Source of the DNA: Ruminococcus bromii
GTDB lineage: Bacteria > Bacillota > Clostridia > Lachnospirales > Lachnospiraceae
Assembly: GCA_963603285.1 (NCBI GenBank)
Contig: CAVCMG010000012.1
Location: forward strand, 12,791-76,790
Direction of reading: 5' to 3'
Length of the DNA stretch: 64,000 bases
Shown: positions 1 to 64,000 of the stretch, piece after piece
Layout: the number at the start of each line of letters is the position of its first letter
Position numbering within the stretch: position 1 is the first letter of the stretch
Translations under genes and position numbers: made by a program
The notes under the pieces: model-generated
The model's input: the letters and a program-made list of their open reading frames with translations, nothing else
What the model was told of the DNA's origin: nothing
Databases searched by the model: none

Positions 1-69
1 AAGGATTAAAAAGACTGGACAATACACTCAAACAGCATTTACATAACTAACCAAAAGGAGATTTACCAT

Positions 70-843
70 ATGCTTACTCAAACCCCAAAAGACCTGCTGA
101 TGCGATTGGATCTGAAATATCCTGCCATTGCTATCAAAACACGTTTTGAAGTTCCTCCGGTTTCTCCTCATTATACTGGAGAAAAACTTGCTTTTTGTCA
201 GTATGTCAAATATGTTCAGACCAGTGGAGAACGTTTCTATATTAGTGTAGATGACGATGTCTGCTATGGAAAACTTGCCATGGGAATGATTGATATTCCT
301 CCGGTAACCGGCTCCGGACAGGCTGGCTATGATTTTGGCTGTTATAAGGCTCCCATTGCCAATCAACAGCTTTATCAGAAACTTCCTCGCCTGCTCAGAA
401 ACACTGTCAACTATGTAGAATTCTGTCCTGCTGTCCAATGTGACTTTGATCCGGATTTACTTTTATTTGTTGCTGATTTTCCGCAAAGTGATATCATCAT
501 GCGGGCAACTTCCTATATCAGCGGAGATCTCTGGGAAAGCAAATCCAGTCCCGTACTCAGCTGTGCCTGGATGTACGCGTATCCGTTGATTGCCAACAAA
601 GTCAATCATATCACTACTGGATTTTATCATGGACTCAAACGCCGGAAAGCATATCCGGCCGGTTTGCGCATGATTTCCATTCCGTATGGTAAGTTTCCGG
701 AATTCTTTACCGCTCTTGAAGAAATGGATTGGACGCTGATTTCATTTCGAGAGGATGAAGAAAGCCGCAAACTTTTAAAAGAAAAAATGGATCATTGGCA
801 GGAAATGGCCCTGGCCACCAACACGACCTGTGATCTTCGCTGA
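70..843 (+). CDS. DUF169-like protein of unknown function
   Basis: 257-aa ORF. AAGGAG RBS 9 nt upstream of the ATG. The family call rests on recollection of DUF169-type sequences only. Confidence 0.55.
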   Translation: MLTQTPKDLLMRLDLKYPAIAIKTRFEVPPVSPHYTGEKLAFCQYVKYVQTSGERFYISVDDDVCYGKLAMGMIDIPPVTGSGQAGYDFGCYKAPIANQQLYQKLPRLLRNTVNYVEFCPAVQCDFDPDLLLFVADFPQSDIIMRATSYISGDLWESKSSPVLSCAWMYAYPLIANKVNHITTGFYHGLKRRKAYPAGLRMISIPYGKFPEFFTALEEMDWTLISFREDEESRKLLKEKMDHWQEMALATNTTCDLR

Positions 844-921
844 TCGCAGTTATGTAAGCAGACGTTTATCTGCTATCCAATTGTAAGTTTGTTCACCGAA
901 AGCTATATTTATCCTGTTTTT

Positions 922-967
922 AATAAAAAGGACCACCACTGAAGTTTTCTTTTACATGCTAAGGCAA
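922..967 (+). repeat. Copy 1 (most diverged) of a ~50-nt interspersed palindrome-containing element
   Basis: AATAAAAAGGACCACCACTGAAGTTTTCTTTTACATGCTAAGGCAA aligns with the copies at 8691, 9565(-) and 30155. It is followed by the hairpin at 973-1005. Confidence 0.6.
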
Positions 968-972
968 CAAAA

Positions 973-1005
973 GCGGAAGAAACGACAATATTTCATTTCT
1001 TCCGC
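973..1005 (-). terminator. Rho-independent terminator downstream of the MarR gene
   Basis: GCGGAAGAAA...TTTCTTCCGC stem directly after the stop of the minus-strand ORF at 1022. Confidence 0.6.
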
Positions 1006-1021
1006 CTTATATTTTACACAC

Positions 1022-1570
1022 TTATTCTATCGAATCATAAGAAAAGACAACATTGCCCGCCTCATCAATACGACATTTTTTTTGCATAACCTCAATCTGA
1101 TATTCCAACACCCGAAAATAAGAATCTATCTCCTCCGGTGAAAATTTTTCCAGCATATTCTGAATTAGTTCTCCTGTCTGTCTGGCATCGTACCGTCGGT
1201 GCATCTCACACAGGCGATGTCCTTTATCCGTTGTAAACAACGCTCGTTCTTTTTTATTGCCTGCAATATACTTCTTTGTAATATATCCCCCTTTTTCCAG
1301 CCGTCGGATAACCACACAGATCGCACTTCTGGTACGACACCACATTTTCGAAAGATCTACACTTAAAATCCCCTGATTTTCGTCAATATCTTTTAAAATA
1401 TGCGCATCCAGCATCTTGATCTCTTCACCGTTACCATAATCTTTTTCCTCAATGATTGTTCGATATAACAGCGCAGAAAACCGAAATTTCAAATTAGACC
1501 TGTAATCCAACTGGTCCAGCATTTCTGCCAATTGATATTTTGTCTTTTGTTTGTCCTTTTCCTCTTTCAC
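1022..1570 (-). CDS. MarR-family (winged-helix) transcriptional regulator
   Basis: 182 aa with a wHTH-like core (SVDLSKMWCRTRSAICVVIRRLEKGGYITK). GTG start with a GAGG RBS 7 nt upstream. Lies in AT-rich DNA. Confidence 0.7.
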   Translation of the reverse strand: MKEEKDKQKTKYQLAEMLDQLDYRSNLKFRFSALLYRTIIEEKDYGNGEEIKMLDAHILKDIDENQGILSVDLSKMWCRTRSAICVVIRRLEKGGYITKKYIAGNKKERALFTTDKGHRLCEMHRRYDARQTGELIQNMLEKFSPEEIDSYFRVLEYQIEVMQKKCRIDEAGNVVFSYDSIE

Positions 1571-1737
1571 ATGTATTCCTCAACTTTTTTCATTTTCCAT
1601 ATTTTCTTTTATTAAAACACATTTTGTTAAAGTGCGCAACAATACCATCGTTGTGAAGTTTTTTTCTCACTTTACTCAAAAAAAATTTAAGTGGGGTTTC
1701 AATTCTTTCATCGCTTGTATCTCCAAAAGATAAAACA

Positions 1738-2364
1738 ATGGAAATATCATCAGCACTGTCATCCTCTGAAAATTGTTTCGAGTTGTATGCACATAATTCA
1801 AGTCTGACTTGTTTATTCGGGTCTATTAATTCATCAGTGGACTATGACAAAGAAACCGGGGAAATCCTTACGGCTTCATCCATTCTGGACATCAACGAGG
1901 AAAAGATCCGGGAAGAGGAAGCCCTGGATGGTTACTATATGCTCCTGACCAGTGAAATGGACACACCAGACGATGAGATCATTGACATATATCGCGGACT
2001 GTGGCGCATCGAAGAATCCTTCAAAGTAACGAAAAGTGAATTGGAAGCAAGACCTGTATATGTCTGGACAAAAGAACATATCGAAGCGCATTTCCTGACT
2101 TGTTTTGTTGCCCTGACAATAGCAAGGATACTGGAAAACAAACTTGGGCAAAAATACAGTATCGGAGCAATCCTTTAGTCCCTGTCCAAAGCAGAATGCA
2201 GTCTGGTTCAGCAAAACTATTATCTATTCGATTATTATGATGAAGTACTAAGAGATATCGGATTGATTTTGGATATTGATTTTGAAAAACGTATTCGAAC
2301 TTTAGGAGAAATAAAAAAAATTTTGGCAATGACAAAAAAGCCAAAAAACACCATGAAAAAATGA
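1738..2364 (+). pseudogene. C-terminal remnant of an IS1634/IS4-like DDE transposase with an in-frame stop
   Basis: DGYYMLLTSE...IIDIYRGLWRIEESFKVTKSELEARPVYVWTKEHIEAHFLTCFVAL is a typical transposase C-terminus. A TAG at 2176-2178 interrupts a frame that continues to 2364. The N-terminal ~two thirds and any inverted repeats are absent. Confidence 0.6.
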
Positions 2365-2376
2365 CAAAACGGAAAA

Positions 2377-2416
2377 GCCGCAATCCAGCATAAACACTGG
2401 GATTGCGGCCATTTTT
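2377..2416 (+). terminator. Rho-independent terminator
   Basis: GCCGCAATCCAG...CTGGGATTGCGGC stem followed by a T-run. Confidence 0.7.
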
Positions 2417-2627
2417 AATCTACTTTACCTGCAAAAGTCAGGATATACAGAAAGTCAAAATCCAATAAAGCGTACTGAAATAGAGAAAGTCCAATCGGAG
2501 AGAAAAAATACCGATGTACCATATGTACATGGTCAGGTCTTCTGTGCTATAGTGGGACGAGAACACAGGTTCGACTGCGAAGAGAGTTGTACCTGCATTA
2601 GAAAATAGCAACAGGGAGAGTGTACAG

Positions 2628-3788
2628 ATGAAGAAAAAGAAGAAAACCGGGCTCTGGGTCGGCCTGCTTCTGGTGCTTGCCGTTGTCGGGATACTGCCGC
2701 TGCATGAACAGCAGTCGGATGTACCGGCGGGACAGGAGCATACTGTTTCGTATGCAGTAGAAAGCCAGACAGATACCAGCCCGTCAGAAGCAGCGAATGA
2801 AGCATTATCGAAGACTTCGCAAACTGTATCGGAGGCACAGAACACGGCATCAGATACAGCGCAGAGTATTGTTGCAGATACGCAGACAGAGACGACGACA
2901 GAAGTTCCATCTGCAGATGAAGCATCTATTCAGACATTAAGCAGTGCCGACATTCCTGCCTATACCGGCGAAGCGGCAGTTGTATTAAATGACAACAAAC
3001 CGTTTTTCACAGAGAAAGAGTATACGACAGAACCCTTTGAAAGCTACAGTGATCTGGACAGTCTGGGCCGCTGCGGTGTGGCCTATGCCAATGTCTGTGA
3101 GGAGATCATGCCCACAGAGGAACGGGGTGCGATCGGTATGATCAAACCGTCTGGCTGGCATACTGTCAAATACGACTGTGTAGATGGAAAATATCTCTAT
3201 AATCGCTGCCATCTGATCGGTTACCAGCTGAGTGGCGAGAATGCCAATGAAAAGAATCTGATCACCGGGACACGGTATTTAAATGTCATCGGTATGCTGC
3301 CCTACGAAGATCAGGTAGCGGATTATGTGCATGATACAGAGCATCATGTACTGTATCGTGTGACGCCCATTTTTACCGGTGACAATCTGGTGGCTGACGG
3401 TGTGGAGATTGAGGCTGCTTCTGTGGAAGATAAGGGAAAAACGCTGCAGTTTCATGTGTTCTGTTACAATGTCCAGCCGGGCGTGGTGATCGACTATGCA
3501 ACCGGTGACAGCCATCTGTCAGATGACGGCACAGCGGAGAACAGCGTAGCAGATAAAGGTAAGGCGGATAAAACAAAAGTCGCGGCTACGGAGACAACCG
3601 TCAGCAGTACATCCGCAGAAACTTCCGAAAAGATCACATATATTCTGAATAAAAATACCCACAAATTCCACTATCCATCATGTGCAAGTGTCGATGATAT
3701 CAAGCCAAGAAACCGTAAGGAATTTACAGGCACCCGGGAAGAAGTGATCGCACAGGGATATGATCCCTGTAAGCGTTGTAATCCATAA
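2628..3788 (+). CDS. Secreted DNA/RNA non-specific endonuclease (EndA/NucA-like) with a C-terminal Cys-rich metal-binding tail
   Basis: N-terminal signal/TM segment (KKKKKTGLWVGLLLVLAVVG). Nuclease core GRCGVAY...YNRCHLIGYQLSGENANEKNLITGTRYLN. C-terminal HKFHYPSC...DPCKRCNP motif. Confidence 0.75.
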   Translation: MKKKKKTGLWVGLLLVLAVVGILPLHEQQSDVPAGQEHTVSYAVESQTDTSPSEAANEALSKTSQTVSEAQNTASDTAQSIVADTQTETTTEVPSADEASIQTLSSADIPAYTGEAAVVLNDNKPFFTEKEYTTEPFESYSDLDSLGRCGVAYANVCEEIMPTEERGAIGMIKPSGWHTVKYDCVDGKYLYNRCHLIGYQLSGENANEKNLITGTRYLNVIGMLPYEDQVADYVHDTEHHVLYRVTPIFTGDNLVADGVEIEAASVEDKGKTLQFHVFCYNVQPGVVIDYATGDSHLSDDGTAENSVADKGKADKTKVAATETTVSSTSAETSEKITYILNKNTHKFHYPSCASVDDIKPRNRKEFTGTREEVIAQGYDPCKRCNP

Positions 3789-3926
3789 GAAAAAAGACAG
3801 AAAAGTGTTGAGAAAGTGTAAAGAAACGCCATGTTCTGAGTTGCAGTATTGAAAATGAAAAGAGAAGTCTGTAACATGTGAATAAAAGAACTGTGTAAAA
3901 AATACAGAACAAAAGGAGCCAGTCAA

Positions 3927-4961
3927 ATGAACGATCCATACGAACTTGCAAAAACAATATTGCAGTCTGCTGATGCGCTGGAAAGCGCAGAAACTGAAGC
4001 GTCTGCCGGTGGGGAGTTTACCAGCATTGACCTGTACGGAGCGGCTGTTCACGAAAAACAGGAAGCCAGCAAAGAAGCTGCCCGTTTCCATCTGGAAAAT
4101 GAGAGCGGAACGGGCGATATCACTCTGTATCAGGTTTTTCCCGGAATCGAGCTGGTCTACAATGATATGCACATGGCGTACTGTAACCGCCAGCAGCAGC
4201 CTGCCTCGGCAGTTATGGAGATCAATTACTGCAAAGAGGGCCGCAGTGAATGTCTGTTTGGAGAGAACCAGTACTGTTATATGGCTTCGGGCGATCTGTC
4301 GTTCTGCTCATTGCAGGAGCAGGCGCACCAGTCGGAGTTCCCGACGGCCCACTATCATGGCATCACAGTCACCATCGATTTTTCTGCGGTCACGGAGGAG
4401 ATGAAAAAGATCCTGACGTTGCTTTCTGTGGATCTGAATCGTATCAAAGCACTGGCACAGATGCAGGATTTTACCCTGATCCGGGCCAATCAGACCGTGG
4501 AGCATATTTTTTCCGAGCTGTACAGGGTGCCAGACAATATCCGGCATGGCTATATCCGTGTCAAGATGCTGGAGCTTCTGCTGGTACTGACGGAGCTTCA
4601 GCCGGAGCAGGAAAGAGATAAAAGGGCGCATTTCACCGGCGTACAGATCGAGACGGTCAAGCAGATCCACCATTTTCTTGTGGAACATTATGCAGAGCAT
4701 TATACGATCGATACGCTTGCAGAACAGTTTGATATGTCGCCAACGGTGATGAAAAAATGTTTCCGCGGCATTTACGGAGAATCTATCTATGCCTATATGA
4801 AACAGTATCGGCTGCAGGTGGCCGAGAGATTATTAAAGGAGAGCAGTCTGACGGTTGGTGAGATCGCAGCACAGATCGGCTATCTGAATCAGAATAAATT
4901 CACTTCGGCTTTCTGCGCTGCGTATGGTGTACCGCCGACGGAATACCGCAAAAAGAGCTGA
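3927..4961 (+). CDS. AraC-family transcriptional regulator
   Basis: C-terminal double HTH (YTIDTLAEQFDMSPTVMKKCFR...VGEIAAQIGYLNQNKFTSAF). AAGGAG RBS. Confidence 0.85.
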   Translation: MNDPYELAKTILQSADALESAETEASAGGEFTSIDLYGAAVHEKQEASKEAARFHLENESGTGDITLYQVFPGIELVYNDMHMAYCNRQQQPASAVMEINYCKEGRSECLFGENQYCYMASGDLSFCSLQEQAHQSEFPTAHYHGITVTIDFSAVTEEMKKILTLLSVDLNRIKALAQMQDFTLIRANQTVEHIFSELYRVPDNIRHGYIRVKMLELLLVLTELQPEQERDKRAHFTGVQIETVKQIHHFLVEHYAEHYTIDTLAEQFDMSPTVMKKCFRGIYGESIYAYMKQYRLQVAERLLKESSLTVGEIAAQIGYLNQNKFTSAFCAAYGVPPTEYRKKS

Positions 4962-5136
4962 AACAGACATGAGGGGGAAAGTGTCCGATGCCCGGAACGC
5001 TGTTGAAAGTATAAGAGAAGTCCGAATGGATAGAAAACAGCCTGTTCAGTCATTGTAATTTCAAATCCGATTTTTTAGAATGAGTGTTGTTAGAAAATGC
5101 TAACAACACTTTTTTATGTATAGGAGGACATTTCTC

Positions 5137-6930
5137 ATGCAAAAAGATTCTGAAATTTCCAGAATGTTTCGCTATGCGGGAAACCGGCACTGGCTGACGA
5201 TCCTTGGCATGATCCTGGCCGGAATCAGTACGGTGCTGTCGATGATTCCCTTTGTGTGCATCTGGTTTGTTGTACAGGATATGGTCAAAGCGCTTGGTGC
5301 AGGAGATATCCGTCTGGCGTCTGGCAGTACAGCGTATGCCTGGTGGGCCGTCGGATTTTCCGTACTGAGTATTCTGCTGTATTTTGCAGCGCTGTGCTGC
5401 TCGCATCTGGCAGCTTTCCGTACGGCAACAAACATGAAAAAGGCAGCCATGCACCATATTGTCACACTGCCGCTGGGCTATTTCAGTCAGAACGCCAGCG
5501 GACGACTGCATAAGGTTGTCGATGACAATGCCGGACTGACGGAAAACTTTCTGGCACATCAGCTGCCGGATCTGACGGGCGCTGTGGTCATGCCGGTGGC
5601 TGTGATCGTTCTGATCTTTGTGTTTGACTGGCGGTTAGGGCTTTGCTGTCTTGTTCCGCTGGCACTCAGCGTCTATTTTCTGAAACAGATGATGGGCGGT
5701 GACAATGCACATTTTATGGAAGGCTATATGAAAGCGCTGGAGACGATGAACAAGGAGGCTGTGGAATATATCCGTGGTATCCCGGTCGTCAAGGTATTCC
5801 AGCAGACCGTATATTCCTTTAAAAACTTCCATGCAGCGATTGAAGAATATGAAAAATATGCTTCCGGCTATGCGCTGAAATGCCGTATACCGCTGACCGG
5901 CTTTAATGTGGCTTTAAACGGCACGTTTATCCTGCTGATCCCGGTGGCATGTCTGATCTTTGCAGGAGCCAGCGGACAGGCCGGTTACCAGAAACTGTTT
6001 CTGGATTTCCTATTTTACAGCCTGTTTACACCGGTATGTGCGACGATGATGAACCGCGTAATGTTTGCCAGCGAGCAGCTGATGGCGGCCAAAAGTGCTG
6101 TGAACCGGATCGAAGAGATCTTAAACGAGCAGCCGCTGGCAGAGGCAAAGGAGCCGAAACAGCCGGTGGATGCTTCTGTAGCGTTTGAATACGTTTCCTT
6201 TGCCTATGATGGGGCAAAAGACAAGGCACTGGATGATATTTCCTTTGCAATCCCGGCAGGAAAAACGGTGGCTCTTGTGGGTGCTTCCGGCAGCGGAAAA
6301 TCCACAGCGGCGAAGCTGATCCCGTGGTTTTACGATGTGACCGGCGGCCGTGTATTGCTTGGCGGTGTCGATGTACGGGATATGGATAAACGTACCCTGA
6401 TGCATCAGATCGCCTTTGTATTCCAGAATACAAAGCTGTTTAAGGATACTTTGCTTGAAAATATCCGTGCAGCCAGACCGGAGGCTTCCAGAGAAGAGGT
6501 GCTGGCGGCGGTACGGGCTGCCCAGTGTCAGGAGATCATCGACCGGCTGCCACAGGGGCTGGATACCATGGTAGGTGCCGGTGGTACATATCTGTCCGGT
6601 GGTGAAAACCAGAGAATCGCACTGGCAAGAGCTATTTTAAAGGATGCGCCGGTGATCGTGCTGGATGAGGCAACCGCTTTTGCGGATGCGGAGAACGAGC
6701 ACCAGATCCAGCTGGCTTTTGAAAAGCTGACACAGAATAAGACCGTGCTTATGATCGCACATCGTCTTTCCACGATCCAGAATGCAGATCTGATCCTGGT
6801 ATTTGATGAAGGTAAGATTATCGAAAGAGGTACACACGATGCATTGCTGGAAAAACATGGCAGATATGCGTCCATGTGGCAGGAATATCAGACGTCGATT
6901 GCATGGAAAGTCGGAAAGGAGGCAAAATAA
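5137..6930 (+). CDS. ABC exporter, fused permease/ATPase (heterodimer partner 1)
   Basis: Six-TM N-terminal half. Walker A GASGSGKST, signature LSGGENQR, Walker B VIVLDEAT. Start moved to the ATG at 5137 behind an AGGAGGA RBS. Confidence 0.9.
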   Translation: MQKDSEISRMFRYAGNRHWLTILGMILAGISTVLSMIPFVCIWFVVQDMVKALGAGDIRLASGSTAYAWWAVGFSVLSILLYFAALCCSHLAAFRTATNMKKAAMHHIVTLPLGYFSQNASGRLHKVVDDNAGLTENFLAHQLPDLTGAVVMPVAVIVLIFVFDWRLGLCCLVPLALSVYFLKQMMGGDNAHFMEGYMKALETMNKEAVEYIRGIPVVKVFQQTVYSFKNFHAAIEEYEKYASGYALKCRIPLTGFNVALNGTFILLIPVACLIFAGASGQAGYQKLFLDFLFYSLFTPVCATMMNRVMFASEQLMAAKSAVNRIEEILNEQPLAEAKEPKQPVDASVAFEYVSFAYDGAKDKALDDISFAIPAGKTVALVGASGSGKSTAAKLIPWFYDVTGGRVLLGGVDVRDMDKRTLMHQIAFVFQNTKLFKDTLLENIRAARPEASREEVLAAVRAAQCQEIIDRLPQGLDTMVGAGGTYLSGGENQRIALARAILKDAPVIVLDEATAFADAENEHQIQLAFEKLTQNKTVLMIAHRLSTIQNADLILVFDEGKIIERGTHDALLEKHGRYASMWQEYQTSIAWKVGKEAK

Positions 6931-8675
6931 TGCGAAAACTTTTTCAGAAGAAATATGCGCTGAGTGAACAGGGCGCAAAAGATCTCTGCAAAGGAATCCT
7001 CTATTCCATTCTGGCATATATCAGTCTGATGCTTCCGGTGGCACTGCTGGCCTGCGTATTGCAGGTATTTCTGGCCGGTGTGCTGGGTGAAAGTGGACAG
7101 CCGGTGTCTGCAGCATTGTATACAGAAATCGGAATCGTGATTCTTGTGATCATCTTTATTATGCATTATCTGCAGTATACGGTAACGTATATGGGCACCT
7201 ATGAAGAGAGTGAGCGTCGCAGGATCTCGCTGGCGGAAAAGTTAAGAACCATGCCGCTTCGGTTCTTTCAGGAGTATGATCTGTCGGACCTGACAGCTAC
7301 GATCATGGGAGACTGTGCCGGATTTGAACATGCCTTTTCCCATACTGTGCCGCAGTTCTGGGGCTCGATCATTTCCACGGCGATCGTGTGCGTGGTACTG
7401 CTCATCTACGACTGGCAGATGGGACTGGCACTTTTGTGGGTGGCTCCGGTGTCCTTTGCCATTGTACTGCTGTCCAGAAAGCTCCAGGAAAAGCTGGGCA
7501 GAAAGCATATGGCGGCAAGGCTTACGCTGGCCGAGGGTATCCAGGAGTGTCTGGAGACCGTGCAGGATATCAAAGCCTGCAGTCTGGAAGAAACGTATCT
7601 GAAAAAGCTGGATGCCAAGATGGATGCCGCGGAGAAAGCCCAGATTTCTTCGGAAATGCTGACGGCCAGCCTTGTAACGACCGGTCAGATGTTTCTGCGT
7701 CTGGGTCTGGCAACCGTTATTATCGTCGGAAATGTTCTGATGGTACACCAGCAGACAACGCTGTTTGCCTACATCCTGTTTCTTATCGCGGCTTCCCGGC
7801 TGTACGATCCGCTGTCCGGCGCCATGTCCAATATGGCAGAGCTGTTTTCTGTGGATCTGCAGGTTGGTCGTCTGAAAACGATCCAGAATTATAAGGAAGA
7901 GAAAAAGCAGACCACATATCAGACAGACGGCTATGATCTGACCTTTGACCATGTGGAATTTTCCTATGAGCCGGGTAAACCGGTGTTAAAGGATGTGTCC
8001 TTTACGGCAAAGCAGGGACAGGTAACGGCTCTGGTTGGTCCGTCAGGTGGCGGAAAGAGTACCGTGGCCAATCTGGCAGCCGGATTTTACGATGTAACGG
8101 GAGGAAAAATCACGCTGGGCGGTACGGATACACGGCCAATCGACGCCGTGGCCATGATGAAGGATTTCTCCATCGTGTTCCAGAATGTTGTCCTGTTCAA
8201 TAATACGGTCATGGAAAACTTACGTGTCGGCCGCAAAAATGCAACGGATGAAGAGGTGATCGCCGCAGCCCAAGCGGCCCATTGCCATGATTTTATCATG
8301 AAGCTGCCGCAGGGTTATGATACGGTGATTGGAGAGAACGGTTCCACACTGTCCGGTGGTGAGTGTCAGCGGCTTTCGATTGCCCGTGCGCTGTTAAAGG
8401 ATGCGCCGGTGATCATTCTGGATGAAGCAACAGCTTCGCTGGATGTGGACAATGAGACAGAGATCCAGGAGGCTATCTCACAGCTGATCAAGGGCAAGAC
8501 GGTTCTGATCATTGCGCACCGGATGCGTACCGTAGAGCATGCGGACAAGATCGTCGTTCTTGACGGCGGCGTTGTGGCAGAGAGTGGAACGAACGATGAG
8601 TTGTTGAAAAAGAATGGCCTGTATGCCCATCTGGTGGCTTTGCAGACCGCTTCTGCAGACTGGAAGCTGAACTAA
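6930..8675 (+). CDS. ABC exporter, fused permease/ATPase (heterodimer partner 2)
   Basis: Walker A GPSGGGKST, signature LSGGECQR, Walker B IILDEAT. The ATG overlaps the upstream stop (TAATG), which suggests translational coupling. Confidence 0.9.
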   Translation: MRKLFQKKYALSEQGAKDLCKGILYSILAYISLMLPVALLACVLQVFLAGVLGESGQPVSAALYTEIGIVILVIIFIMHYLQYTVTYMGTYEESERRRISLAEKLRTMPLRFFQEYDLSDLTATIMGDCAGFEHAFSHTVPQFWGSIISTAIVCVVLLIYDWQMGLALLWVAPVSFAIVLLSRKLQEKLGRKHMAARLTLAEGIQECLETVQDIKACSLEETYLKKLDAKMDAAEKAQISSEMLTASLVTTGQMFLRLGLATVIIVGNVLMVHQQTTLFAYILFLIAASRLYDPLSGAMSNMAELFSVDLQVGRLKTIQNYKEEKKQTTYQTDGYDLTFDHVEFSYEPGKPVLKDVSFTAKQGQVTALVGPSGGGKSTVANLAAGFYDVTGGKITLGGTDTRPIDAVAMMKDFSIVFQNVVLFNNTVMENLRVGRKNATDEEVIAAAQAAHCHDFIMKLPQGYDTVIGENGSTLSGGECQRLSIARALLKDAPVIILDEATASLDVDNETEIQEAISQLIKGKTVLIIAHRMRTVEHADKIVVLDGGVVAESGTNDELLKKNGLYAHLVALQTASADWKLN

Positions 8676-8690
8676 GTGGGAAAATGAACC

Positions 8691-8740
8691 CAATAAAAGG
8701 AACCTCCACTGGAGCTTTCTTTTATATGCTAAGGCAAAAA
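8691..8740 (+). repeat. Copy 2 of the ~50-nt interspersed element
   Basis: CAATAAAAGGAACCTCCACTGGAGCTTTCTTTTATATGCTAAGGCAAAAA is near-identical to the copy at 30155-30208. Confidence 0.75.
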
Positions 8741-8747
8741 GAAAAAA

Positions 8748-8782
8748 GGAGCAGATCTGGTAAAAGGATCTGCGTCCTTTTT
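8748..8782. terminator. Bidirectional Rho-independent terminator
   Basis: GGAGCAGATC...GATCTGCGTCC stem with an A-run upstream and a T-run downstream. Confidence 0.7.
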
Positions 8783-8795
8783 GCGCAGCATACCC

Positions 8796-8824
8796 TTGCA
8801 TTTTCTGTGAACAGACAGTATAAT
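8796..8824 (+). promoter_or_regulatory. Sigma-A-type promoter for the BMC gene pair
   Basis: TTGCAT, 17 nt, TATAAT. Confidence 0.6.
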
Positions 8825-8872
8825 AGCAATAGAATTGTGCAATCCAGAATTGTATACATACAGGAGGATCTT

Positions 8873-9169
8873 ATGAGCAAGTATAATGGTGCAGCCGTAG
8901 GCGCATTCGAAGCAGACAGCTACCTTGTGTGCTGTGTAGCCATCGATGCCGCCGTCAAAGCAGCAGATGTCAAAGTAGAGGGAATCGAGAGAAACCGTTT
9001 AAAAAGCGGTGCCTGTGTAAAACTCCGTGGCCGTATCTCCGATATCAAAGCAGCTATGGAAGCCGCTGAAGAGGCTGCAAAGCGTCTGTCTCCGATCACC
9101 AAGTCCGTGATCATTCCGTCACCGACACCGGATACAGAGATCATGCTTGAGATGACCATCAATAAATAA
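8873..9169 (+). CDS. BMC-domain (microcompartment shell, BMC-H-like) protein
   Basis: AVGAFEA...AIDAAVKAADVKV...LRGRISDIKAAMEAAEEAA...VIIPSPTPDTE aligns by eye with PduA/EutM-type BMC domains. AGGAGGA RBS before the ATG at 8873. The 161-aa version in the ORF track is an artefactual extension. Confidence 0.8.
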   Translation: MSKYNGAAVGAFEADSYLVCCVAIDAAVKAADVKVEGIERNRLKSGACVKLRGRISDIKAAMEAAEEAAKRLSPITKSVIIPSPTPDTEIMLEMTINK

Positions 9170-9183
9170 GGCAAAGGAGAAGA

Positions 9184-9477
9184 GTGATGAAAGACGCAGC
9201 TTACGGATTAGTTGAAGTTTTGGGAAGCTCCAATGCCATTCTCTGTGTAGACAGGATGGTAAAGACTTCCGACGTATATTTTAAGACATGGAACGCCAAA
9301 TGTGGCGGCCACGTAACGATTTTTATGGCAGGTGATCTGTCTGCAGTCAATGCAGCGGTCAATACCGTAGCCGAGAATCCGCCGTGTGAGGTATTTTACA
9401 CAGCCGTTATCTCCAACCCGCATGAGGAAATGGTACGTTTTGTACAGGAGATGGCTGACAAGTTCCCGGGCAAATAA
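9184..9477 (+). CDS. BMC-domain (microcompartment shell, BMC-H-like) protein, divergent
   Basis: YGLVEVLGSSNAILCVDRMVKTSDV...MAGDLSAVNAAVNTV...AVISNPHEEMV. AAGGAGAAG RBS. Confidence 0.75.
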   Translation: MMKDAAYGLVEVLGSSNAILCVDRMVKTSDVYFKTWNAKCGGHVTIFMAGDLSAVNAAVNTVAENPPCEVFYTAVISNPHEEMVRFVQEMADKFPGK

Positions 9478-9534
9478 GACCGGATAGGAGAAGAAAGCTG
9501 AAAACAAAGCTTCCTTCGGATGCAAAAAACGAAG

Positions 9535-9564
9535 ATCCTGCCTGATGTTCAGGCAGGATTTTTT
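9535..9564 (+). terminator. Rho-independent terminator after the BMC pair
   Basis: ATCCTGCCTG...CAGGCAGGAT stem plus TTTTTT. Confidence 0.75.
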
Positions 9565-9608
9565 GACTTAGCATATAAAAGGAAGCTCCAGTTGAGATTT
9601 TTTGTTAA
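9565..9608 (-). repeat. Copy 3 of the ~50-nt interspersed element (reverse orientation)
   Basis: The reverse complement reads GTTAACAAAAAATCTCAACTGGAGCTTCCTTTTATATGCTAAGTC. It lies between the terminator and the ClC gene start. Confidence 0.65.
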
Positions 9609-9652
9609 CGAAAGAGGGAAAACGGCAGACCGACTGCCGAAAAGAGAGAAAA

Positions 9653-10978
9653 ATGATGCAGGATAATAAAAATTCACTGAAGGAAGTGTGGCATGTGGGC
9701 AGACACATGGCGGGGCATATGGCTTTAAAGCTGGCTGCCTGTGCCCACTGGATCGTACTGGCGATCGTGACAGGGCTTGTCGTGGGCGCTTACAGTACGC
9801 TGTTTGCCTGGATGCTGGGAAAAGCAACCGGCTACAGAAGCCAGTATCCGTGGCTGTTGTTTCTGCTGCCCCTGGGCGGTGTGCTGATTGTGGCGATGTA
9901 CCGTGGTGCAAAGGTCATGACCGACCGGGGAACGAATCTGGTAATCAATTCGATCCATGCCAAGGATGAGGTTCCCGGGGCAATGGCGGTACTGATCTTT
10001 GTATCAACCATCATCACGCATATGTTTGGCGGTTCTGCCGGACGAGAGGGCGCGGCCCTGCAGATGGGCGGAAGCCTTGGCAACGTACTGGCCCGGCTGT
10101 TAAAGAAAAATGAGGAGCATACGCGCATTCTGATCATGTGTGGTATGAGTGCGGCCTTTGCCGCTGTGTTTGGAACACCGATGGCTGCGGCGGTCTTTTC
10201 CATGGAGGTTATCAGTGTAGGTATCATGCATTATTCAGCGCTGGTGCCGTGTATGTTTGCGTCTCTGGTAGCTTCCCGGTTTGCGGCAACTATGGGGATT
10301 GCACCGGAAGAGTTTCATATCCTGTCCATCCCGGAGCTGACGGTGGTAACGGGCATAAAGATGTGTCTGCTGGCGGTATGCTGTGCAGCGCTGAGTATTG
10401 CTTTTTGTATGCTGTTGCATATGACCGGACATCTGTACCGGCAGTATCTGAAAAATCCGTATATCCGGGTGCTCGTCGGCGGCTGTATCATCATTGTCTT
10501 GACGCTGTTTGTCGGAAACATGGATTACAACGGCGCAGGCAATCAGCTGATCGAGCGGGCGATCGAGGGCGAGACAGTCCCGGTGGCTTTTCTGCTGAAA
10601 ATGCTGTTTACGGCGCTGACGCTTGGCGCGGGATTTAAAGGCGGCGAGATCGTGCCGAGCTTTACGATCGGAGCTACCTTTGGTTGTCTGTTCGGCCAGT
10701 TGATCGGTTTGTCCCCGTCCCTGTGTGCGGCAGTGGCGATGGCTTCTGTCTTCTGCGGCGTGACCAACTGCCCGATCACGACACTTCTGATCAGCTTTGA
10801 GCTGTTCGGCTTTGCGGGCGTGCCGTATTTTATGATCGCGATTTCTGTGAGCTATCTGCTGTCTGGTTACAAGGGACTCTACAGTGACCAGATCATCGTG
10901 TATTCCAAGTATCGTCCGCATTTTATCAACCGCCATGTCGGGGATGAATCCGAGGACGATCTGATCGATAATGACTGA
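9653..10978 (+). CDS. ClC-family voltage-gated chloride channel / H+-Cl- antiporter
   Basis: GSAGREGAALQMGG and GFKGGEIVPSFTIGA selectivity-filter-like motifs in a multi-TM protein. The start is uncertain (ATG at 9653 chosen; weak RBS). Confidence 0.85.
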   Translation: MMQDNKNSLKEVWHVGRHMAGHMALKLAACAHWIVLAIVTGLVVGAYSTLFAWMLGKATGYRSQYPWLLFLLPLGGVLIVAMYRGAKVMTDRGTNLVINSIHAKDEVPGAMAVLIFVSTIITHMFGGSAGREGAALQMGGSLGNVLARLLKKNEEHTRILIMCGMSAAFAAVFGTPMAAAVFSMEVISVGIMHYSALVPCMFASLVASRFAATMGIAPEEFHILSIPELTVVTGIKMCLLAVCCAALSIAFCMLLHMTGHLYRQYLKNPYIRVLVGGCIIIVLTLFVGNMDYNGAGNQLIERAIEGETVPVAFLLKMLFTALTLGAGFKGGEIVPSFTIGATFGCLFGQLIGLSPSLCAAVAMASVFCGVTNCPITTLLISFELFGFAGVPYFMIAISVSYLLSGYKGLYSDQIIVYSKYRPHFINRHVGDESEDDLIDND

Positions 10979-10985
10979 CGTTTTA

Positions 10986-11014
10986 TTGACATCATTCTGC
11001 CGATTTGCTATGAT
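10986..11014 (+). promoter_or_regulatory. Sigma-A-type promoter for trpS
   Basis: TTGACA, 17 nt, TATGAT. Confidence 0.6.
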
Positions 11015-11089
11015 AAAGTGTATGCTAAATTCAGGCATCAGGTAAGTTAAGACAGCTGCATACAGACAGCTTTATGGAGGTATAAAGAA

Positions 11090-12181
11090 GTGGGAAAGAT
11101 TATATTAACCGGTGACAGACCGACAGGCAGACTGCATGTGGGACATTATGTAGGTTCTTTAAGAAGACGTGTAGAGCTGCAGAATTCCGGAGATTACGAA
11201 AAGGTTCTGATCATGATCGCCGATGCACAGGCGCTGACCGATAACTTTGATAATCCGGAGAAGATCAGACAGAATATCATCGAGGTAGCGCTGGATTATC
11301 TTTCCGTCGGACTTGATCCGAAAAAATCCACTCTGTTTATCCAATCCATGGTACCGGAGCTGACAGAGATGACGTTTTACTATATGAATCTGGTGACCGT
11401 ATCCCGTCTGCAGCGAAACCCAACAGTGAAATCGGAGATCCAGCAGCGCAACTTTGAAGCCAGTATTCCAGTCGGTTTCTTCTGTTATCCGATCAGCCAG
11501 GCTGCTGATATCACAGCATTCAAGGCGACAACCGTACCGGTTGGCGAGGATCAGCTGCCGATGCTCGAGCAGACCAGAGAGATCGTCCGTAAGTTCAACA
11601 GCATTTACGGTGAGACGCTGGTTGAACCGGATGTATTGTTGCCGGACAACGAAGCCTGCAAGCGTCTGCCGGGTATTGACGGTATGGCAAAGATGAGCAA
11701 ATCTCTTGGCAACTGTATCTACCTTGCCGATGATCCGGAGGATGTTCGTAAAAAGATTATGAGCATGTACACCGATCCGCTGCATATCCAGGTATCCGAT
11801 CCGGGCCATATCGAGGGCAATACCGTATTTACCTATCTGGATGCCTTCTGCAAGACGGAGCATTTTGCTGAGTTCTGGCCGGAATATGCAAACCTTGACG
11901 AAGTTAAGGAGCATTACCAGAGAGGCGGTCTTGGCGATGTTAAGGTCAAGAAGTTCCTGAACAAGATCATCCAGGCAGAGCTTGAGCCGATCCGTGCCCG
12001 CCGTAAAGAGTACGAAAAGGATATCCCGGCCGTATACGAGATCCTCAAAGAGGGCAGCGAAAAGGCCCGCGCGATCGCCGCACAGACACTGGATGAGATG
12101 AAGAAATCCATGAAGATCAATTACTTTGACGATATGGAGCTGATCAAGGCACAGGCTGAGAAGTATAAGGGTATTGAATAA
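11090..12181 (+). CDS. trpS: Tryptophan--tRNA ligase
   Basis: Class I motifs: HVGH ([11 protein letters not shown]) and KMSKS (KMSKSLGN). GTG start behind a GGAGG RBS. Confidence 0.9.
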
Positions 12182-12201
12182 AATTATAGTGTGAAAATGA
12201 A

Positions 12202-12240
12202 CTGCCGCAGGAGAAAATGAAACCTCTGCGGCAGTTTTTT
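12202..12240 (+). terminator. Rho-independent terminator of trpS
   Basis: CTGCCGCAG...CTGCGGCAG stem plus TTTTTT. Confidence 0.75.
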
Positions 12241-12406
12241 GTGGGCAGATACAGGAAAAGCTGTTGTGTAGTTTTGCATACAGAACGGATGAAGGGATAG
12301 ATCGTATCTGGCAGAAGCATGGTTTCAAATACAGAAAAATGGAGATTTACAGAAAAATCTCTTGTGTATCGGATTGTCTTATGATAAAATATATCGGTAA
12401 CAGCGA

Positions 12407-12490
12407 GCCGGTGTGTTGGAATTGGCAGACGAGACGGACTCAAAATCCGTTGGTGGTAACACCGTGCGGGTTCGACCCCCGCCACCGGCA
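12407..12490 (+). tRNA. tRNA-Leu (anticodon CAA)
   Basis: Acceptor GCCGGTG/CACCGGC. Anticodon stem-loop ACGGA-CTCAAAA-TCCGT. Long variable arm. T-arm GCGGG-TTCGACC-CCCGC. Discriminator A; CCA is not encoded. Confidence 0.9.
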
Positions 12491-12494
12491 GTAG

Positions 12495-12526
12495 AAAAGC
12501 CCCTTGATTTGTCAAGGGGCTTTTTT
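12495..12526. terminator. Bidirectional terminator shared by tRNA-Leu and the convergent cbiZ-like gene
   Basis: AAAAGCCCCTTGA...TCAAGGGGCTTTTTT. Confidence 0.8.
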
Positions 12527-13645
12527 GTCACTGTTTGCCAGCGCAATATATAAAATCAGAAGTGCCATCAGCTGTTCTTTTAAAGAAAAATGCTGTTTTT
12601 CCAGAAGTGCCCACGCTTCTGTTGGATAAGCATCTCCTAAAAACTGCCCCTTTTTCCAATATAATCCACGGCATAATACCCGTGTGCCCTCACGCAAAGC
12701 GTCAGCCTCCATGACCAGATTCCAGCGTGTCTGATCCATCAGATGGACATACAGGGAGATACATTGCACAAGGTTGCGTCCGCGGTTGTACATCAGAAGA
12801 AGCTGCTCCATGGCTGATACAGTATCAAAATGGATATGAAGAGCCTCGAAAAAATCCTGATGGGCAAGATAAAATTCCCAGATAGTGCCGTTGGTGATGC
12901 CGAATCTGGAAATACGTTCAGATATCTGCAGCTGTCGTGGGCCGCAGGCACCAGTCTGCTTAAGCAGCGCCTCTTTTACCGCTGCTTTTACAGTTTTACC
13001 AATCAATTCACCGAGTTTGGAATGCCCGGAGGCATCTGTCAGGGTCAGGGTTCCTTCCATGGAAGACGCAATCACTGTGCCATCTGTGCCGGATCCTGTG
13101 GCAATTTCCTCTGAATAACAGCTGCGAATGAGCAATTCGGAAACAGCTGCAGCCTTGGCTTCGGAGCAGACAACGAGGGCACGGGTCATGGCGGCGTCAG
13201 TCAGCTCTTGATTAATATAAAGAAAAATATTGATCGTGCCGGGTGGCAACATTTCATAGTGGCCGTTTTCTTCATAGTAACTGGAGGGATCACCAGCACT
13301 CATGGCATTATGGTCAATACCACCTGTCGCATAGGCGGTCACAGAAAGCTCTCTGTACTGTAAAGTCTGAACAGCTGCCAGTTCTGTCCAGGCTGCTGTG
13401 CTGAGTGCGGTAGTTGTGGAAGGATCCAGTCCCATGGAACGTGTATGGATGGACAGATCTTCTTCATAGGTATCGCCAAGCAGATCGCAGGTATAGGATC
13501 CGTTCAGACAGTCAATATTTAAAGCATGTGTCAGATGGGTCGTCAGACCGCCGTTTAACGGACTTGTACTGAGTACTTTGGTTTTTCCGGGAAAGGTAAA
13601 GAGCGTGTTTCCCTGTTTCTGGGTACAGATAAAAGATGATTGCAT
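12512..13645 (-). CDS. CbiZ-like (adenosylcobinamide amidohydrolase family) protein with a ~140-aa C-terminal extension
   Basis: N-terminal ~235 aa resemble CbiZ (VLSTSPLNGG..., GTINIFLYIN..., ATGSGTDG). AAAGGAG RBS. The extension has no motif I recognise. Confidence 0.55.
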   Translation of the reverse strand: MQSSFICTQKQGNTLFTFPGKTKVLSTSPLNGGLTTHLTHALNIDCLNGSYTCDLLGDTYEEDLSIHTRSMGLDPSTTTALSTAAWTELAAVQTLQYRELSVTAYATGGIDHNAMSAGDPSSYYEENGHYEMLPPGTINIFLYINQELTDAAMTRALVVCSEAKAAAVSELLIRSCYSEEIATGSGTDGTVIASSMEGTLTLTDASGHSKLGELIGKTVKAAVKEALLKQTGACGPRQLQISERISRFGITNGTIWEFYLAHQDFFEALHIHFDTVSAMEQLLLMYNRGRNLVQCISLYVHLMDQTRWNLVMEADALREGTRVLCRGLYWKKGQFLGDAYPTEAWALLEKQHFSLKEQLMALLILYIALANSDKKAP

Positions 13646-13848
13646 GATACTCCTTTGAATTGTCAGATATATGGCATGTAGTTTTTGACAGTCACAATGG
13701 CTGTCAGGAATATCTGTATTATGCTGGATTTGGAGGAAAAATACAAGCGGTGTGCAGAAGAAAAGCTCTGCAGTCAGCCAGCAGATACAGCTGGTGAAAG
13801 CAGAGCCTTTATTTGCGCGAGTAACGAGCCAATAGTTATGTGCTATTG

Positions 13849-14973
13849 TTAGTCCTCTTCAGTCTCCCATGTCACACGGGAAATGCGATACAGTTCGGCT
13901 GTAAATGCCGGCGGCGCATCGGAAAATCCCGGGATGACATGGCGGTCTTTGTATTTCTCAAACCATTCGTCAGCCAGGCGTATGCATTCATCTTCCGGTG
14001 TATCCATCGGGATATTGCTGAACTGCTGACCAAACCAGATCGGTGCATCCTTATATTTCTCAGAAAGCATATCAATATCATTGAGTGGCTGTGGACACCA
14101 CAGATCCACACCTGCAGCGATGTAGGCAGGAACGAGAGCCTCATTTTTTCCACAGCTGTGCAGCTGGAAATACATACCCATTTCATGAACGGCATCGGTT
14201 ACCTTTTTCAGATAAGGAACGAGCATTTCCATGGCAGTGTCCAGAGAGAAGAATCCATTTCTCTGTGTACCCCAGTCGTCATGGATGAGAACGCCATCGA
14301 TATCGTTATACTGTTTGATCCGGCGGATATATTCGATCAGTGTGTCGGCATACTGGTCAAAAAATTCTTTGACAGCATCCTGCTGGTCCTCATCGATCAG
14401 GGCGATGGCAGCTCCTGAAACGTCCATCAGGGAAATCAGTCTCTCCCAGAAACCGGAGAGAATACCAAGCTCATTGTACTGTGGTGTTTCCAGAAAGGCT
14501 TTGTCTTTGACCGCGCAGCCTGCAAAATCCATGGCGTCGAGATCAGGCATGGAAATCAGGTCTCTCCAGTCGTTCATATCCTCAATCTTCGGATCGCCGG
14601 GCTGAACGGTTGCGCCTCCGGCCACCGGAACATAGACCCAGTTCAGATCAAACCAGCTGCTGTTCATGGTATTGGAAGTGTAAGGATATGGTTCCTGATC
14701 ATCAAAAACCAGATGTGTAGCTACGTTGTCCGGATGAAGCCGTGGACGGAAATTATTGACGTCGCACAGACACCAACCGGCAAAAGGCATCCAGTACGGC
14801 TTTTTACCGGAAAAGAGCAGTTTAAAATTCTCTTTGGCTGTGATCGGACGATTGCCGAATACAGGTTCCGTACCGGGGAATCCGGGGATCATGTTCTGCA
14901 TCATAACTCTGGCACCAAGGGGATGCTCTCCTGTGGGGATCAGTTCGGATGAATCAAAGGGTTTTCTTTTCAT
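13849..14973 (-). CDS. Uroporphyrinogen-decarboxylase-fold (MtaA/CmuA/MtvB-like) methyltransferase
   Basis: URO-D-like C-terminal half (DGVLIHDDWGTQRNGFFS..., FQLHSCGKNEALVP). Start reassigned to the ATG at 14973 behind an AGAGAGG RBS. Confidence 0.65.
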   Translation of the reverse strand: MKRKPFDSSELIPTGEHPLGARVMMQNMIPGFPGTEPVFGNRPITAKENFKLLFSGKKPYWMPFAGWCLCDVNNFRPRLHPDNVATHLVFDDQEPYPYTSNTMNSSWFDLNWVYVPVAGGATVQPGDPKIEDMNDWRDLISMPDLDAMDFAGCAVKDKAFLETPQYNELGILSGFWERLISLMDVSGAAIALIDEDQQDAVKEFFDQYADTLIEYIRRIKQYNDIDGVLIHDDWGTQRNGFFSLDTAMEMLVPYLKKVTDAVHEMGMYFQLHSCGKNEALVPAYIAAGVDLWCPQPLNDIDMLSEKYKDAPIWFGQQFSNIPMDTPEDECIRLADEWFEKYKDRHVIPGFSDAPPAFTAELYRISRVTWETEED

Positions 14974-15186
14974 TGCAGTTACCTCTCTTTTTTGGAAAAA
15001 ATACATAAGAATGCTACATAACGTGAAAATATACCCTGCGCAAAGTATTTTCTTTCTATCTGTAAGAATACAGGAAAACAGTGAAAAGTGCCATGCACGA
15101 AACGTTGACATTACGAATGATACTTACTACAATTTGTAGTAAAGAAATGCGTGGATGATGCGAAACATGCAGAAGGAGAACAGCGA

Positions 15187-16711
15187 ATGGTATGGGAGAT
15201 ATGGGACGGCCTGCTACAGAGAGACTTTGCGGTCAGCCACAGCCAGGAGTGGAACCGGCTTGAGGAAATACAGGCGATCCAGATTGGCAGTGTGGCGGTG
15301 TGTGCGACCAAATACGGTATATCTGTATACCGATCTGCAAAATGCCGGAAACACACACCACCACAGTCTGTATATTGTGACGCAGGAGGAGCTTTCACAG
15401 ACAGCGGCTACACCGGAATATTACATTGTTGCAGAAAAGGATAAAAAGGAAGAGACTGTCAATCAGATTTTACGTCTGTTTATGGAAGGGCAGCAGTGGC
15501 TTTCAAGAATCCGGGAAGCTGCCCGGGCTGATCATGATATGCAGACATTGGTAGAGCTGGTGGGACACTTCTGGAAGATCAGTGTTTTCCTTGTGAACGC
15601 AGCATACGAAATTGGGGAGCACGTAGATATGCCAGGGCAGATTTTTGCATGGGATATTGCCTGTGATGAGAATGGCAGAATGACAGAAGAGGCCATTGCA
15701 GATCTGTATCTGGATACACCGCAGTTTGATCTGACGTTTACAACCCATGGGTTGCAGAAATATATGGTACGGGACAGAGATACGGATGAGCGGCACATTT
15801 CCTATTATTATAATTTTATGGACGAGACCGATACCTATATGGGCAGGATTCTGTTTGCCACGTTTGATAAAACTGTATCACCGGAGATTCAGGCTGTATT
15901 CAGCTATGTGGCGCAGCAGGCTGAGATATGTTTTCAGGCTGCCCGGAAAAATACAATGGCTACAAAATTCCAGAGGGAATTGCGCCAGCTTTTTTTGCAG
16001 ATGCTTGAAAATGAAAATGTGCGTCAGACAGCGGTAAATGTTGTGTTGGAGCAGAAAGGCTGGAAAATTACAGATGATTATACGGTGTACAGACTGCTCA
16101 GCAATGGCAATATGCACTCCCACCACACACTGACCTATTACTGTCATATGCTGGAACGTATGTTTCCGGAGCTGCTGGCTGTGGAGAAGGATAATGGTAT
16201 CTACTGTCTGAGTCACTGCGCAGACGGACAGGACAGTTTCCGGGAACAGCTGCCGTATTTTCTGCGGGAGCATCTGTTCCTTGCCGGAGTCAGCAATATA
16301 TTCCGTGATTTTTTCTCGATAAACCTGTATGCCAGAGAGGCGGCCTGTGCACTGGAGCTTGGGATGCGTTATGATACGCATCTGTGGGTGCATGAATTTT
16401 CGGGCTATGCCCTTTTATACAGCATAGAAAAGATGACAGAGGATTATCCGGCAGGTGAGCTGGTACATCCGGGATTGAAAATGCTGGAAGCATACGACAG
16501 GGAACATCCCGGGAGTGACCTTTCCCTGACGCTGGAAGCGTATTTACGGCAGCAGTTCAATGCGACACATACGGCAAATGAGCTGCACATTCATCGCACG
16601 ACATTGTTATACCGGCTGCGGAGGATACATGAACTGACGGGGTTGCAGCTGGAGGACAGGGATACAGTACTGCATCTGTTGTTGTCGTATGCGCTGCTTT
16701 CTGCAACATAA
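15187..16711 (+). CDS. PucR-family transcriptional regulator with an apparent frameshift near 15290-15310
   Basis: C-terminal PucR HTH (THTANELHIHRTTLLYRLRRIHELTG). The best start (AAGGAG + 8 nt + ATG at 15187) is in a different frame from the 518-aa ORF body. Confidence 0.6.
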
Positions 16712-16753
16712 TGAACGAAGTATCCCAAAAAGAAGAAAAAGAAAGGAACAGCC

Positions 16754-17458
16754 ATGACAAATCTACAGAAACAGCTTTTTACCATGCAGGATCTGAAATA
16801 CCGCGATTTCCACAGCAAACTGATCCCGGATATGGATAAGGAGAAGATTATCGGTATCCGTACTCCGCAGCTGCGGGCATTTGCCAGAGAATTTGCAAAG
16901 ACGGAGGAGGCCGGGGTATTTTTGAAGGAATTACCGCACACATATTATGAGGAAGATAATCTGCACATGATGCTTGTGGGGCAGATCAGGGACTATGAAA
17001 GCTGTGTGGAGAAAGTGGAGCAGTTTCTACCATACATGGATAACTGGGCGACCTGTGACCTGCCGTTGCCAAAATGCTTTGCCGCCCATACTGAGGAGCT
17101 TCTGCCAAAAATCCGTACATGGCTTACAGCTTCCCATACCTACACGGTGCGTTATGGTATCGGGCTTCTGATGCGATTATATCTTCAGGAGAAATTTTCT
17201 CCGGAATATCCGGCCATGGTGGAGTCCGTACATAGCGATGCGTACTACATCAATATGATGATTGCCTGGTATTTTGCCACAGCGCTGTGTTATCAGTGGG
17301 ACAGCTGCATCGGTTATATCGAGAAGCACAGGCTGTCGGACTGGGTGCATCATAAGACAATCCAGAAGGCCGTGGAGAGCTATCGCATCACACCGGAGCA
17401 GAAGGCATATCTGAAAACCTTCCGTAAAAAAGCAGGGAAAAGAAACGAAAACGTTTAA
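16754..17458 (+). CDS. DNA alkylation repair (AlkD-like HEAT-repeat) protein
   Basis: DLKYRDFHSKLIP...IIGIRTPQLRAFA...MDNWATCD pattern, typical of the DNA_alkylation family. Confidence 0.7.
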   Translation: MTNLQKQLFTMQDLKYRDFHSKLIPDMDKEKIIGIRTPQLRAFAREFAKTEEAGVFLKELPHTYYEEDNLHMMLVGQIRDYESCVEKVEQFLPYMDNWATCDLPLPKCFAAHTEELLPKIRTWLTASHTYTVRYGIGLLMRLYLQEKFSPEYPAMVESVHSDAYYINMMIAWYFATALCYQWDSCIGYIEKHRLSDWVHHKTIQKAVESYRITPEQKAYLKTFRKKAGKRNENV

Positions 17459-17611
17459 GAACGGCATTGTGGAAAAAACAGCCATAAAAATACCGGGCGA
17501 ATGAGACAGATTCACATTTTTTTAAGATTTAACCGGCAGAGAAATCCTTGTCAATTCAGTATTGAGATGTTATCATAAATATAAGAATACCCACTGGGAG
17601 GAGTCTGCGCT

Positions 17612-18157
17612 ATGAGCGGTAATATTTTTACAGAAAGCATGCCGGAGATCACGTTTGAGGATTATCTGCAATATGATGACAAGAGCCGGGGCAATCTGGG
17701 TGACGAGCTGCCGGTGCTGGTTTATCGTATGCTGGAGTATTCCCTGAAAGATGAGCTCCGCAGCCGTTACGGCAAGGAGGAACAGATCGATATCTTCCGC
17801 AGTGCCGGACGCAAGGCGGGAGAATTTTTCGCAAAGAAGTTTTTAAACCTTGATCAGCCGCTGGATCAGTTTGTAGCCGAGTTGCAGAACCGGCTCTGTG
17901 ATTTAAAGATCGGCGTACTGCGTATTGAGAGTGTCGATGAAGAGACCGGAAAGATCGTGCTGACGGTAGCTGAGGACGCGGACTGTTCCGGACTGCCGAT
18001 TCTTGGCGAGACGGTCTGCAATTATGACGAAGGATTTATTGGTGGTATACTGACAACGTATTCCGGCAGGCTGTATACAGCGCTGGAGGTTGACTGCTGG
18101 GCGACAGGCGACCGTGTCTGCCGGTTCCATGCCAACATCACGGATTCACAGAAATGA
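17612..18157 (+). CDS. V4R (4-vinyl reductase) domain protein
   Basis: C-terminal CNYDEGFIGG...CWATGDRVCRFHA Cys pattern is characteristic of V4R small-molecule-binding domains. GGGAGGAG RBS. Confidence 0.6.
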   Translation: MSGNIFTESMPEITFEDYLQYDDKSRGNLGDELPVLVYRMLEYSLKDELRSRYGKEEQIDIFRSAGRKAGEFFAKKFLNLDQPLDQFVAELQNRLCDLKIGVLRIESVDEETGKIVLTVAEDADCSGLPILGETVCNYDEGFIGGILTTYSGRLYTALEVDCWATGDRVCRFHANITDSQK

Positions 18158-18167
18158 GGAAACACAG

Positions 18168-19058
18168 ATGGAAGATAAAAACTGTGAACTGCTTTTTGAG
18201 TATCTGAGAAGCATTCTGTACGACAAACATATACAGACGCTGGAGCTTGACGAGCTGGATGAGCCTTTCAGAAAGCTCGGAGCGGGTATGCAGTATCTGG
18301 CCAAAGCCGTAGCGGAGATGAAGGACTATTCCGAGGCGTTGTCTGTGGGCAGACTTTCTGTGCTCCCGCCACCCCACGAGAACCTGCTCTGCGAGAATCT
18401 GAAAAATATCCACGCCAATTTAAACCATCTGACCTGGCAGGCCAAGCAGGTGGCAAAGGGCGATTATTCCCAGACGGTATCGTATCTGGGTGAGTTTTCG
18501 GAAGCGTTCAATGAGATGACGAGACAGCTCCGGGAGCGCGAGATGCTCTTTAAGGAGACGGCGGAGCTGGAGCGGACGCATGCCAATCACGATATGCTGA
18601 CAGGTGTGGGAAACCGATATTTCTTCCAGCAGAAGATGGAAGCGCTGATCAACAGTCAGGAGAATATGGTTTTCTGCTACTGTGATCTGGATCATTTAAA
18701 AGAGATCAACGATACCTATGGCCATGTAGAGGGCGACTGGTATATCTGCCATTTTACGGAGATTGTAAAGCAGAGTATCCGTCCTGACGATATTTTTGCC
18801 CGGGTGGGTGGCGATGAGTTCTGCCTGATCTTATGTGCCTGCACAAAGAAAAATGCTGATCGCAAGATGCGCCGTATCCGCAAAGCGTTTGCTGAACGTG
18901 TGGAAAAGCCATATCCCAAGAGCTTCAGCTATGGTATCGTGGAGATCCCGGGACGCCATGAAGGCATGAAGCCGGAAGATCTGATCCGTCAGGCAGATAC
19001 AGCGATGTATATGCAGAAAAAGGATCACAAGGAACAGTACAGACAGCAGGGAAGCTGA
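18168..19058 (+). CDS. Diguanylate cyclase (HAMP-like linker + GGDEF)
   Basis: DMLTGVGNRYFF, intact RVGGDEFCL active site, DTAMYMQK. Start at the ATG at 18168 behind a GAGGA RBS, 10 nt after the V4R gene stop. Confidence 0.85.
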   Translation: MEDKNCELLFEYLRSILYDKHIQTLELDELDEPFRKLGAGMQYLAKAVAEMKDYSEALSVGRLSVLPPPHENLLCENLKNIHANLNHLTWQAKQVAKGDYSQTVSYLGEFSEAFNEMTRQLREREMLFKETAELERTHANHDMLTGVGNRYFFQQKMEALINSQENMVFCYCDLDHLKEINDTYGHVEGDWYICHFTEIVKQSIRPDDIFARVGGDEFCLILCACTKKNADRKMRRIRKAFAERVEKPYPKSFSYGIVEIPGRHEGMKPEDLIRQADTAMYMQKKDHKEQYRQQGS

Positions 19059-19234
19059 TGGGGCAAAAGACAGGAAGTACATCTGAAGGCGAGCTGTCAG
19101 AGCATTTCCGGATTAGATTTGAGAAACAAAAACAATAAGTAAAAGCTGCGATATCCGCATCAATGTTCACACAGATGCAGGTAGCGCAGCTTTTGAGTTG
19201 TTTGGATTAAAAATACTGTCTGGTAAGCAACAGA

Positions 19235-20161
19235 TTACACCGGAGTGTCGCTTTTTGCCGGAGCATCCTCTTCATAGGGAACCGTGACCATATGCGGATA
19301 TGCAAAGTCAAGCTCCGGATCCAGTGCAAACAGATGCAGAAGATCCTTGCGGATATCGCTGCAGGCAACGAAGTTTTCTTCAATCGAAGCAGTCACAACG
19401 CTGGCCCGCAGGGTCACGCCGCTGGCGCCGAGCTGGCTGACCAGTACATCGGTCGGCGGAGCATCGGCCTTTTTGACCTTCTGGACCAGCGGATGATTAT
19501 CAATGGTCAGGGACAGAAGCTTGCACGCTTTGTCCAGATTGGACTCGTAAGTAATCTCGATATCGAGAAAATTGGAGTTTACCGAGGCTTCATCAAAGTA
19601 GCTGTTGTCGATGACGCACAGATCCATCTTGGCATTGGGAACGATGACGCTGCTGTTATTGTATACATTCTGGATGATCGTGTTTCTGAGGTTGATCGCT
19701 TTGACGTATCCGGTGATCGTCACACCGTCGATCACGACCTTGACACGGTCACCGATATCAAACGGCTTGAAAAAGGTCAGGATAAAGCCGTGGACAATAT
19801 TGGAAAGTCCCTCCTGAAAAACAAAGCCCAGAACAACGACGATCAGGGAGGATGACATCAGGATCGAGCTGTAAAACTTCGCCATGGCATCGGAAAGACT
19901 GCCGATCTGGATCAGGAAGAAAATTACGATCATGGCCTGCAGGATACTTTTGATAAAGTTGGCATGCAGGCTGTTTTTATTTTTTTTCTTAAATGCCGCA
20001 AAGGCAAGATTCAGGATCTTGATCGTCAGAAGCATGGCGACAACCAGAATAACGGCCTTGATCAGGTTAGATTCCCACAGCTTTTTGATGATTTTAAGGA
20101 TATCTTTTTTGTTTGTGGCAGCAAAAACGGCAGCTGTACACTGGAAATTTATATTGGGCAA
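19235..20161 (-). CDS. MscS-family mechanosensitive channel
   Basis: FKPFDIGDRVKVVIDGVTITGYVKAINLRNTIIQNVYNNSSVIVPN beta-domain motif after TM helices. TTG start behind an AAAGGAGA RBS. Confidence 0.85.
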   Translation of the reverse strand: MPNINFQCTAAVFAATNKKDILKIIKKLWESNLIKAVILVVAMLLTIKILNLAFAAFKKKNKNSLHANFIKSILQAMIVIFFLIQIGSLSDAMAKFYSSILMSSSLIVVVLGFVFQEGLSNIVHGFILTFFKPFDIGDRVKVVIDGVTITGYVKAINLRNTIIQNVYNNSSVIVPNAKMDLCVIDNSYFDEASVNSNFLDIEITYESNLDKACKLLSLTIDNHPLVQKVKKADAPPTDVLVSQLGASGVTLRASVVTASIEENFVACSDIRKDLLHLFALDPELDFAYPHMVTVPYEEDAPAKSDTPV

Positions 20162-20348
20162 ATGATGATCTCCTTTCGCACCGGAGGTTGGTTCCGGTTT
20201 TCCCTATTGTATCCCCGGGGAAAAGGAAGTGCAAGTGAAAAAACTATGAAGTCACCGGAGGAAAGGGGCTATGCGGGCGGTGCAGATTTCGGATGGCACA
20301 GGAGAGGATTTCATGATACAATGAACGGCAGAGAAAGGAGAGTCTACA

Positions 20349-21548
20349 ATGAGTACGATTGTTACATTAAAAAAAGGCGAGGGACGTACGATCAAAAGCG
20401 GCGGCCTGTGGATATATGATAATGAAATTGCAACGATTACCGGACATTTCAAGAATGGCGATATGGTGATCGTCCATGACTTTGACGGTTATCCGATGGG
20501 GCAGGGCTTCATCAACCAGAATTCTAGGATCCGTATCCGGATGATGACGCGTAAGGATGATACGGTGATCGACGATGCATTCCTGAAAATGCGGTTAAAG
20601 AATGCATGGGAATACAGAAAAAATACCGTAGATACATCCAGCTGCCGTGTGGTATTCGGCGAAGCGGATTTTCTGCCGGGTATTGTGATTGATAAATACG
20701 AGGATGTACTGGTTGTGGAATCTCTGGCGCTTGGTATCGATCGTCTGAAGGAAAAGATCGTGGCGCTTTTAAAGGAGGTACTGGCAGAGGACGGTATCGT
20801 GATCCGCGGCGTGTATGAGCGGAGCGATGCCAAAGAACGTCTCAAAGAGGGTATGAAAAAGGTCAAGGGCTTTATCGGTGAGCCTTTTGATACGGATGTC
20901 CAGATCGTGGAAAACGGTGTGAAATATACGGTGGATGTCAAGGACGGACAGAAGACAGGATTTTTCCTTGACCAGAAGTACAACCGTCTGGCGATCCAGC
21001 GGCTGTGTAAGGGGAAGAAAGTGCTGGACTGCTTTACCCATATGGGAACGTTTGCTTTAAATGCCGGGATTGCCGGTGCGGCAGACGTCACGGGGCTGGA
21101 TATTTCCGAGTATGCCGTGGAGCAGGCGACAGCCAATGCAAAGCTTAACGGACTGCAGGATACGGTGCACTTTAAGGCGGCGGATGTGTTTGATGAGCTG
21201 CCGAAGCTTGCCGAGGCCGGTGAGCAGTACGATGTCGTGATCCTCGATCCGCCGGCATTTACGAAGTCGAAAAATACAATCAAAAATGCGATGAAGGGCT
21301 ACCGGGAGATCAATATCCGCGGTATGAAGCTGGTCAAAGACGGCGGCTATCTGGCCACCTGCTCCTGCTCTCATTATATGGATTATGAGAACTTCACAAA
21401 GGTTATCTCCCAGGCAGCCAGAAGCGCCCACAAGAGACTCCGTCAGGTAGAATACCGCACCCAGTCCCCGGATCACCCGATTTTATGGGCAGCGGATGAG
21501 AGTTATTATCTGAAATTTTACATCTTCCAGGTTGTTGAGGAGAAGTAA
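20349..21548 (+). CDS. Class I SAM-dependent rRNA methyltransferase (RlmI/YwbD-like, PUA + MTase)
   Basis: N-terminal PUA-like segment (LKKGEGRTIKSGGLWIYDNEI). MTase motifs VLDCFTHMGTFAL and VILDPPAFTK. Confidence 0.85.
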   Translation: MSTIVTLKKGEGRTIKSGGLWIYDNEIATITGHFKNGDMVIVHDFDGYPMGQGFINQNSRIRIRMMTRKDDTVIDDAFLKMRLKNAWEYRKNTVDTSSCRVVFGEADFLPGIVIDKYEDVLVVESLALGIDRLKEKIVALLKEVLAEDGIVIRGVYERSDAKERLKEGMKKVKGFIGEPFDTDVQIVENGVKYTVDVKDGQKTGFFLDQKYNRLAIQRLCKGKKVLDCFTHMGTFALNAGIAGAADVTGLDISEYAVEQATANAKLNGLQDTVHFKAADVFDELPKLAEAGEQYDVVILDPPAFTKSKNTIKNAMKGYREINIRGMKLVKDGGYLATCSCSHYMDYENFTKVISQAARSAHKRLRQVEYRTQSPDHPILWAADESYYLKFYIFQVVEEK

Positions 21549-21552
21549 TGAC

Positions 21553-21820
21553 TGGAAAGTGGCGCTGGTACGCCCGATTGTATCAGTAATGTCTACTCCT
21601 GCTGAGTCTGTAAATGGTACTGTCCACATATCTGACAATCTGTTTTATTGGTATTCCGTTTATCACAGCATACAACATCATCAGCTCTATTTTCAGAGGC
21701 ATGGGAGACAGTAAAAGTCCGATGTATTTTATAGCTGTGGCATGTGCTGCCAATATTGTATTAGATTATCTTTTTATGGGAGCATTTAAACTTGGTCCGG
21801 CGGGGGCTGCACTTACCTGA
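21553..21820 (+). pseudogene. Internal fragment of a MATE-family efflux transporter gene (frameshifted, truncated at both ends)
   Basis: VALVRPIVSVMSTPAES in one frame continues as YLTICFIGIPFITAYNIISSIFRGMGDSKSPMYFIAVACAANIVLDY in another. Only ~90 of the expected ~450 aa are present. It begins 5 nt after the rlmI-like stop. Confidence 0.6.
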
Positions 21821-22214
21821 TGTTGGTGAAGTTGTATATGCAGTTGGTCAGCAGGCGCGTACAAGACGCTGGACATGGAGACAAAGCGAACATGGTAAGA
21901 TTACTGCTGATTCGTCTGACGTCTTCTTCCCGATAGATGGATTCGCAGATTTCAACAGATATAACGTGATAAAGGCACAGACAGAGCTGGACAGTCTCCT
22001 GAAAAATATTTTCCAATGCGAAACAAAAATTGGATTTATAGATTGTAATAACAGGGAAATGAAATTATAAAAATCTGGTTTGAAATCGAAAAAAAATTTA
22101 TATTACAATAATTTCCATAAAGTGATTAAAAAAGATTCCCAATGGGCAGGATGGTATTCCGTGAAAATTCCGGAATACCATCTTTTTGCGTTTATGGGAA
22201 GAAATGAGGTAATT

Positions 22215-22815
22215 ATGTGCACTCCAATAAAAACTCTGACAAAAAAAGAATGGGCACTGTGGCTTGGCTCACTGGCTGCTGTGATTATTTCAAATATCAT
22301 AACCGGAAAAATTGATCTGCTAACTTTAATTGCTACCTGCATCGGAGTTACGGCATTGATTTTTGCAGCCAAAGGCAATGTCCGGTCACAGATTTTAATG
22401 ACTATATTTTGCATTTTATATGCAGTCATTTCATGGCGTTCTCACAACCCTGATATTTTATTTCATTCTTCGTGCATTAAACACACCGAATATTGTATTT
22501 AGTACAATATCTATTACCACCAGTTTTCTTGCATCAGCATTGACACTCCTGCGTTCTTCGTACTATGCACTGGGATATGCGTCAAATGATATTGTTTTAA
22601 TTGTTTTATGGATATTGGCTTCCTTCAAAAGTCCGGTGTACTTGCTAGTAGCGTTTAATTTTATGATTTTTTCATCAATGATTTATATGGATTTATTAGT
22701 TGAAAAAAAGAGAATCTATGGCAGCCTCATAAACATATTTCAGAGTTCAAGTGAATCTTCCACATCTGCAAATATATATAATATCTGGTGGTTTTATTAT
22801 AATATTTGGATATAA
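22215..22815 (+). pseudogene. pnuC: pnuC-like nicotinamide riboside transporter pseudogene (internal deletion plus frameshifts)
   Basis: LTLIATCIGVTALIFAAKGNVRSQILMTIFCILYAVISW in frame 1. FYFILRALNTPNIVFSTISITTSFLAS...YASNDIVLIVLWILAS in frame 2. The C-terminal FINDLYGFIS motif is readable only after a further shift at a T6 run, and a TGA stop follows it directly. Confidence 0.6.
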
Positions 22816-22898
22816 TTTGATAATTATATAAATAAAACTACGATATAATCATAGTACAGGGATACAGATAAAATTGGTGAGCGTCTTGGAGGCAGGAT

Positions 22899-23006
22899 AT
22901 GTATTTTGAATATGGAGAAAATGAAATTTTATATCTTAAAAGCAAGGATAAAAAGAAAAAGCACTGCGATATTTCTGAAAAATGTAATATCACAGTGCTT
23001 TTGTAA
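22899..23006 (+). pseudogene. Possible N-terminal stub of an AlkA/HhH-GPD-type DNA glycosylase gene
   Basis: GGAGG RBS + ATG. The first ~18 aa (MYFEYGENEILYLKSKDKK) resemble the N-terminus of clostridial 3-methyladenine glycosylase II proteins as I recall them. The ORF stops after 35 aa inside a terminator hairpin. Confidence 0.3.
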
Positions 23007-23044
23007 TAAAAGTATCTAAAAACAAAATGTTTGAAAAAATAGTC

Positions 23045-23073
23045 TTGACAGAGCATGTTACATTTGTTATATT
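23045..23073 (+). promoter_or_regulatory. Sigma-A-type promoter upstream of the JAB-motif gene
   Basis: TTGACA, 17 nt, TATATT. Confidence 0.55.
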
Positions 23074-23203
23074 AACATCACATATCTGGGAAAGTTCCGG
23101 ACCATTCGGTCAGTCTGATTACCCATATGAGAGAATTGAATATCAGTGGTGAAAACAGTAGAGAGAGCTGTACTGCACTACGTGAGAATGCGGAAAAGTA
23201 CAT

Positions 23204-23818
23204 ATGGAAAAGAGCGAAACAGAATTTCAGCGTACAGGACGTAATAAATCAACACAAATCAACACCGCATATATCAATGGTGGCGCATACAGGAAAAAGT
23301 TTGATTTAATATCTGATGCAAAAGGATTAAATCGTTTGCTGTATTATCTTGCAAAGAAAATGTTAGTCCACAGAACAGGAACCGAATATGAGGATATGTA
23401 TTGGATCGATCTTGACAGGATAGCGATAGTTGCAGAAGAACTAAATACGGGGGCCGCTAAACGAATCATGTATTCCGATAAAACTAGAAAAATTGTTGAA
23501 GAATATAAGAACATACCGGAAAAAAGACTGGTAACAATACATACCCATCCAAGTAGCTTTCCGCCGAGTATACCGGATTTCAATGCAAATTTTGAAAATG
23601 GATATAATATGGGAGTGGTGATCTGTCATGATGGTAAAGTGTTTCTTTATTCTGTAGACGAAAAACTTAATGAGAAATACTACAACTTGTTGGTTGCGAA
23701 GAAATTAAAGCAAGGATATAATGATTACGAAGCAAGAGTCCTTACACTTTATGAGCTACAGGAAAAGTTTAAAATTATGATTAAGGAGGTAGCAGATTAT
23801 GATGATAATGGAAAATGA
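23204..23818 (+). CDS. Phage/ICE-type protein with a JAB/MPN (RadC-like) metalloprotease motif
   Basis: VTIHTHPSSFPPSIPD resembles the HxHPSx(4-5)PSxxD JAB motif. The N-terminal YINGGAYRKKFD...HRTGTEYEDMYWIDL resembles a module I recall from polyvalent phage/conjugative-element proteins. Confidence 0.5.
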   Translation: MEKSETEFQRTGRNKSTQINTAYINGGAYRKKFDLISDAKGLNRLLYYLAKKMLVHRTGTEYEDMYWIDLDRIAIVAEELNTGAAKRIMYSDKTRKIVEEYKNIPEKRLVTIHTHPSSFPPSIPDFNANFENGYNMGVVICHDGKVFLYSVDEKLNEKYYNLLVAKKLKQGYNDYEARVLTLYELQEKFKIMIKEVADYDDNGK

Positions 23819-23975
23819 TGAGTTTAAAATCCCCGAGCAGTATCAGAAGATGTCTGTTGCCCAGTTAGAGCAGGAGGCAGAAAGGCTTTTTGCGCAGATA
23901 AAGAAAGAGCCGCGTAATATTCAGTGTAAGAAACAAGCTCCGCAGGGGCAGAAAGAAGTAATATTTTTTACGTAA
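23799..23975 (+). CDS. Small hypothetical ORF (58 aa) overlapping the end of the JAB-motif gene
   Basis: ATG at 23799 overlaps the upstream gene by 20 nt. Product MMIMENDEFKIPEQYQKMSVAQLEQEAERLFAQIKKEP... It is below the 60-aa cut-off of the ORF track. Confidence 0.3.
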   Translation: MMIMENDEFKIPEQYQKMSVAQLEQEAERLFAQIKKEPRNIQCKKQAPQGQKEVIFFT

Positions 23976-24039
23976 AATGTGCGTTTGAACTGTCAAAATA
24001 TACTGCAATAAGTAAGATAAGAAAACAAGGAGATTACAT

Positions 24040-25194
24040 ATGCATACAGACGAGAAAAAGTGTCCCTACGCCACCAGATGCGGCGGCTGCCAGCTTCAGG
24101 GCATCCCTTACGGGCAGCAGCTTGAGGACAAGCAGAAAAGGGCAGAGGAGCTGATCGGCTCCTATTGCCGTGTATTTCCAATCACAGGCATGGAAGAGCC
24201 GTACCATTACCGTAACAAGGTACATGCCGTCCTTGGCCACCGCAAGGGTCAGGTGATCTCCGGCATCTACGCTGAGGGCTCCCACAATGTTGTTCCGGTA
24301 GATGTCTGTCAGATCGAGGATCAGAAAGCCGATACGATCATCCAGACGATCCGGGAGCTGTTGCAGTCCTTTAAGATGAAGATCTACGATGAGGACAATG
24401 GCTTCGGCCTGTTCCGCCACATCCTGATCCGTGTGGGCAAAACCTCCGGCCAGATCATGGTTGTCCTTGTCATGGCCACGCCGATCTTTCCGTCAAAGAA
24501 TAACTTTATCAAGGCGCTCCGGCAGAAGCATCCGGAGATCACAACGATCGTCCAGAATATCAACGATCAGGACACCAGCATGGTGCTGGGCGAGCGCGAA
24601 AAGGTGCTGTACGGCAAGGGCTACATCACGGATACGCTCTGCGGAAAAACATTCAGAATTTCCTCCCGTTCCTTCTACCAGATCAATCCGGTACAGACCG
24701 AAAAGCTGTACCAGAAGGCGATCCATCTGGCCGGTCTTACCGGTAAGGAGCGGATTGTGGATGCCTACTGCGGTATCGGCACGATCGGCCTGATCGCAGC
24801 GGACAGGGTAAAGGAAGTGATCGGTATCGAGCTGAATGAGGATGCGATACGTGACGCGATCCGCAATGCCCACGCAAACAAGATCACCAATGCCCAGTTT
24901 TACTGTGAGGATGCCGGTAAATTTATGGAAGAGATGGCCGAAAGCGGTGAGACGGCGGATGTTGTCTTTATGGATCCGCCCAGAAGCGGCAGTGACGAGA
25001 GGTTTTTATCTTCCGTTGTGAAGCTGTCGCCGAAGCAGATCGTCTATATTTCCTGCAATCCGGAGACGATGGCCAGAGATCTGGCTTATCTTACGGGGCA
25101 TGGCTACCGGGCAATCACGGCATGGCCGTTTGATATGTTCCCACACACCAGCCATACCGAAGTAGTGGCCTGCCTGAAAAGAGTGCAGGCATAA
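24040..25194 (+). CDS. 23S rRNA (uracil-C5)-methyltransferase, RlmCD/RumA family
   Basis: Fe-S Cys cluster CPYATRCGGCQLQ. MTase motifs DAYCGIGTIGL, VFMDPPRSG, YISCNPETMARD. Confidence 0.85.
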   Translation: MHTDEKKCPYATRCGGCQLQGIPYGQQLEDKQKRAEELIGSYCRVFPITGMEEPYHYRNKVHAVLGHRKGQVISGIYAEGSHNVVPVDVCQIEDQKADTIIQTIRELLQSFKMKIYDEDNGFGLFRHILIRVGKTSGQIMVVLVMATPIFPSKNNFIKALRQKHPEITTIVQNINDQDTSMVLGEREKVLYGKGYITDTLCGKTFRISSRSFYQINPVQTEKLYQKAIHLAGLTGKERIVDAYCGIGTIGLIAADRVKEVIGIELNEDAIRDAIRNAHANKITNAQFYCEDAGKFMEEMAESGETADVVFMDPPRSGSDERFLSSVVKLSPKQIVYISCNPETMARDLAYLTGHGYRAITAWPFDMFPHTSHTEVVACLKRVQA

Positions 25195-25364
25195 AAGCAA
25201 AGGCTGCATGGCCGGGAGTTATCCCATGTCATGCAGCCTTTTTGAACGGATGCAAATGCATACAAAAAAACAGTGAAAATGGTAAAAAACAGGGAAATCC
25301 TACCCGTTTGGCTAGTATGCAAACCCTAAAACAGATGGTAAAATGCTAATAAACAGATGATCCG

Positions 25365-25552
25365 GTGCTCAGCCGGACGATGAAGGAGATCCTGCAGCTG
25401 ATGGCGCAGGGACTGACCAAGGACCGTATCGCTGAGACGCTGCATATGTCCACCGCAATGTCAAGTACTATACACAGCAGCTCTACCGTCGTCTGGAGGT
25501 TTCCAGTAAGGCAGAGGCCGTGCGGGAAGCAGGAAGAAGGGGATGTCTATGA
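25365..25552 (+). pseudogene. Orphan LuxR/GerE-type HTH remnant with a 1-nt frameshift
   Basis: EILQLMAQGLTKDRIAETLHMS in one frame continues as RNVKYYTQQLYRRLEVSSKAEAV in the -1 frame. Restoring one C in ATGTCC(C)ACCGC would join them. There is no receiver or sensor domain upstream. Confidence 0.45.
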
Positions 25553-26043
25553 GACATACGAAAGAAAACTTGCCCGGCAGCCGTCGTTGGTGGTATTATA
25601 CATACATAGTGTTTGCAAGCCTGCTTTTTCTTCTGGGAATGCCGGCGCGGGTGTCGGCATCTGCGACGGGGGCAAAAAGCCATGTTGCTCTTGTGATCGA
25701 TGATCAGGAGCCGTCCTCAGCTTCTTCTAAAGCCCGGACAGACCAGCAGGCAGAGGAAAATGCCGAACAGGCATCCGGTACACAGGAAGCGCAGACGGAG
25801 TCCATAACGACAAGCCGTATGCTGCAACATGTGTTTGTTGTGGTATTTGGCGGTGTTCTGTGTGTAAGCCTTGGTATTGGTGTACTGATCTATCATATAC
25901 GTCGGGACAAGGTCGATGACGCTTATGTGGCAAATATCCGGCGATGCTACGGCGAATTGTCCATTTACGAAGAACCGCGGGAGTGTAACGAGAGGGAGAA
26001 CTATGGAGGAAGAACTGTTTTTATCCGGGAAAAACAGGCTTGA
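25543..26043 (+). CDS. Hypothetical two-TM membrane protein with an acidic/Ser-rich extracytoplasmic linker
   Basis: Two hydrophobic segments (WWYYTYIVFASLLFLLG; VFVVVFGGVLCVSLGIGVLIY). No motif I recognise. Confidence 0.45.
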   Translation: MSMRHTKENLPGSRRWWYYTYIVFASLLFLLGMPARVSASATGAKSHVALVIDDQEPSSASSKARTDQQAEENAEQASGTQEAQTESITTSRMLQHVFVVVFGGVLCVSLGIGVLIYHIRRDKVDDAYVANIRRCYGELSIYEEPRECNERENYGGRTVFIREKQA

Positions 26044-28753
26044 AGGTCTGGAAATACTGATGCGTCACAGCAAAATGTACATGTTTACATACTGTAATGT
26101 TACAGATACGATAGAGGTCTATGACGCCAGACTGCAAAAGATTGAAACGATTGCTGGCGTATTATACGATACAGTCAGAAAAAACATGGTGCATCCGGAG
26201 GATTACTGGAAGCTGCAGGAGTTTCTGGAAGGCCGTCTGCAGGGACCGATCGAGATCCGTATTCAGAAAAAGACCGGTGCAGAATATCAGAAGCTTTCCA
26301 TGGATGCGCTTGGGTTCCATGAGGATGGACTTCGGATCGGTTCGATAAAAAATGTAACGCAGGAGCGCAAAAGAGAGGAGATCTGGCAGGATCAGGCGCA
26401 GCGGGATTCCCTCACGGGTCTTTACAATAACCAGACCGGCAAGATCCTGATCAGTGAATATCTGGAAAAAAAGTCACCGTATGCCTCCTGCGGTATGATG
26501 GTGATCGATGTTGATTATTTTAAGAATATCAATGATAATTACGGCCACCTTTTCGGGGATGAAGTGCTGACGAAGTTTGCGGCATTTTTACGCACCTTTT
26601 TTGCGGAGAAGGATATCTTTGTCCGGGCCGGCGGTGATGAATTTGTCGTGCTGTTAAAGGAGATCAGCCACCAGAGCCTGCTGAAAAAGTCCATGCAGTT
26701 TGTCCACATGGTACGAAAAATCCAGTTTTCACAGCAGAGTGTGTCTATCAGCTGCAGTGTGGGCGTCTGTTTCCTGCCGGAAAATGTGGCCGGTTATACC
26801 TACGAGCAGCTGTTTGAAAACGCGGACTGGGCGCTGTATCAGGCAAAGATCAACGGCAGGAACCGGTATGTATTCTGTGACAATCTGAAGCGCTTTGAGT
26901 TGGAGGCCCAGAGTACGGAGGCGGAGAGTACAATCGACACCCGCTATCTCAGAAATGATGTTGTAGCGACGGCTTTCGAGATCTTTGAGAAGCAGAACAG
27001 CTTTGATACGGCACTGGAACAGCTGATGCAGGTCATCGGTATCCGTTTCCAGCTGGACCGTATTACCGTTGTCCAGACCGATATCCAGAAACAGAGCGTA
27101 GGCAGTCAGTACCAGTGGCTGCGAAAAAATCTGGAAGACCAGCCGGTGCTGGAAAGTCCCTCCGGTTTTCAGAAAGAAGATTTCCAGACGCTGTTTCGCA
27201 GTTATGACGAATACGGAACGACTGTCTTACAGTATGACAATATGGGTATGTATTCCCCGGCGGGAAAACAGCTTCTGATGCAGGGCGGCGCAAAGACTGT
27301 GCTGTATGCCGCCATGTACTGCGAAGGTAAATATATGGGAGCAATCTCCTATGTAGTCTGCACCAGCAAGCGATACTGGTCAAAGCAGGACAGAAAACAG
27401 CTGGGTGAGCTGACCAAGATCGTTTCCGCCCATATGGCGAAACGGCAGGCCATCAACGCCGGTGGCGGCGCCAGATTTATGTCGCTGGATCTGGATGCCC
27501 TGACCGGTCTGCTGACCTATGCCAGATTCCGGGAAGAGGCAGAGCGCATTATTGTCAGTGGTACTGGGGGCGACTATCTGATGATGTATACCGACTTCTG
27601 TGGTTTTAAATATTTTAATCAGAAATATGGTTATGCAGCAGGAGATATCCTCTTAAAGGAATTTGCCAATTATATCATGGAACGTATGCCGGATGGTGCG
27701 GAAGGGTATTTTGCCCGGATCGCGGCAGATCAGTTTCTACTTTTTATGCCGTATAAAGAGACAGAGAAGATCAGCGCGGTCGTTGCAGAGATCAATCAGA
27801 AATTTCAGCGCCGTATAGAAGTACGTTTCCCAGGAGCCGGTATCAAGGTGCGCACCGGTATCTACAGGATCAGCGAGAGCTGCGTAGGGGCTTCCATGGC
27901 TGTGGATGCTGCCAACTACGCCAGAAAGCAGGTACAGGAAAACAGCGAACAGACCGTAGTATTTTATAATGAAAAGATCCGGCAGCAGCAGGAACAGGAA
28001 AATGAGATTATCGGCAACATGGATAACGCCATGCAAAAAGGCGAATTCCGCGTTTTTTATCAGCCGAAGGTTTCGCTGACGGACTATCATATCGTCGGTG
28101 CAGAAGCACTGATCCGCTGGATCCGTCCGGATGGCACCGTCCTGACCCCGGCGGCATTCGTTCCATTGTACGAGAAGAATGGCCATATCGTAGAGCTGGA
28201 TTATTATGTGCTGGAAAAGACTGCCCAGATGCTGCAGCATTTGCAGAAAAAAGGCGTATCTATCGTGCCGGTATCAGTAAATATTTCTGCCCTGCACGCC
28301 GCAGACGATACAACAGTTGACAAATATCTGGCCATTCTGCAGAAATACGATCTCTCTCCAACTCTGTTTCAGGTAGAGATCACCGAATCTGCCACTGTAT
28401 TCAATTACCGCAATGTCCGCCAGATGTTTGCCCGTTTCCGTCAGGCCGGTTTCACCACCGCCCTCGACGACTTCGGCGTCGGCTTCTCCATCATGAACCT
28501 GATCGCCGATATCCCCCTGGATGTCATCAAGCTGGACCGCATCTTCATCGACAAATGCGAGCACAGCCAGAGAGGAGACTTCTTCCTCCACCAGATCATC
28601 CACCTGCTCAAAGGCCTCGGCTTCACCGTCCTCTGCGAAGGCGTAGAACGCAAAGACCAGGCCGAACTCCTCGGCCAGGCCGGCTGTGACCTCATGCAGG
28701 GCAACCTGTTCTCCGCCCCCGTCCCCGGCGAGGACTTCGCGGAGCTATTATAA
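26003..28753 (+). CDS. Multidomain c-di-GMP protein: sensor + GGDEF (intact) + GAF-like + GGDEF (degenerate) + EAL
   Basis: RAGGDEFVVLL in the first cyclase domain. RIAADQFLLFM in the second (degenerate). EAL motifs EALIRW, DDFGVGFS, KLDRIF. Start set to the ATG at 26003 behind an AGGGAG RBS. Confidence 0.85.
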   Translation: MEEELFLSGKNRLEGLEILMRHSKMYMFTYCNVTDTIEVYDARLQKIETIAGVLYDTVRKNMVHPEDYWKLQEFLEGRLQGPIEIRIQKKTGAEYQKLSMDALGFHEDGLRIGSIKNVTQERKREEIWQDQAQRDSLTGLYNNQTGKILISEYLEKKSPYASCGMMVIDVDYFKNINDNYGHLFGDEVLTKFAAFLRTFFAEKDIFVRAGGDEFVVLLKEISHQSLLKKSMQFVHMVRKIQFSQQSVSISCSVGVCFLPENVAGYTYEQLFENADWALYQAKINGRNRYVFCDNLKRFELEAQSTEAESTIDTRYLRNDVVATAFEIFEKQNSFDTALEQLMQVIGIRFQLDRITVVQTDIQKQSVGSQYQWLRKNLEDQPVLESPSGFQKEDFQTLFRSYDEYGTTVLQYDNMGMYSPAGKQLLMQGGAKTVLYAAMYCEGKYMGAISYVVCTSKRYWSKQDRKQLGELTKIVSAHMAKRQAINAGGGARFMSLDLDALTGLLTYARFREEAERIIVSGTGGDYLMMYTDFCGFKYFNQKYGYAAGDILLKEFANYIMERMPDGAEGYFARIAADQFLLFMPYKETEKISAVVAEINQKFQRRIEVRFPGAGIKVRTGIYRISESCVGASMAVDAANYARKQVQENSEQTVVFYNEKIRQQQEQENEIIGNMDNAMQKGEFRVFYQPKVSLTDYHIVGAEALIRWIRPDGTVLTPAAFVPLYEKNGHIVELDYYVLEKTAQMLQHLQKKGVSIVPVSVNISALHAADDTTVDKYLAILQKYDLSPTLFQVEITESATVFNYRNVRQMFARFRQAGFTTALDDFGVGFSIMNLIADIPLDVIKLDRIFIDKCEHSQRGDFFLHQIIHLLKGLGFTVLCEGVERKDQAELLGQAGCDLMQGNLFSAPVPGEDFAELL

Positions 28754-28827
28754 AGTCTGGACAGGATAGAATATGCACAGCAGGCAGTTAAGGGTTAGCT
28801 GTGTATGCATCAATAACATAACTTGAA

Positions 28828-29040
28828 GAAAAAGGGAGATAGCTGCGTCGGGGGTAGTGGTTCTCTTCTCAAACGATTCAAAGTGCGTTTTTAGCTTCGA
28901 CAAGATCCAGTGCCTACGTAATCTTACGCGCGAGCCCGCTCTAGCGAGCGCGTTAGATGCAGTTGGCACTTAGCTTGGCGAAGCGTTGCACTTGTTTGAG
29001 AAGAGAACCACTACCCCCGACGCAGCTATCTCCTTTTTTC
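28828..29040. repeat. ~213-nt long hairpin / inverted repeat with 47-bp near-perfect arms
   Basis: Arm 28828-28874 is the reverse complement of 28994-29040 with a single G:T position. The interior pairs imperfectly (AAGTGC, CAAG, AGTGCC, ACGCGC/GCGCGT blocks). Confidence 0.85.
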
Positions 29041-29056
29041 TTAACACAACCTACAT

Positions 29057-30001
29057 TTATTTATTATTAGAAGCTGACCGCGCATAAATATTCGCCAGCA
29101 CAGCCCCCGAAACATTATGCCATACACTGAACACAGCCCCCGGAATCGTAGCCAGTGGATACTGTGCAAAATGCGTAGCCGCCAGAGACGTAGCCAGCCC
29201 AGAATTCTGCATACCAACCTCGATCGAAATCGCACGGCACTTCGTAGAATCCAGCTTCAAAACCTTACCGATACAGTAGCCCAGCGTATATCCCAGCACA
29301 TTATGCAGAATAACAACAGCCAGGATCAGAAGACCAGAAGTCATGATCTTCGCAGAGTTTGCAGAAACAACAGCAGCCACGATCGCCACGATCGCCGTAG
29401 TAGAGATCAGCGGCAGCACCTCCACAGCCTTCTCCGTAAATTTGGAGAAAAAATGATTCACAATAAATCCAAGAACAATCGGAACAATCACAACCTTTAC
29501 GATCGAAAGGAACATGCTCAACATATTGACACTGACCTTCTCACCCGCATACAGATACGTCAGAAACGGTGTCAGAAACGGCGCCAGCACCGTAGAAACA
29601 GCCGTCATACCAACAGACAGCGCCACATCACCCTTGGACAGATACGTCATAACATTCGAAGATGTACCGCCCGGGCAGGTACCCACAAGGATAACACCAA
29701 TAGCCAGTTCCGGCGGCAGCTGGAACACCTTTGTCAGTCCGAAGGCCAGAAGTGGCATAACTGTAAACTGTGAAACACAGCCGATCACAACATCCTTAGG
29801 ACGGCTGAAAACAACCTTGAAATCATGCGGCTTTAACGTAAGTCCCATACCAAACATAACGATGCCAAGCAGCGTATTGACATAGCTCGTCTTGATAAAG
29901 CTGACCGTATTCGGTGCAAATAAAGCAAGCGCAGCCATGGCGATAACGATAACAGCCATGTACTTGCTGACAAAATTCGTGATCTTCTTTAAAACTTCCA
30001 T
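29057..30001 (-). CDS. BASS/SBF-family (bile acid:Na+ symporter family) transporter
   Basis: GMGLTLKPHDF, GTCPGGTSSNVMTY and EVGMQNSGLA family motifs. Start at the ATG at 30001 behind an AAGGAGAAG RBS. Confidence 0.85.
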   Translation of the reverse strand: MEVLKKITNFVSKYMAVIVIAMAALALFAPNTVSFIKTSYVNTLLGIVMFGMGLTLKPHDFKVVFSRPKDVVIGCVSQFTVMPLLAFGLTKVFQLPPELAIGVILVGTCPGGTSSNVMTYLSKGDVALSVGMTAVSTVLAPFLTPFLTYLYAGEKVSVNMLSMFLSIVKVVIVPIVLGFIVNHFFSKFTEKAVEVLPLISTTAIVAIVAAVVSANSAKIMTSGLLILAVVILHNVLGYTLGYCIGKVLKLDSTKCRAISIEVGMQNSGLATSLAATHFAQYPLATIPGAVFSVWHNVSGAVLANIYARSASNNK

Positions 30002-30154
30002 TTCTTTCTTCTCCTTTGAGTTGTCTGGGAAAACCAGTAATCTAACCATCCAGTGCTTCGTAAATCATTTTCCCTCTGTCCGCAAAAGGCTCGGATCAGG
30101 CAGCGCGACAGCCTGCAGAATCTGTCGTAAACGCCCGGCCTCTCTGTTAAGAGA

Positions 30155-30208
30155 AATAATAAAAGAAACCTCCACTGGAGCTTTCTTTTATATGCTAAGG
30201 CAAAAAAA
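30155..30208 (+). repeat. Copy 4 of the ~50-nt interspersed element, inside the 5' UTR of the BASS gene (antisense to it)
   Basis: AATAATAAAAGAAACCTCCACTGGAGCTTTCTTTTATATGCTAAGGCAAAAAAA. It directly abuts the T-box terminator hairpin at 30209-30237. Confidence 0.75.
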
Positions 30209-30476
30209 GCCTCTGTCTCCATACAAGAGACAAAGGCCAAACCTCTGCGGTACCACTCTTCTTGCTGTAAAAAATACAGCCACTCACATCCACATCTGAC
30301 AATGGGAAACAGGATAACGACTGTTACTCGTCCGGACTTACGCGGTAAATCTTTCAGTCCGAAAGCTCAGAGGTGATTTTCACTGAAGATTCAACACTGC
30401 CTCTCACCAAAAGCGGCAGCTCTCTGTGGAATCCCCTTCAGGTACTCTTCCTCGTCATTGCGAAACATCTGAAGTT
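30200..30476 (-). promoter_or_regulatory. T-box riboswitch leader, probable Ile (AUC) specifier
   Basis: On the minus strand: GA/K-turn and AGUA (UGACGAGGAAGAGUA), AGAGAG box, distal GGUGAGA loop, specifier loop UGAAA-AUC-A, Stem III hairpin, T-box AGAGUGGUACCGCAGAGG, then terminator GCCUUUGUCUC...GAGACAGAGGC + U7. Confidence 0.85.
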
Positions 30477-30482
30477 GCCTGT

Positions 30483-30511
30483 ATAATAGTCCTCAAAAAT
30501 TTGTTTGTCAA
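30483..30511 (-). promoter_or_regulatory. Sigma-A-type promoter driving the T-box leader
   Basis: Minus strand: TTGACA, 17 nt, TATTAT. Confidence 0.65.
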
Positions 30512-30780
30512 GCAAAAACTTGTATGAAAAGACGTACAAAAATAAAAAGGAAAAAAGTGCATAATGCCGAAAAGACCGGAGAAAAAACGTCGGATAAAAG
30601 ACTGTGTGTTCTCATAAAAGCACACAGTTAGTTTTCACTTTAGATAGAAAATAAGGAAAAAATTATGCAGGATTTACATAAATGATAAAAATATAACAAA
30701 ATTATTGGTGGTAATGCCAAAAACTGCTATAATTGACATAGTTGTTGGAGGATAATGTTGTAACTAAAGGAGGAAGTGTT

Positions 30781-32616
30781 TTGAGAAAACTGCATATTGA
30801 GAAGCCACTTCATGCCCAGACCGTATTAAACGGTCTCTATCGCGATGTTAGCCGCCGTCTGGCCGCCAGCCCGCCGGGACTCTGTCCGGTGGATATGTCG
30901 CTCAATTTCCTGCGTCTGTGCCATGCCCAGACCTGCGGTAAATGCGCACCCTGCCGTATCGGCCTTGGCCAGCTGGAACATCTGCTCGAGGATGTACTGG
31001 AACAGAGAGCATCCCTTGAAACCATCGAGCTGATCCGGAAAACGGCCCGTGTTATCAGCGATTCTTCGGACTGCGCGATCGGATATGAAGCGGCTGCCAT
31101 GGTCACCATGGGAATCGAAGGTTTCTGTGAGGACTATGAAGAACATATCAAATATGGCCGCTGTATCTGCGGCCTGAACCATCCGGTTCCCTGTGTGGCC
31201 GTCTGTCCGGCGCATGTGGATATTCCGGGCTATATCGCCCTGATCCGCAACAAGCGCTATGGAGATGCTGTCCGTCTGATCCGTAAGGACAATCCGTTCC
31301 CGTTTTCCTGCGCTTATGTCTGCGAGCATCCGTGCGAAAATAACTGCCGCCGCCGTCTGATGGACGATGCAGTTAATATCTGCGGACTGAAGCGGTTTGC
31401 CGTGGACAATGGCGAAGATATGCCGGCACCGCCGAAGGCAGAAGCTACCGGCAAGACGGTTGCCATCATCGGCGGAGGCCCCGGCGGACTTACCGCGGCG
31501 TATTATCTGGCTCTGATGGGACATGATGTGACGGTTTACGAGCAGCGGCCAAAGCTTGGCGGTATGCTCCGTTACGGTATTCCGGATTACCGTCTGCCGC
31601 AGGATATTCTGGACAAGGATATCGATCATATCCTTTCCACCGGTGTCAAGGTATTTACCGATGTATCGGTAGGCAGGGATCTGTCTGTTACCGAGCTGCA
31701 GAAGCAGTTTGACGCTGTATACGTCTGTATCGGCGCCCATGCGGACAAGAAGCTGGGCCTTGAGGGCGAGGACAGCGAGGGCGTGATCTCCGCCGTAGAG
31801 ATGCTGCGTGGCATCGGCGAAGGGCACAAGCCTGATTTTAAAGATAAAAACGTCTGTGTTATCGGCGGCGGTAACGTGTCTATGGATGCGACCCGTACCG
31901 CGATCCGTCTCGGCGCGAAGTCGGTAACCTGTGTTTACAGACGCCGTGTAGAAGATATGACGGCGCTGCAGGAGGAGATCGATGACGCTTTTGCAGAGGG
32001 CTGCCAGATCCTGCCGCTGCAGGCTCCGAGCCGCATTGAGGCTGACGAGAACGGTCATGTGACCGCTTTATGGACAAAGCCGCAGATCATTGGCCGCTAT
32101 GGCCGTGACGGTCGTCCGAAGCCGAAGGATGCCGATGTACCGGAGTTCCGTATTCCGTGTGACGCTGTTGTGGTTGCCATCGGCCAGAGGATCGATTCGA
32201 CACCGTTTGAGGCTGCCGGTCTGTCGACAGAGCGCGGCATGATCACAGCCGGAGAGAATACCTTTGTCCCGAACAGTACCAATATGTTTGCCGGCGGTGA
32301 CGCTGTATCCGGCCCGGCAACCGTAATCCGGGCGGTAGCTGCCGGTAAGGTAGCCGCTGCCAATATTGATAATTATCTCGGATTTGACCACCGGATCACT
32401 GTGGATGTGGAGATTCCCGCACCGCAGCTGACCAACTCCCCGCATTGTGGCCGTGTCGGCTTAAAGAGCCGGAACATGCAGGACTGCCGCAATGATTTTA
32501 ACCTCGTCAAGGAGGGTATGACAGAAGAGGAAGCACTGCAGGAGGCCTGCCGCTGTCTGCGCTGTGACCAGTTTGGCTATGGCCGCTTCAAAGGAGGGAG
32601 GAACCGCGAATGGTAA
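30781..32616 (+). CDS. GltD-like NAD(P)H-dependent oxidoreductase with an N-terminal NuoF-type 4Fe-4S module (hydrogenase partner)
   Basis: CGKCAPCRIG (NuoF C-terminal Fe-S motif). GltD-type Cys clusters (CVAVCPAHVDIP; CEHPCENNC). FAD/NAD folds AIIGGGPGGLTAA and VIGGGNVSMD. Non-ATG start (TTG at 30781 or GTG at 30778) after an AAAGGAGGA RBS. Confidence 0.8.
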   Translation: MRKLHIEKPLHAQTVLNGLYRDVSRRLAASPPGLCPVDMSLNFLRLCHAQTCGKCAPCRIGLGQLEHLLEDVLEQRASLETIELIRKTARVISDSSDCAIGYEAAAMVTMGIEGFCEDYEEHIKYGRCICGLNHPVPCVAVCPAHVDIPGYIALIRNKRYGDAVRLIRKDNPFPFSCAYVCEHPCENNCRRRLMDDAVNICGLKRFAVDNGEDMPAPPKAEATGKTVAIIGGGPGGLTAAYYLALMGHDVTVYEQRPKLGGMLRYGIPDYRLPQDILDKDIDHILSTGVKVFTDVSVGRDLSVTELQKQFDAVYVCIGAHADKKLGLEGEDSEGVISAVEMLRGIGEGHKPDFKDKNVCVIGGGNVSMDATRTAIRLGAKSVTCVYRRRVEDMTALQEEIDDAFAEGCQILPLQAPSRIEADENGHVTALWTKPQIIGRYGRDGRPKPKDADVPEFRIPCDAVVVAIGQRIDSTPFEAAGLSTERGMITAGENTFVPNSTNMFAGGDAVSGPATVIRAVAAGKVAAANIDNYLGFDHRITVDVEIPAPQLTNSPHCGRVGLKSRNMQDCRNDFNLVKEGMTEEEALQEACRCLRCDQFGYGRFKGGRNREW

Positions 32617-34367
32617 ATCTGACGATCAATGATATCCCGGTAAGTGTACCGGAGGGAACAACGATTATGAAGGCCGCTGCCAGCGTCGGTGTGGATATCC
32701 CGCATCTGTGTTATCTGGAGGGCATCAATGAGATCGGTGCCTGCCGTGTCTGCTGTGTGCAGGTCAAGGGCGAGAGAGCCATGGTTCCGGCCTGTAACAG
32801 TACTGTGCGGGAGGGAATGGTCGTATACACGAACAGTCCGAAAGCGCGCCGTACAAGAAGAATCAATGTAGAGCTGATTTTAAGCCAGCATGACTGCCGC
32901 TGTGCAACCTGTGTACGAAGCGGTAACTGCCAGCTGCAGCGTATCGCCAACGATCTGGGTATTCTGGATGTGCCGTATGCGCAGGATCTGCCGGAGGGCA
33001 AGAGACGTCTCTGGACGACAACATATCCGCTGTACAGGGACTACAATAAATGCATCAAATGTATGCGTTGTATCCAGATCTGTGACAAGGTACAGACGGT
33101 CAGTATCTGGGATCTGGCCGGTACGGGAAGCCGTACCCATATTGATGTGAGCTACAACCGTATGATCAAGGAGTCCGAATGTGCCCTCTGTGGCCAGTGC
33201 ATTACGCACTGTCCGGTCGGCGCTCTGCGGGAAAGAGATGATACGACGAAATTTTTACAGGCTCTTGGCGATAAGGAAAAGGTTGTTGTCGTACAGATCG
33301 CTCCGGCTGTGCGTGCCGCATGGGGCGAGGAGCTGGGGCTGAAGCCGGAAGAGGCTACAGTCAACCGTATCGCTGCTGTTTTGAAACGGATGGGCGTTGA
33401 TTATGTTTTCGATACCTCCTTTACGGCAGATCTGACGATCATGGAGGAGGGCACGGAGCTTCTGCACCGTCTGAAAAAGGGCGATCTGGTGCGGTATCCG
33501 ATGTTTACCAGCTGCTGTCCGGGCTGGGTACGCTTCTTAAAGAGCCAGTATCCGGAGCTGACGGGCCGCCTGTCCACTGCGAAGAGTCCGCAGCAGATGT
33601 TTGGCAGCGTGATCAAACAGTATTTTGCTGAAAAGGCAGAGCTCGATCCGAAGAATATCTATTCCGTATCGATCATGCCATGTCTGGCCAAAAAGTCCGA
33701 ATGTGACCTGCCGACGATGAAGTCCGAGTATGGACAGGATGTGGATCTGGTGCTGACAACCAGAGAATTAAACCGCCTGATCCGTGCGGACAAGATCGAT
33801 CCGGCAAAGCTGGAGGAGGTACCGTTTGACAATCCGCTGGCGGACTATACCGGTGCTGGTGTGATCTTCGGTGCAACCGGTGGCGTTATGGAAGCTGCGT
33901 TACGATCCGCTTATTTCCTGACACAGGGCAAGAATCCGGATCCGGACGCTTTCAGCGAGATCCGCAGTATGGATGGCTGGAGAGAGTATACCTTTATGCT
34001 GGGCGAGACCCCGCTTTGCTGTGCGGTGGCGACCGGTCTTGGCAATACTCGCAAGCTGATTGAGGCGATCCTGGATAACCGGGTGAAATATGACTTTGTG
34101 GAAGTTATGGCCTGTCCGGGCGGCTGTGTCGGCGGCGGTGGCCAGCCAATTTCCATCAAGGATGAGGAGCGTGCACCGGCCCGCAGTAAGATCCTCTACA
34201 GTCTGGATAAGAACAGCAAGCTCCGCTTCTCACATGAGAATGAGCAGGTGCAGTACCTGTATAAAGACTGGCTCGGTGAGCCTTACAGCGAAAAGGCAGA
34301 AGAGTATCTGCATACGGATCACTACGGCTGGGAAATGCCACAGGCCGTGAGAGCAGAGCAGGAATAA
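32610..34367 (+). CDS. hydA: [FeFe]-hydrogenase catalytic subunit, CpI-like M3 architecture
   Basis: N-terminal 2Fe-2S and 4Fe-4S ferredoxin motifs. H-cluster signatures TSCCPGW, MPCLAKK and EVMACPGGCVGGGGQP. The ATG overlaps the upstream gene by 7 nt. Confidence 0.9.
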   Translation: MVNLTINDIPVSVPEGTTIMKAAASVGVDIPHLCYLEGINEIGACRVCCVQVKGERAMVPACNSTVREGMVVYTNSPKARRTRRINVELILSQHDCRCATCVRSGNCQLQRIANDLGILDVPYAQDLPEGKRRLWTTTYPLYRDYNKCIKCMRCIQICDKVQTVSIWDLAGTGSRTHIDVSYNRMIKESECALCGQCITHCPVGALRERDDTTKFLQALGDKEKVVVVQIAPAVRAAWGEELGLKPEEATVNRIAAVLKRMGVDYVFDTSFTADLTIMEEGTELLHRLKKGDLVRYPMFTSCCPGWVRFLKSQYPELTGRLSTAKSPQQMFGSVIKQYFAEKAELDPKNIYSVSIMPCLAKKSECDLPTMKSEYGQDVDLVLTTRELNRLIRADKIDPAKLEEVPFDNPLADYTGAGVIFGATGGVMEAALRSAYFLTQGKNPDPDAFSEIRSMDGWREYTFMLGETPLCCAVATGLGNTRKLIEAILDNRVKYDFVEVMACPGGCVGGGGQPISIKDEERAPARSKILYSLDKNSKLRFSHENEQVQYLYKDWLGEPYSEKAEEYLHTDHYGWEMPQAVRAEQE

Positions 34368-34435
34368 AAGAATAAAAACAGTATATAACCATTGGTAACT
34401 ATGAAATATCCTTGAAAACCTGTAAAAGTGAATGG

Positions 34436-34480
34436 AAAGACGGCCACCCGATCTCTGTATGAGAAAGGGTGGCCGTCTTT
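34436..34480. terminator. Bidirectional Rho-independent terminator
   Basis: AAAGACGGCCACCC...GGGTGGCCGTCTTT between the convergent hydA and DHHW genes. Confidence 0.8.
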
Positions 34481-34532
34481 CGTGCTCATCTGACAGGCAG
34501 TTTAAGAAAATCCGTTGCCAGATGCCGGTGTA

Positions 34533-35909
34533 TTAGAGCAATCCTTTGATCGTGTTGGCAACGTTGGTGGAATTGATGATTCCGATATTGTTGACAACGA
34601 TCAGATCTTTGATATTGTTCTGTTTTACATAATCCACAACATTTACGTTCGCGTAGCGGAAATCCACGATATAGATCTTCTGGTAATGATCCACAAGGAA
34701 CGGGATCAGGGCATTGGCATAGGATTCCTTTAAGACCAGACACGATGAACCGTCGGTGATGTTTGGATTTTCAATCGTAGCCATCGGATTATCTCCGGCT
34801 ACAAAAGTAGCATAGGCAGCGCCTTCGCCTCGTTTGCTGACATCACGGATAACGTTCCAGTCGTATTCCTTGCCGTCCTTATCCCAGTATTTCATGGAAT
34901 TTGTGCCATGCGGGATGTAGGCAGTAACGGTATCCGGGTTGGCCGCCATATCGGATGGCTTGTTCAGCTTGGTATAGTATGTACCGAGGAACGGTGTAAA
35001 CTGCATCGTTTCAAAAGAGTCGAGCTCATTCGGCGTGATGCCTTTGGCCTGACAGAAGTTGCGGTAGGCGTAGTATGCGCCGAGTGCTGTCCAGTGGTGA
35101 TCCGTACGGAAATATAGGTACTCGCTGTTGTGCTCCCGCAGGGTATTGAGCGTTTCGATGCCCTGCACGCCCTTGTAGGAATTATAGTAATAATTGATCG
35201 TCTGACCCTGATCAGAGCCGCCCAGCGATTTCAGTGTATCCTCATCCAGCATGACACCGGAGTTTAACGGTACGAGGATCGAGTAGACATTGGCAACACC
35301 GGACAGCTTGGTGGCGGCATCGGACAGTGCCTGGATATAGGTATCGGCGGCGTCCTTGTTAAAGGAGTAGATCGTGTAGGCAGCACCGTCCTTGACATAA
35401 AGACGCTGCTGGATCTGCTTCTGGACTTCCTCCTCCATCTTGTAGGAGTCGGGGAGTGTAGCTTCACTGGTGCCGACCTGGGACTGTGCAGTGCTGGTCG
35501 AAGTATCCGTCTGTGAAGTGACCGCGGAGGATGTCGGCTGTACGGTGGATACAACAGAAGGAATCTCGTCCGCCTGTACATCGGCACCTACGACCTGCTC
35601 ATCCCCGGCAATACCGTAGAGGGCAGTGATCTTCTGCTGTGCAGAGATCAGCCGGTCACGCAGCGGGAATGTATCCGAATACCATGTCGAAACATCCGAG
35701 AAAAATTCTCCGTTTAAAAAGCTTTCCAGCGTAAATTCCGGAAATTTGGTCAGGGTACGGTTCTCCACCTCGGATATGGTGGGCCGTAAAGGAATCAGGA
35801 TGCCAAGAAGTGCACCCACAAACAGCAGCGCCACGCCGAGCAGACAGCCGATCAGGCGATATTGCTGCATAACTTTTTTCTGCTGTGGAGACAGCTTTTT
35901 TCGTGCCAT
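34533..35909 (-). CDS. DHHW-family membrane-anchored protein (partner of the MBOAT acyltransferase)
   Basis: N-terminal TM helix, Thr/Ser-rich linker, diagnostic FRTDHHWT motif. Confidence 0.8.
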   Translation of the reverse strand: MARKKLSPQQKKVMQQYRLIGCLLGVALLFVGALLGILIPLRPTISEVENRTLTKFPEFTLESFLNGEFFSDVSTWYSDTFPLRDRLISAQQKITALYGIAGDEQVVGADVQADEIPSVVSTVQPTSSAVTSQTDTSTSTAQSQVGTSEATLPDSYKMEEEVQKQIQQRLYVKDGAAYTIYSFNKDAADTYIQALSDAATKLSGVANVYSILVPLNSGVMLDEDTLKSLGGSDQGQTINYYYNSYKGVQGIETLNTLREHNSEYLYFRTDHHWTALGAYYAYRNFCQAKGITPNELDSFETMQFTPFLGTYYTKLNKPSDMAANPDTVTAYIPHGTNSMKYWDKDGKEYDWNVIRDVSKRGEGAAYATFVAGDNPMATIENPNITDGSSCLVLKESYANALIPFLVDHYQKIYIVDFRYANVNVVDYVKQNNIKDLIVVNNIGIINSTNVANTIKGLL

Positions 35910-35921
35910 AAGGATACCTCG

Positions 35922-37355
35922 TTAAAACTGGAAATATAAAAACGGATTGTAGCTGTCGCCGATCAGTGCCAGCATGGATAAAAACAGCAGAAGCACCGGA
36001 GTCAGCATTTCCGTGATATTCAGTATTGTGTAGAAAGCTTTATTGTCTTTGCCAAGCTCATAGAGCATACGGCGCAGGTTTTTGCCCAGCGGTGTGACCG
36101 CAATAATAGCAAAGATCAGGAAGAAAATATGCCCTGTAAACTGTGTAGCCACAGCCATACTGGTAAAACCGCCGCCAAGACCGAGCATGCCTTTTAACGC
36201 AGTGCCAAGCTCATGCAGGCTGGTAAAGCGGAACAGGATCCAGCCAAAGTAGACCACGGCGATCGTGTAGACATGACGCCAGACGCCCTTGATCCTGTCC
36301 TGAATCACAAATTTTTCCAGAAGCAGGAAAGCCAGATAATACAGTCCCCAGAAGATAAAGTTCCAGCTCGAACCATGCCACAGACCGGTCAGAAACCATA
36401 CGACGCACATGTTGCGGATATATTTGTTTCGGGAACAGCGGCTGCCGCCCAGCGGAATGTACACGTAATCTCTGAAAAATGTACTCAGGGAAATATGCCA
36501 TCTGCGCCAGAAATCCTGTACGGAGACAGCGGTGTACGGGTAGTTAAAGTTTTCCATATAATGGAAGCCGACCATACGGCCCATACCGATCGCCATATCC
36601 GAGTAGGCAGAGAAATCCAGATAGATCTGGAGCGTGTAAAAGACCATACCCAGCCAGATTGCCAGTGCAGGCTGTGCGCCAAGCGCTTCAACGCCGGATG
36701 GCATAAGGGTATCGGCCACAGTAGCGCAGCCGTTGGCAAGGACCGCCTTTTTGGCCAGACCTACGCAGAAACGGCGCATACCGGTGTAGACATCGTTCAG
36801 ATTCACATGGCGTTCTTCGATCTCATCGGCCACCGTCTCATACCGGACGATCGGACCAGCGATACACTGGTGGAAAAGGCTGGCGTATAAAAGCAGCTTC
36901 CAGTATACCGGCTGTGCTTCGACCTCGCCGCGGTACACATCGACGATGTAGGAGATCAGCTGGAACGTATAGAACGAAATACCGATTGGCAGAACCAGAC
37001 GCGGAACGTCGGCCAGTGCCGGGATGATAAAATCAAAAGTATCACAGAAAAAGCCTAGATATTTGAAGATGCCGAGCATTAAAAGCAGGAGCGCACAGCC
37101 GCAGAACATATATAGCTTATGGTCACGCTGGCCTTTCCGGGTTTCCATATCGCAGCGGCTGAGTATAACGCCCGTGCCCCAGGCAATAAACGTTTCAAAC
37201 ACCAGCAAAAGCAGATAACGCGGTCCACCCCAGGAATAGAAGATCAGCGAGCTGACAAGCAGTACCAGATTGCGGTACCGGGGTTTTATGAAATAGTAGA
37301 CGACCAGATGGATGGCCAGAAAAAAGAAAACAAAAAGCAAACTCGAAAATACCAT
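35922..37355 (-). CDS. MBOAT-family O-acyltransferase (AlgI/DltB-like)
   Basis: Multi-TM protein with FWRRWHISLSTFFRDYVYIPLGGSR, containing the MBOAT catalytic His. Confidence 0.85.
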   Translation of the reverse strand: MVFSSLLFVFFFLAIHLVVYYFIKPRYRNLVLLVSSLIFYSWGGPRYLLLLVFETFIAWGTGVILSRCDMETRKGQRDHKLYMFCGCALLLLMLGIFKYLGFFCDTFDFIIPALADVPRLVLPIGISFYTFQLISYIVDVYRGEVEAQPVYWKLLLYASLFHQCIAGPIVRYETVADEIEERHVNLNDVYTGMRRFCVGLAKKAVLANGCATVADTLMPSGVEALGAQPALAIWLGMVFYTLQIYLDFSAYSDMAIGMGRMVGFHYMENFNYPYTAVSVQDFWRRWHISLSTFFRDYVYIPLGGSRCSRNKYIRNMCVVWFLTGLWHGSSWNFIFWGLYYLAFLLLEKFVIQDRIKGVWRHVYTIAVVYFGWILFRFTSLHELGTALKGMLGLGGGFTSMAVATQFTGHIFFLIFAIIAVTPLGKNLRRMLYELGKDNKAFYTILNITEMLTPVLLLFLSMLALIGDSYNPFLYFQF

Positions 37356-37652
37356 GATTGTGTGTCTCTCTCCTGTAAATATTTAAAAAATCACAAAAAT
37401 AAAGAGCCGCCCGGATACAACGGCCAATATCGTCAGAATATCGACAAAATTCACCATCATTATGACATGGGCGATGAGAAAAAACAATAGATTTTCCATG
37501 GAAAATGGGGAATTTAAGAATTCTTTGGAATTGCCGGAAAAAGACAGAATGCTGTCAGAGCAGAGGTGTATAAAAAAGGAAAAAGCAGATAAAAACACAG
37601 ATATGCACGTTTGCTGCATATCTGTGTGGAAAACAAAAAGATATACCGGTTA

Positions 37653-39008
37653 TCAAATACCGAGGATGTGTGTCGCAAACTGGAAGTACACCAGAAGGGA
37701 GATCGCATCGACGATGGTGGTGATGAATGGGCTGGCCATAACTGCAGGGTCAAAACCGATCCGGTGGGCAATAAGCGGCAGTGTACAGCCGATAAACTTG
37801 GCACAGAAGACCGTCACGATGAGTGTCAGGCAGATGACCAAAGCTACCGGAATTGTCAGGCGGTCGAATAAGAGCAGCTTGACAAAGTTGCAGACTGCCA
37901 GTGTCGCACCGCAGAGCAGGGCCACGCGCATTTCTTTCCAGATGACACGGAAGATATCTTTAAATTCGATGTCGCCAAGGGAAATCGCACGGATAACGGT
38001 AGCCGAAGACTGACCGCCGGAGTTACCGCCGGTATCCATCAGCATCGGGATATAGGCTGTCAGGATGACGAACTTCGCCAGCGCATTTTCAAAGCTGGTG
38101 ATGATCATACCGGTAAACGTAGCGGAAATCATCAGAAGCAGCAGCCACGGAATACGGGATTTCCAGAGGTCAAAGGTGGTCTGTCGGAGGTACGGCTTGT
38201 CTGCCGGTACGATAGCGGCCATCTTTTCGATATCCTCTGTAGCCTCCTCTTCCAGGACATCCAGAACATCATCGATGGTAACGATGCCGACCAGACGGGC
38301 TTCGGTATCCACGACCGGCATAGCCAGAAAGCCGTATTTGGAGAACATCTGGGCGACTTCCTCCTGGTCAGTGATCGTCTCAACGGAGATGATATTGTCC
38401 TCCATCAGCTGCTCCAGCACCTCGTCGGATTCATTCATGATCAGGTCACGGATCGTAACCACACCGATCAGACGGCGGTCCTTGGATGTAACGTAACAGT
38501 TATTGATCGTTTCCTTGTTGATACCGCTGCGGCGGATATGCAGGATCGCGTCCTCCACCGTCATATGCGGTCTGAGCTCGACAAATTCTGTTGTCATGAT
38601 ACTGCCGGCGGAATCCTCCGGATATTTGAGGATGTTGTTGATCATCTTTCTCTTTTCCGGGTCGGCAGTCATCAGGATACGTTTGACAACGTTGGACGGC
38701 ATTTCCTCGACCAGATCGGCGGCATCATCGACATACAGCTCATCGACGACTTCCTTCAGCTCGTTATCGGAAAAGCCCCGGATCAGCATCTCCTGTGTAT
38801 CCGGCTCCATCTCTACAAACGTATCGGCAGCCAGCTCCTTGGGGAGCAGGCGGTAAAGCAGGGGTACTACCTGGTCATCCATATCCTCGAAGAGTGAGGC
38901 GATATCCGCCGCATTCATCGTGCACAAAATGTCACGCAGGGTAGCATATTTTTTGACCTCAGCCAGTGCTTTGATACTGGCTTTTAAGGTCTCTAATGCA
39001 TCTGTCAT
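37653..39008 (-). CDS. mgtE: Magnesium transporter MgtE
   Basis: MgtE N-domain, tandem CBS region and C-terminal TM domain (PMLMDTGGNSGGQSS, IDAISLLVYF). GAGGAGG RBS. Confidence 0.9.
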   Translation of the reverse strand: MTDALETLKASIKALAEVKKYATLRDILCTMNAADIASLFEDMDDQVVPLLYRLLPKELAADTFVEMEPDTQEMLIRGFSDNELKEVVDELYVDDAADLVEEMPSNVVKRILMTADPEKRKMINNILKYPEDSAGSIMTTEFVELRPHMTVEDAILHIRRSGINKETINNCYVTSKDRRLIGVVTIRDLIMNESDEVLEQLMEDNIISVETITDQEEVAQMFSKYGFLAMPVVDTEARLVGIVTIDDVLDVLEEEATEDIEKMAAIVPADKPYLRQTTFDLWKSRIPWLLLLMISATFTGMIITSFENALAKFVILTAYIPMLMDTGGNSGGQSSATVIRAISLGDIEFKDIFRVIWKEMRVALLCGATLAVCNFVKLLLFDRLTIPVALVICLTLIVTVFCAKFIGCTLPLIAHRIGFDPAVMASPFITTIVDAISLLVYFQFATHILGI

Positions 39009-39479
39009 ACTGTTTTCCTCCTCACTGCCTTATACATCCCAAAAAGGAGATAAAAGCAGCTTTCTTTCTTTTTAAAATAGGGGAGTGCAGCGATAGACTG
39101 CGGGTATGACATATCTATACGGGAAATGTGGACAGTCCAAAACGATATCAGACTATCCTGGTATATAAGGTAATTGCAGAAGATATTACGTCTGTATATC
39201 CGGGCAATTACTGTACATAACGGACGAAACGACGCAGCCGTGCCGTATCGTCAAAGCATATAGGTATGTGTCCCGCGCCGCTACTGCAACTGTCTGCGTC
39301 CATGATTTCGCCTCCTTATATCTGAAATGAATTAAGCGCAAAAAAAAACATTGCCGAAAAGGGTTTTGTCTGTTCGGACAACGGTTTACTGCTACTAATA
39401 ATGTACACGCCGGAACCGGCTTTGTCAACGGAAAAAAGTGGATTTTCCGCTGACTTTCGCCAGATGGCCGGCACTTTGC

Positions 39480-39827
39480 TTATGCGTATACGATCACAGC
39501 AATCAGCTCGACATCGCTGCCAGAACGATTGGCGATAGAATGACCCGTTCCGGCGGGACATACGGTAACATCACCGGCGGAAATGATCTTTGTTTCACCG
39601 TTATCGCTGTAGGAAGCCTCACCCTTTATTATATAGAAGAGTTCCGTATCCTTTTCATGGATATGGTAGCCGATACTGCAGCCGTTGTGCAGCGTGATCT
39701 TGGCAAACAGCCGCCCCTTGTCGTTTAACTCTGCCGGTGTGGCAAGATTTAAGATCTCGACAGTTCCGTCACCGTCACGCATATGCTCGCGCAGCTCTTT
39801 TTCACATTCTCTGGCTCTTCTGATCAT
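39480..39827 (-). CDS. Cupin-domain protein
   Basis: 115 aa with the cupin pattern GYHIHEKDTELFYIIKGE...GTGHSIAN. CAGGAGGA RBS. Confidence 0.75.
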   Translation of the reverse strand: MIRRARECEKELREHMRDGDGTVEILNLATPAELNDKGRLFAKITLHNGCSIGYHIHEKDTELFYIIKGEASYSDNGETKIISAGDVTVCPAGTGHSIANRSGSDVELIAVIVYA

Positions 39828-39952
39828 AAGAAAATCCTCCTGTATGGATTAATATAGTAGATAAAAGCACTATAGCATGTCTTGCGTTGCACCGTCAATT
39901 GTCCTATAATTTATCCCAGAAAAATGCAAATATTTTCCCGGAGGTATTTAGG

Positions 39953-41071
39953 ATGAATACAACAATGAATATGTACATGCCCACCCGCCTGATCACAGGA
40001 AAAGGCTGTGTCAGCGCAAATGCAGATAAGATCAAAGCCCTTGGCGATGCCATTCTGATCGTTACCGGCCATTCTGCAGCCAAAAAGAGCGGTGCTTTAG
40101 ATGACCTGATCGCTGTTCTGGATGCCAATGAGCAGTCCTATGCGCTCTATGACGGCATCGGACAGAATCCGAAGCTGTCCGACTGTATGGAAGCAGCACT
40201 TGTAGCCGAATCCCTCGGTGCGGACGCTGTGATCGGTATCGGCGGCGGTTCTCCGCTGGATGCGGCCAAATGTATCGCTGTACTTGCCGCCAATCCGGGG
40301 ATCACACAGGAGGTTCTGTATTCCTATCACTGGGAACATACACCGCTTCCTATCGGTGCCATCGGTACGACCGCAGGTACGGGCAGCGAAGTGACCAAAG
40401 TAGCCGTGATCACTAATCTGCAGGGACTCAAGAAAAGTCTGAACGATGACCGTCTGTTCCCGGCACTGTCCCTTGGAGATTATACCTATACAAATACGCT
40501 GCCGGAGCTCTTTACCAAGTCCACAGCCATTGATGCTCTGGCTCACTGTGTGGAAAGCTATTTCACCCGCGGCGCTAATGAGATTTCCCGCTGCTACAGT
40601 GTCCGCGGTATCCGTCTCCTGATAAAAGAATTTGACAAGATGCTGCAGGAAGGCTTTGACAGCATCAACGAAGAAGACCGGGAAATTCTGTATAATGCCT
40701 CTATTTATGGCGGACTGGCCATTCACGTAACCGGAACCTGTATGCCGCATGCCGTCGGCTATTTCTTAAGCGAAACCCACGGGATTCCCCATGGGACTGC
40801 CTGCGCCCAGTTCCTGCCGGAGTTCCTGCTGCATAATGCAAAAGCAGACCCGGCCTATACGGAAGAATTTTACAAAAGATTACACATCACAGAAGAAAAA
40901 TTACTTTCCATGATCGGACAGATCACGCCGCAATATGAGATCAGCGTAGATGAAAAAGAGATTCAAGCACTGCACAGCCGCTGGACCGACAATGCCAGTA
41001 TCAAAAAGATCCGTGGTGAGATGACTGCTGACATGGTGGACGACATCATTCGCAAAAAATATGTAAAATAA
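39953..41071 (+). CDS. Iron-containing (group III) alcohol dehydrogenase
   Basis: GIGGGSPLDAAK nucleotide-binding motif and metal-site His residues (DALAHCVESY, HAVGY). Start at the ATG at 39953 behind a GGAGG RBS. Confidence 0.8.
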   Translation: MNTTMNMYMPTRLITGKGCVSANADKIKALGDAILIVTGHSAAKKSGALDDLIAVLDANEQSYALYDGIGQNPKLSDCMEAALVAESLGADAVIGIGGGSPLDAAKCIAVLAANPGITQEVLYSYHWEHTPLPIGAIGTTAGTGSEVTKVAVITNLQGLKKSLNDDRLFPALSLGDYTYTNTLPELFTKSTAIDALAHCVESYFTRGANEISRCYSVRGIRLLIKEFDKMLQEGFDSINEEDREILYNASIYGGLAIHVTGTCMPHAVGYFLSETHGIPHGTACAQFLPEFLLHNAKADPAYTEEFYKRLHITEEKLLSMIGQITPQYEISVDEKEIQALHSRWTDNASIKKIRGEMTADMVDDIIRKKYVK

Positions 41072-41234
41072 GGCAAAAACAGAGATTTTCAGGCTTGCCA
41101 GCCCCAACATCCTATGCTATAATCCGAATGTTGCAAATAAACACGTGTGTGGAGAAAACCCGGTGCCCGAAGCCCTCGGGTGGGTTTTGCAGTAAAGCAC
41201 ATGGAAGAAAAAACCAAAAAAGGAGAACAAAAAC

Positions 41235-41963
41235 ATGGGCGTTATTTCAATGAAACAGCTTTTGGAAGCAGGTGTTCATTTTGGACATCAGACAAGAAGA
41301 TGGAACCCGAAAATGGCTCCGTACATCTACACAGAGCGTAACGGCATCTACATCATCGATCTGCAGAAATCTGTAGGTATGGTAGATGACGCATACAAGG
41401 CAGTAGCCAACATCGCAGCTGAGGGCGGCACAATCCTGTTCGTAGGTACAAAGAAACAGGCTCAGGACGCTATCGCTACAGAGGCTACACGTTGCGGTAT
41501 GTTCTACGTTAACGAGAGATGGCTTGGCGGTATGCTGACAAACTTCAAGACTATCCAGAGCCGTATCGCTCGTCTGAAAGAGATCGAGGCTATGGAAGCT
41601 GACGGAACATTCGAAGTTCTGCCGAAGAAGGAAGTTATCCTGCTGAAGAAAGAACTGGACAAACTGCAGAAGAACCTTGGCGGTATCAAAGATATGAAGA
41701 GACTGCCGGACGCTATCTTCGTAGTTGACCCGAAGAAAGAAAGAATCTGTATCCAGGAAGCTCATACACTGGGCATCCCGCTGATCGGTATCTGTGATAC
41801 AAACTGTGATCCGGAAGAGCTGGATTACGTAATCCCGGGTAACGATGACGCTATCCGCGCCGTAAAACTGATCGTTTCCAAGATGGCAGACGCTGTTATC
41901 GAGGCAAACCAGGGTGAGGCTGAGGAAGTTGAAGTTCCGGTTGAGGAAGAAGTAGAGGAATAA
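41235..41963 (+). CDS. rpsB: 30S ribosomal protein S2
   Basis: [22 protein letters not shown]... canonical S2 N-terminus. Acidic C-terminal tail. Confidence 0.95.
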
Positions 41964-42103
41964 TTTTCCGCATACAACAGTCTGGTCTGTCCACTGCGGG
42001 CAGACCGGCTGCTTACTCAACACATTGTAAAGTAATGTGAATTTATACAGACCGCTTCGGATAACGGGACGGTCATACATCAGATTTCAGGAGGAAAACA
42101 GAT

Positions 42104-43042
42104 ATGGCTATCACAGCAGCACAGGTAAAAGAGTTAAGAGAAGCAACAGGCGCTGGTATGATGGACTGTAAGAAAGCTCTTACAGCTACAGAAGGCGATA
42201 TGGATAAAGCAGTAGAATGGCTGAGAGAAAAAGGTCTGGCTACCGCACAGAAGAAAGCAAGCCGTATTGCAGCAGAGGGTCTTTGCAAGGTTCTCGTTGC
42301 TGATGACGGAAAGAAAGCTGTCGTTGTAGAGGTTAACTCCGAGACAGACTTCGTTGCAAAGAACGAGAAATTCCAGAACTACGTAGCACAGGTTGCTGAG
42401 CAGGCTATGGAAACAGAGACAAACGATATCGAAGGCTTCATGGCTGAGACATGGAAATTCGATGATTCCAAGACTGTTAAAGAAGCACTGGCAGGTCAGG
42501 TTGCCGTTATCGGCGAGAACATGAACATTCGTCGTTTCCAGAAAGTTGCTCAGGACAACGGTGTGATCGTATCTTATACGCATATGGGTGGTAAGATCGG
42601 TGTTCTGGTTGATATCGAGACAGACGTTGTAAACGACGCTGTTAAAGAGATGGGTACAAACGTAGCTATGCAGATCGCAGCTATGAGACCGCAGTACACC
42701 AGCGACAAAGAAGTAAGCGCTGATTACATTGCACATGAGAAAGAAGTTCTGATGGCTCAGATCATGAACGACCCGAAAGAGTCCAAGAAGCCGGAGAAGG
42801 TTATCCAGGGCATGATCACAGGCCGTATCAACAAAGAACTCAAAGAGATCTGCCTGCTGGATCAGGTTTACGTTAAAGCTGAGGACGGAAAGCAGACTGT
42901 TGCCAAATATGTAGAGCAGGTTGCCAAAGCAAACAATGCTAACATCACCATCAAAGGTTTCGTTCGTTTCGAGACTGGCGAAGGTATGGAGAAGAAGAAC
43001 GAAGACTTCGCAGCTGAGGTTGCTGCTCAGATGAACAAGTAA
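42104..43042 (+). CDS. tsf: Translation elongation factor Ts
   Basis: ITAAQVKELREATGAGMMDCKKAL UBA-like N-terminus followed by EF-Ts dimerisation domains. Confidence 0.95.
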   Translation: MAITAAQVKELREATGAGMMDCKKALTATEGDMDKAVEWLREKGLATAQKKASRIAAEGLCKVLVADDGKKAVVVEVNSETDFVAKNEKFQNYVAQVAEQAMETETNDIEGFMAETWKFDDSKTVKEALAGQVAVIGENMNIRRFQKVAQDNGVIVSYTHMGGKIGVLVDIETDVVNDAVKEMGTNVAMQIAAMRPQYTSDKEVSADYIAHEKEVLMAQIMNDPKESKKPEKVIQGMITGRINKELKEICLLDQVYVKAEDGKQTVAKYVEQVAKANNANITIKGFVRFETGEGMEKKNEDFAAEVAAQMNK

Positions 43043-43073
43043 TTATACTTGTATCACGTTTGTGAAATGATAA

Positions 43074-43119
43074 ACACCCCACAGGAATGGTGGAAACACG
43101 GTTCCTGCGGGGTGTTTTT
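43074..43119 (+). terminator. Rho-independent terminator of tsf
   Basis: ACACCCCACAGGAA...TTCCTGCGGGGTGT + TTTT. Confidence 0.8.
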
Positions 43120-43202
43120 GCGTGAGCAATGAGTCAAAGCCGAAATGCGCATACGAAAGCCCCGTCTGTGAGATATGCAGGCGGGGCTTTGGGTAGTATC
43201 GA

Positions 43203-43661
43203 TTATTTGTTGATAACAACACCTTTACGAAGAATGATGTTAGCATAAATAGCTGTCTCACTTGTCATGATAACAACACGGGATTTGGCTCTGGTCTTAT
43301 CGTAGAAATCCCATTTGTTGATTTCTTCAAAGCAGGCATCTCCACGGTCATCGTATTTCTTGACGATCTCTTTGTATGTATCCCAGATCGGTGTCTTGGC
43401 ATCATCGCCCGGCTCTACAGCCATCAGTGTACACGGCGGTACCATCTTGCCTGTGGAGTCCGGATATGTATCCAGCGGCATAACCTGCAGGATAGCATCC
43501 AGGATTTCCGGTACGCCATGGCCGTCCAGACGGATAACCTGTGTGCCAAAGCTGTGGCCGGGGAAGTTGCCGTCGCCGATGGTCAGCTCATCGGTGTGAC
43601 CCATTTCAGCAAGTACCTTTAAGAGTTCTGGGGTTAAGATGTTCGGGATTCCTTTTAACAT
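43203..43661 (-). CDS. fucU: RbsD/FucU-family sugar mutarotase (L-fucose mutarotase-like)
   Basis: MLKGIPNILTPELLKVLAEMGHTDELTIGDGNFP is a typical FucU N-terminus. Start at the ATG at 43661. Confidence 0.8.
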   Translation of the reverse strand: MLKGIPNILTPELLKVLAEMGHTDELTIGDGNFPGHSFGTQVIRLDGHGVPEILDAILQVMPLDTYPDSTGKMVPPCTLMAVEPGDDAKTPIWDTYKEIVKKYDDRGDACFEEINKWDFYDKTRAKSRVVIMTSETAIYANIILRKGVVINK

Positions 43662-43775
43662 ATGTTCTTCCTTTCTGACTGTTTGAACAGTCTGGCCCAT
43701 ATGGGCTGTATTTGGTTATATTTTACCGCATTTGCAGGAAGATGGCAATGCTTTGGATGAAGAAGAGTGAAACGT

Positions 43776-44126
43776 TTAGTTTTCTTTTATTTCTTCTTCG
43801 ATAACAGTATCCGTAGTGGCTGTGTTGTCAGAATTTTCTGCAACAGAAGCCTCATCTGCGGGTGTTTCCGGCGAATTCTCTGCAACAGAAGTATCCTCGA
43901 CGGTCTCTTCGGCGGCTGGCTGTTCTTTGCTCAGACGGATGATGGCACGGATGTTAGTCACGATGATGATAACACCGATCACGGCGAACAGAATGGCGGC
44001 GAGAATAAAGACCGGATTGGTCGTGTCACCGGTACGGAAGCCGTTGAAAAGCTGCCAGGACAGATACAGTAAATATACTCCGGCCAGCATAATAAAGGTA
44101 TGACGGCCTGCTGTATTATTGCGCAT
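43776..44126 (-). CDS. Small hypothetical membrane protein with an acidic repeat tail
   Basis: Two TM helices, then an E/T-rich tail containing a duplicated SVAENS unit. Confidence 0.5.
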   Translation of the reverse strand: MRNNTAGRHTFIMLAGVYLLYLSWQLFNGFRTGDTTNPVFILAAILFAVIGVIIIVTNIRAIIRLSKEQPAAEETVEDTSVAENSPETPADEASVAENSDNTATTDTVIEEEIKEN

Positions 44127-44240
44127 ATAGATTTCCTCCTAAAGTTCAATAGGATTATGATACCGGAAGTTGTCTGGAAAGTCAATGTTTCAGACGGGAT
44201 CAGGCCAGCTTTAATAAAAAGTTAATTTTCGGCATACCTT

Positions 44241-44276
44241 TGCAAATCAGGACAGTTTTTTGTGCAAATCACGGAC
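44241..44276 (+). promoter_or_regulatory. Direct-repeat candidate operator upstream of the rhamnulokinase promoter
   Basis: TGCAAATCAGGAC and TGCAAATCACGGAC, 22 bp apart start to start. They end 5 bp before a TTGAAA, 17 nt, TATATG promoter-like element. Confidence 0.35.
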
Positions 44277-44345
44277 TTCCCTTGAAACGTTTTTTGCTGT
44301 ATTATATATGGTAGTGAAAAATCAAAACAATGGGAGGTTTTTGCA

Positions 44346-45752
44346 ATGAGCAATTATTATTTAGCAGTAGATATCGGTGCGTCCAGCGGACGTCATATTC
44401 TGTGCCATATGGTGAATGGCCAGATGCAGCTGGAGGAGATCCACCGTTTTGAAAATGGTATGAAGATGAAAGACGGCGAGCTTTGCTGGGAGATGGACAG
44501 ACTGTTCCAGGAGGTTGTCAACGGTCTGAAAAAGTGTAAAGAGATCGGCAAGATCCCGGTAAGCATGGGTATCGATACCTGGGGCGTTGATTTCGCTCTG
44601 CTCGACAAGGACGACAATGTGATCGGCAATACTGTAGGTTACCGCGATGGCCGTACCAATGGTATGGATGCAGAGGTTTCCAAGATTATCTCCGAAGAGG
44701 ATCTGTACAAGAGAACCGGTATCCAGAAGCAGCTGTACAATACCATTTATCAGCTGATGGCTGTCAAAACAGCACATCCGGAGTATCTGGAAAAGGCAGA
44801 GGCTATGCTGATGGTTCCGGATTACCTGCAGTTCAGACTGACCGGCAAGAAAGCTCAGGAGTACACCGAGGCTACCACAGGCCAGCTGATCGATCCGAAT
44901 ACCAAGGACTGGGATTATGAGCTGATCGACATGCTTGGCTTCCCGAGAAAGATCTTCCAGGAAGTACATAAACCGGGTACAGTTCTCGGCAATCTGAAAC
45001 CGGAGATCGCCGCTGAGGTTGGTTTCGACCTTGAGGTTATGCAGATCGGTTCCCACGATACAGCTTCCGCTGTACTGGCTGTTCCGGCTAATGACGATGA
45101 CTTTATGTATATCAGTTCCGGTACATGGTCTCTGATGGGCGTTGAGGCCAAAGAGGCTAACTGCTCCATGGAGAGCCGTGCCGCCAACTTTACCAACGAG
45201 GGTGGTTACAACTACCGTTTCCGTTTCCTGAAAAATATCATGGGCCTGTGGATGATCCAGTCTGTACGTCATGAGACAGGCGATGCTTACTCTTTCGCCC
45301 AGATCTGCGATATGGCAGAGGAAGCCAAGGATTTCCCGTCCAGAGTAGACTGCAACGATAACTGCTTCCTGGCTCCGAAGAATATGACCGAGGAGGTTAA
45401 GGATTACTGCCGTCGTACAAACCAGCAGGTTCCGGAGACACTCGGCGAGCTGGCTACTGTGATCTATGCTTCCCTGGCAGAATGCTATGCCAAGACTATC
45501 CATGAGATGGAAGCTATCACAGGCCGTACATATGGACGTATCCATGTTGTAGGTGGTGGTGCCAATGCCGGATACTTAAACCAGCTGACAGCCAATGCCT
45601 GCAAGAGACCGGTATATGCCGGACCGACAGAGGCTACAGCTATCGGTAACCTGACAGCACAGATGCTTAAGGCCAAGGAGTTTGACGCTGTTGAGGAAGC
45701 AAGGGATAATATCTTCAAATCCTTCGGTGTTAAAGAGTACAAGCCGGAGTAG
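44346..45752 (+). CDS. rhaB: FGGY-family sugar kinase, rhamnulokinase-like
   Basis: YLAVDIGASSGRHIL N-terminus and overall RhaB-like layout (GIDTWGVDF, HVVGGGANAGYLNQ). Confidence 0.75.
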   Translation: MSNYYLAVDIGASSGRHILCHMVNGQMQLEEIHRFENGMKMKDGELCWEMDRLFQEVVNGLKKCKEIGKIPVSMGIDTWGVDFALLDKDDNVIGNTVGYRDGRTNGMDAEVSKIISEEDLYKRTGIQKQLYNTIYQLMAVKTAHPEYLEKAEAMLMVPDYLQFRLTGKKAQEYTEATTGQLIDPNTKDWDYELIDMLGFPRKIFQEVHKPGTVLGNLKPEIAAEVGFDLEVMQIGSHDTASAVLAVPANDDDFMYISSGTWSLMGVEAKEANCSMESRAANFTNEGGYNYRFRFLKNIMGLWMIQSVRHETGDAYSFAQICDMAEEAKDFPSRVDCNDNCFLAPKNMTEEVKDYCRRTNQQVPETLGELATVIYASLAECYAKTIHEMEAITGRTYGRIHVVGGGANAGYLNQLTANACKRPVYAGPTEATAIGNLTAQMLKAKEFDAVEEARDNIFKSFGVKEYKPE

Positions 45753-45873
45753 AAAATGTAACCGGGAAGAAGCTGCCGGTCAGAGCAGTTTCTTCCTAGT
45801 ATAAAGAACCTTTCAGGTTGTGCCTGCTTTATGCAAGGTAACTATTAAATATATCTTATTTGGAGGATGAAAC

Positions 45874-47292
45874 ATGCTAGTTAATACAAAAGCAAGAGTT
45901 GGTGTATTTTCCATCGCATTAGGTGCTTACCTGCCGCAGTTCCCGTCTTTGGTACCGGAGTTTGAGGCTCAGTATGAGGCTTTCAAGAAAACTCTGCCGG
46001 ATACCGTAGAGATTATTGACGGCGGTATCGTTACCACAAAAGAACAGTCTATGGTAGCTGGCGACAAGTTCCGCGCTGCAGACGTAGATCTGGTATTCCT
46101 GCAGATGCTGACATATGCTACATCTTACAATATGCTGCCGGCTATCCGCGATCTGGATGTCCCGGTTGTACTGGTTAATGTACAGAAGCTCAAAGCTCTG
46201 GACTACGATCATACAGATATCGCATCCTGGTTGGGCGAAGGCTATGCCTGTGGTGCTGTAGGTGAAGCAGTAGCTGACCTTGAGAGAGCGGGCAAACGCC
46301 ATGCTGTTATCACAGGTGTTGTTGAGGGCGGAGATCCGGCTGTTCAGGCTGAGATCGAAGACTGGTGTAAGGCTGCACAGGTCAGAAGACGTTTCCGTGA
46401 TACCAATATCGCCCAGATCGGTCGTCCGTATCCGGGTATGATGGATCTCTATATTGATGAGACTAACCTGTACAACAGAATGTTCCTGTACACTAAACAG
46501 TTCGACTGGGAGAAAATGTGGGCGATCGCTGACGATATCACAGACGAAGACGCTATCCGTGCAAAAGCACAGGAGATCCTGGATACCTTCGATATCGAGG
46601 GTGGCGGAAGCATCGAGGAAGTATGGGAGATGGCCAAATACGTTGTTGCCTTCGAACAGTGGGTTAAGGACGAGCATCTTGGACTGATCGCTTCCCATTA
46701 CGATGGATTTGCACAGGGCAAAGCCGGTGTCCTTGACAGTATGCTGATCCCGGCATTCTCCATGCTGATCAAACAGGGTACAGCATGTGCCGTTGAGGGC
46801 GATATGAAGGTTGCCATGGCTATGAGTATCTTAAAGACAATCTCCGGTACAGGCCAGCTGTCTGAGATGTATTCCATCGATTTCAACGATGATATCTGCA
46901 TCATCGGTCATTCCGGCAGTGGTGACGCTGATATTTCCGATAAGAAACCGACCATGAAGATCGTTAAAGTATTCCATGGTAAGACAGGCGGCGGATACCT
47001 GACACAGTTCTATCCGTACCTTGGACCGGTAACATACCTGGCTATTACACAGGACAAAGACGGACACTTCAAGTTCGTTGTTGCTGAGGGCGTAAACGAA
47101 GAGGGCAAGATCCTTTCCTTCGGTGATACCAATATGAGAACACGTTTCACCTGCGGTGCACGCGAATTCGTGAACCGTTGGAGCGAAGCAGGTCCGACCC
47201 ATCATATGGCAGCTGCCACAGGCCGTCATATCGATACCATCCTGAAGGTTGCTAAGATCTTCAATATACCGGTAGATATTGTTACAAGATAA
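45874..47292 (+). CDS. L-fucose/L-arabinose isomerase-superfamily sugar isomerase, substrate unknown
   Basis: 472 aa with an AraA/FucI-like three-domain layout (VGVFSIALGAYLPQF..., EGDMKVAMAM..., GPTHHMAAATG). Confidence 0.6.
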   Translation: MLVNTKARVGVFSIALGAYLPQFPSLVPEFEAQYEAFKKTLPDTVEIIDGGIVTTKEQSMVAGDKFRAADVDLVFLQMLTYATSYNMLPAIRDLDVPVVLVNVQKLKALDYDHTDIASWLGEGYACGAVGEAVADLERAGKRHAVITGVVEGGDPAVQAEIEDWCKAAQVRRRFRDTNIAQIGRPYPGMMDLYIDETNLYNRMFLYTKQFDWEKMWAIADDITDEDAIRAKAQEILDTFDIEGGGSIEEVWEMAKYVVAFEQWVKDEHLGLIASHYDGFAQGKAGVLDSMLIPAFSMLIKQGTACAVEGDMKVAMAMSILKTISGTGQLSEMYSIDFNDDICIIGHSGSGDADISDKKPTMKIVKVFHGKTGGGYLTQFYPYLGPVTYLAITQDKDGHFKFVVAEGVNEEGKILSFGDTNMRTRFTCGAREFVNRWSEAGPTHHMAAATGRHIDTILKVAKIFNIPVDIVTR

Positions 47293-47412
47293 TTTCGTAT
47301 ATGTAAAATATGAACACAGCGGAGGTTCACAGGAAGGAAACTCCGTTGTGTGATACAAAAAGACAGCGGAAATTCTGAAAAAGAAATCCGCTGTCTTTTA
47401 CTATGTTGGGAT

Positions 47413-48276
47413 TTAATAGTATTTTCTGTATTCTGTCGGTGTCATTTTGACCAGCTTTTCAAAGCTCCGGGTATAGGTCAGCGTGTTTTTGTAGCCCACA
47501 CTGCTGGCCACGGCTGCGATAGACAGCTTGGAGTAGGAGAGCAGCTCCTTGGATTTGTTGATTCGGAACTCGGTGACGTACTGGTGGACGGTCATGCCGG
47601 TATGTTCCTTGAACAGCTTGCAGAAATAATACTTGGAAAAGCTGATGCTGTTGCAGATCGTGTCGATATCCATATCCTCCTGATAGTTTTCCCGGATATA
47701 TTTGATCGCTGTATTGACCGCATTGTCCTGCAGCGGGGTCATGTCCTTGGCGGCGAGGATATTCTGGGACAGCTTATAGAGCTCCAGAAGCAGCCGGTGG
47801 ATGAGTACTCCGGCTTCGAGCTGGTGCATCAGGGCGTCCTTTTCCGACTGAAAATCGATTTCCAACAGACTGATAAAATAGTCAAGAATATTGCTCAGCT
47901 GATTCGTGTGAAACAGGCTGTTGCTCTTGCGGATCAGATTGTAAAACTGCTGGGCCTGCGCACCGCTGATGACAATATAGAGAAAGTCGCGCTCCTTGTT
48001 CCAGGGCTGGACAAAACTTAACGGTGTATTGCAGGCAGAGACGATCACATCATCCGGATTGACCGGATAGCGGAAACCATGCTTGGAAAACATCATGCTG
48101 GTCTGGGAATACAGAAGCAGATAGTCGGAATAATTGTTGGCGGTGCCCCGGACAAACTTCCGGCTGTTGGAAAAACCGGCTTCCTTGATATAAAAGGGCA
48201 GGGATTTGATCTGCTGGTTCAGAAAAGCCTCCGTACCGCACCGGACAGAGGGCAGCGTTCTTTTTGGCAGCTTCAT
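47413..48276 (-). CDS. AraC-family transcriptional regulator, divergent from the sugar ABC operon
   Basis: C-terminal HTH pair (DIDTICNSISFSKYYFCKLFK...IAAVASSVGYKNTLTYTRSFEK). Confidence 0.85.
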   Translation of the reverse strand: MKLPKRTLPSVRCGTEAFLNQQIKSLPFYIKEAGFSNSRKFVRGTANNYSDYLLLYSQTSMMFSKHGFRYPVNPDDVIVSACNTPLSFVQPWNKERDFLYIVISGAQAQQFYNLIRKSNSLFHTNQLSNILDYFISLLEIDFQSEKDALMHQLEAGVLIHRLLLELYKLSQNILAAKDMTPLQDNAVNTAIKYIRENYQEDMDIDTICNSISFSKYYFCKLFKEHTGMTVHQYVTEFRINKSKELLSYSKLSIAAVASSVGYKNTLTYTRSFEKLVKMTPTEYRKYY

Positions 48277-48557
48277 AAAAACACTCCTTTGAAACAGGTG
48301 AAATATGTTATACTTTTTGTGAAAATACTACGAAATTATGACAAGTTGTATATTCTTGATGATTCAGTATAACATTTTCTGCAGAAAATGGCAAATATGC
48401 ATCAAAAAACAAGAAATGAACGTTGAAAAACAAGTTTTGATATTGTATTATAGCGTGTGTCACGGTAAATTTATGCCATAGTCACCGCGCACACGTGCGT
48501 AGAGGTGGTGTGGCGTGATGAAAAAACAAGAAGGAAGGAAAGGAGATATAACAAATA

Positions 48558-50066
48558 ATGAGTGATTATATCTTGGAACTGAAAGACGTTGTCAAAACGT
48601 TCGGTGGTGTCCGCGCGTTAAACGGCGTACATTTTCAGTTGAAAAAAGGTGAGATCCACGCTCTGATGGGTGAAAACGGAGCCGGTAAATCAACCTTCAT
48701 TAAAGTTATCACGGGTGTACATCAGCCGGACAGCGGTACGATGCTTCTGGAAGGCGAGCGCATGACATTCCGTAATACTTCTGATTCTGCTAAGATGGGT
48801 ATTGCAGCCATCTATCAGCATGTTACATCTTTCCCGGATCTGACCGTTACGGAGAATATCTTCATGGGTCAGGAAATCAAAAATAAATTTGGCATCTATG
48901 ACTGGAAGGCCATGAGAAAACGTGCGAAAGAGCTGATCGAGCCGCTGAGCAAAGAGATCGACGTTAACAAGCCGATGGGAACTCTTTCTGTAGCTGCACA
49001 GCAGCTGGTCGAGATCGCCAAAGCGCTTTCCCGTGATGCTCGTATCCTGATCATGGATGAGCCGACAGCTTCCCTGACAAGAAATGAGTGTCTGCAGCTG
49101 TACCGTATCGCCAAGGATCTGCGTGACAAGGGCGTATCCATTATCTTCATTACCCATCGTTTTGAGGATATGTACGAGCTTTGCTCCCGTGTTACGGTAT
49201 TCCGTGATTCTACATATGTTGGCTGCTGGGATGTTGACAAGATCACCAATCACGATCTGGTAAAAGCAATGGTAGGTCGTGAGCTGACAGCCATGTATCC
49301 GGAAAAAACAGCCAAGATCGGTGATGTTGTCCTCGAAGTCGACAATATCTCCAAAGAAGGTTATTTCAAAAATGTATCCTTCAATGTACGCCGTGGTGAG
49401 ATTCTGGCCCTGACAGGTCTGGTAGGTGCCGGACGTACAGAGGTTTGCCAGAATATCTACGGTATCATGCAGCCGGACAGCGGTGAGATCCGTATGGAAG
49501 GCAAAAAGGTCAATATCAAGAGTCCGATCGATGCATTAAAGCTCGGTATCGGTCTCCTTCCGGAGAACAGACAGACAGAAGGTCTGATCAATGAGCTCCC
49601 GATCTATCAGAATGTTTCCTCTGCTACGATGAAGCAGTTTACCAAAGCCGGTAAGCTTGATGTCAATGCCGAGATGGATAACGCTATCAAACTTTGTAAG
49701 AAGATCCAGCTGAAGGCCAACGATATCACGGCTCCGCCGAGCTCTCTGTCCGGTGGTAACCAGCAGAAGGTCGTTGTTGCCAAGATGCTTTCCGCAGAGC
49801 AGAAGGTTCTGATCATGGATGAGCCGACAAAGGGTATCGACGTAGGTGCCAAGTACTCCATCTATGAGATTATGAACGAGCTGGCCTGCAACGGTTATGC
49901 GATCATCATGGTATCTTCCGAGATGCCGGAGGTTTTAGGTGTGGCTGACCGTGTCGTTGTTATGAAGAGCGGCCGTGTGACAGCTGAGTTCACCGATATG
50001 AAGAACCTGACACAGGAGATGATCTTGGAGGCTTCCCTGAAAGAGAAGAAAGGAGGAGACAAGTAA
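48558..50066 (+). CDS. CUT2-type sugar ABC transporter ATP-binding protein (tandem NBDs)
   Basis: GENGAGKST Walker A, LSVAAQQ/LSGGNQQK signatures, two nucleotide-binding domains in 502 aa. Confidence 0.9.
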   Translation: MSDYILELKDVVKTFGGVRALNGVHFQLKKGEIHALMGENGAGKSTFIKVITGVHQPDSGTMLLEGERMTFRNTSDSAKMGIAAIYQHVTSFPDLTVTENIFMGQEIKNKFGIYDWKAMRKRAKELIEPLSKEIDVNKPMGTLSVAAQQLVEIAKALSRDARILIMDEPTASLTRNECLQLYRIAKDLRDKGVSIIFITHRFEDMYELCSRVTVFRDSTYVGCWDVDKITNHDLVKAMVGRELTAMYPEKTAKIGDVVLEVDNISKEGYFKNVSFNVRRGEILALTGLVGAGRTEVCQNIYGIMQPDSGEIRMEGKKVNIKSPIDALKLGIGLLPENRQTEGLINELPIYQNVSSATMKQFTKAGKLDVNAEMDNAIKLCKKIQLKANDITAPPSSLSGGNQQKVVVAKMLSAEQKVLIMDEPTKGIDVGAKYSIYEIMNELACNGYAIIMVSSEMPEVLGVADRVVVMKSGRVTAEFTDMKNLTQEMILEASLKEKKGGDK

Positions 50067-51046
50067 TGAAAAAGTTATTACAGTCCCGTAATACCGGTCT
50101 GATCGTCGTGCTGATCCTTCTTCTGCTTCTGGCGCGTGTCCTGACACCGGGTATGTTTGCACCGCAGTCTCTGCTGAATATGCTGCAGAACAACTCTGTA
50201 TACGCTCTGCTGGCTGTCGCTGAGATGGTGGTTATCCTGACAAGTGGTATCGATATCTCGATCGCTTCCACGCTTGCTTTTGTAGGTATCGTGACAACTT
50301 CACTTTCCTGCTCCAATCCGGGTGTTCCGGGTATCGTATGGTTCTTACTGGCCATCGTTCTCGGTGCTCTGTGTGGTGCTTTAAATGGAGCGCTGGTAGG
50401 TTTCCTGCACATGGTTCCGATGATCTGTACCCTGGGTACGATGTATATCTTCCGTGGTCTGGCATTTGCCGTATCCGGTGGACAGTGGTGGTTCGCAGCT
50501 TCCTATCTGGACAGCTACCGTGCTTTCGCTGTTACCAAGATCCTTGGTGTGGCAGCTATCGTATGGATCGCCATCATCGTTATGGTTCTTGTTGGCCTGT
50601 TCCTTGGCTATACAGCACCAGGCAGACGTATCTATGCGATTGGTACCAGCCGTGAGTCTTCTTCCGTTGCCGGTATCAAAGAGCCGGTTGTAACCTTCTA
50701 TGCTTTCGTGATCTGTGGTGCTCTGGCCGGTTTGGCAGGTATGCTTTACACAGCCAACTATGCGATCGGTTACTACGGCATGGCGGATGGCTTCGAGATG
50801 ACAGCCATCGCAATCTGTGTACTGGGTGGTGTTTCCATCAATGGTGGTAAAGGTCGTATGGACGGTGTGGCCATCGGTGTGCTGATCATGTGCGTAGTCA
50901 CCAACTTCATCAGTATGATTCCGGGTATGAGTGTATGGCAGAAGGCCCTGCAGGGCGGTATCATAATCGTAGCCGTAATTATCAACTATTTCACAGAGCG
51001 TACTGCTGAGAAACGTGCTCTGAAAGAAAGGGGTGCTTTGATCTAA
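50066..51046 (+). CDS. CUT2-type sugar ABC transporter permease
   Basis: RbsC-like multi-TM protein. Its start overlaps the upstream stop. Confidence 0.85.
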   Translation: MKKLLQSRNTGLIVVLILLLLLARVLTPGMFAPQSLLNMLQNNSVYALLAVAEMVVILTSGIDISIASTLAFVGIVTTSLSCSNPGVPGIVWFLLAIVLGALCGALNGALVGFLHMVPMICTLGTMYIFRGLAFAVSGGQWWFAASYLDSYRAFAVTKILGVAAIVWIAIIVMVLVGLFLGYTAPGRRIYAIGTSRESSSVAGIKEPVVTFYAFVICGALAGLAGMLYTANYAIGYYGMADGFEMTAIAICVLGGVSINGGKGRMDGVAIGVLIMCVVTNFISMIPGMSVWQKALQGGIIIVAVIINYFTERTAEKRALKERGALI

Positions 51047-52290
51047 TGCCAGGAAGTAATTACGACAGAGACCTTTCGGTAAAAGAAGGTTTCGTTTTAT
51101 CCAAATTCCTTGTTAAATGGGAAATGATCCTTGTATATATCCTGATTCTTCTGAATCTGGTACTTTTGATCTTCGAACCGCAGCTGTTTTTCCAGGCTGG
51201 TACGATCCAGACCATCATCAACTCCGGTTTCGACAGTTCACCGTTAGTCCTTGGTATGGTATTCATCCTGTTACTGGGTGATATCGATGTATCTGTAGCT
51301 GCACAGATCGTTCTGGGCGGTATGGTTACCGGTCTTATGATGGATGCCGGTATTCCGTCGATCGTTTGTGTAATCGCAGGTATCCTTACCTGTATGCTGT
51401 GTGGTGTTTTCAACGGCTTCTGTGTTGCTTACTTCAAGATGCCGGCCGTTATTACTACGATTTCCACATCCATGCTGTTTCGTGGTATCGCTGAGATCGT
51501 TCTGGGTGAGAATTCCCTGAAGAACTTCCCGGCATGGTACAACAAGATCGGCTGGTACAATATCGGCGGTGTGATCCCGCTCAGTATGCTGCTGTTTCTG
51601 ATCATGGGTGCGATTCTGTGCTTCGTGCTGCACAAATCCCCGTTTGGACGTAGAGTGTATATCGTTGGTAACAACCCGACATGTGCTACATATTCCGGTA
51701 TCAGTGTATTCCGTGTAAAGATGGAAGTCTTCATCCTCATGGGCTTCATGGCCGGTATCGGTTCCATCTTCTTCATCGGTCGTATGGGTGGCGGTATTTC
51801 CTCCTCCATGGCTACCGGTTATGAGATGACAGCCATCGCTACCGCTGTACTGGGTGGTGTATCCACCAGTGGTGGTAAAGGTAAGATGTACGGTCCGATG
51901 ATCGCTACATTCATCATGTCCTTCCTCATCTTCGTACTCGGTCTGATCGGTATCGACCCGAATACGAAAAAGATCTTCATCGGCGTTATCCTGATCCTGA
52001 CGATCCTGGTTTCCACGATCAACAAGCAGATGATCAAGGATATGAAGCTGCGTATGGTATACCATAACAACAAGAACATCGAGGCTGTCAACGACAGAAC
52101 CGCTGAGCTTGTCAAAGCGCATAAGAAAGAGATCAAGAAGCTGCAGAAGGCCGGTGGTAACGCTGACAAGATCAAGAAGCTGCAGGATGAGATCGCTGCT
52201 GCACAGAAGGAGTGCAAGGAAAAGACTGCACAGTTCTGGGCTGATCAGCAGGCAGATGCCAAGAAAGCAAAGGAAAGATTTGCAAAATAA
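51046..52290 (+). CDS. CUT2-type sugar ABC transporter permease with a ~85-aa Lys-rich coiled-coil-like C-terminal tail
   Basis: RbsC-like core to about residue 325, then KLRMVYHNNKNIEAVNDRTAELVKAHKKEIKKLQKAGGNADKIKKLQDEIAAAQKECKEK... Confidence 0.85.
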   Translation: MPGSNYDRDLSVKEGFVLSKFLVKWEMILVYILILLNLVLLIFEPQLFFQAGTIQTIINSGFDSSPLVLGMVFILLLGDIDVSVAAQIVLGGMVTGLMMDAGIPSIVCVIAGILTCMLCGVFNGFCVAYFKMPAVITTISTSMLFRGIAEIVLGENSLKNFPAWYNKIGWYNIGGVIPLSMLLFLIMGAILCFVLHKSPFGRRVYIVGNNPTCATYSGISVFRVKMEVFILMGFMAGIGSIFFIGRMGGGISSSMATGYEMTAIATAVLGGVSTSGGKGKMYGPMIATFIMSFLIFVLGLIGIDPNTKKIFIGVILILTILVSTINKQMIKDMKLRMVYHNNKNIEAVNDRTAELVKAHKKEIKKLQKAGGNADKIKKLQDEIAAAQKECKEKTAQFWADQQADAKKAKERFAK

Positions 52291-52457
52291 GTATAGAGCA
52301 TACGATTTGGCAAATATGTCCAAAAAAAAGATAAAGTATATACAAAATACACAATTTTTAAAGATGTATTTGCCAAATAATCGGTTATATGCTACTATCT
52401 ACTCGTCGATATAAACGAAAAGTTTATATACACATATCCTAAAGGAGGAAGAAAAGT

Positions 52458-53705
52458 ATGAAAAAACTGAACAAGTTCATGGCACTTGGTCTTGTAGGTG
52501 CTATGGCAGCAACAACACTCGCAGGTTGCGGCGGCAGCTCTTCTGCAGCAGCTACATCCACACCGACTGAGACAAGCGGCAGCGCAGCAGCTGAGAGTAC
52601 AGCAACAAGCGCAGCCAGCGCAGCTACAGAGACAAGTGGTGCAGCTGAGGCTACTACAAGCAAAGATGGCAACCATGTATTCATGTTCAAATCCGTTGGT
52701 AACGCATTCGGTGTTATCATGTACGAAGGATTCAACAGCTACATGACACAGGTTGGTGAGACAGCAGAGGAGAAATCCCCGGCAGAGACAACTGTAGCCG
52801 CTCAGGTACAGCTGATCGATGAAGCCCTGACAAAAGGCTGCAAATCCATTTCTATCTCCACAAACGGTGATACAGGATTTGATGAGGTATTTGCAAAAGC
52901 TCAGAGCCAGAACGTACCGATCGTATCCGTTGACTCCGCAGCATCTGCTGACTACCGTGTAACACACAACAATCAGGCATCTTCCGCAGATATCGGTGCT
53001 ATGCAGGTTCGTGCAGCCGTTATGATCGTTTGCGGTGTTGACTATGATCCGTCTGATTCCGACATGAGCAAATCCGTTGAGACAGCACTGGCTAACTACA
53101 GTGGTGATCCGATCAACATCGGTGTTCTTTCCGCTGGTATCGATACACCGGTACAGAACGGCTGGATCGCAGAGATGGAGAAAGAGCTTCAGAAAGATAT
53201 CTACTCTGGTAAAGTAAATCCGGAGCTGGACAAGAAATACGGTGATGATGAGGCTACCAAATCTACTACACAGGCTCAGGCTTTCTTAAGCGAGAATAAA
53301 GTAGACGTTATCATTTCCCCGACAACAGTTGGTATCGCAGCTGCAGCTGAGGTTATGAAATCTGCTGGTTCTGACATCAAGGTTACAGGTCTTGGTCTTC
53401 CGAGCGAGATGAAACCGTACATGCCGGCTTCTGATTCTGATAACGCTATGGACTTTGTTTGCCCGTTCATGATGCTGTGGGATGTATCTCACCTGGGTGC
53501 TTCTACAGCTGCTATCCAGATGGCTGTTCAGAATGACGGTTATACTGGTGCTGCTGGCGAGAAAGTTACAATGCAGGCTTGGGGCGAGTACGAGGAAGAA
53601 ACATTTGAGACAACAGCTGACGAAGCTGGTGGAACAAGCGTTCTGACAGGTATCCCGTACACATTCTACAAAGGCAACATGGCAGATTGGGCTGACAAAC
53701 TCTAA
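52458..53705 (+). CDS. Sugar ABC transporter substrate-binding lipoprotein (type I PBP)
   Basis: Lipobox LAGCGG, a long Ala/Ser/Thr linker, then an RbsB/RhaS-like binding fold. Confidence 0.8.
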   Translation: MKKLNKFMALGLVGAMAATTLAGCGGSSSAAATSTPTETSGSAAAESTATSAASAATETSGAAEATTSKDGNHVFMFKSVGNAFGVIMYEGFNSYMTQVGETAEEKSPAETTVAAQVQLIDEALTKGCKSISISTNGDTGFDEVFAKAQSQNVPIVSVDSAASADYRVTHNNQASSADIGAMQVRAAVMIVCGVDYDPSDSDMSKSVETALANYSGDPINIGVLSAGIDTPVQNGWIAEMEKELQKDIYSGKVNPELDKKYGDDEATKSTTQAQAFLSENKVDVIISPTTVGIAAAAEVMKSAGSDIKVTGLGLPSEMKPYMPASDSDNAMDFVCPFMMLWDVSHLGASTAAIQMAVQNDGYTGAAGEKVTMQAWGEYEEETFETTADEAGGTSVLTGIPYTFYKGNMADWADKL

Positions 53706-53996
53706 TTTAGAAATTGTCACGAGAAACTGCATGACAGTTTAAGCTGATCTTTAGGCGTCTGCCCGAAAGGGCAGGCGCTTTTAAATTTACGTGGGCAACA
53801 AGCCAAAGTCCGTGCCTGCACGAGACCACTGGCGGCTGCTGCTTCAGCCGAGTGCTTTTTACGAAAAGCCTTCAGCTGAGCCAGCACGTTCACATTTTCT
53901 CCACAGGGAACTGATAAAGTGGTACACTGTGGGAAGGTACTGTAAACAGTGCGGACGACAGATGAAAAAGAAATATGGTAAAGGAGTATGTAAGCT

Positions 53997-55037
53997 GTGA
54001 TAGAGGTAAAACATCTCGTAAAAAAATACGGAGATCACACCGCAGTGGATGATCTTTCTTTTACCCTGGAAAGTGGGAAAATTTATGGCTTTCTCGGACC
54101 GAATGGTGCGGGCAAGTCTACGACAATGAATATGATGACGGGGTATATCGCTTCTACATCGGGCGAGATACTGATCAATGGACACGATATTTTAAAGGAG
54201 CCAGAGGAGGCTAAGAAGTGCATCGGCTATCTGCCGGAGATCCCGCCGCTGTACATTGATATGACGGTCTGGGAATATCTGGTGACCGTAGCGGATCTGA
54301 AAAAAGTGCCAAAGACGGAGCGCAACGCCATGCTGGCCCAGATCATGGAGACGGTACAGATCACCGATATGAAAAAGCGTCTGATCAAAAACCTGTCCAA
54401 GGGTTACCGCCAGCGTGTCGGTATCGCGCAGGCGCTGATCGGCTATCCGGAGATCATCATTCTCGATGAGCCGACGGTAGGTCTCGATCCCAAGCAGATC
54501 ATCGAGATCCGGGATCTAGTGAAGTCTCTGGGTGAAAAGCATACCGTTATTTTGAGCTCTCATATCCTGACAGAGATCAGTGCCGTCTGCGATTATGTGC
54601 TGATCATCAACAAAGGTCATCTGGTGGCTTCCGATGCGACAGAAAACTTAAGTAAGATGTTTGCCGGACAGAACAGGATGGAGCTTCTGGTGGATGCTGG
54701 TGGCGAGACTGTGGATAACATTCTGAATGGCGTAGCTTCTGTGGAAAGTGTGCATCTGACAGCCACGCCGGAGGGCTGTACCCGGGCAGAGATCCAGGTG
54801 CAGGGGGATGCGGATATCCGCCGCGAGCTGTTCTTTGCCTTTGCCGATGCCAGAGTGCCGATCCTGGAAATGAAGAATGCCAGTGTGACGCTGGAGGATA
54901 TCTTCCTTGAAGTGACAAAGACAGATGCCGGGCAGCAGAGCGTTGACGTAGCAGATCCGCAGGAAGAATCTGCAGGAGAAAATACAGTGGACAGCAGAAA
55001 AGAAAAATCTGCCACCGGAGAGGAGGAGAGATCATGA
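53997..55037 (+). CDS. ABC-2-type transporter ATP-binding protein (GldA-like)
   Basis: GPNGAGKST, LSKGYRQR, IIILDEPT. GTG start. Confidence 0.85.
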   Translation: MIEVKHLVKKYGDHTAVDDLSFTLESGKIYGFLGPNGAGKSTTMNMMTGYIASTSGEILINGHDILKEPEEAKKCIGYLPEIPPLYIDMTVWEYLVTVADLKKVPKTERNAMLAQIMETVQITDMKKRLIKNLSKGYRQRVGIAQALIGYPEIIILDEPTVGLDPKQIIEIRDLVKSLGEKHTVILSSHILTEISAVCDYVLIINKGHLVASDATENLSKMFAGQNRMELLVDAGGETVDNILNGVASVESVHLTATPEGCTRAEIQVQGDADIRRELFFAFADARVPILEMKNASVTLEDIFLEVTKTDAGQQSVDVADPQEESAGENTVDSRKEKSATGEEERS

Positions 55038-55897
55038 CAGCCGTATATCGAAAAGAACTGCGCAGTTACCTGACGTCGATGATCGGGTATGTGTTTATTG
55101 CTTTTATCCTTGTGGCTGTAGGTATCTATTTTGCCTATCAGAATCTGAATCTTGGTTCGCCGCGGTTTGAACTTGTCCTGGACAATGTACAGTTTATCTT
55201 TCTGGTCTTTGTACCGATCCTGACAATGCGTGTACTGGCCGATGAAAAGAAGCAGCGTACCGATCAGCTGCTTTTAACCCTGCCCCTGTCCGTGTGGGAT
55301 ATCGTGATCGGTAAATTTCTTGCACTGGTGACGTTATATGCCGTGCCGGTGGTGATCATCTGCTTTTATCCGCTGCTTTTGTCGAGCTTCGGTCCGGTCA
55401 ATATGCCGGCGGCGTATTTTTCCATTCTGGCGTTCTTTCTGCTGGGGTGTGCAGATATTGCAATCGGTGTCTTTCTGTCCTCGCTGACAGAAAATGCGGT
55501 GATCGCTGCGGTTATGACGTTTGGGGCACTGCTGCTGTGCTATCTGATGAGTACGATTTCTACGATGGTTCCCTATACGGCCATCGCTTCCTTTATCGCG
55601 TTTACGGTGCTGGTTGTTTTTCTGGTACTGATCGTGCATCATATGACGAAGGATGCGACGGTGACATGTATCGCAGCTGTGGTACTGGAGGGTATCCTGT
55701 GTGCGGTATATATGCTGAAGCGTCCGCTTCTGGAGGGCGCATTCCAGAAATTCCTCGCGGTATTCTATCTGAATGGCAGATTGCAGAATTTCTTCAGCGG
55801 TATGCTGGATATCGGCGGTATTCTGTATTATCTGTCGGTTATGGCGATCTTTCTGCTTCTGGCAGAACAGACGATCGTAAAGAGACGCTGGAGCTAG
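55034..55897 (+). CDS. ABC-2-type transporter permease (GldF-like)
   Basis: Six-TM protein. Overlaps the upstream gene by 4 nt. Confidence 0.75.
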   Translation: MTAVYRKELRSYLTSMIGYVFIAFILVAVGIYFAYQNLNLGSPRFELVLDNVQFIFLVFVPILTMRVLADEKKQRTDQLLLTLPLSVWDIVIGKFLALVTLYAVPVVIICFYPLLLSSFGPVNMPAAYFSILAFFLLGCADIAIGVFLSSLTENAVIAAVMTFGALLLCYLMSTISTMVPYTAIASFIAFTVLVVFLVLIVHHMTKDATVTCIAAVVLEGILCAVYMLKRPLLEGAFQKFLAVFYLNGRLQNFFSGMLDIGGILYYLSVMAIFLLLAEQTIVKRRWS

Positions 55898-55909
55898 GAG
55901 GAAACAGTT

Positions 55910-57322
55910 ATGGAAAAGAAAAGTCTGAAAAACGGATCCTACAGCATTCTGATCACGGTGATCGTGATCGCTGCGCTGGTGGTCGTGAATCTGATTGTCC
56001 AGACGCTGCCGACGGATCTGACACAGCTGGATTTTTCCAGCAATAAATTATATACGCTGACGGAGACAACGACGGATTTTCTGGATGGTCTTTCCGAGGA
56101 CGTATCCCTGTATTATATCTGTGAAAACGGCGAAGAGGACGATACGACGGTAAAGCTTCTGCACCGTTATGCGGATGCATCCTCCCATGTGACGATGCAG
56201 CAGATCGACCCGGCTTTGTATCCGGGCTTTACCTCCCAGTATACGGACGATAAGGTGGAAAACGGCAGTATTATCGTCGTCAGTGGGGAGACAAATAAGA
56301 TCGTGTCGGTAGATGATCTGTATACGGACAGCTACAATGCATCCACGGGGAAATCCGTGCATGTTGCCTATGACGGCGAGGGTCTGGTGACCAGTGCTAT
56401 CGACTATGTGACCAATAAGAATATTCCGGTACTGTATGTGCTGAACGGTAACGGCGAGGCTTCGCTTGACGATGCCTTCCTTGCTGCGATTGATAAAAAC
56501 AATGTCGAAGTGAAAAACTTAAATCTGCTGTCCGAGGATATTCCGGAGGATGCTGCCGCGCTCCTGATCAATGCACCGGAAAAGGATTACTCCGGGGAAC
56601 AGGCGCAGAAGATCATCACATATCTGGAAAACGGCGGCAGTGCGATGATCACTTCGAATTATTCGATCTATCAGATGCCGAACTTTGATTCCATCCTGCA
56701 AAACTACGGTCTTTCCCGCAAGGAGGGCGTGGTATTTGAAGGGGATTCCAGCCATTTTATGACGTATCCGTACTGTCTGATCCCGGATATGCAGTACAAT
56801 CAGATCACCCAGAAGCTGTATAATACGGCGTATCTGCTGCTGCCGATGAGTCAGGCCATCGTACCGATGGATACCTACAGAGATTCGATTTCGATGTATC
56901 CGCTGTTACAGACGTCAACTTCTTCCTATAATAAAGCGGATGTCGTGCATATGACAACCTCGGTCAAAGAAGCAGGAGATGAGGACGGGCCGTTTACGAT
57001 TGGTATGCTGGTGGAAGAGGATACCAACACGGACGATGAGGTAGACACCCGCATCGTATACTACAGTACCGGCTACCTGCTGGACAAGGATTACAACAAT
57101 TCTGTATCCGGCACAAACGCTGAGCTTGTGGGCAGCACCGTCAATTACCTGTGCAACAATGCCGACGCTTCCAGCGCCGTTCCGGTCAAGAACCTGCAGG
57201 TACAATATCTGACGATGACGTCCTTTGCTGCAAATACATGGACTGTGATCTGCGTATTTATTCTGCCGCTTGCCTTTATTGTTGTCGGTGGGGTGATCTG
57301 GTTCAGAAGGAGAAAAGGCTGA
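55910..57322 (+). CDS. GldG-like auxiliary component of the ABC-2 transporter
   Basis: N- and C-terminal TM anchors flank a large extracytoplasmic domain, the typical GldG/ABC_transp_aux architecture and gene order. Confidence 0.7.
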   Translation: MEKKSLKNGSYSILITVIVIAALVVVNLIVQTLPTDLTQLDFSSNKLYTLTETTTDFLDGLSEDVSLYYICENGEEDDTTVKLLHRYADASSHVTMQQIDPALYPGFTSQYTDDKVENGSIIVVSGETNKIVSVDDLYTDSYNASTGKSVHVAYDGEGLVTSAIDYVTNKNIPVLYVLNGNGEASLDDAFLAAIDKNNVEVKNLNLLSEDIPEDAAALLINAPEKDYSGEQAQKIITYLENGGSAMITSNYSIYQMPNFDSILQNYGLSRKEGVVFEGDSSHFMTYPYCLIPDMQYNQITQKLYNTAYLLLPMSQAIVPMDTYRDSISMYPLLQTSTSSYNKADVVHMTTSVKEAGDEDGPFTIGMLVEEDTNTDDEVDTRIVYYSTGYLLDKDYNNSVSGTNAELVGSTVNYLCNNADASSAVPVKNLQVQYLTMTSFAANTWTVICVFILPLAFIVVGGVIWFRRRKG

Positions 57323-58710
57323 TGTCGAAGAAAAATAAGAAAACACTGGTGATCGCTGTTGTGGCGCTGGCTGTGCTTTTGCTGGCATGGCTGGGCGTCA
57401 GCACCGTGACCAGACATATGGAAGAGAAAAAAGAAAACGAAGCAGCCGATCAGGCAGCATCGCAGGTAATCCTGTCGCTGGCAGAGAGCGATATCGCCTC
57501 GATTTCCTATCCGGGAGATGAGGGCGAAATCCGGCTGGAGCAAAAGGACGGTCAGTGGACAAATGCCGAAGACGGTTACGTCCTGACTGGTAGCCGTATG
57601 AAGCTTCTGACCGATGATCTGGCGGCTTTGACTGCCGAGCGTGTGATCGAGGATGTAACAGATCTTACCACCTATGGACTGGCAGATTCCGCACGTTCGA
57701 TCGATATCACGATGCAGGACGGCACGCAGTATACCCTGATCTGTGGGGATAAAAACGTCACGACAAACGAGCTGTATGTACAGCTGGCCAGTGATACATC
57801 GAAGGTTTACCTGACAAAGACAGCCCTTGACAGCCATTTTTCCGGCCGTGTGCAGGCGCTGGCAGCCTACGATGCCTTTCCGGAGATCGAACCGTCGACT
57901 ATGCGCGAATTTGATGTACAAAAGGCAGAAAATTCCTACGTGCTGACCATGACCGGCGACGACCAGTGCTCCGTAACCGGTGAGGACGGTGTGACACAGC
58001 TGGCCAACCTGACTGCTCTTGGCAGCGTCCAGCAGAATATCTCCTATATCAGCTGGGTCAGAAATATGGAATATGACTGCAAGGATATGGCCGCCTACGG
58101 TCTCGCCGATCCGCAGTGTACCTTAAAGATTACCTACGGTGATGGCGATGCCAGAAAAGAAACCACCATCTACATCGGTGATCAGGACAGCTACGGCGAT
58201 TACTACGTCCGCATCGATGATTCTACCCAGGTCAGCACCGTGCACGACGAGTATCTCTCCGATATCGTCAACGGACAGGCAACCTCCTTCTGGAGCCTTA
58301 CCTACAGTTTTGTATCCATCAGTGATCTGGACAAACTCACCGTAACTGTAGACGGCACAGAGCATATCCTGCAATATCAGGCAGAGGAAACCACCGAAGA
58401 AGGGCAGGATCTTGGCGAAAGCTGGCTGTTTGATGGAAAAAATGTGGACAAAGAACTGTTTAATAAATTTTATTACGACTGCGTCAGCGTAACAGCCCAG
58501 GAACGTATGGACACCGTACCGACAGATCTCGGGGATGCTGTGATGAAGCTTACTTACACACTTAAAGATGGCAGTACCAAAGAGATCACCTATTATCCCG
58601 GAGACCAGAATTTCTACACCGTTGTATACGAAAACGGCACAAAGGCCGGCAGTACGAATAAGCTATATGTTAATCAGATGTTGGAAGACTTAAAACAACT
58701 GACAGAATAA
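57322..58710 (+). CDS. DUF4340-like membrane-anchored protein
   Basis: Start at the ATG at 57322, overlapping the upstream stop (TGATG). N-terminal TM anchor. This position after gldG-like genes is typical. Confidence 0.6.
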   Translation: MSKKNKKTLVIAVVALAVLLLAWLGVSTVTRHMEEKKENEAADQAASQVILSLAESDIASISYPGDEGEIRLEQKDGQWTNAEDGYVLTGSRMKLLTDDLAALTAERVIEDVTDLTTYGLADSARSIDITMQDGTQYTLICGDKNVTTNELYVQLASDTSKVYLTKTALDSHFSGRVQALAAYDAFPEIEPSTMREFDVQKAENSYVLTMTGDDQCSVTGEDGVTQLANLTALGSVQQNISYISWVRNMEYDCKDMAAYGLADPQCTLKITYGDGDARKETTIYIGDQDSYGDYYVRIDDSTQVSTVHDEYLSDIVNGQATSFWSLTYSFVSISDLDKLTVTVDGTEHILQYQAEETTEEGQDLGESWLFDGKNVDKELFNKFYYDCVSVTAQERMDTVPTDLGDAVMKLTYTLKDGSTKEITYYPGDQNFYTVVYENGTKAGSTNKLYVNQMLEDLKQLTE

Positions 58711-58855
58711 GCAAAGCAGGCAGAGGCCATACCGGTCGCTGCCTGTTTTGACTTCATACCTATTCAGATTTCAGTAGTTGCTTTCTGTTAATAAAAAAGG
58801 TATGATATAGAGTTAGAAAAAGACGAATAAAAAAAGAATTTGGAGGATTTTCGAT

Positions 58856-60079
58856 ATGAAACAGACCACAATGGATCTTCTGGAAAAATATAACCAGACT
58901 CATCTTTTAAAATTTTACGAGCAGCTGTCCCCGGAAAAACAGGACGCCATGGAAGCCCAGCTTGAAAATCTGGACTGGGGCGTATTCGACTGCTTTGGCA
59001 GCGATAATACACCTGCCGGCAAAGGCAAAATCGAACCCATCGGCGCTTTAAGCATTGCCGATATCGAAAAGAAAAAAGCAGACTATGTAAAAACCGGTCT
59101 CGAAGCCATTAAAGCCGGTAAAGTCGGCGCCTTACTGCTGGCCGGTGGTATGGGAACCCGTCTCGGCTGCGACGGCCCGAAAGGCAGCTTCAATATCGGT
59201 GTCACCAAAGAACTGTATATCTTCGAACAGCTCTTCAAAAACACCATGGACGTCGTAAAACAGGCCGATGCCTGGATTCCGTTCTTTATCATGACCAGTG
59301 ACAAAAACCATGAGCAGACCACATCCTTCCTGAAAGAGCACGAATACTTCGGCTACAACCCGGACTACGTCTTCTTCTTCACACAGGATATGGCTCCCTG
59401 CATGGACTATGATAAAAAGCTTCTGATGGAAAGTCCGGAGAAGCTCGCATCCTCCCCGAACGGCAACGGCGGCTGGTTCAGCTCTTTCGCCAATGCCGGA
59501 CTTCTGGCAAAGGCAAAAGAAATGGGCGTAGAATGGCTCAACTGCTTTGCTGTAGATAACGTACTGCAGCGCATCGCAGATCCGTGCTTCGTCGGCGCTG
59601 TTATCGACGAAAACTGCGTCAGCGGTTCCAAGGTTGTCCGCAAAGCCGATCCGGAAGAGCGTGTCGGTGTGCTTTGTCTGGAGGATGGCAAGCCGTCTAT
59701 CGTTGAATATTATGAGATGACCCATGAGATGAACTACGCACAGAACGACAAGGGCGAGTATCTGTACTGCTTCGGTGTTATCCTGAACTACCTGTTCCGT
59801 CTGGATAAGCTTGAAGAGATCGTGGCTAAGAGAATGCCGACCCATGTGGTAGAGAAGAAGATCCCGTATGTCGATGCTGACGGTACAGCCCATGCACCGG
59901 AGAAACCGAACGGTTACAAGTTTGAGACACTGATCCTCGATATGGTTCATATGATGGACAACTGTCTGGCTTATGAGGTGGATCGTGAGAAGGAATTTGC
60001 ACCGGTAAAGAATAAGGAAGGTGTGGATTCCATCGAGACAGCCAGAGAACTGCTGAAAAAGAATGGTGTAGAGCTTTAA
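58856..60079 (+). CDS. UDPGP-family (UAP1-like) UDP-sugar / UDP-N-acetylhexosamine pyrophosphorylase
   Basis: LLLAGGMGTRLGCDGPKG and SPNGNGG motifs. Confidence 0.8.
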   Translation: MKQTTMDLLEKYNQTHLLKFYEQLSPEKQDAMEAQLENLDWGVFDCFGSDNTPAGKGKIEPIGALSIADIEKKKADYVKTGLEAIKAGKVGALLLAGGMGTRLGCDGPKGSFNIGVTKELYIFEQLFKNTMDVVKQADAWIPFFIMTSDKNHEQTTSFLKEHEYFGYNPDYVFFFTQDMAPCMDYDKKLLMESPEKLASSPNGNGGWFSSFANAGLLAKAKEMGVEWLNCFAVDNVLQRIADPCFVGAVIDENCVSGSKVVRKADPEERVGVLCLEDGKPSIVEYYEMTHEMNYAQNDKGEYLYCFGVILNYLFRLDKLEEIVAKRMPTHVVEKKIPYVDADGTAHAPEKPNGYKFETLILDMVHMMDNCLAYEVDREKEFAPVKNKEGVDSIETARELLKKNGVEL

Positions 60080-60187
60080 GTTAAGAAGGATATTTTGGGG
60101 AGAACGAGAGCCTATCGTCCTCCCCAAAAGTTTCTATGGCTTTTTTTATGTGATGATGCTACAATAGGCGATAGCTTTTGAAAAAGG

Positions 60188-61684
60188 ATGAAGCTAAGAA
60201 CAAAAAGTAACAGGAGAAGCTTTATTTTGAACGAAAAGAAACAATCGTCGAGTTCTTTGAATAAAATCGCTTTAAAAGCGGGGATTTTCTATATTTTTGC
60301 CCAGCTGTTTATCCGGGGCATTTCCTTTATCACGACACCGTTATATACGCGACTGCTGACAACCGCGCAGTATGGCCAGATCAAGGTCTATGAATCGTGG
60401 CTTCTGATCGCCGTGCCGGTAATGTCTCTGTGTCTGTGGAAGAGTGTGGACCGGGCGAAATATGATCTGGACGAGCAGGGGTACAATGCCTATGTGTCCT
60501 CGAATCATACCTTATCCTATATATCGATCGCGGTCTGTATGCTGCTCTGCCTGCTCTTTAAGGATCAGGTGGAAGCCTTCTGTAATATGGATGATATCAT
60601 GTTCTATGTGGGCTTTGGCTATGTCTTTGCCTACACGAGCATCCTTTTCATGCAGCGCCGTGAAAAGCAGATGATGCGTTACAAGGCCAGCACGCTGATC
60701 ACGCTGCTGACCGTTGTTCCGGCTACGCTGGTTTCCCTGGTGTGGATGTATATCGGTAAGCAGAATGGACTGCAGAGTGAGTTAGTACATTACCGGGTTA
60801 TCGCCTTTTATGGCGTACATATCCTCGGTGGTATCGTTGTTATCGTCATGCTGACGGTGCAGGGAAAGAAGCTGTTTTCGAAGAAATTCTGGCGTTATGG
60901 CCTTCTGTACAGCCTGCCGCTGATCCCGGAGGCGATCTCTATCCAGATCATGAACCAGGCGGACAAGATCATGGTGCAGAAGATGATCAGCAACGAGGCT
61001 TCTGGTCTGATCGGACTGGGAACGACGGTTTCGTTTATCATCTGGATTCTGGAGGACAGTGTATGGAACGCCTGGCAGCCGTGGCTGTTTGAAAAGATCT
61101 CCCGTAAAGAGACCGGCGATGTCGAGGCTCCGTGGAAGATCCTGATGCATGGCTTTGGCCTGATCTCCTGGTTCCTTGTGATGCTGGCGCCGGAGGCCGT
61201 GCTGATCCTTGGTGGTAAGCGGTATGCGGATGTGATCTGGCTGATCACGCCTATGGTGACCGGTACGCTGTTTCGCTTTTACAGCTACAGCTATACGGCG
61301 ATCCAGAATTATCATAAAAAAACAGGCTATGTTGCCCTGGGAACATTGCTTGCGATGGTCGTTAATGTTATCTTAAATTATATCTGTATCCTGATGTTTG
61401 GCTATCAGGCAGCGGCGTATACCACAGCGGTCAGCTATTTTATGCTGCTTCTCCTGCAGGGCTGGCTGGAATTAAAGATCACCGGACAGCGGATCATCCC
61501 GTTGGGAACGACAGTGCGTATTTCGCTGTTGTATTTTGCACTGAATCTGGTATCCATGGCGGCCTATAAAGTGCCATGGTATGTACGGTATCTGCTGATC
61601 GTGGCCGGTGCACTCTTTGCCGTGAAGAAGGTGCTGCCGCAGTTTATGCAGGTCATGAAAACAACGAAGAAAAAGTCTGCGTAA
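60188..61684 (+). CDS. Wzx-like oligosaccharide flippase (MOP superfamily)
   Basis: ~12-TM protein with a polysaccharide-biosynthesis-protein layout. The start is ambiguous (ATG at 60188 or TTG near 60227). Confidence 0.7.
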   Translation: MKLRTKSNRRSFILNEKKQSSSSLNKIALKAGIFYIFAQLFIRGISFITTPLYTRLLTTAQYGQIKVYESWLLIAVPVMSLCLWKSVDRAKYDLDEQGYNAYVSSNHTLSYISIAVCMLLCLLFKDQVEAFCNMDDIMFYVGFGYVFAYTSILFMQRREKQMMRYKASTLITLLTVVPATLVSLVWMYIGKQNGLQSELVHYRVIAFYGVHILGGIVVIVMLTVQGKKLFSKKFWRYGLLYSLPLIPEAISIQIMNQADKIMVQKMISNEASGLIGLGTTVSFIIWILEDSVWNAWQPWLFEKISRKETGDVEAPWKILMHGFGLISWFLVMLAPEAVLILGGKRYADVIWLITPMVTGTLFRFYSYSYTAIQNYHKKTGYVALGTLLAMVVNVILNYICILMFGYQAAAYTTAVSYFMLLLLQGWLELKITGQRIIPLGTTVRISLLYFALNLVSMAAYKVPWYVRYLLIVAGALFAVKKVLPQFMQVMKTTKKKSA

Positions 61685-61705
61685 GTATAAGAAAAGGAGA
61701 GAATC

Positions 61706-62995
61706 ATGTTTGACAAACTGCAGAGAAAGCTTGTAAATGTATTCATTTTCTGTGATCTGGCCAAGATGGAGAAAAAGGTTCCCTATGACCAGAAAAAGGT
61801 AGTACCCATGCAGAATAAGCGTGTGCAGAAGCTGGTAAAAAAGGCCTATAAGATTCCTTTTTATAAAGAAAGATTTGATAAAGCAGGTGTTCGTCCGGAG
61901 GATATCCGCACCGGTGATGATCTGGCAAAGTTGCCTCTTCTGACAAAGGATGAGCTTCGGGTATGGATGAAGGAGGAGGAAAATAAGCCAAAATACCGTC
62001 ACTGGTACAAAGACACAACCAGCGGTTCCTCCGGTGTTCCGCTGATGGTACTCTTTTCTCCGAAGGAAAAGGCCTATATGATGGCCAACTGGTTCCGTGT
62101 GATGCTGGTGGCCGGATATAATCCGTTTACCGGCAAGACCATGAGCCGCCGCAGTGCCCACAGTGTGACAGGAGGGAAGGATACCGTTCTGCAGAGAATC
62201 GGCATCCTCCGCCGTGGCTTTGTCAATCAGTATGCACCGGAATCCGAGATGGTAAAGCAGATCAACGCGTATAAGCCGGATTTCCTCTATATGAATAAGA
62301 CCGAATTCATGCGTCTGTGTCTGTACTGCAAGCAGAATAACGTGAAGTTGCATCAGCCGAAATTCTATACACCGACAGGCGAGAAGATCGACGATATCGC
62401 CAGAGCACTGTTTCATGAGATCCTCGGTCCTGGTATTGTGGATTCCTACGGTACGGCCGAAGCCGGTGCGTGCATGGTCAAACGATTCGAAGAGAAGGAA
62501 TATACGATCCATCAGGATTCCTTTGTGGTAAATATTATGGACGATGATGGCCATGTGGCAGATGAAGGAAAGATCGTGGTCACACCGTTATACAAGACGG
62601 ATATTCCGCTGATCAATTATGTAGTCGGTGATAAGGGTACTGCCAGCGTGAAGGATGGCGTCCGGGTGATTTCCGGCGTGCAGGGCCGTATGAACGACTT
62701 CTTCCGCTATAAGACAGGCGAAGTAACCACGTTTTTTGAGATCGCACCGATCATTGCCCACTGTAAGGATGTGCTGCAGATCCGGTTCATCCAGGAAAGC
62801 TATGATAAGATCCATATCCAGTGTGTACATAATGTGCAGGATTCCAATCGTACGAAGGAAGAAGCTCAGAAGGAGCTGGAGACAGCACTGCAGGCGAAAT
62901 TCAAGCATCCCTTCGAGCTGGAATTTGAATGGATGTCGGTTATTCCGCCGGATCCGAATGGCAAGCTGCGAATGATCGTCTGCAATGTGAAATAA
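61706..62995 (+). CDS. CapK / phenylacetate-CoA ligase-family adenylate-forming enzyme
   Basis: DLAKLPLLTKDEL, TSGSSGVPL P-loop-like motif, DSYGTAEAG. AAAGGAGAG RBS. Confidence 0.7.
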   Translation: MFDKLQRKLVNVFIFCDLAKMEKKVPYDQKKVVPMQNKRVQKLVKKAYKIPFYKERFDKAGVRPEDIRTGDDLAKLPLLTKDELRVWMKEEENKPKYRHWYKDTTSGSSGVPLMVLFSPKEKAYMMANWFRVMLVAGYNPFTGKTMSRRSAHSVTGGKDTVLQRIGILRRGFVNQYAPESEMVKQINAYKPDFLYMNKTEFMRLCLYCKQNNVKLHQPKFYTPTGEKIDDIARALFHEILGPGIVDSYGTAEAGACMVKRFEEKEYTIHQDSFVVNIMDDDGHVADEGKIVVTPLYKTDIPLINYVVGDKGTASVKDGVRVISGVQGRMNDFFRYKTGEVTTFFEIAPIIAHCKDVLQIRFIQESYDKIHIQCVHNVQDSNRTKEEAQKELETALQAKFKHPFELEFEWMSVIPPDPNGKLRMIVCNVK

Positions 62996-63120
62996 ATATA
63001 TTACGAAAAGATTAAAAATACTGAACTCGGATAAATAGGACTGGACAAAATAAAAAAATATGCTATCCTTTACATGGTTTATTCTGTCCTTTTATGAAAA
63101 AAGAGAGGAATCTATAGTAT

Positions 63121-64000
63121 ATGAGAAAAAGTGTTATCAGCTATCTGGAAGCTTCTGCCCTGAAATATCCGGATAAGACAGCCTATGTGGACGAGCATAA
63201 CAGCCTGACCTTCGGTGAGCTGAAGGAAGCAGCGCTGGCCATCGGTGCGGGACTGATCCCGCATGTACAGATTGGTGACCCTGTCTGTGTATACATGGAA
63301 AAGAGCGTTGGCTGTATCGAGAGCTTCCTCGGTACGGCATATACCGGTGCATTCTATGTGCCGATCGACTTTGCGATGCCGGAGGCACGTATCCGTCTGA
63401 TCATGGATACGCTGGATGCAAAGATTATTCTGACCAAACGCGGTATTGAGGTTCCGGCAGGTCTTACCGGGGGATGTACAATCCTCTGTATTGAGGATCT
63501 GAAAGAAAATGTGGATCCGGCTTCCCTTGCCGAGATCGCTGTCCGTCAGCGAAAGACCATCGACACTAATCCAATCTATGCAATCTTTACTTCCGGTTCC
63601 ACCGGTGTACCAAAGGGTGTGCTGGTCAGCCATCAGTCTGTGATCAACTTTACCGAATGGTGGTGTGAGACGTTTGAATTTACCGACGAAGAGGTATTTG
63701 CGAACCAGACGCCGTTTTATTTTGATGCTTCTGTCAAGGATATCTATGCCACACTGCGCTGCGGTGCGACGATGTACATCGTTCCCCAGAAGCTGTTTTC
63801 CCTTCCGGCCAAGCTGGTAGAATTCTTAAACGAGCATAAGGTTAACTGTATCGACTGGGTACCGAGCGTACTCTGCATGATCGTGAATTTCCGTACCTTC
63901 CAGAAGGTGAAACCGCTGTATTTAAAGAAGGTCATGTTCCTCGGTGAGGTTATGCCGACAAAGCAGTTTAATATGTGGCGTAAGGAGCTGCCGGATATCA
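63121..64000 (+). CDS. Amino-acid adenylation enzyme (DltA-like / NRPS A-domain), partial at the window end
   Basis: Open frame from the ATG at 63121 to the window edge, so not in the ORF track. A3 motif FTSGSTGVPKGV, FYFDASVKD. AGAGAGGA RBS. Confidence 0.75.
   Translation, partial: MRKSVISYLEASALKYPDKTAYVDEHNSLTFGELKEAALAIGAGLIPHVQIGDPVCVYMEKSVGCIESFLGTAYTGAFYVPIDFAMPEARIRLIMDTLDAKIILTKRGIEVPAGLTGGCTILCIEDLKENVDPASLAEIAVRQRKTIDTNPIYAIFTSGSTGVPKGVLVSHQSVINFTEWWCETFEFTDEEVFANQTPFYFDASVKDIYATLRCGATMYIVPQKLFSLPAKLVEFLNEHKVNCIDWVPSVLCMIVNFRTFQKVKPLYLKKVMFLGEVMPTKQFNMWRKELPDI

Follow-up and report, generated by a model that had tools for sequence, protein, structure and literature searches.

A short AT-rich repeat set in one orientation against transcription terminators in gut Lachnospiraceae

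Introduction

How does a stretch of about 47 bp come to lie at four places in a bacterial contig, each time with the same end turned towards a different hairpin? The question arises from a 64,000-nucleotide stretch of DNA (the window, which here means the whole of the sequence analysed), in which the initial annotation recorded a palindrome-containing repeat docked onto terminator hairpins and proposed that it could be a REP/BOX-like interspersed repeat, a terminator-targeting miniature insertion element, a protein-binding site or the 5′ module of small RNAs. Comparison with related genomes shows independent insertions beside pre-existing hairpins, with a fixed polarity and a neutral-looking decay. 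The explanation preferred here, at a probability of roughly 60%, is an undescribed, lineage-restricted and non-autonomous mobile repeat with terminator-edge targeting that decays after insertion; on the best reading, the closest kind of known repeat is that of SPRITE and REP.

Should the docking reflect a true target preference, the element would be a compact natural mobile DNA that finds safe harbours by way of terminators, a recognition strategy that has so far been documented mainly for class C group II introns, and such targeting would point to a hairpin-recognising enzyme in gut Lachnospiraceae. Should it be only a decaying low-copy repeat, it belongs to the ordinary natural history of genomes. 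The element is a marker of recent intergenic change, and it can mislead the prediction of terminators, small RNAs and ORFs (the copies have a common peptide, STGAFFYMLRQK).

Copies of the element in the window

The consensus of the element is AATAAAAGRAACCTCCACTGGAGCTTTCTTTTATATGCTAAGGCAA, an AT-rich sequence of ~47 bp (the GC content of the copies is 0.30-0.39). Its 26-nt degenerate core, ACTGRAGYTTYCTTTTAYATGCTAAG, is matched four times in the window (936-963 +, 8706-8733 +, 9567-9594 - and 30172-30199 +), where no match is expected, and not once in 100 shuffled sequences. A search with nhmmer and one with a covariance model, the latter with filters off, recovered the same four copies and no others in the 64 kb. 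The pattern, nhmmer and the covariance model thus agree on the four copies that had been claimed, with limits slightly refined by reading the sequence and the alignment (Table 1). No further copy lies in the ~5 kb past the right end of the window, which makes four copies in ~69 kb of genome, all inside the first 30 kb. All of the copies are intergenic. In the alignment c2 and c4 are near-identical and consensus-like and c1 and c3 are diverged, as had been noted before.

Table 1. Copies of the element, adjoining hairpins and the T-box in the window
Feature	Position	Strand	Remarks
Copy c1	922-967	+	Old, diverged, AATAAAAAGGACCACCACTGAAGTTTTCTTTTACATGCTAAGGCAA; covariance model 66.1 bits
GC-rich hairpin at c1	973-1005		GCGGAAGAAA...TTTCTTCCGC, then TTTTGTTG on the minus strand; stem predicted on both strands
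Copy c2	8692-8737	+	Young, consensus-like; 80 bits
Bidirectional terminator-like hairpin of the ABC operon	8743-8782		A-run, stem 8748-8777, T-run; 8751-8773 in the terminator listing
BMC-operon terminator	9535-9559	+	ATCCTGCCTGATGTTCAGGCAGGAT then TTTTTTGA; from alignments and the terminator listing
Copy c3	9563-9608	-	Old; 61.8 bits
Copy c4	30158-30203	+	Young, consensus-like; 82.6 bits
T-box leader terminator hairpin	30209-30237	-	GCCTTTGTCTC TTGTATG GAGACAGAGGC, then TTTTTTT on the minus strand
T-box	30223-30467	-	Rfam RF00230, 123.9 bits, full model covered

Several readings of the repeat as a coding or regulatory sequence were tried and set aside. The element is non-coding, in agreement with the initial annotation, as no start codon is conserved and the residues of the apparent peptide beyond MLRQK depend on the adjoining hairpin and differ with each one. 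A promoter reading fails on the spacing of the reverse-strand TATAAA and TTGACT-like hexamers, which are only 5 nt apart, and none of the sigma-70, sigma-54 or sporulation-sigma arrangements fits either strand by eye or in a computed check. The consensus sequences of dif/Xer, parS, attC and known operators do not fit either, and a likeness of ACCTCC...TTTCT...TAAGG to the 3′ end of 16S rRNA is judged to be coincidental. In Rfam, the T-box and a tRNA are the sole matches of the whole window at gathering score, and a search of two of the copies at E = 10 gave chance hairpin matches only; the element thus matches no RNA family.

Occurrence in related genomes

Scans of public DNA found the element in relatives, and it is therefore not unique to the window. 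Six more loci and one half copy are present in related gut Lachnospiraceae assemblies. Strict matches were obtained in one of 185,579 GTDB species representatives, an uncultured Lachnospiraceae metagenome-assembled genome (MAG) from a Hadza gut (CAKRQV01), which has three loci, in dapA, nrdD and ABC-F neighbourhoods that are unlike those of the window. A metagenome scan produced three matching contigs, one of them orthologous to a MAG locus, and neither a scan of viral contigs nor blastn against plasmids and phages gave a relevant match. The half copy (L025 1385-1405, minus strand) is a weak model match in which only TATATGCTAAGTCAAAAAAA is found, beside another hairpin, the palindromic half being missing. 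As to the setting of the window itself, a 4.7-kb stretch is 100% identical to the MAG GCA_963639125.1, and the BASS protein shares 86% identity with its counterpart in [Clostridium] symbiosum.

The element is confined to a narrow group of gut Lachnospiraceae, and its copy number looks very low, unlike that of REP systems. Young copies that are nearly identical are found in two species at positions that are not orthologous, beside diverged old copies, a distribution that fits sporadic activity of a conserved source.

Docking on terminators

The four GC-rich stem-loops that had been reported next to the copies exist and are mutually unrelated, and the one at c4 is the terminator of a full-length T-box on the minus strand (RF00230), as had been described; this hairpin is conserved in L017, L020 and L023. 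The hairpin at c1 is the terminator common to the convergent DUF169 and MarR-like genes. The association with terminators held in the added copies, since at each of the six extra loci the element is followed by 1-8 A-rich bases and then by another unrelated hairpin. Overall, ten loci have ten unrelated adjoining hairpins, and the outer flanks are unrelated too.

At every locus the GCTAAGGCAA end of the element lies 1-8 nt from the A-run and foot of a different GC-rich hairpin. This end faces the hairpin in 10 of 10 independent copies and in the half copy, and the chance of a uniform polarity in all ten is 2 x 0.5^10, or ~0.002. On the strand opposite the element at least 5 T are found in the 8 nt after the stem at every hairpin, so that all of the hairpins would terminate transcription coming from the other side; after the T-rich tract this strand reads (G/A)(C/A)CTTAGCATATAAAAG... 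On the element's own plus strand, three of nine hairpins (c4, L001 and L006) have no T-tract. From polarity and T-tracts together, the common denominator of the insertion sites is the outer edge of a terminator T-tract, in one orientation.

The gene context of the copies is mixed. With the neighbours annotated by Pfam, c1 lies between the convergent DUF169 (70-843 +) and MarR-like (1022-1570 -) genes, and c2 follows the stop codon of the second ABC-transporter gene (6930-8675) and precedes the terminator of that gene. Copy c3 adjoins the T-tract of the BMC-operon terminator on its downstream side, with the ClC gene starting 48 nt further on (9656), and c4, when read on the minus strand, comes directly after the T-tract of the T-box terminator, within the leader of a gene for a BASS-family transporter (29057-30001 -). 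At c1, c2, L002, L003 and L004 the element is placed between a stop codon and the terminator of the same gene, and in L003 and L004 it begins at the stop codon of the upstream gene. At c3, c4, L001 and L006 it follows the terminator of the upstream unit and precedes the genes for ClC, BASS, dapA and an unnamed gene, respectively. Five of nine copies are found directly after a stop codon or between convergent genes. The earlier placement of two copies in transporter leaders holds in that they stand ahead of ClC and BASS; both genes lie opposite the element's plus strand, however, and the element follows the T-tract of the upstream unit. This mixed transcription context points to recognition at the level of DNA and not to a role in one transcript.

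The same observations bear on the proposal that small RNAs have the element as their conserved 5′ module and are terminated by the neighbouring hairpins. A hairpin does always come next, and a weak GGAG-N11-ATG is present inside the element. The upstream flanks are unrelated, however, with no conserved promoter; at c4, L001 and L006 a T-tract is missing after the hairpin on the strand of the element; hairpins such as those of the T-box and the BMC operon are parts of other units; the elements in L003 and L004 begin at an upstream stop codon; and the structure decays uncompensated (see below), with Rfam empty over the copies. This part of the initial annotation is rejected, with next to no probability left to it.

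It is also conceivable that the repeat is untargeted and that the docking is a matter of survivorship, selection having spared those copies that fell into the harmless gap beside a terminator. Regions downstream of coding sequences tolerate repeats, which is the reason given for the enrichment of SPRITE, BOX and RUP there (PMC3049150), and a compact bacterial genome has few other neutral sites. A filter of this kind does not predict a fixed polarity in 10 of 10 copies, nor a spacing of 1-8 nt from the foot of the stem, and c3, c4, L001 and L006 occupy promoter or leader space upstream of genes, which is not the most neutral location. Selective survival of untargeted insertions is therefore considered unlikely.

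Empty sites in relatives

Orthologous loci in relatives, gathered by way of the BMC-domain protein (exact look-up), the ABC-transporter protein and the BASS protein, show that c2, c3 and c4 are each missing in some of them, which was the presence/absence check that had been proposed for the element. The look-up with the BMC protein separates two lineages, one of 95-100%-identical contigs with c2 and c3 and one of ~84%-identical contigs with neither. The latter lineage still has the BMC-operon terminator (ATCCTGCCTGAT.T.CAGGCAGGATTTTTTGA). Orthologues of c3 are found in L009, L013, L015, L016, L025, L027, L033 and L034, and c3 is absent in L007, L008, L010, L011 and L012. L027 and L028, gathered with the ABC-transporter protein (93% amino acid identity), have c3 and are without c2; there the site consists of the stop codon, 18 nt, AAAGAAAAG, a homologous hairpin and then the BMC promoter, the A-run being kept. 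In L020-L022 (BASS at 94% amino acid identity) c4 is absent: the T-box is retained, as are its terminator (GAGACAGAGGCTTTTTT) and the distal leader up to the start codon, and 35 unrelated bases take the place of the 77 bases of the window that hold c4. For c1 an exact look-up with the DUF169 protein returned no record.

As relatives keep the same terminators and flanks without the element, these alignments show that the hairpins at c2, c3 and c4 came first. Judged from presence and absence in sequences that are 84-94% identical, with insertion boundaries good to a few bases only, c3 is old and c2 and c4 are younger, each being an indel set against a resident terminator.

The pattern of empty sites also bears on the reading of the element as a site of recombination or the border of a cassette, comparable to attC or pdif, in which the inverted c2 and c3 bracket a mobile BMC cassette and the single copies mark other points of exchange. 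The two copies, c2(+) and c3(-), do flank exactly the promoter-to-terminator block of the BMC operon; the neighbourhood is highly plastic, with differences such as the AraC-ABC-ABC block and the histidine kinase gene of L025; and lineages with ~84% identity in DNA have BMC1 proteins that are 100% identical. Yet the ~84% lineage has the BMC operon at the same place without the element, L027 has c3 without c2, the remaining copies are solitary, no recombinase gene is nearby, and neither inverted nor excised variants were seen (22 BMC1-carrying contigs read, 10 inspected). An invertible c2/c3 segment was likewise discarded, as no inverted variants occur among the related contigs. A cassette boundary is thus highly improbable.

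The plasticity of the region is seen in several further differences between lineages. The AraC regulator and two ABC-exporter genes (window 3927-8675 +) are an insertion relative to the L007/L014 lineage and lie between Endonuclease_NS_2 and the BMC operon, in a very plastic neighbourhood. In L025, a relative at 98% identity, the interval from ABC2 to BMC also contains a gene for a hybrid histidine kinase (12063-13802) and has another terminator. The slot after the T-box terminator differs in every lineage examined; in L017 (~1090-1480) and L019 the slot of c4 is filled by ~400 nt with five different strong hairpins (in L017, for example, CAAGCAAGTCCCC...GGGACTTGCTTG and ATCAGGAGTGG...CCACTCCTGAT), just 3′ of the T-box terminator or its replacement. 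This hairpin array could be another inserted repeat or a structured leader.

Decay of the hairpin

In c2 and c4 the element is predicted to form, on either strand, a stem of 14 bp, interrupted by a single C.C mismatch and capped by a 3-nt loop (z about -5), followed by UUUUAUAU on the plus strand or UUUUAUUAUUU on the minus strand. Copies c1 and c3 no longer fold and have mostly lost the palindrome, and the internal palindrome first ascribed to the element as a whole thus stands for the two young copies. The orthologues of c3 in the window, L013, L025 and L027 reveal a stepwise loss of the stem: the L027 copy still has the consensus arm GGAGGTTTCTTTTAT, and the copies in the window, L013 and L025 have a common 2-nt deletion along with various substitutions that destroy the hairpin. 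In L013 the copy of c2 has a 4-nt deletion (ATGC lost), and that of c3 has one substitution in the terminator-proximal half. Compensatory changes were found at none of the 14 pairs in 11 sequences, and 500 of 500 shuffles scored at least as well. Loss of the stem without compensation indicates that the palindrome is a property of the source sequence and not an RNA or DNA structure maintained at the sites of insertion. As far as the aligned sequences can tell, the inserted copies undergo a neutral-looking decay, with no apparent selection on structure.

The two halves of the element are not equally well kept. In the old copies 2 of 38 positions differ in the terminator-proximal half versus 12 of 54 in the palindrome (counted by eye), and the right half, CTTTTAYATGCTAAG, is invariant in all 10 full-length loci, c1 and c3 included, the L013 orthologue of c2 having its deletion there. 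The better preservation of the terminator-proximal half hints at some constraint or directional truncation beyond simple neutral decay.

On these grounds the element could be regarded as a functional cis element coupled to terminators, with the proximal half, CTTTTAYATGCTAAGKCAA, as a putative protein-binding site or an enhancer of termination or 3′-end stability, and with copies kept because they adjust termination or the read-through that reaches genes such as ClC and BASS. Such a role would agree with the strict position and polarity relative to terminators, with the invariance of the right half even in the old copies c1 and c3, with the half copy in L025, which retains just the proximal part beside another terminator, and with the two copies between a terminator and the start of a transporter gene. 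Against it, the proximal half itself has been hit by the deletion and the substitution in L013, close relatives run the same terminators and genes without the element, the loci differ in whether the element is transcribed and from which side, there is neither covariation nor a known RNA family, and the flanking genes have no common function. A maintained function of this kind is doubtful. The protein-binding site of the initial annotation stays a candidate reading, for which the TATATGCTAAGGCAA half would be the site. The mobile repeat preferred here accounts for the copies as insertions that are not kept by selection.

Comparison with known repeats and mobile elements

By appearance and genomic habit the closest described match is SPRITE of Streptococcus pneumoniae. 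SPRITE repeats are AT-rich and terminator-like, are present at 30 per S. pneumoniae genome near the 3′ ends of genes, and have no clear target-site duplication and no known transposase, being found in one species group (PMC3049150). The element described here is likewise a small AT-rich Firmicute repeat with one long duplex of A/T arms followed by a U-rich tract, which gives it a terminator-like form; it is apparently low in copy number, enriched near the 3′ ends of coding sequences and lineage-restricted, with no clear duplication and no known transposase. It is much smaller than SPRITE, and it is set beside SPRITE by description and not by sequence, homology to the pneumococcal repeat being unlikely at such a phylogenetic distance. 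Further, it replaces no terminator and instead docks 1-8 nt from a resident one in a single polarity, and between its hairpin and that of the terminator it has a further conserved stretch, the 16-nt linker ATATGCTAAGGCAA. New relative to SPRITE are how very small the element is, its additional linker and its strict docking on resident terminators in a single polarity.

REP and REPIN sequences resemble the element in being short (20-50 nt) imperfect extragenic palindromes with a conserved unpaired flank (PMC2817692, PMC3116915, PMC3337134), in lying at the 3′ ends of genes and between convergent genes, in being non-autonomous and free of target-site duplications, and in having a single-hairpin size that is compatible only with recognition of a folded single strand. 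REPs are GC-rich, mostly proteobacterial and present in more than 100 copies, often as inverted doublets or BIMEs, with a 5′ GTAG, and they flank a RAYT gene (PMC2817692, PMC3116915, PMC3337134). Here, in contrast, the hairpin is AT-rich and the copies apparently number from single digits to tens; no GTAG is located 5′ of the stem, and the conserved unpaired flank is the 3′ linker; no RAYT is found among the ORFs of the window or the neighbours in the MAG; and the only inverted pair, c2 and c3, is 825 bp apart around two BMC-domain genes, with no close inverted doublets seen. The element is not a REP, given that it is AT-rich, without GTAG and apparently low in copy number, with no RAYT seen.

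The target of the element recalls that of class C (IIC) group II introns. These introns insert behind an intrinsic-terminator motif, which consists of an inverted repeat and a run of Ts, and do so in a fixed orientation (PMC1702495). They are ribozymes of ~0.7-2 kb with domains I-VI that begin with GUGYG and usually contain an ORF for a reverse transcriptase. Similarly, the element follows an inverted repeat and a T-run in a fixed orientation in 10 of 10 copies, most clearly at the T-box and BMC terminators. Unlike these introns, it is 47 nt long and has no intron domains; no match to Intron_gpII or another Rfam family was obtained even at E = 10, and the window has no reverse transcriptase. 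The resemblance to class C introns is in the target only, and the element is not an intron.

MITEs usually measure 80-500 bp, have their terminal inverted repeats in common with a parent IS and generate target-site duplications (PMC10969869). Like members of this kind (BOX, RUP, Correia, bcr1) the element is non-autonomous, intergenic, lineage-restricted and variably present, and it has inverted arms that form a hairpin (PMC10969869). It differs in its length of 47 bp, in arms that are only 3 nt apart, in its asymmetry (the extra 3′ linker) and in that no duplication is seen. The arms can be read as inverted repeats, and no parent IS with the ends of the element was found in the window, the loci, plasmids, phages or viral contigs. 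Among the readings first proposed, the REP/BOX-like repeat and the terminator-targeting miniature insertion gain support from variable presence, from the loci in a second species, from the polarity of 10 in 10 and from decay.

Possible mode of mobility

A mobilising gene was sought near the copies. The 52 long ORFs of the window include no Y1/HUH transposase, reverse transcriptase or integrase by Pfam, and no mobilising gene is present among the ten ORFs that flank copies in the fetched MAG loci; both sets consist of ordinary metabolic, transport and regulatory genes. A tblastn search with IS200 TnpA gave no match, which is a weak test, as the query was approximate. The sole trace of a transposase in the window is a truncated DDE_Tnp_1 pseudogene (1738-2178), unrelated to the element. 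It is part of an IS remnant at 1738-2365 (+) that corresponds to the C-terminal part of DDE_Tnp_1, with the frame broken after 2178, and it is located at a break in synteny, where relatives have MGS and MerR upstream of Endonuclease_NS_2 and the window has DUF169 and MarR.

A target-site duplication was likewise not found, either in a longest-common-substring test of own flanks against cross flanks (p = 0.17) or at the empty sites. A-rich matches that resemble duplications at c2, c3 and L001 are not significant. At c3 the apparent repeat of 9 nt arose by later mutations, and the match at L001 is due to a single SNP, which the orthologue L005 lacks.

Since no mobilising gene was found, the way of moving is read from anatomy, that is, from the single hairpin, the short conserved linker, the length of ~47 nt and the lack of a duplication. 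A single hairpin with a short linker is the format of the substrates of HUH single-strand transposases, such as REP/RAYT and the ends of IS200/IS605 (PMC2817692, PMC3116915). The most likely route would be mobilisation in trans by an enzyme encoded elsewhere in the genome, which would read the folded single-stranded hairpin together with the short linker in the way of REP/RAYT or of an IS200/IS605-type HUH transposase. New copies would arise rarely. Each would be placed in one polarity only, bordering on its outer side the T-tract of a Rho-independent terminator that is already present (an A-run when the other strand is read), at a distance of 1-8 nt from the base of the stem and with no detectable target-site duplication. 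The target would be the signature of a hairpin plus a T-run, to which class C group II introns also home. After insertion, substitutions and small deletions destroy the element's own 14-bp hairpin, the copy not being kept by selection. While young, a copy adds a second, weak, bidirectional terminator-like hairpin beside the resident terminator. The element places such an extra hairpin in the T-box-controlled BASS leader and ahead of the ClC channel gene.

A more specific proposal, which is tentative, is that of an ultra-small single-hairpin element of Clostridia that actively homes to the distal edge of the T-tract in one polarity through a trans-acting enzyme. This enzyme would read "hairpin plus T-run" in single-stranded DNA and leave no target duplication, and the terminator-proximal 16-nt linker would be its recognition or guide sequence. 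The system could then be a DNA counterpart of class C group II intron targeting or a REP/RAYT-like system of Firmicutes that targets terminators.

Genes adjoining the copies

Some features of the genes next to the copies are recorded here in their own right. Between c2 and c3, the window at 8873-9169 and 9187-9477 (+) holds an operon of two genes for BMC-domain proteins (microcompartment shell), an orphan in that its vicinity has no microcompartment enzymes. Its promoter is placed at ~8796-8824 and its terminator at 9535-9559. The operon is directly upstream of the ClC channel gene (9656-10978) in every lineage seen, and BMC1 has the same protein sequence (100% identity) in lineages whose DNA is only ~84% identical. 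The stretch from the BMC terminator to the start codon of ClC yielded no convincing promoter for this gene. A small GC hairpin at 9623-9639, CGGCAGACCGACTGCCG, lies just ahead of the ClC ribosome-binding site; it is terminator-like on the minus strand, where TTTTCCC follows, yet no minus-strand gene ends there.

The other transporter next to a copy, the T-box-controlled BASS/SBF protein, bears the family name "bile acid:sodium symporter". In L017 and L018 the gene next to it encodes a chorismate mutase / shikimate kinase fusion, and this neighbour suggests that the substrate of the transporter is aromatic amino acid-related and not bile acids.

Follow-up and report, generated by a model that had tools for sequence, protein, structure and literature searches.

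Which substrate does a transporter of the BASS/SBF family bring into the cell when its gene lies behind a T-box leader? The question arises on the minus strand of the window, by which we mean the whole 64-kb stretch of DNA analysed here, and it reaches beyond this locus. The gene is very widespread and highly conserved in gut Firmicutes, where it is annotated "bile acid:sodium symporter", and the evidence points to isoleucine supply, which matters for how "bile acid transporter" annotations in microbiomes are read. T-box specifiers are among the few clues to a transporter's substrate that are available from sequence alone. The leader belongs to a known riboswitch class, and the BASS gene is a regulon member absent from the T-box catalogues searched. 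We did not find the T-box/BASS pairing in the literature searched, including the supplements of Wels 2008 and Sun 2013; prior annotation elsewhere is possible. The pairing was not found in the broader literature on BASS proteins and 2-keto acids either. The best explanation, which we consider highly probable, is that the gene encodes an isoleucine-starvation-induced Na+ symporter that brings in an isoleucine precursor; that the cargo is a precursor we infer from regulation and gene context. The specific assignment to (2R,3R)-2,3-dihydroxy-3-methylvalerate, the substrate of IlvD, and perhaps also to 2,3-dihydroxyisovalerate, is plausible but tentative.

The T-box leader and its specifier codon

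A sequence-only reading of the locus had described a complete T-box leader behind a TTGACA-17-TATTAT promoter, and both were recovered. With cmscan, the Rfam T-box model RF00230 matches 30467..30223 (-) at 123.9 bits (E 5.1e-27; gathering score, 93 bits), which is far beyond chance, and the match covers model positions 1-219 of 219 and is not truncated. Infernal with this model had been proposed as a check on the claim, and the score lies above threshold. The leader has the following parts:

30483 to 30511, minus strand: sigma-70-type promoter, TTGACA (30511-30506), 17-nt spacer and TATTAT (30488-30483), with 11 of 12 consensus matches
30223 to 30467, minus strand: full T-box leader, Stems I, II, IIA/B and III and antiterminator (RF00230)
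30365 to 30461, minus strand: Stem I, with K-turn, specifier loop AGUA ... GAA-A-AUC-A, AGAGAG bulge and GGUGAGA distal loop (this and the next four from sequence and cmscan alignment)
30446 to 30443, minus strand: AGUA
30425 to 30420, minus strand: AGAGAG bulge
30408 to 30402, minus strand: distal loop GGUGAGA
30381 to 30379, minus strand: GAA of the specifier loop
30375 to 30377, minus strand: specifier codon AUC (isoleucine), followed by A30374 (cmscan register)
30245 to 30259, minus strand: T-box sequence AGAGUGGUACCGCAG, which the cmscan alignment places in the antiterminator bulge
30202 to 30238, minus strand: intrinsic terminator, 13-bp stem (30238-30208) and U7 (30208-30202), from a terminator scan

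The promoter stands 16 nt ahead of the start of the T-box model match and has the same sequence in L001, a 95%-identical orthologue. The Stem I motifs, T-box sequence and terminator with U7 that had been read from the letters all lie where they were placed. The K-turn/GA motif of Stem I is GC-AAUGAC-GAGG, and in the cmscan alignment its GAGG (30453-30450) pairs with CCUC of the lower stem (30373-30370). In an alignment of 22 homologous leaders (A4), compensatory changes occur in 16 of the 18 predicted pairs of Stem I. The T-box fold was not recovered when Stem I was folded alone by MFE (z = +0.6); this is expected because the structure is tRNA-stabilised and motif-rich, and it was not counted against the T-box call. 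The full architecture, including the S-turn of the specifier loop, the UGGN antiterminator bulge and AUC, is that of the canonical transcriptional isoleucine T-boxes of Firmicutes (ileS, ilv operons, brnQ), but here the leader controls a BASS/SBF transporter; the T-box-regulated transporter families in Wels 2008 are ABC, APC, DAACS, LIVCS, MFS, NhaC and NSS.

By the standard rule, the specifier codon is the triplet that directly precedes the final unpaired position in the specifier loop. In the cmscan register this gives AUC at 30377-30375, the isoleucine codon that had been proposed and the usual Ile specifier of T-boxes. Orthologous BASS genes in related genomes, where a check had been suggested, keep both the T-box and the codon: AUC stands at the same position in all of the ~90 T-boxes upstream of such genes in Lachnospiraceae, Faecalibacterium, Ruthenibacterium, Clostridium and Tissierellia. 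The codon does not vary across 24 genome loci, 75 of 75 parsed loci carry it, as does every leader read by hand, and the leaders of L166, L168, L169 and L170 have it too. Within alignment A4 it appears as an invariant ATC in columns 91-93 (22 sequences), with covarying flanking stems. The alternative register AAU (Asn) is excluded, since any of the four bases can precede AUC in orthologues, and an NAU register would therefore give Asn, Tyr, Asp or His for one gene; covariation also fixes the register of the lower stem. A Val or Leu specifier was never seen among the BASS-linked leaders, although IlvD serves both Val and Ile, and this counts against the explanation favoured here.

Downstream of the specifier, UGGU (30255-30252) supplies the antiterminator-bulge bases and is complementary to the tRNA 3' end NCCA; the discriminator A73 of tRNA-Ile is presumably paired with the U of this UGGU. 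Among BASS-linked leaders, TGGTACCGC is found in Lachnospiraceae, Faecalibacterium and most Clostridium, whereas those of Tissierellia/Sedimentibacter have TGGTACCAC instead and that of L168 has TGGTATCGC. The 3' arm of the antiterminator, UUUGUCUCU, is also part of the 5' arm of the terminator, so the two structures (-9.8 and -25.8 kcal/mol, respectively) are mutually exclusive. The sigma-70 promoter thus drives a canonical transcription-attenuating T-box with AUC in its specifier loop and UGGU in its antiterminator bulge. By the established T-box mechanism, when uncharged tRNA-Ile(GAU) builds up, its anticodon would pair with AUC and its free NCCA end with UGGU, steadying the weak antiterminator, and RNA polymerase would then pass the 13-bp terminator and U7 into the lone downstream BASS gene.

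The transporter and its binding site

The regulated gene is the following:

29057 to 30001, minus strand: BASS/SBF-family Na+-coupled transporter gene, 314 aa (PF01758)

PF01758 is matched at 177.2 bits (gathering score, 24.3). That it is the only gene downstream of the leader, as had been claimed, holds: the gene is monocistronic, and a convergent GGDEF/EAL gene follows at 25916-28753 (+). The protein aligns end to end with the ASBT_NM structures (3zux/8oyf; E 1e-98, residues 1-313 to 1-312) at ~55% identity. The residues that we take, after Hu et al. 2011, to form the Na1 and Na2 sites of ASBT_NM (Q77, S114, N115, S128, T132, E260, V261, M263 and Q264) are identical here and in all 44 aligned homologues. 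S114 and N115 are Na ligands in ASBT_NM (PMC10645422). Together with conservation of the crossover helix, these sites lead us to infer a 10-TM Na+-coupled elevator-type carrier of a small carboxylate.

ASBT_NM binds pantoate (2,4-dihydroxy-3,3-dimethylbutanoate), whereas ketopantoate showed no measurable binding or stabilisation, and changing the 2-hydroxyl to a ketone appears to disrupt binding (PMC10645422). The pantoate contacts T112, N265, G267, H294, N295 and I203 are identical in the window's protein, and A113S and I47V are conservative replacements. With ~55% identity, the Na sites and most pantoate contacts in common, the protein presumably shares with ASBT_NM of N. meningitidis and PanS of Salmonella the Na+-coupled elevator mechanism and the recognition of a carboxylate and 2-hydroxyl. 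Could it then be a PanS-like transporter of pantoate or ketopantoate for CoA synthesis, with the isoleucine T-box as an indirect metabolic link? PanS is its best NCBIfam match, and the closest structure binds pantoate by the same residues. However, the score against the PanS model NF047939, 304.6 bits (296.1 for the BASS protein of L063), is well under the equivalog cutoff of 400, and membership of PanS was rejected on this ground; the TIGR00841 'bass' subfamily is matched at 298.4 bits, slightly under its cutoff of 326.3. Ile-specific induction, found in ~90 of ~90 leaders, would also lack metabolic logic for pantoate, which derives from the Val precursor 2-oxoisovalerate, and no pan genes are nearby or among the recurrent BASS neighbours in 172 loci, whereas ilvD recurs. 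We give a pantoate carrier very little credence. Besides A113S, I47V and the sub-cutoff score, the protein is set apart from ASBT_NM and PanS by its control through tRNA-Ile and by a link to ilvD and not to pantothenate/CoA genes, and from these two differences the predicted cargo is a BCAA-pathway dihydroxy acid and not pantoate.

The sequence-only reading had favoured uptake of a 2-oxo acid precursor of isoleucine, 2-oxo-3-methylvalerate or 2-oxobutanoate, as one option. The conserved isoleucine T-box suits this proposal, some BASS members carry 2-keto acids, and PanS is reported as a ketopantoate carrier (PMC10645422; NCBIfam name). The plant plastid carriers BASS5/BAT5, BASS2 and BASS6 belong to the same family and carry 2-keto acids, pyruvate and glycolate, small 2-oxo/2-hydroxy carboxylates that feed amino-acid-derived pathways (PMC10645422). 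However, plant keto-acid BASS carriers have Ser at the N265 position and Gln at the T112 position of ASBT_NM (PMC10645422), whereas the window's protein keeps Asn266 and Thr113, and a ketone in place of the 2-hydroxyl appears to break binding in ASBT_NM. The gene context described below also counts against a 2-oxo acid: the operon partner is ilvD, which acts upstream of the keto acid, and never ilvE, while ilvB and ilvC, the partners expected for 2-oxobutanoate, were never seen. Overall, we regard a 2-oxo acid as unlikely. All BASS clades have the same pocket residues, among them clades linked to a DUF3089 hydrolase and clades without a T-box, and the pocket alone therefore does not specify an Ile-pathway ligand.

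Gene neighbourhood and the predicted substrate

The T-box-bearing BASS genes form an almost monophyletic clade (Lachnospiraceae, Faecalibacterium, Ruthenibacterium, Clostridium); many Lachnospiraceae share the gene at 82-95% identity, and Faecalibacterium prausnitzii has it as well. Judged by sequence comparison, the T-box/BASS association is ancient and not accidental. Short "upstream ORFs" at the Faecalibacterium loci overlap the T-box and were dismissed as spurious, and an "antisense" ORF cluster was dismissed as an artefact. The recurrent partners of BASS genes in the 172 loci are the isoleucine T-box, ilvD, a GntR/FCD regulator and DUF3089.

At nine or more loci, sampled separately from diverged lineages (GC 32-63%), ilvD stands directly upstream of BASS. 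T-box(AUC)-ilvD-BASS operons are found in L063/L161, with an ilvD-BASS gap of only 13 nt in L063, in L166 and in L170 (Sedimentibacter sp. MB31-C6). Modules with a divergent GntR/FCD regulator beside ilvD-BASS are found in L163 (S. hydroxybenzoicus), L164/L165 (Aminipila), L167 and L171, and ilvD-BASS pairs also occur in L104 (GC 32%) and L141 (GC 63%). The palindrome GAGGTAnTACCTC is a candidate site for the Sedimentibacter GntR/FCD regulator. The fully scanned ilvD copies (L063, L163 and L164) score 791-795 bits against the TIGR00110 equivalog cutoff of 618; the other ilvD calls were made by the Pfam ILVD_EDD domain, which gave 438 bits for L104, where the gene is cut by the contig end. None of ilvB, ilvC and ilvE was seen in the ilvD-BASS modules. 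In the window's own clade, BASS is monocistronic and not adjacent to ilvD, and the 64-kb window holds no ilv genes. The placing of ilvD under an isoleucine T-box may also reflect shared regulon membership and not a substrate-enzyme pair.

Because the T-box pairing is conserved or BASS lies beside ilvD in many genomes, the cargo is probably an isoleucine precursor and not a bile acid. The earlier prediction that the transporter imports isoleucine or a precursor is thus strengthened in its link to isoleucine, with AUC invariant in ~90 leaders, but its proposed cargoes are not the ones that we favour: a 2,3-dihydroxy acid appears more likely than isoleucine or a 2-oxo acid, because ilvD adjoins BASS in many genomes and the binding site is of the pantoate/2-hydroxy-acid type.

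L-Isoleucine itself, taken up by a non-classical permease, is very unlikely as the cargo. Many T-box-regulated transporters do carry the cognate amino acid (Wels 2008), and a Treponema orthologue sits after an ABC permease/ATPase pair of polar-amino-acid type. However, zwitterionic amino acids are not known as cargo of any characterised BASS member, the recognition site for carboxylate and 2-OH between helix N-termini is retained, and finished isoleucine as cargo would leave the ilvD linkage unexplained. In Clostridium sp. BJN0001, moreover, an Ile-T-box brnQ lies right beside an Ile-T-box BASS gene, which argues that BASS does more than duplicate an Ile permease. In L168 the brnQ T-box has AUC. 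BCAA permeases of the BrnQ/LIVCS and BcaP types share with the BASS gene the isoleucine T-box (AUC) input and the purpose of restoring Ile supply, but their fold is unrelated and their cargo probably different.

The cargo could instead be another Ile-related carboxylate, either 2-hydroxy-3-methylvalerate, which would be oxidised to the keto acid, or 2-methylbutyrate, which could be reductively carboxylated, as is known from rumen anaerobes, by a 2-oxoacid oxidoreductase that depends on ferredoxin. Both compounds are plentiful in gut and rumen, the binding site has the features of one for 2-hydroxy acids, and in L010 the BASS gene lies beside a divergent IorA-like 2-oxoacid:ferredoxin oxidoreductase gene. 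We nonetheless consider these compounds quite unlikely: linkage to a hydroxyacid dehydrogenase or oxidoreductase is not recurrent, L010 being a single case and lacking a T-box, the ilvD linkage is again left unexplained, and 2-methylbutyrate lacks the 2-hydroxyl contacted by Asn265 and Gly267.

Under the dihydroxy-acid reading, the BASS carrier would take up the small carboxylate with Na+ coupling, IlvD would dehydrate the imported dihydroxy acid to 2-oxo-3-methylvalerate, and IlvE would transaminate this to isoleucine, so that a cell short of Ile could salvage pathway intermediates leaked by its neighbours. No transporter for a dihydroxy-acid intermediate of the BCAA pathway was described in the literature searched, and a Roseburia comparative-genomics paper was uninformative on dihydroxy-acid uptake. 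That this BASS subfamily serves specifically to import 2,3-dihydroxy-3-methylvalerate, with 2,3-dihydroxyisovalerate as a further possible cargo, is our leading but still provisional proposal. If true, IlvD and BASS would form a two-gene salvage module under tRNA-Ile (T-box) or a GntR/FCD regulator, and gut and sediment anaerobes would routinely cross-feed BCAA-pathway intermediates and not only finished amino acids. The dihydroxy acid would also be a natural ligand candidate for the ASBT_NM/ASBT_Yf family, which is structurally well studied and whose physiological substrates are debated. The ilvD linkage and the isoleucine T-box together make uptake of a BCAA-pathway intermediate a concrete and cheaply testable hypothesis.

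The spacer, the repeat and the start codon

Between the U-run of the terminator and the ATG of the BASS gene lie 200 nt, with these features:

30158 to 30206, no strand assigned: copy 4 of a 49-nt intergenic repeat, hairpin of ~-15 kcal/mol (four copies found in the window)
30011 to 30017, minus strand: ribosome-binding site AAAGGAG, 9 nt before the ATG (from sequence; identical in L001)

The long spacer with repeat copy 4, which had been singled out as an oddity, is present, but it yielded no second regulatory element. The repeat is inserted directly after the T-box terminator and accounts for ~40-50 nt of the spacer; none of the 172 fetched loci, L001 included, has a copy. On this comparison, the length of the spacer is largely due to a lineage-specific insertion of the repeat, which is probably not part of the switch; a role for it in the BASS regulatory unit was rejected on the same absence. 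We likewise rejected a second riboswitch or leader in the spacer, since no Rfam family matches over 28700-30230 even at E <= 1 and the spacer aligns with L001 only, its conservation not extending beyond this closest relative. The spacer region has a fold z-score of -3.85, which is explained by the T-box terminator and the repeat hairpin. The repeat hairpin and a U-rich tract before the start codon could dampen read-through in this genome. An ORF start at the ATG at 30049 was set aside, the ATG at 30001 being preferred by its ribosome-binding site and by the alignment to residue 1 of ASBT_NM.

The T-box leader and its specifier codon

When the entire window was scanned with Rfam, the T-box family RF00230 was the sole cis-regulatory match, lying on the minus strand where the sequence-only reading had placed a T-box leader. 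The match (123.9 bits against a gathering score of 93, E = 5.1e-27) spans the full model from 1 to 219 and is not truncated. The promoter, Stem I motifs, T-box sequence and terminator with U7 described in that reading are all present: the promoter (11 of 12 matches) and terminator were found by promoter/terminator scanning, and the remaining motifs were placed by reading the minus strand against the cmscan alignment.

Features of the leader and its gene (window coordinates, all on the minus strand)
30511..30483, promoter TTGACA-17-TATTAT
30467..30223, T-box leader, RF00230
within Stem I, K-turn GC/AAUGAC/GAGG
30446-30443, AGUA
30425-30420, AGAGAG
30408-30402, GGUGAGA
30381-30379, GAA
30377-30375, specifier AUC (standard rule in the cmscan register)
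30259-30245, T-box sequence AGAGUGGUACCGCAG
30238..30208, terminator, 13 pairs, then seven U
30001-29057, SBF/BASS coding sequence, 314 aa (PF01758, 177 bits)

The antiterminator (-9.8 kcal/mol) is much weaker than the terminator (-25.8 kcal/mol), and its 3′ arm is the terminator's 5′ arm, the classical arrangement; as an RNA, the leader is unremarkable and belongs to a family that is thoroughly known. The window has a single tRNA gene, tRNA-Leu(CAA) at 12407-12490 (+), with no relation to the T-box.

In the cmscan register, the specifier loop reads GAA-A-AUC-A on its 3′ side, and the lower-stem CCUC that comes next pairs with GAGG. The standard rule, by which the codon is the three bases preceding the last unpaired base of the loop, gives AUC at the site named in the sequence-only reading. 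Comparison with relatives was the deciding test, for which we fetched 80 genome loci and 80 metagenome loci encoding relatives of the BASS transporter. Among the 80 genome loci, 24 have an Rfam T-box directly 5′ of the BASS gene, and four more carry the TGGTACCGC motif in leaders that are truncated or sub-threshold in Rfam; AUC occupies the same position in all of these. Conservation of the codon in orthologous leaders, a proposed check, extended to both sets, with AUC in 75/75 machine-parsed leaders and in every remaining leader read by hand. When 22 diverse Stem I regions were aligned, ATC proved the same in all of them; the base 5′ of it varies (A/U/G/C), the base 3′ of it varies (A/C/G), the lower stem covaries between GC and AU, and compensatory changes are seen in 16 of the 18 predicted pairs. 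The alternative AAU (Asn) register is ruled out because the preceding base varies among orthologues, so that an NAU codon would name Asn, Tyr, Asp or His, depending on the leader, for what is a single orthologous gene. We take the discriminator of tRNA-Ile to be A73, which matches UGGU. Under the TBDB rule, UGGU in the T-box implies discriminator A73.

The regulated transporter and the distribution of the pairing

The BASS gene, preceded by the ribosome-binding site AAAGGAG, is the single target, as had been proposed: it is monocistronic, with a GGDEF/EAL gene converging on it and [FeFe]-hydrogenase subunit genes diverging upstream. No intrinsic terminator for either gene was recognisable in the 300-nt BASS–GGDEF/EAL gap (28754-29056), and no ilv genes, ilvD specifically, were found within the 64-kb window. 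The protein aligns end to end (E 1e-98) with ASBT_NM, the Neisseria meningitidis BASS transporter (3zux, 8oyf). Identity as PanS was rejected, the score of 304.6 bits falling below the equivalog cutoff of 400. Its closest relative (L001) comes from a Lachnospiraceae MAG, with 95% amino acid identity, and homologues at 82–95% identity abound in gut assemblies. Two 421-aa homologues (P0001, P0002) score 701 bits, above full-length matches at 95% identity, despite only 82% identity over 81% coverage, which suggests an internal partial duplication or fusion.

The T-box transporter families that Wels et al. 2008 tabulate do not include BASS, which is also missing from that paper's supplement and from the tables of T-box regulons in Sun et al. 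2013; our literature search found no paper pairing a T-box with the bile-acid:sodium symporter family. The pair may already be catalogued without comment. What it yields is a specific and testable prediction of function for a gut gene that is very common and wrongly named.

When the 80 genome-locus proteins were placed in a neighbour-joining tree, the T-box-linked BASS genes formed an almost monophyletic clade from Lachnospiraceae, Faecalibacterium and Ruthenibacterium, three members of which (L004, L006, L010) lack the leader. Rumen Lachnospiraceae make up a second T-box group, and two Clostridium loci are further Ile cases; among the 80 genome loci, no T-boxes were found in the Treponema, Coriobacteriia and Bacteroidales-type clades. 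In Clostridium sp. BJN0001 (L168, 2831-5948 and 6650-7730), consecutive Ile (AUC) T-boxes control adjoining brnQ and BASS genes; a CRISPR array (RF01316 repeats) begins ~700 nt past the latter. At L047, a divergent Clostridiales-1 RNA (RF01699, 110 bits; 887-1017, minus strand) lies immediately upstream of the BASS T-box.

In the clade neighbouring the T-box BASS genes, a same-strand DUF3089 (alpha/beta-hydrolase-like) gene consistently stands just 5′ of BASS, ending just before it (~3001) in L013, L028, L029, L031, L035-L037, L040, L041, L043, L044 and L058; at L012 a GDSL lipase gene stands there instead. Such neighbours suggest that nearly identical transporters serve a different role here, one coupled to an esterase. 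At Treponema-type loci (L048, L056, L156), the BASS orthologue follows a same-strand polar-amino-acid-type ABC permease and ATPase pair, a possible hint that its role outside Firmicutes has to do with amino acids.

ilvD–BASS modules and the predicted cargo

At a Tissierellia locus (L063), an AUC T-box precedes ilvD (TIGR00110, 793 bits against a cutoff of 618) and then BASS, with a gap of only 13 nt between the genes; the same operon occurs in L161/L162, L166 and L170 (Sedimentibacter sp. MB31-C6). In S. hydroxybenzoicus, Aminipila and two further assemblies, ilvD–BASS faces a divergent LldR-like GntR/FCD regulator across an intergenic region with a conserved GAGGTAnTACCTC palindrome. No T-box was found at these loci, and the module is a protein-regulated version of the same pair.

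GntR/FCD–ilvD–BASS modules (locus coordinates)
L163, 5314-8960
L164/L165, 5306-8960
L167, 2306-5960
L171, 3329-6960

ilvD also lies directly upstream of BASS in two unbiased metagenome matches, L104 (GC 32%) and L141 (GC 63%). At L141, the ORF at 2429-3952 begins with an RNase_T exonuclease domain, to which the C-terminal two-thirds of a 5′-truncated ilvD are fused; this is a truncated or rearranged ilvD, or else a chimera of the assembly. Because the ilvD–BASS loci show 32–38% protein-level divergence and span GC 32–63%, their adjacency is kept by selection. Neighbour clusters and locus gene tables held no ilvB, ilvC or ilvE in these modules. Pairing of a transporter with a single enzyme and a regulator of their own usually marks an "importer plus first enzyme"; here it points to the IlvD substrate.

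The invariant AUC and the ilvD adjacency support and sharpen the sequence-only interpretation of an Ile T-box controlling a BASS protein for isoleucine or a precursor. Very probably, an Ile-specific T-box induces a BASS importer that serves Ile supply. We tentatively predict the IlvD substrate 2,3-dihydroxy-3-methylvalerate as its cargo, perhaps with 2,3-dihydroxyisovalerate; another Ile-related acid is improbable, and isoleucine itself quite improbable.

The structural literature fits this predicted cargo. ASBT_NM binds pantoate (2,4-dihydroxy-3,3-dimethylbutanoate), with the carboxylate on the backbone N-H of T112 and A113, N265 and G267 contacting the 2-hydroxyl, and H294 and N295 contacting a further hydroxyl (PMC10645422). 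Aligned to ASBT_NM, the window protein has pocket residues T113, S114, N266, G268, H295, N296 and I204; apart from S114, which conservatively replaces A113, these match, and therefore the site is of the 2-hydroxy-acid type. The Na-site residues are identical throughout, so that Na+ coupling of the carrier is presumed. A 2-oxo acid is an unlikely cargo, since ASBT_NM apparently does not bind ketopantoate and plant keto-acid BASS carriers have Gln for T112 and Ser for N265 (PMC10645422), whereas the window protein has T113 and N266. Pantoate, the ASBT_NM ligand, is highly improbable. The pocket alone does not discriminate substrates, because the same residues are conserved in BASS clades without any Ile link.

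The spacer and its 49-nt repeat

The long spacer between the end of the U-run (30202) and the ATG (30001) had been singled out as an oddity. It does contain the fourth copy of a 49-nt repeat.

Copies of the 49-nt repeat (window coordinates)
922-970
8692-8740
9574-9622, reverse
30158-30206

The repeat consists of a hairpin, AAAAGRAAsCTCCACTGGAGsTTTCTTTT (folding at -15 to -18 kcal/mol and flanked by U-rich stretches on either strand), and a conserved tail, ATATGCTAAGGCAAAAA. After an A-run, every copy has a second, non-homologous GC-rich hairpin, and therefore the other strand reads hairpin plus T-run. Copies 922 and 8692 directly follow stop codons of plus-strand genes. This arrangement suggests either a terminator cassette that works in both directions or a small mobile element of intergenic regions.

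The repeat is absent from all fetched relatives, including the 95%-identical orthologue L001, whose spacer is similar apart from that; more distant orthologues have unrelated spacers, and among orthologues the T-box motif lies 87 to 307 nt from the start codon. No Rfam family was found in the spacer even at E <= 1. We conclude that the spacer repeat is a lineage-specific insertion, one that might act as a weak extra terminator.
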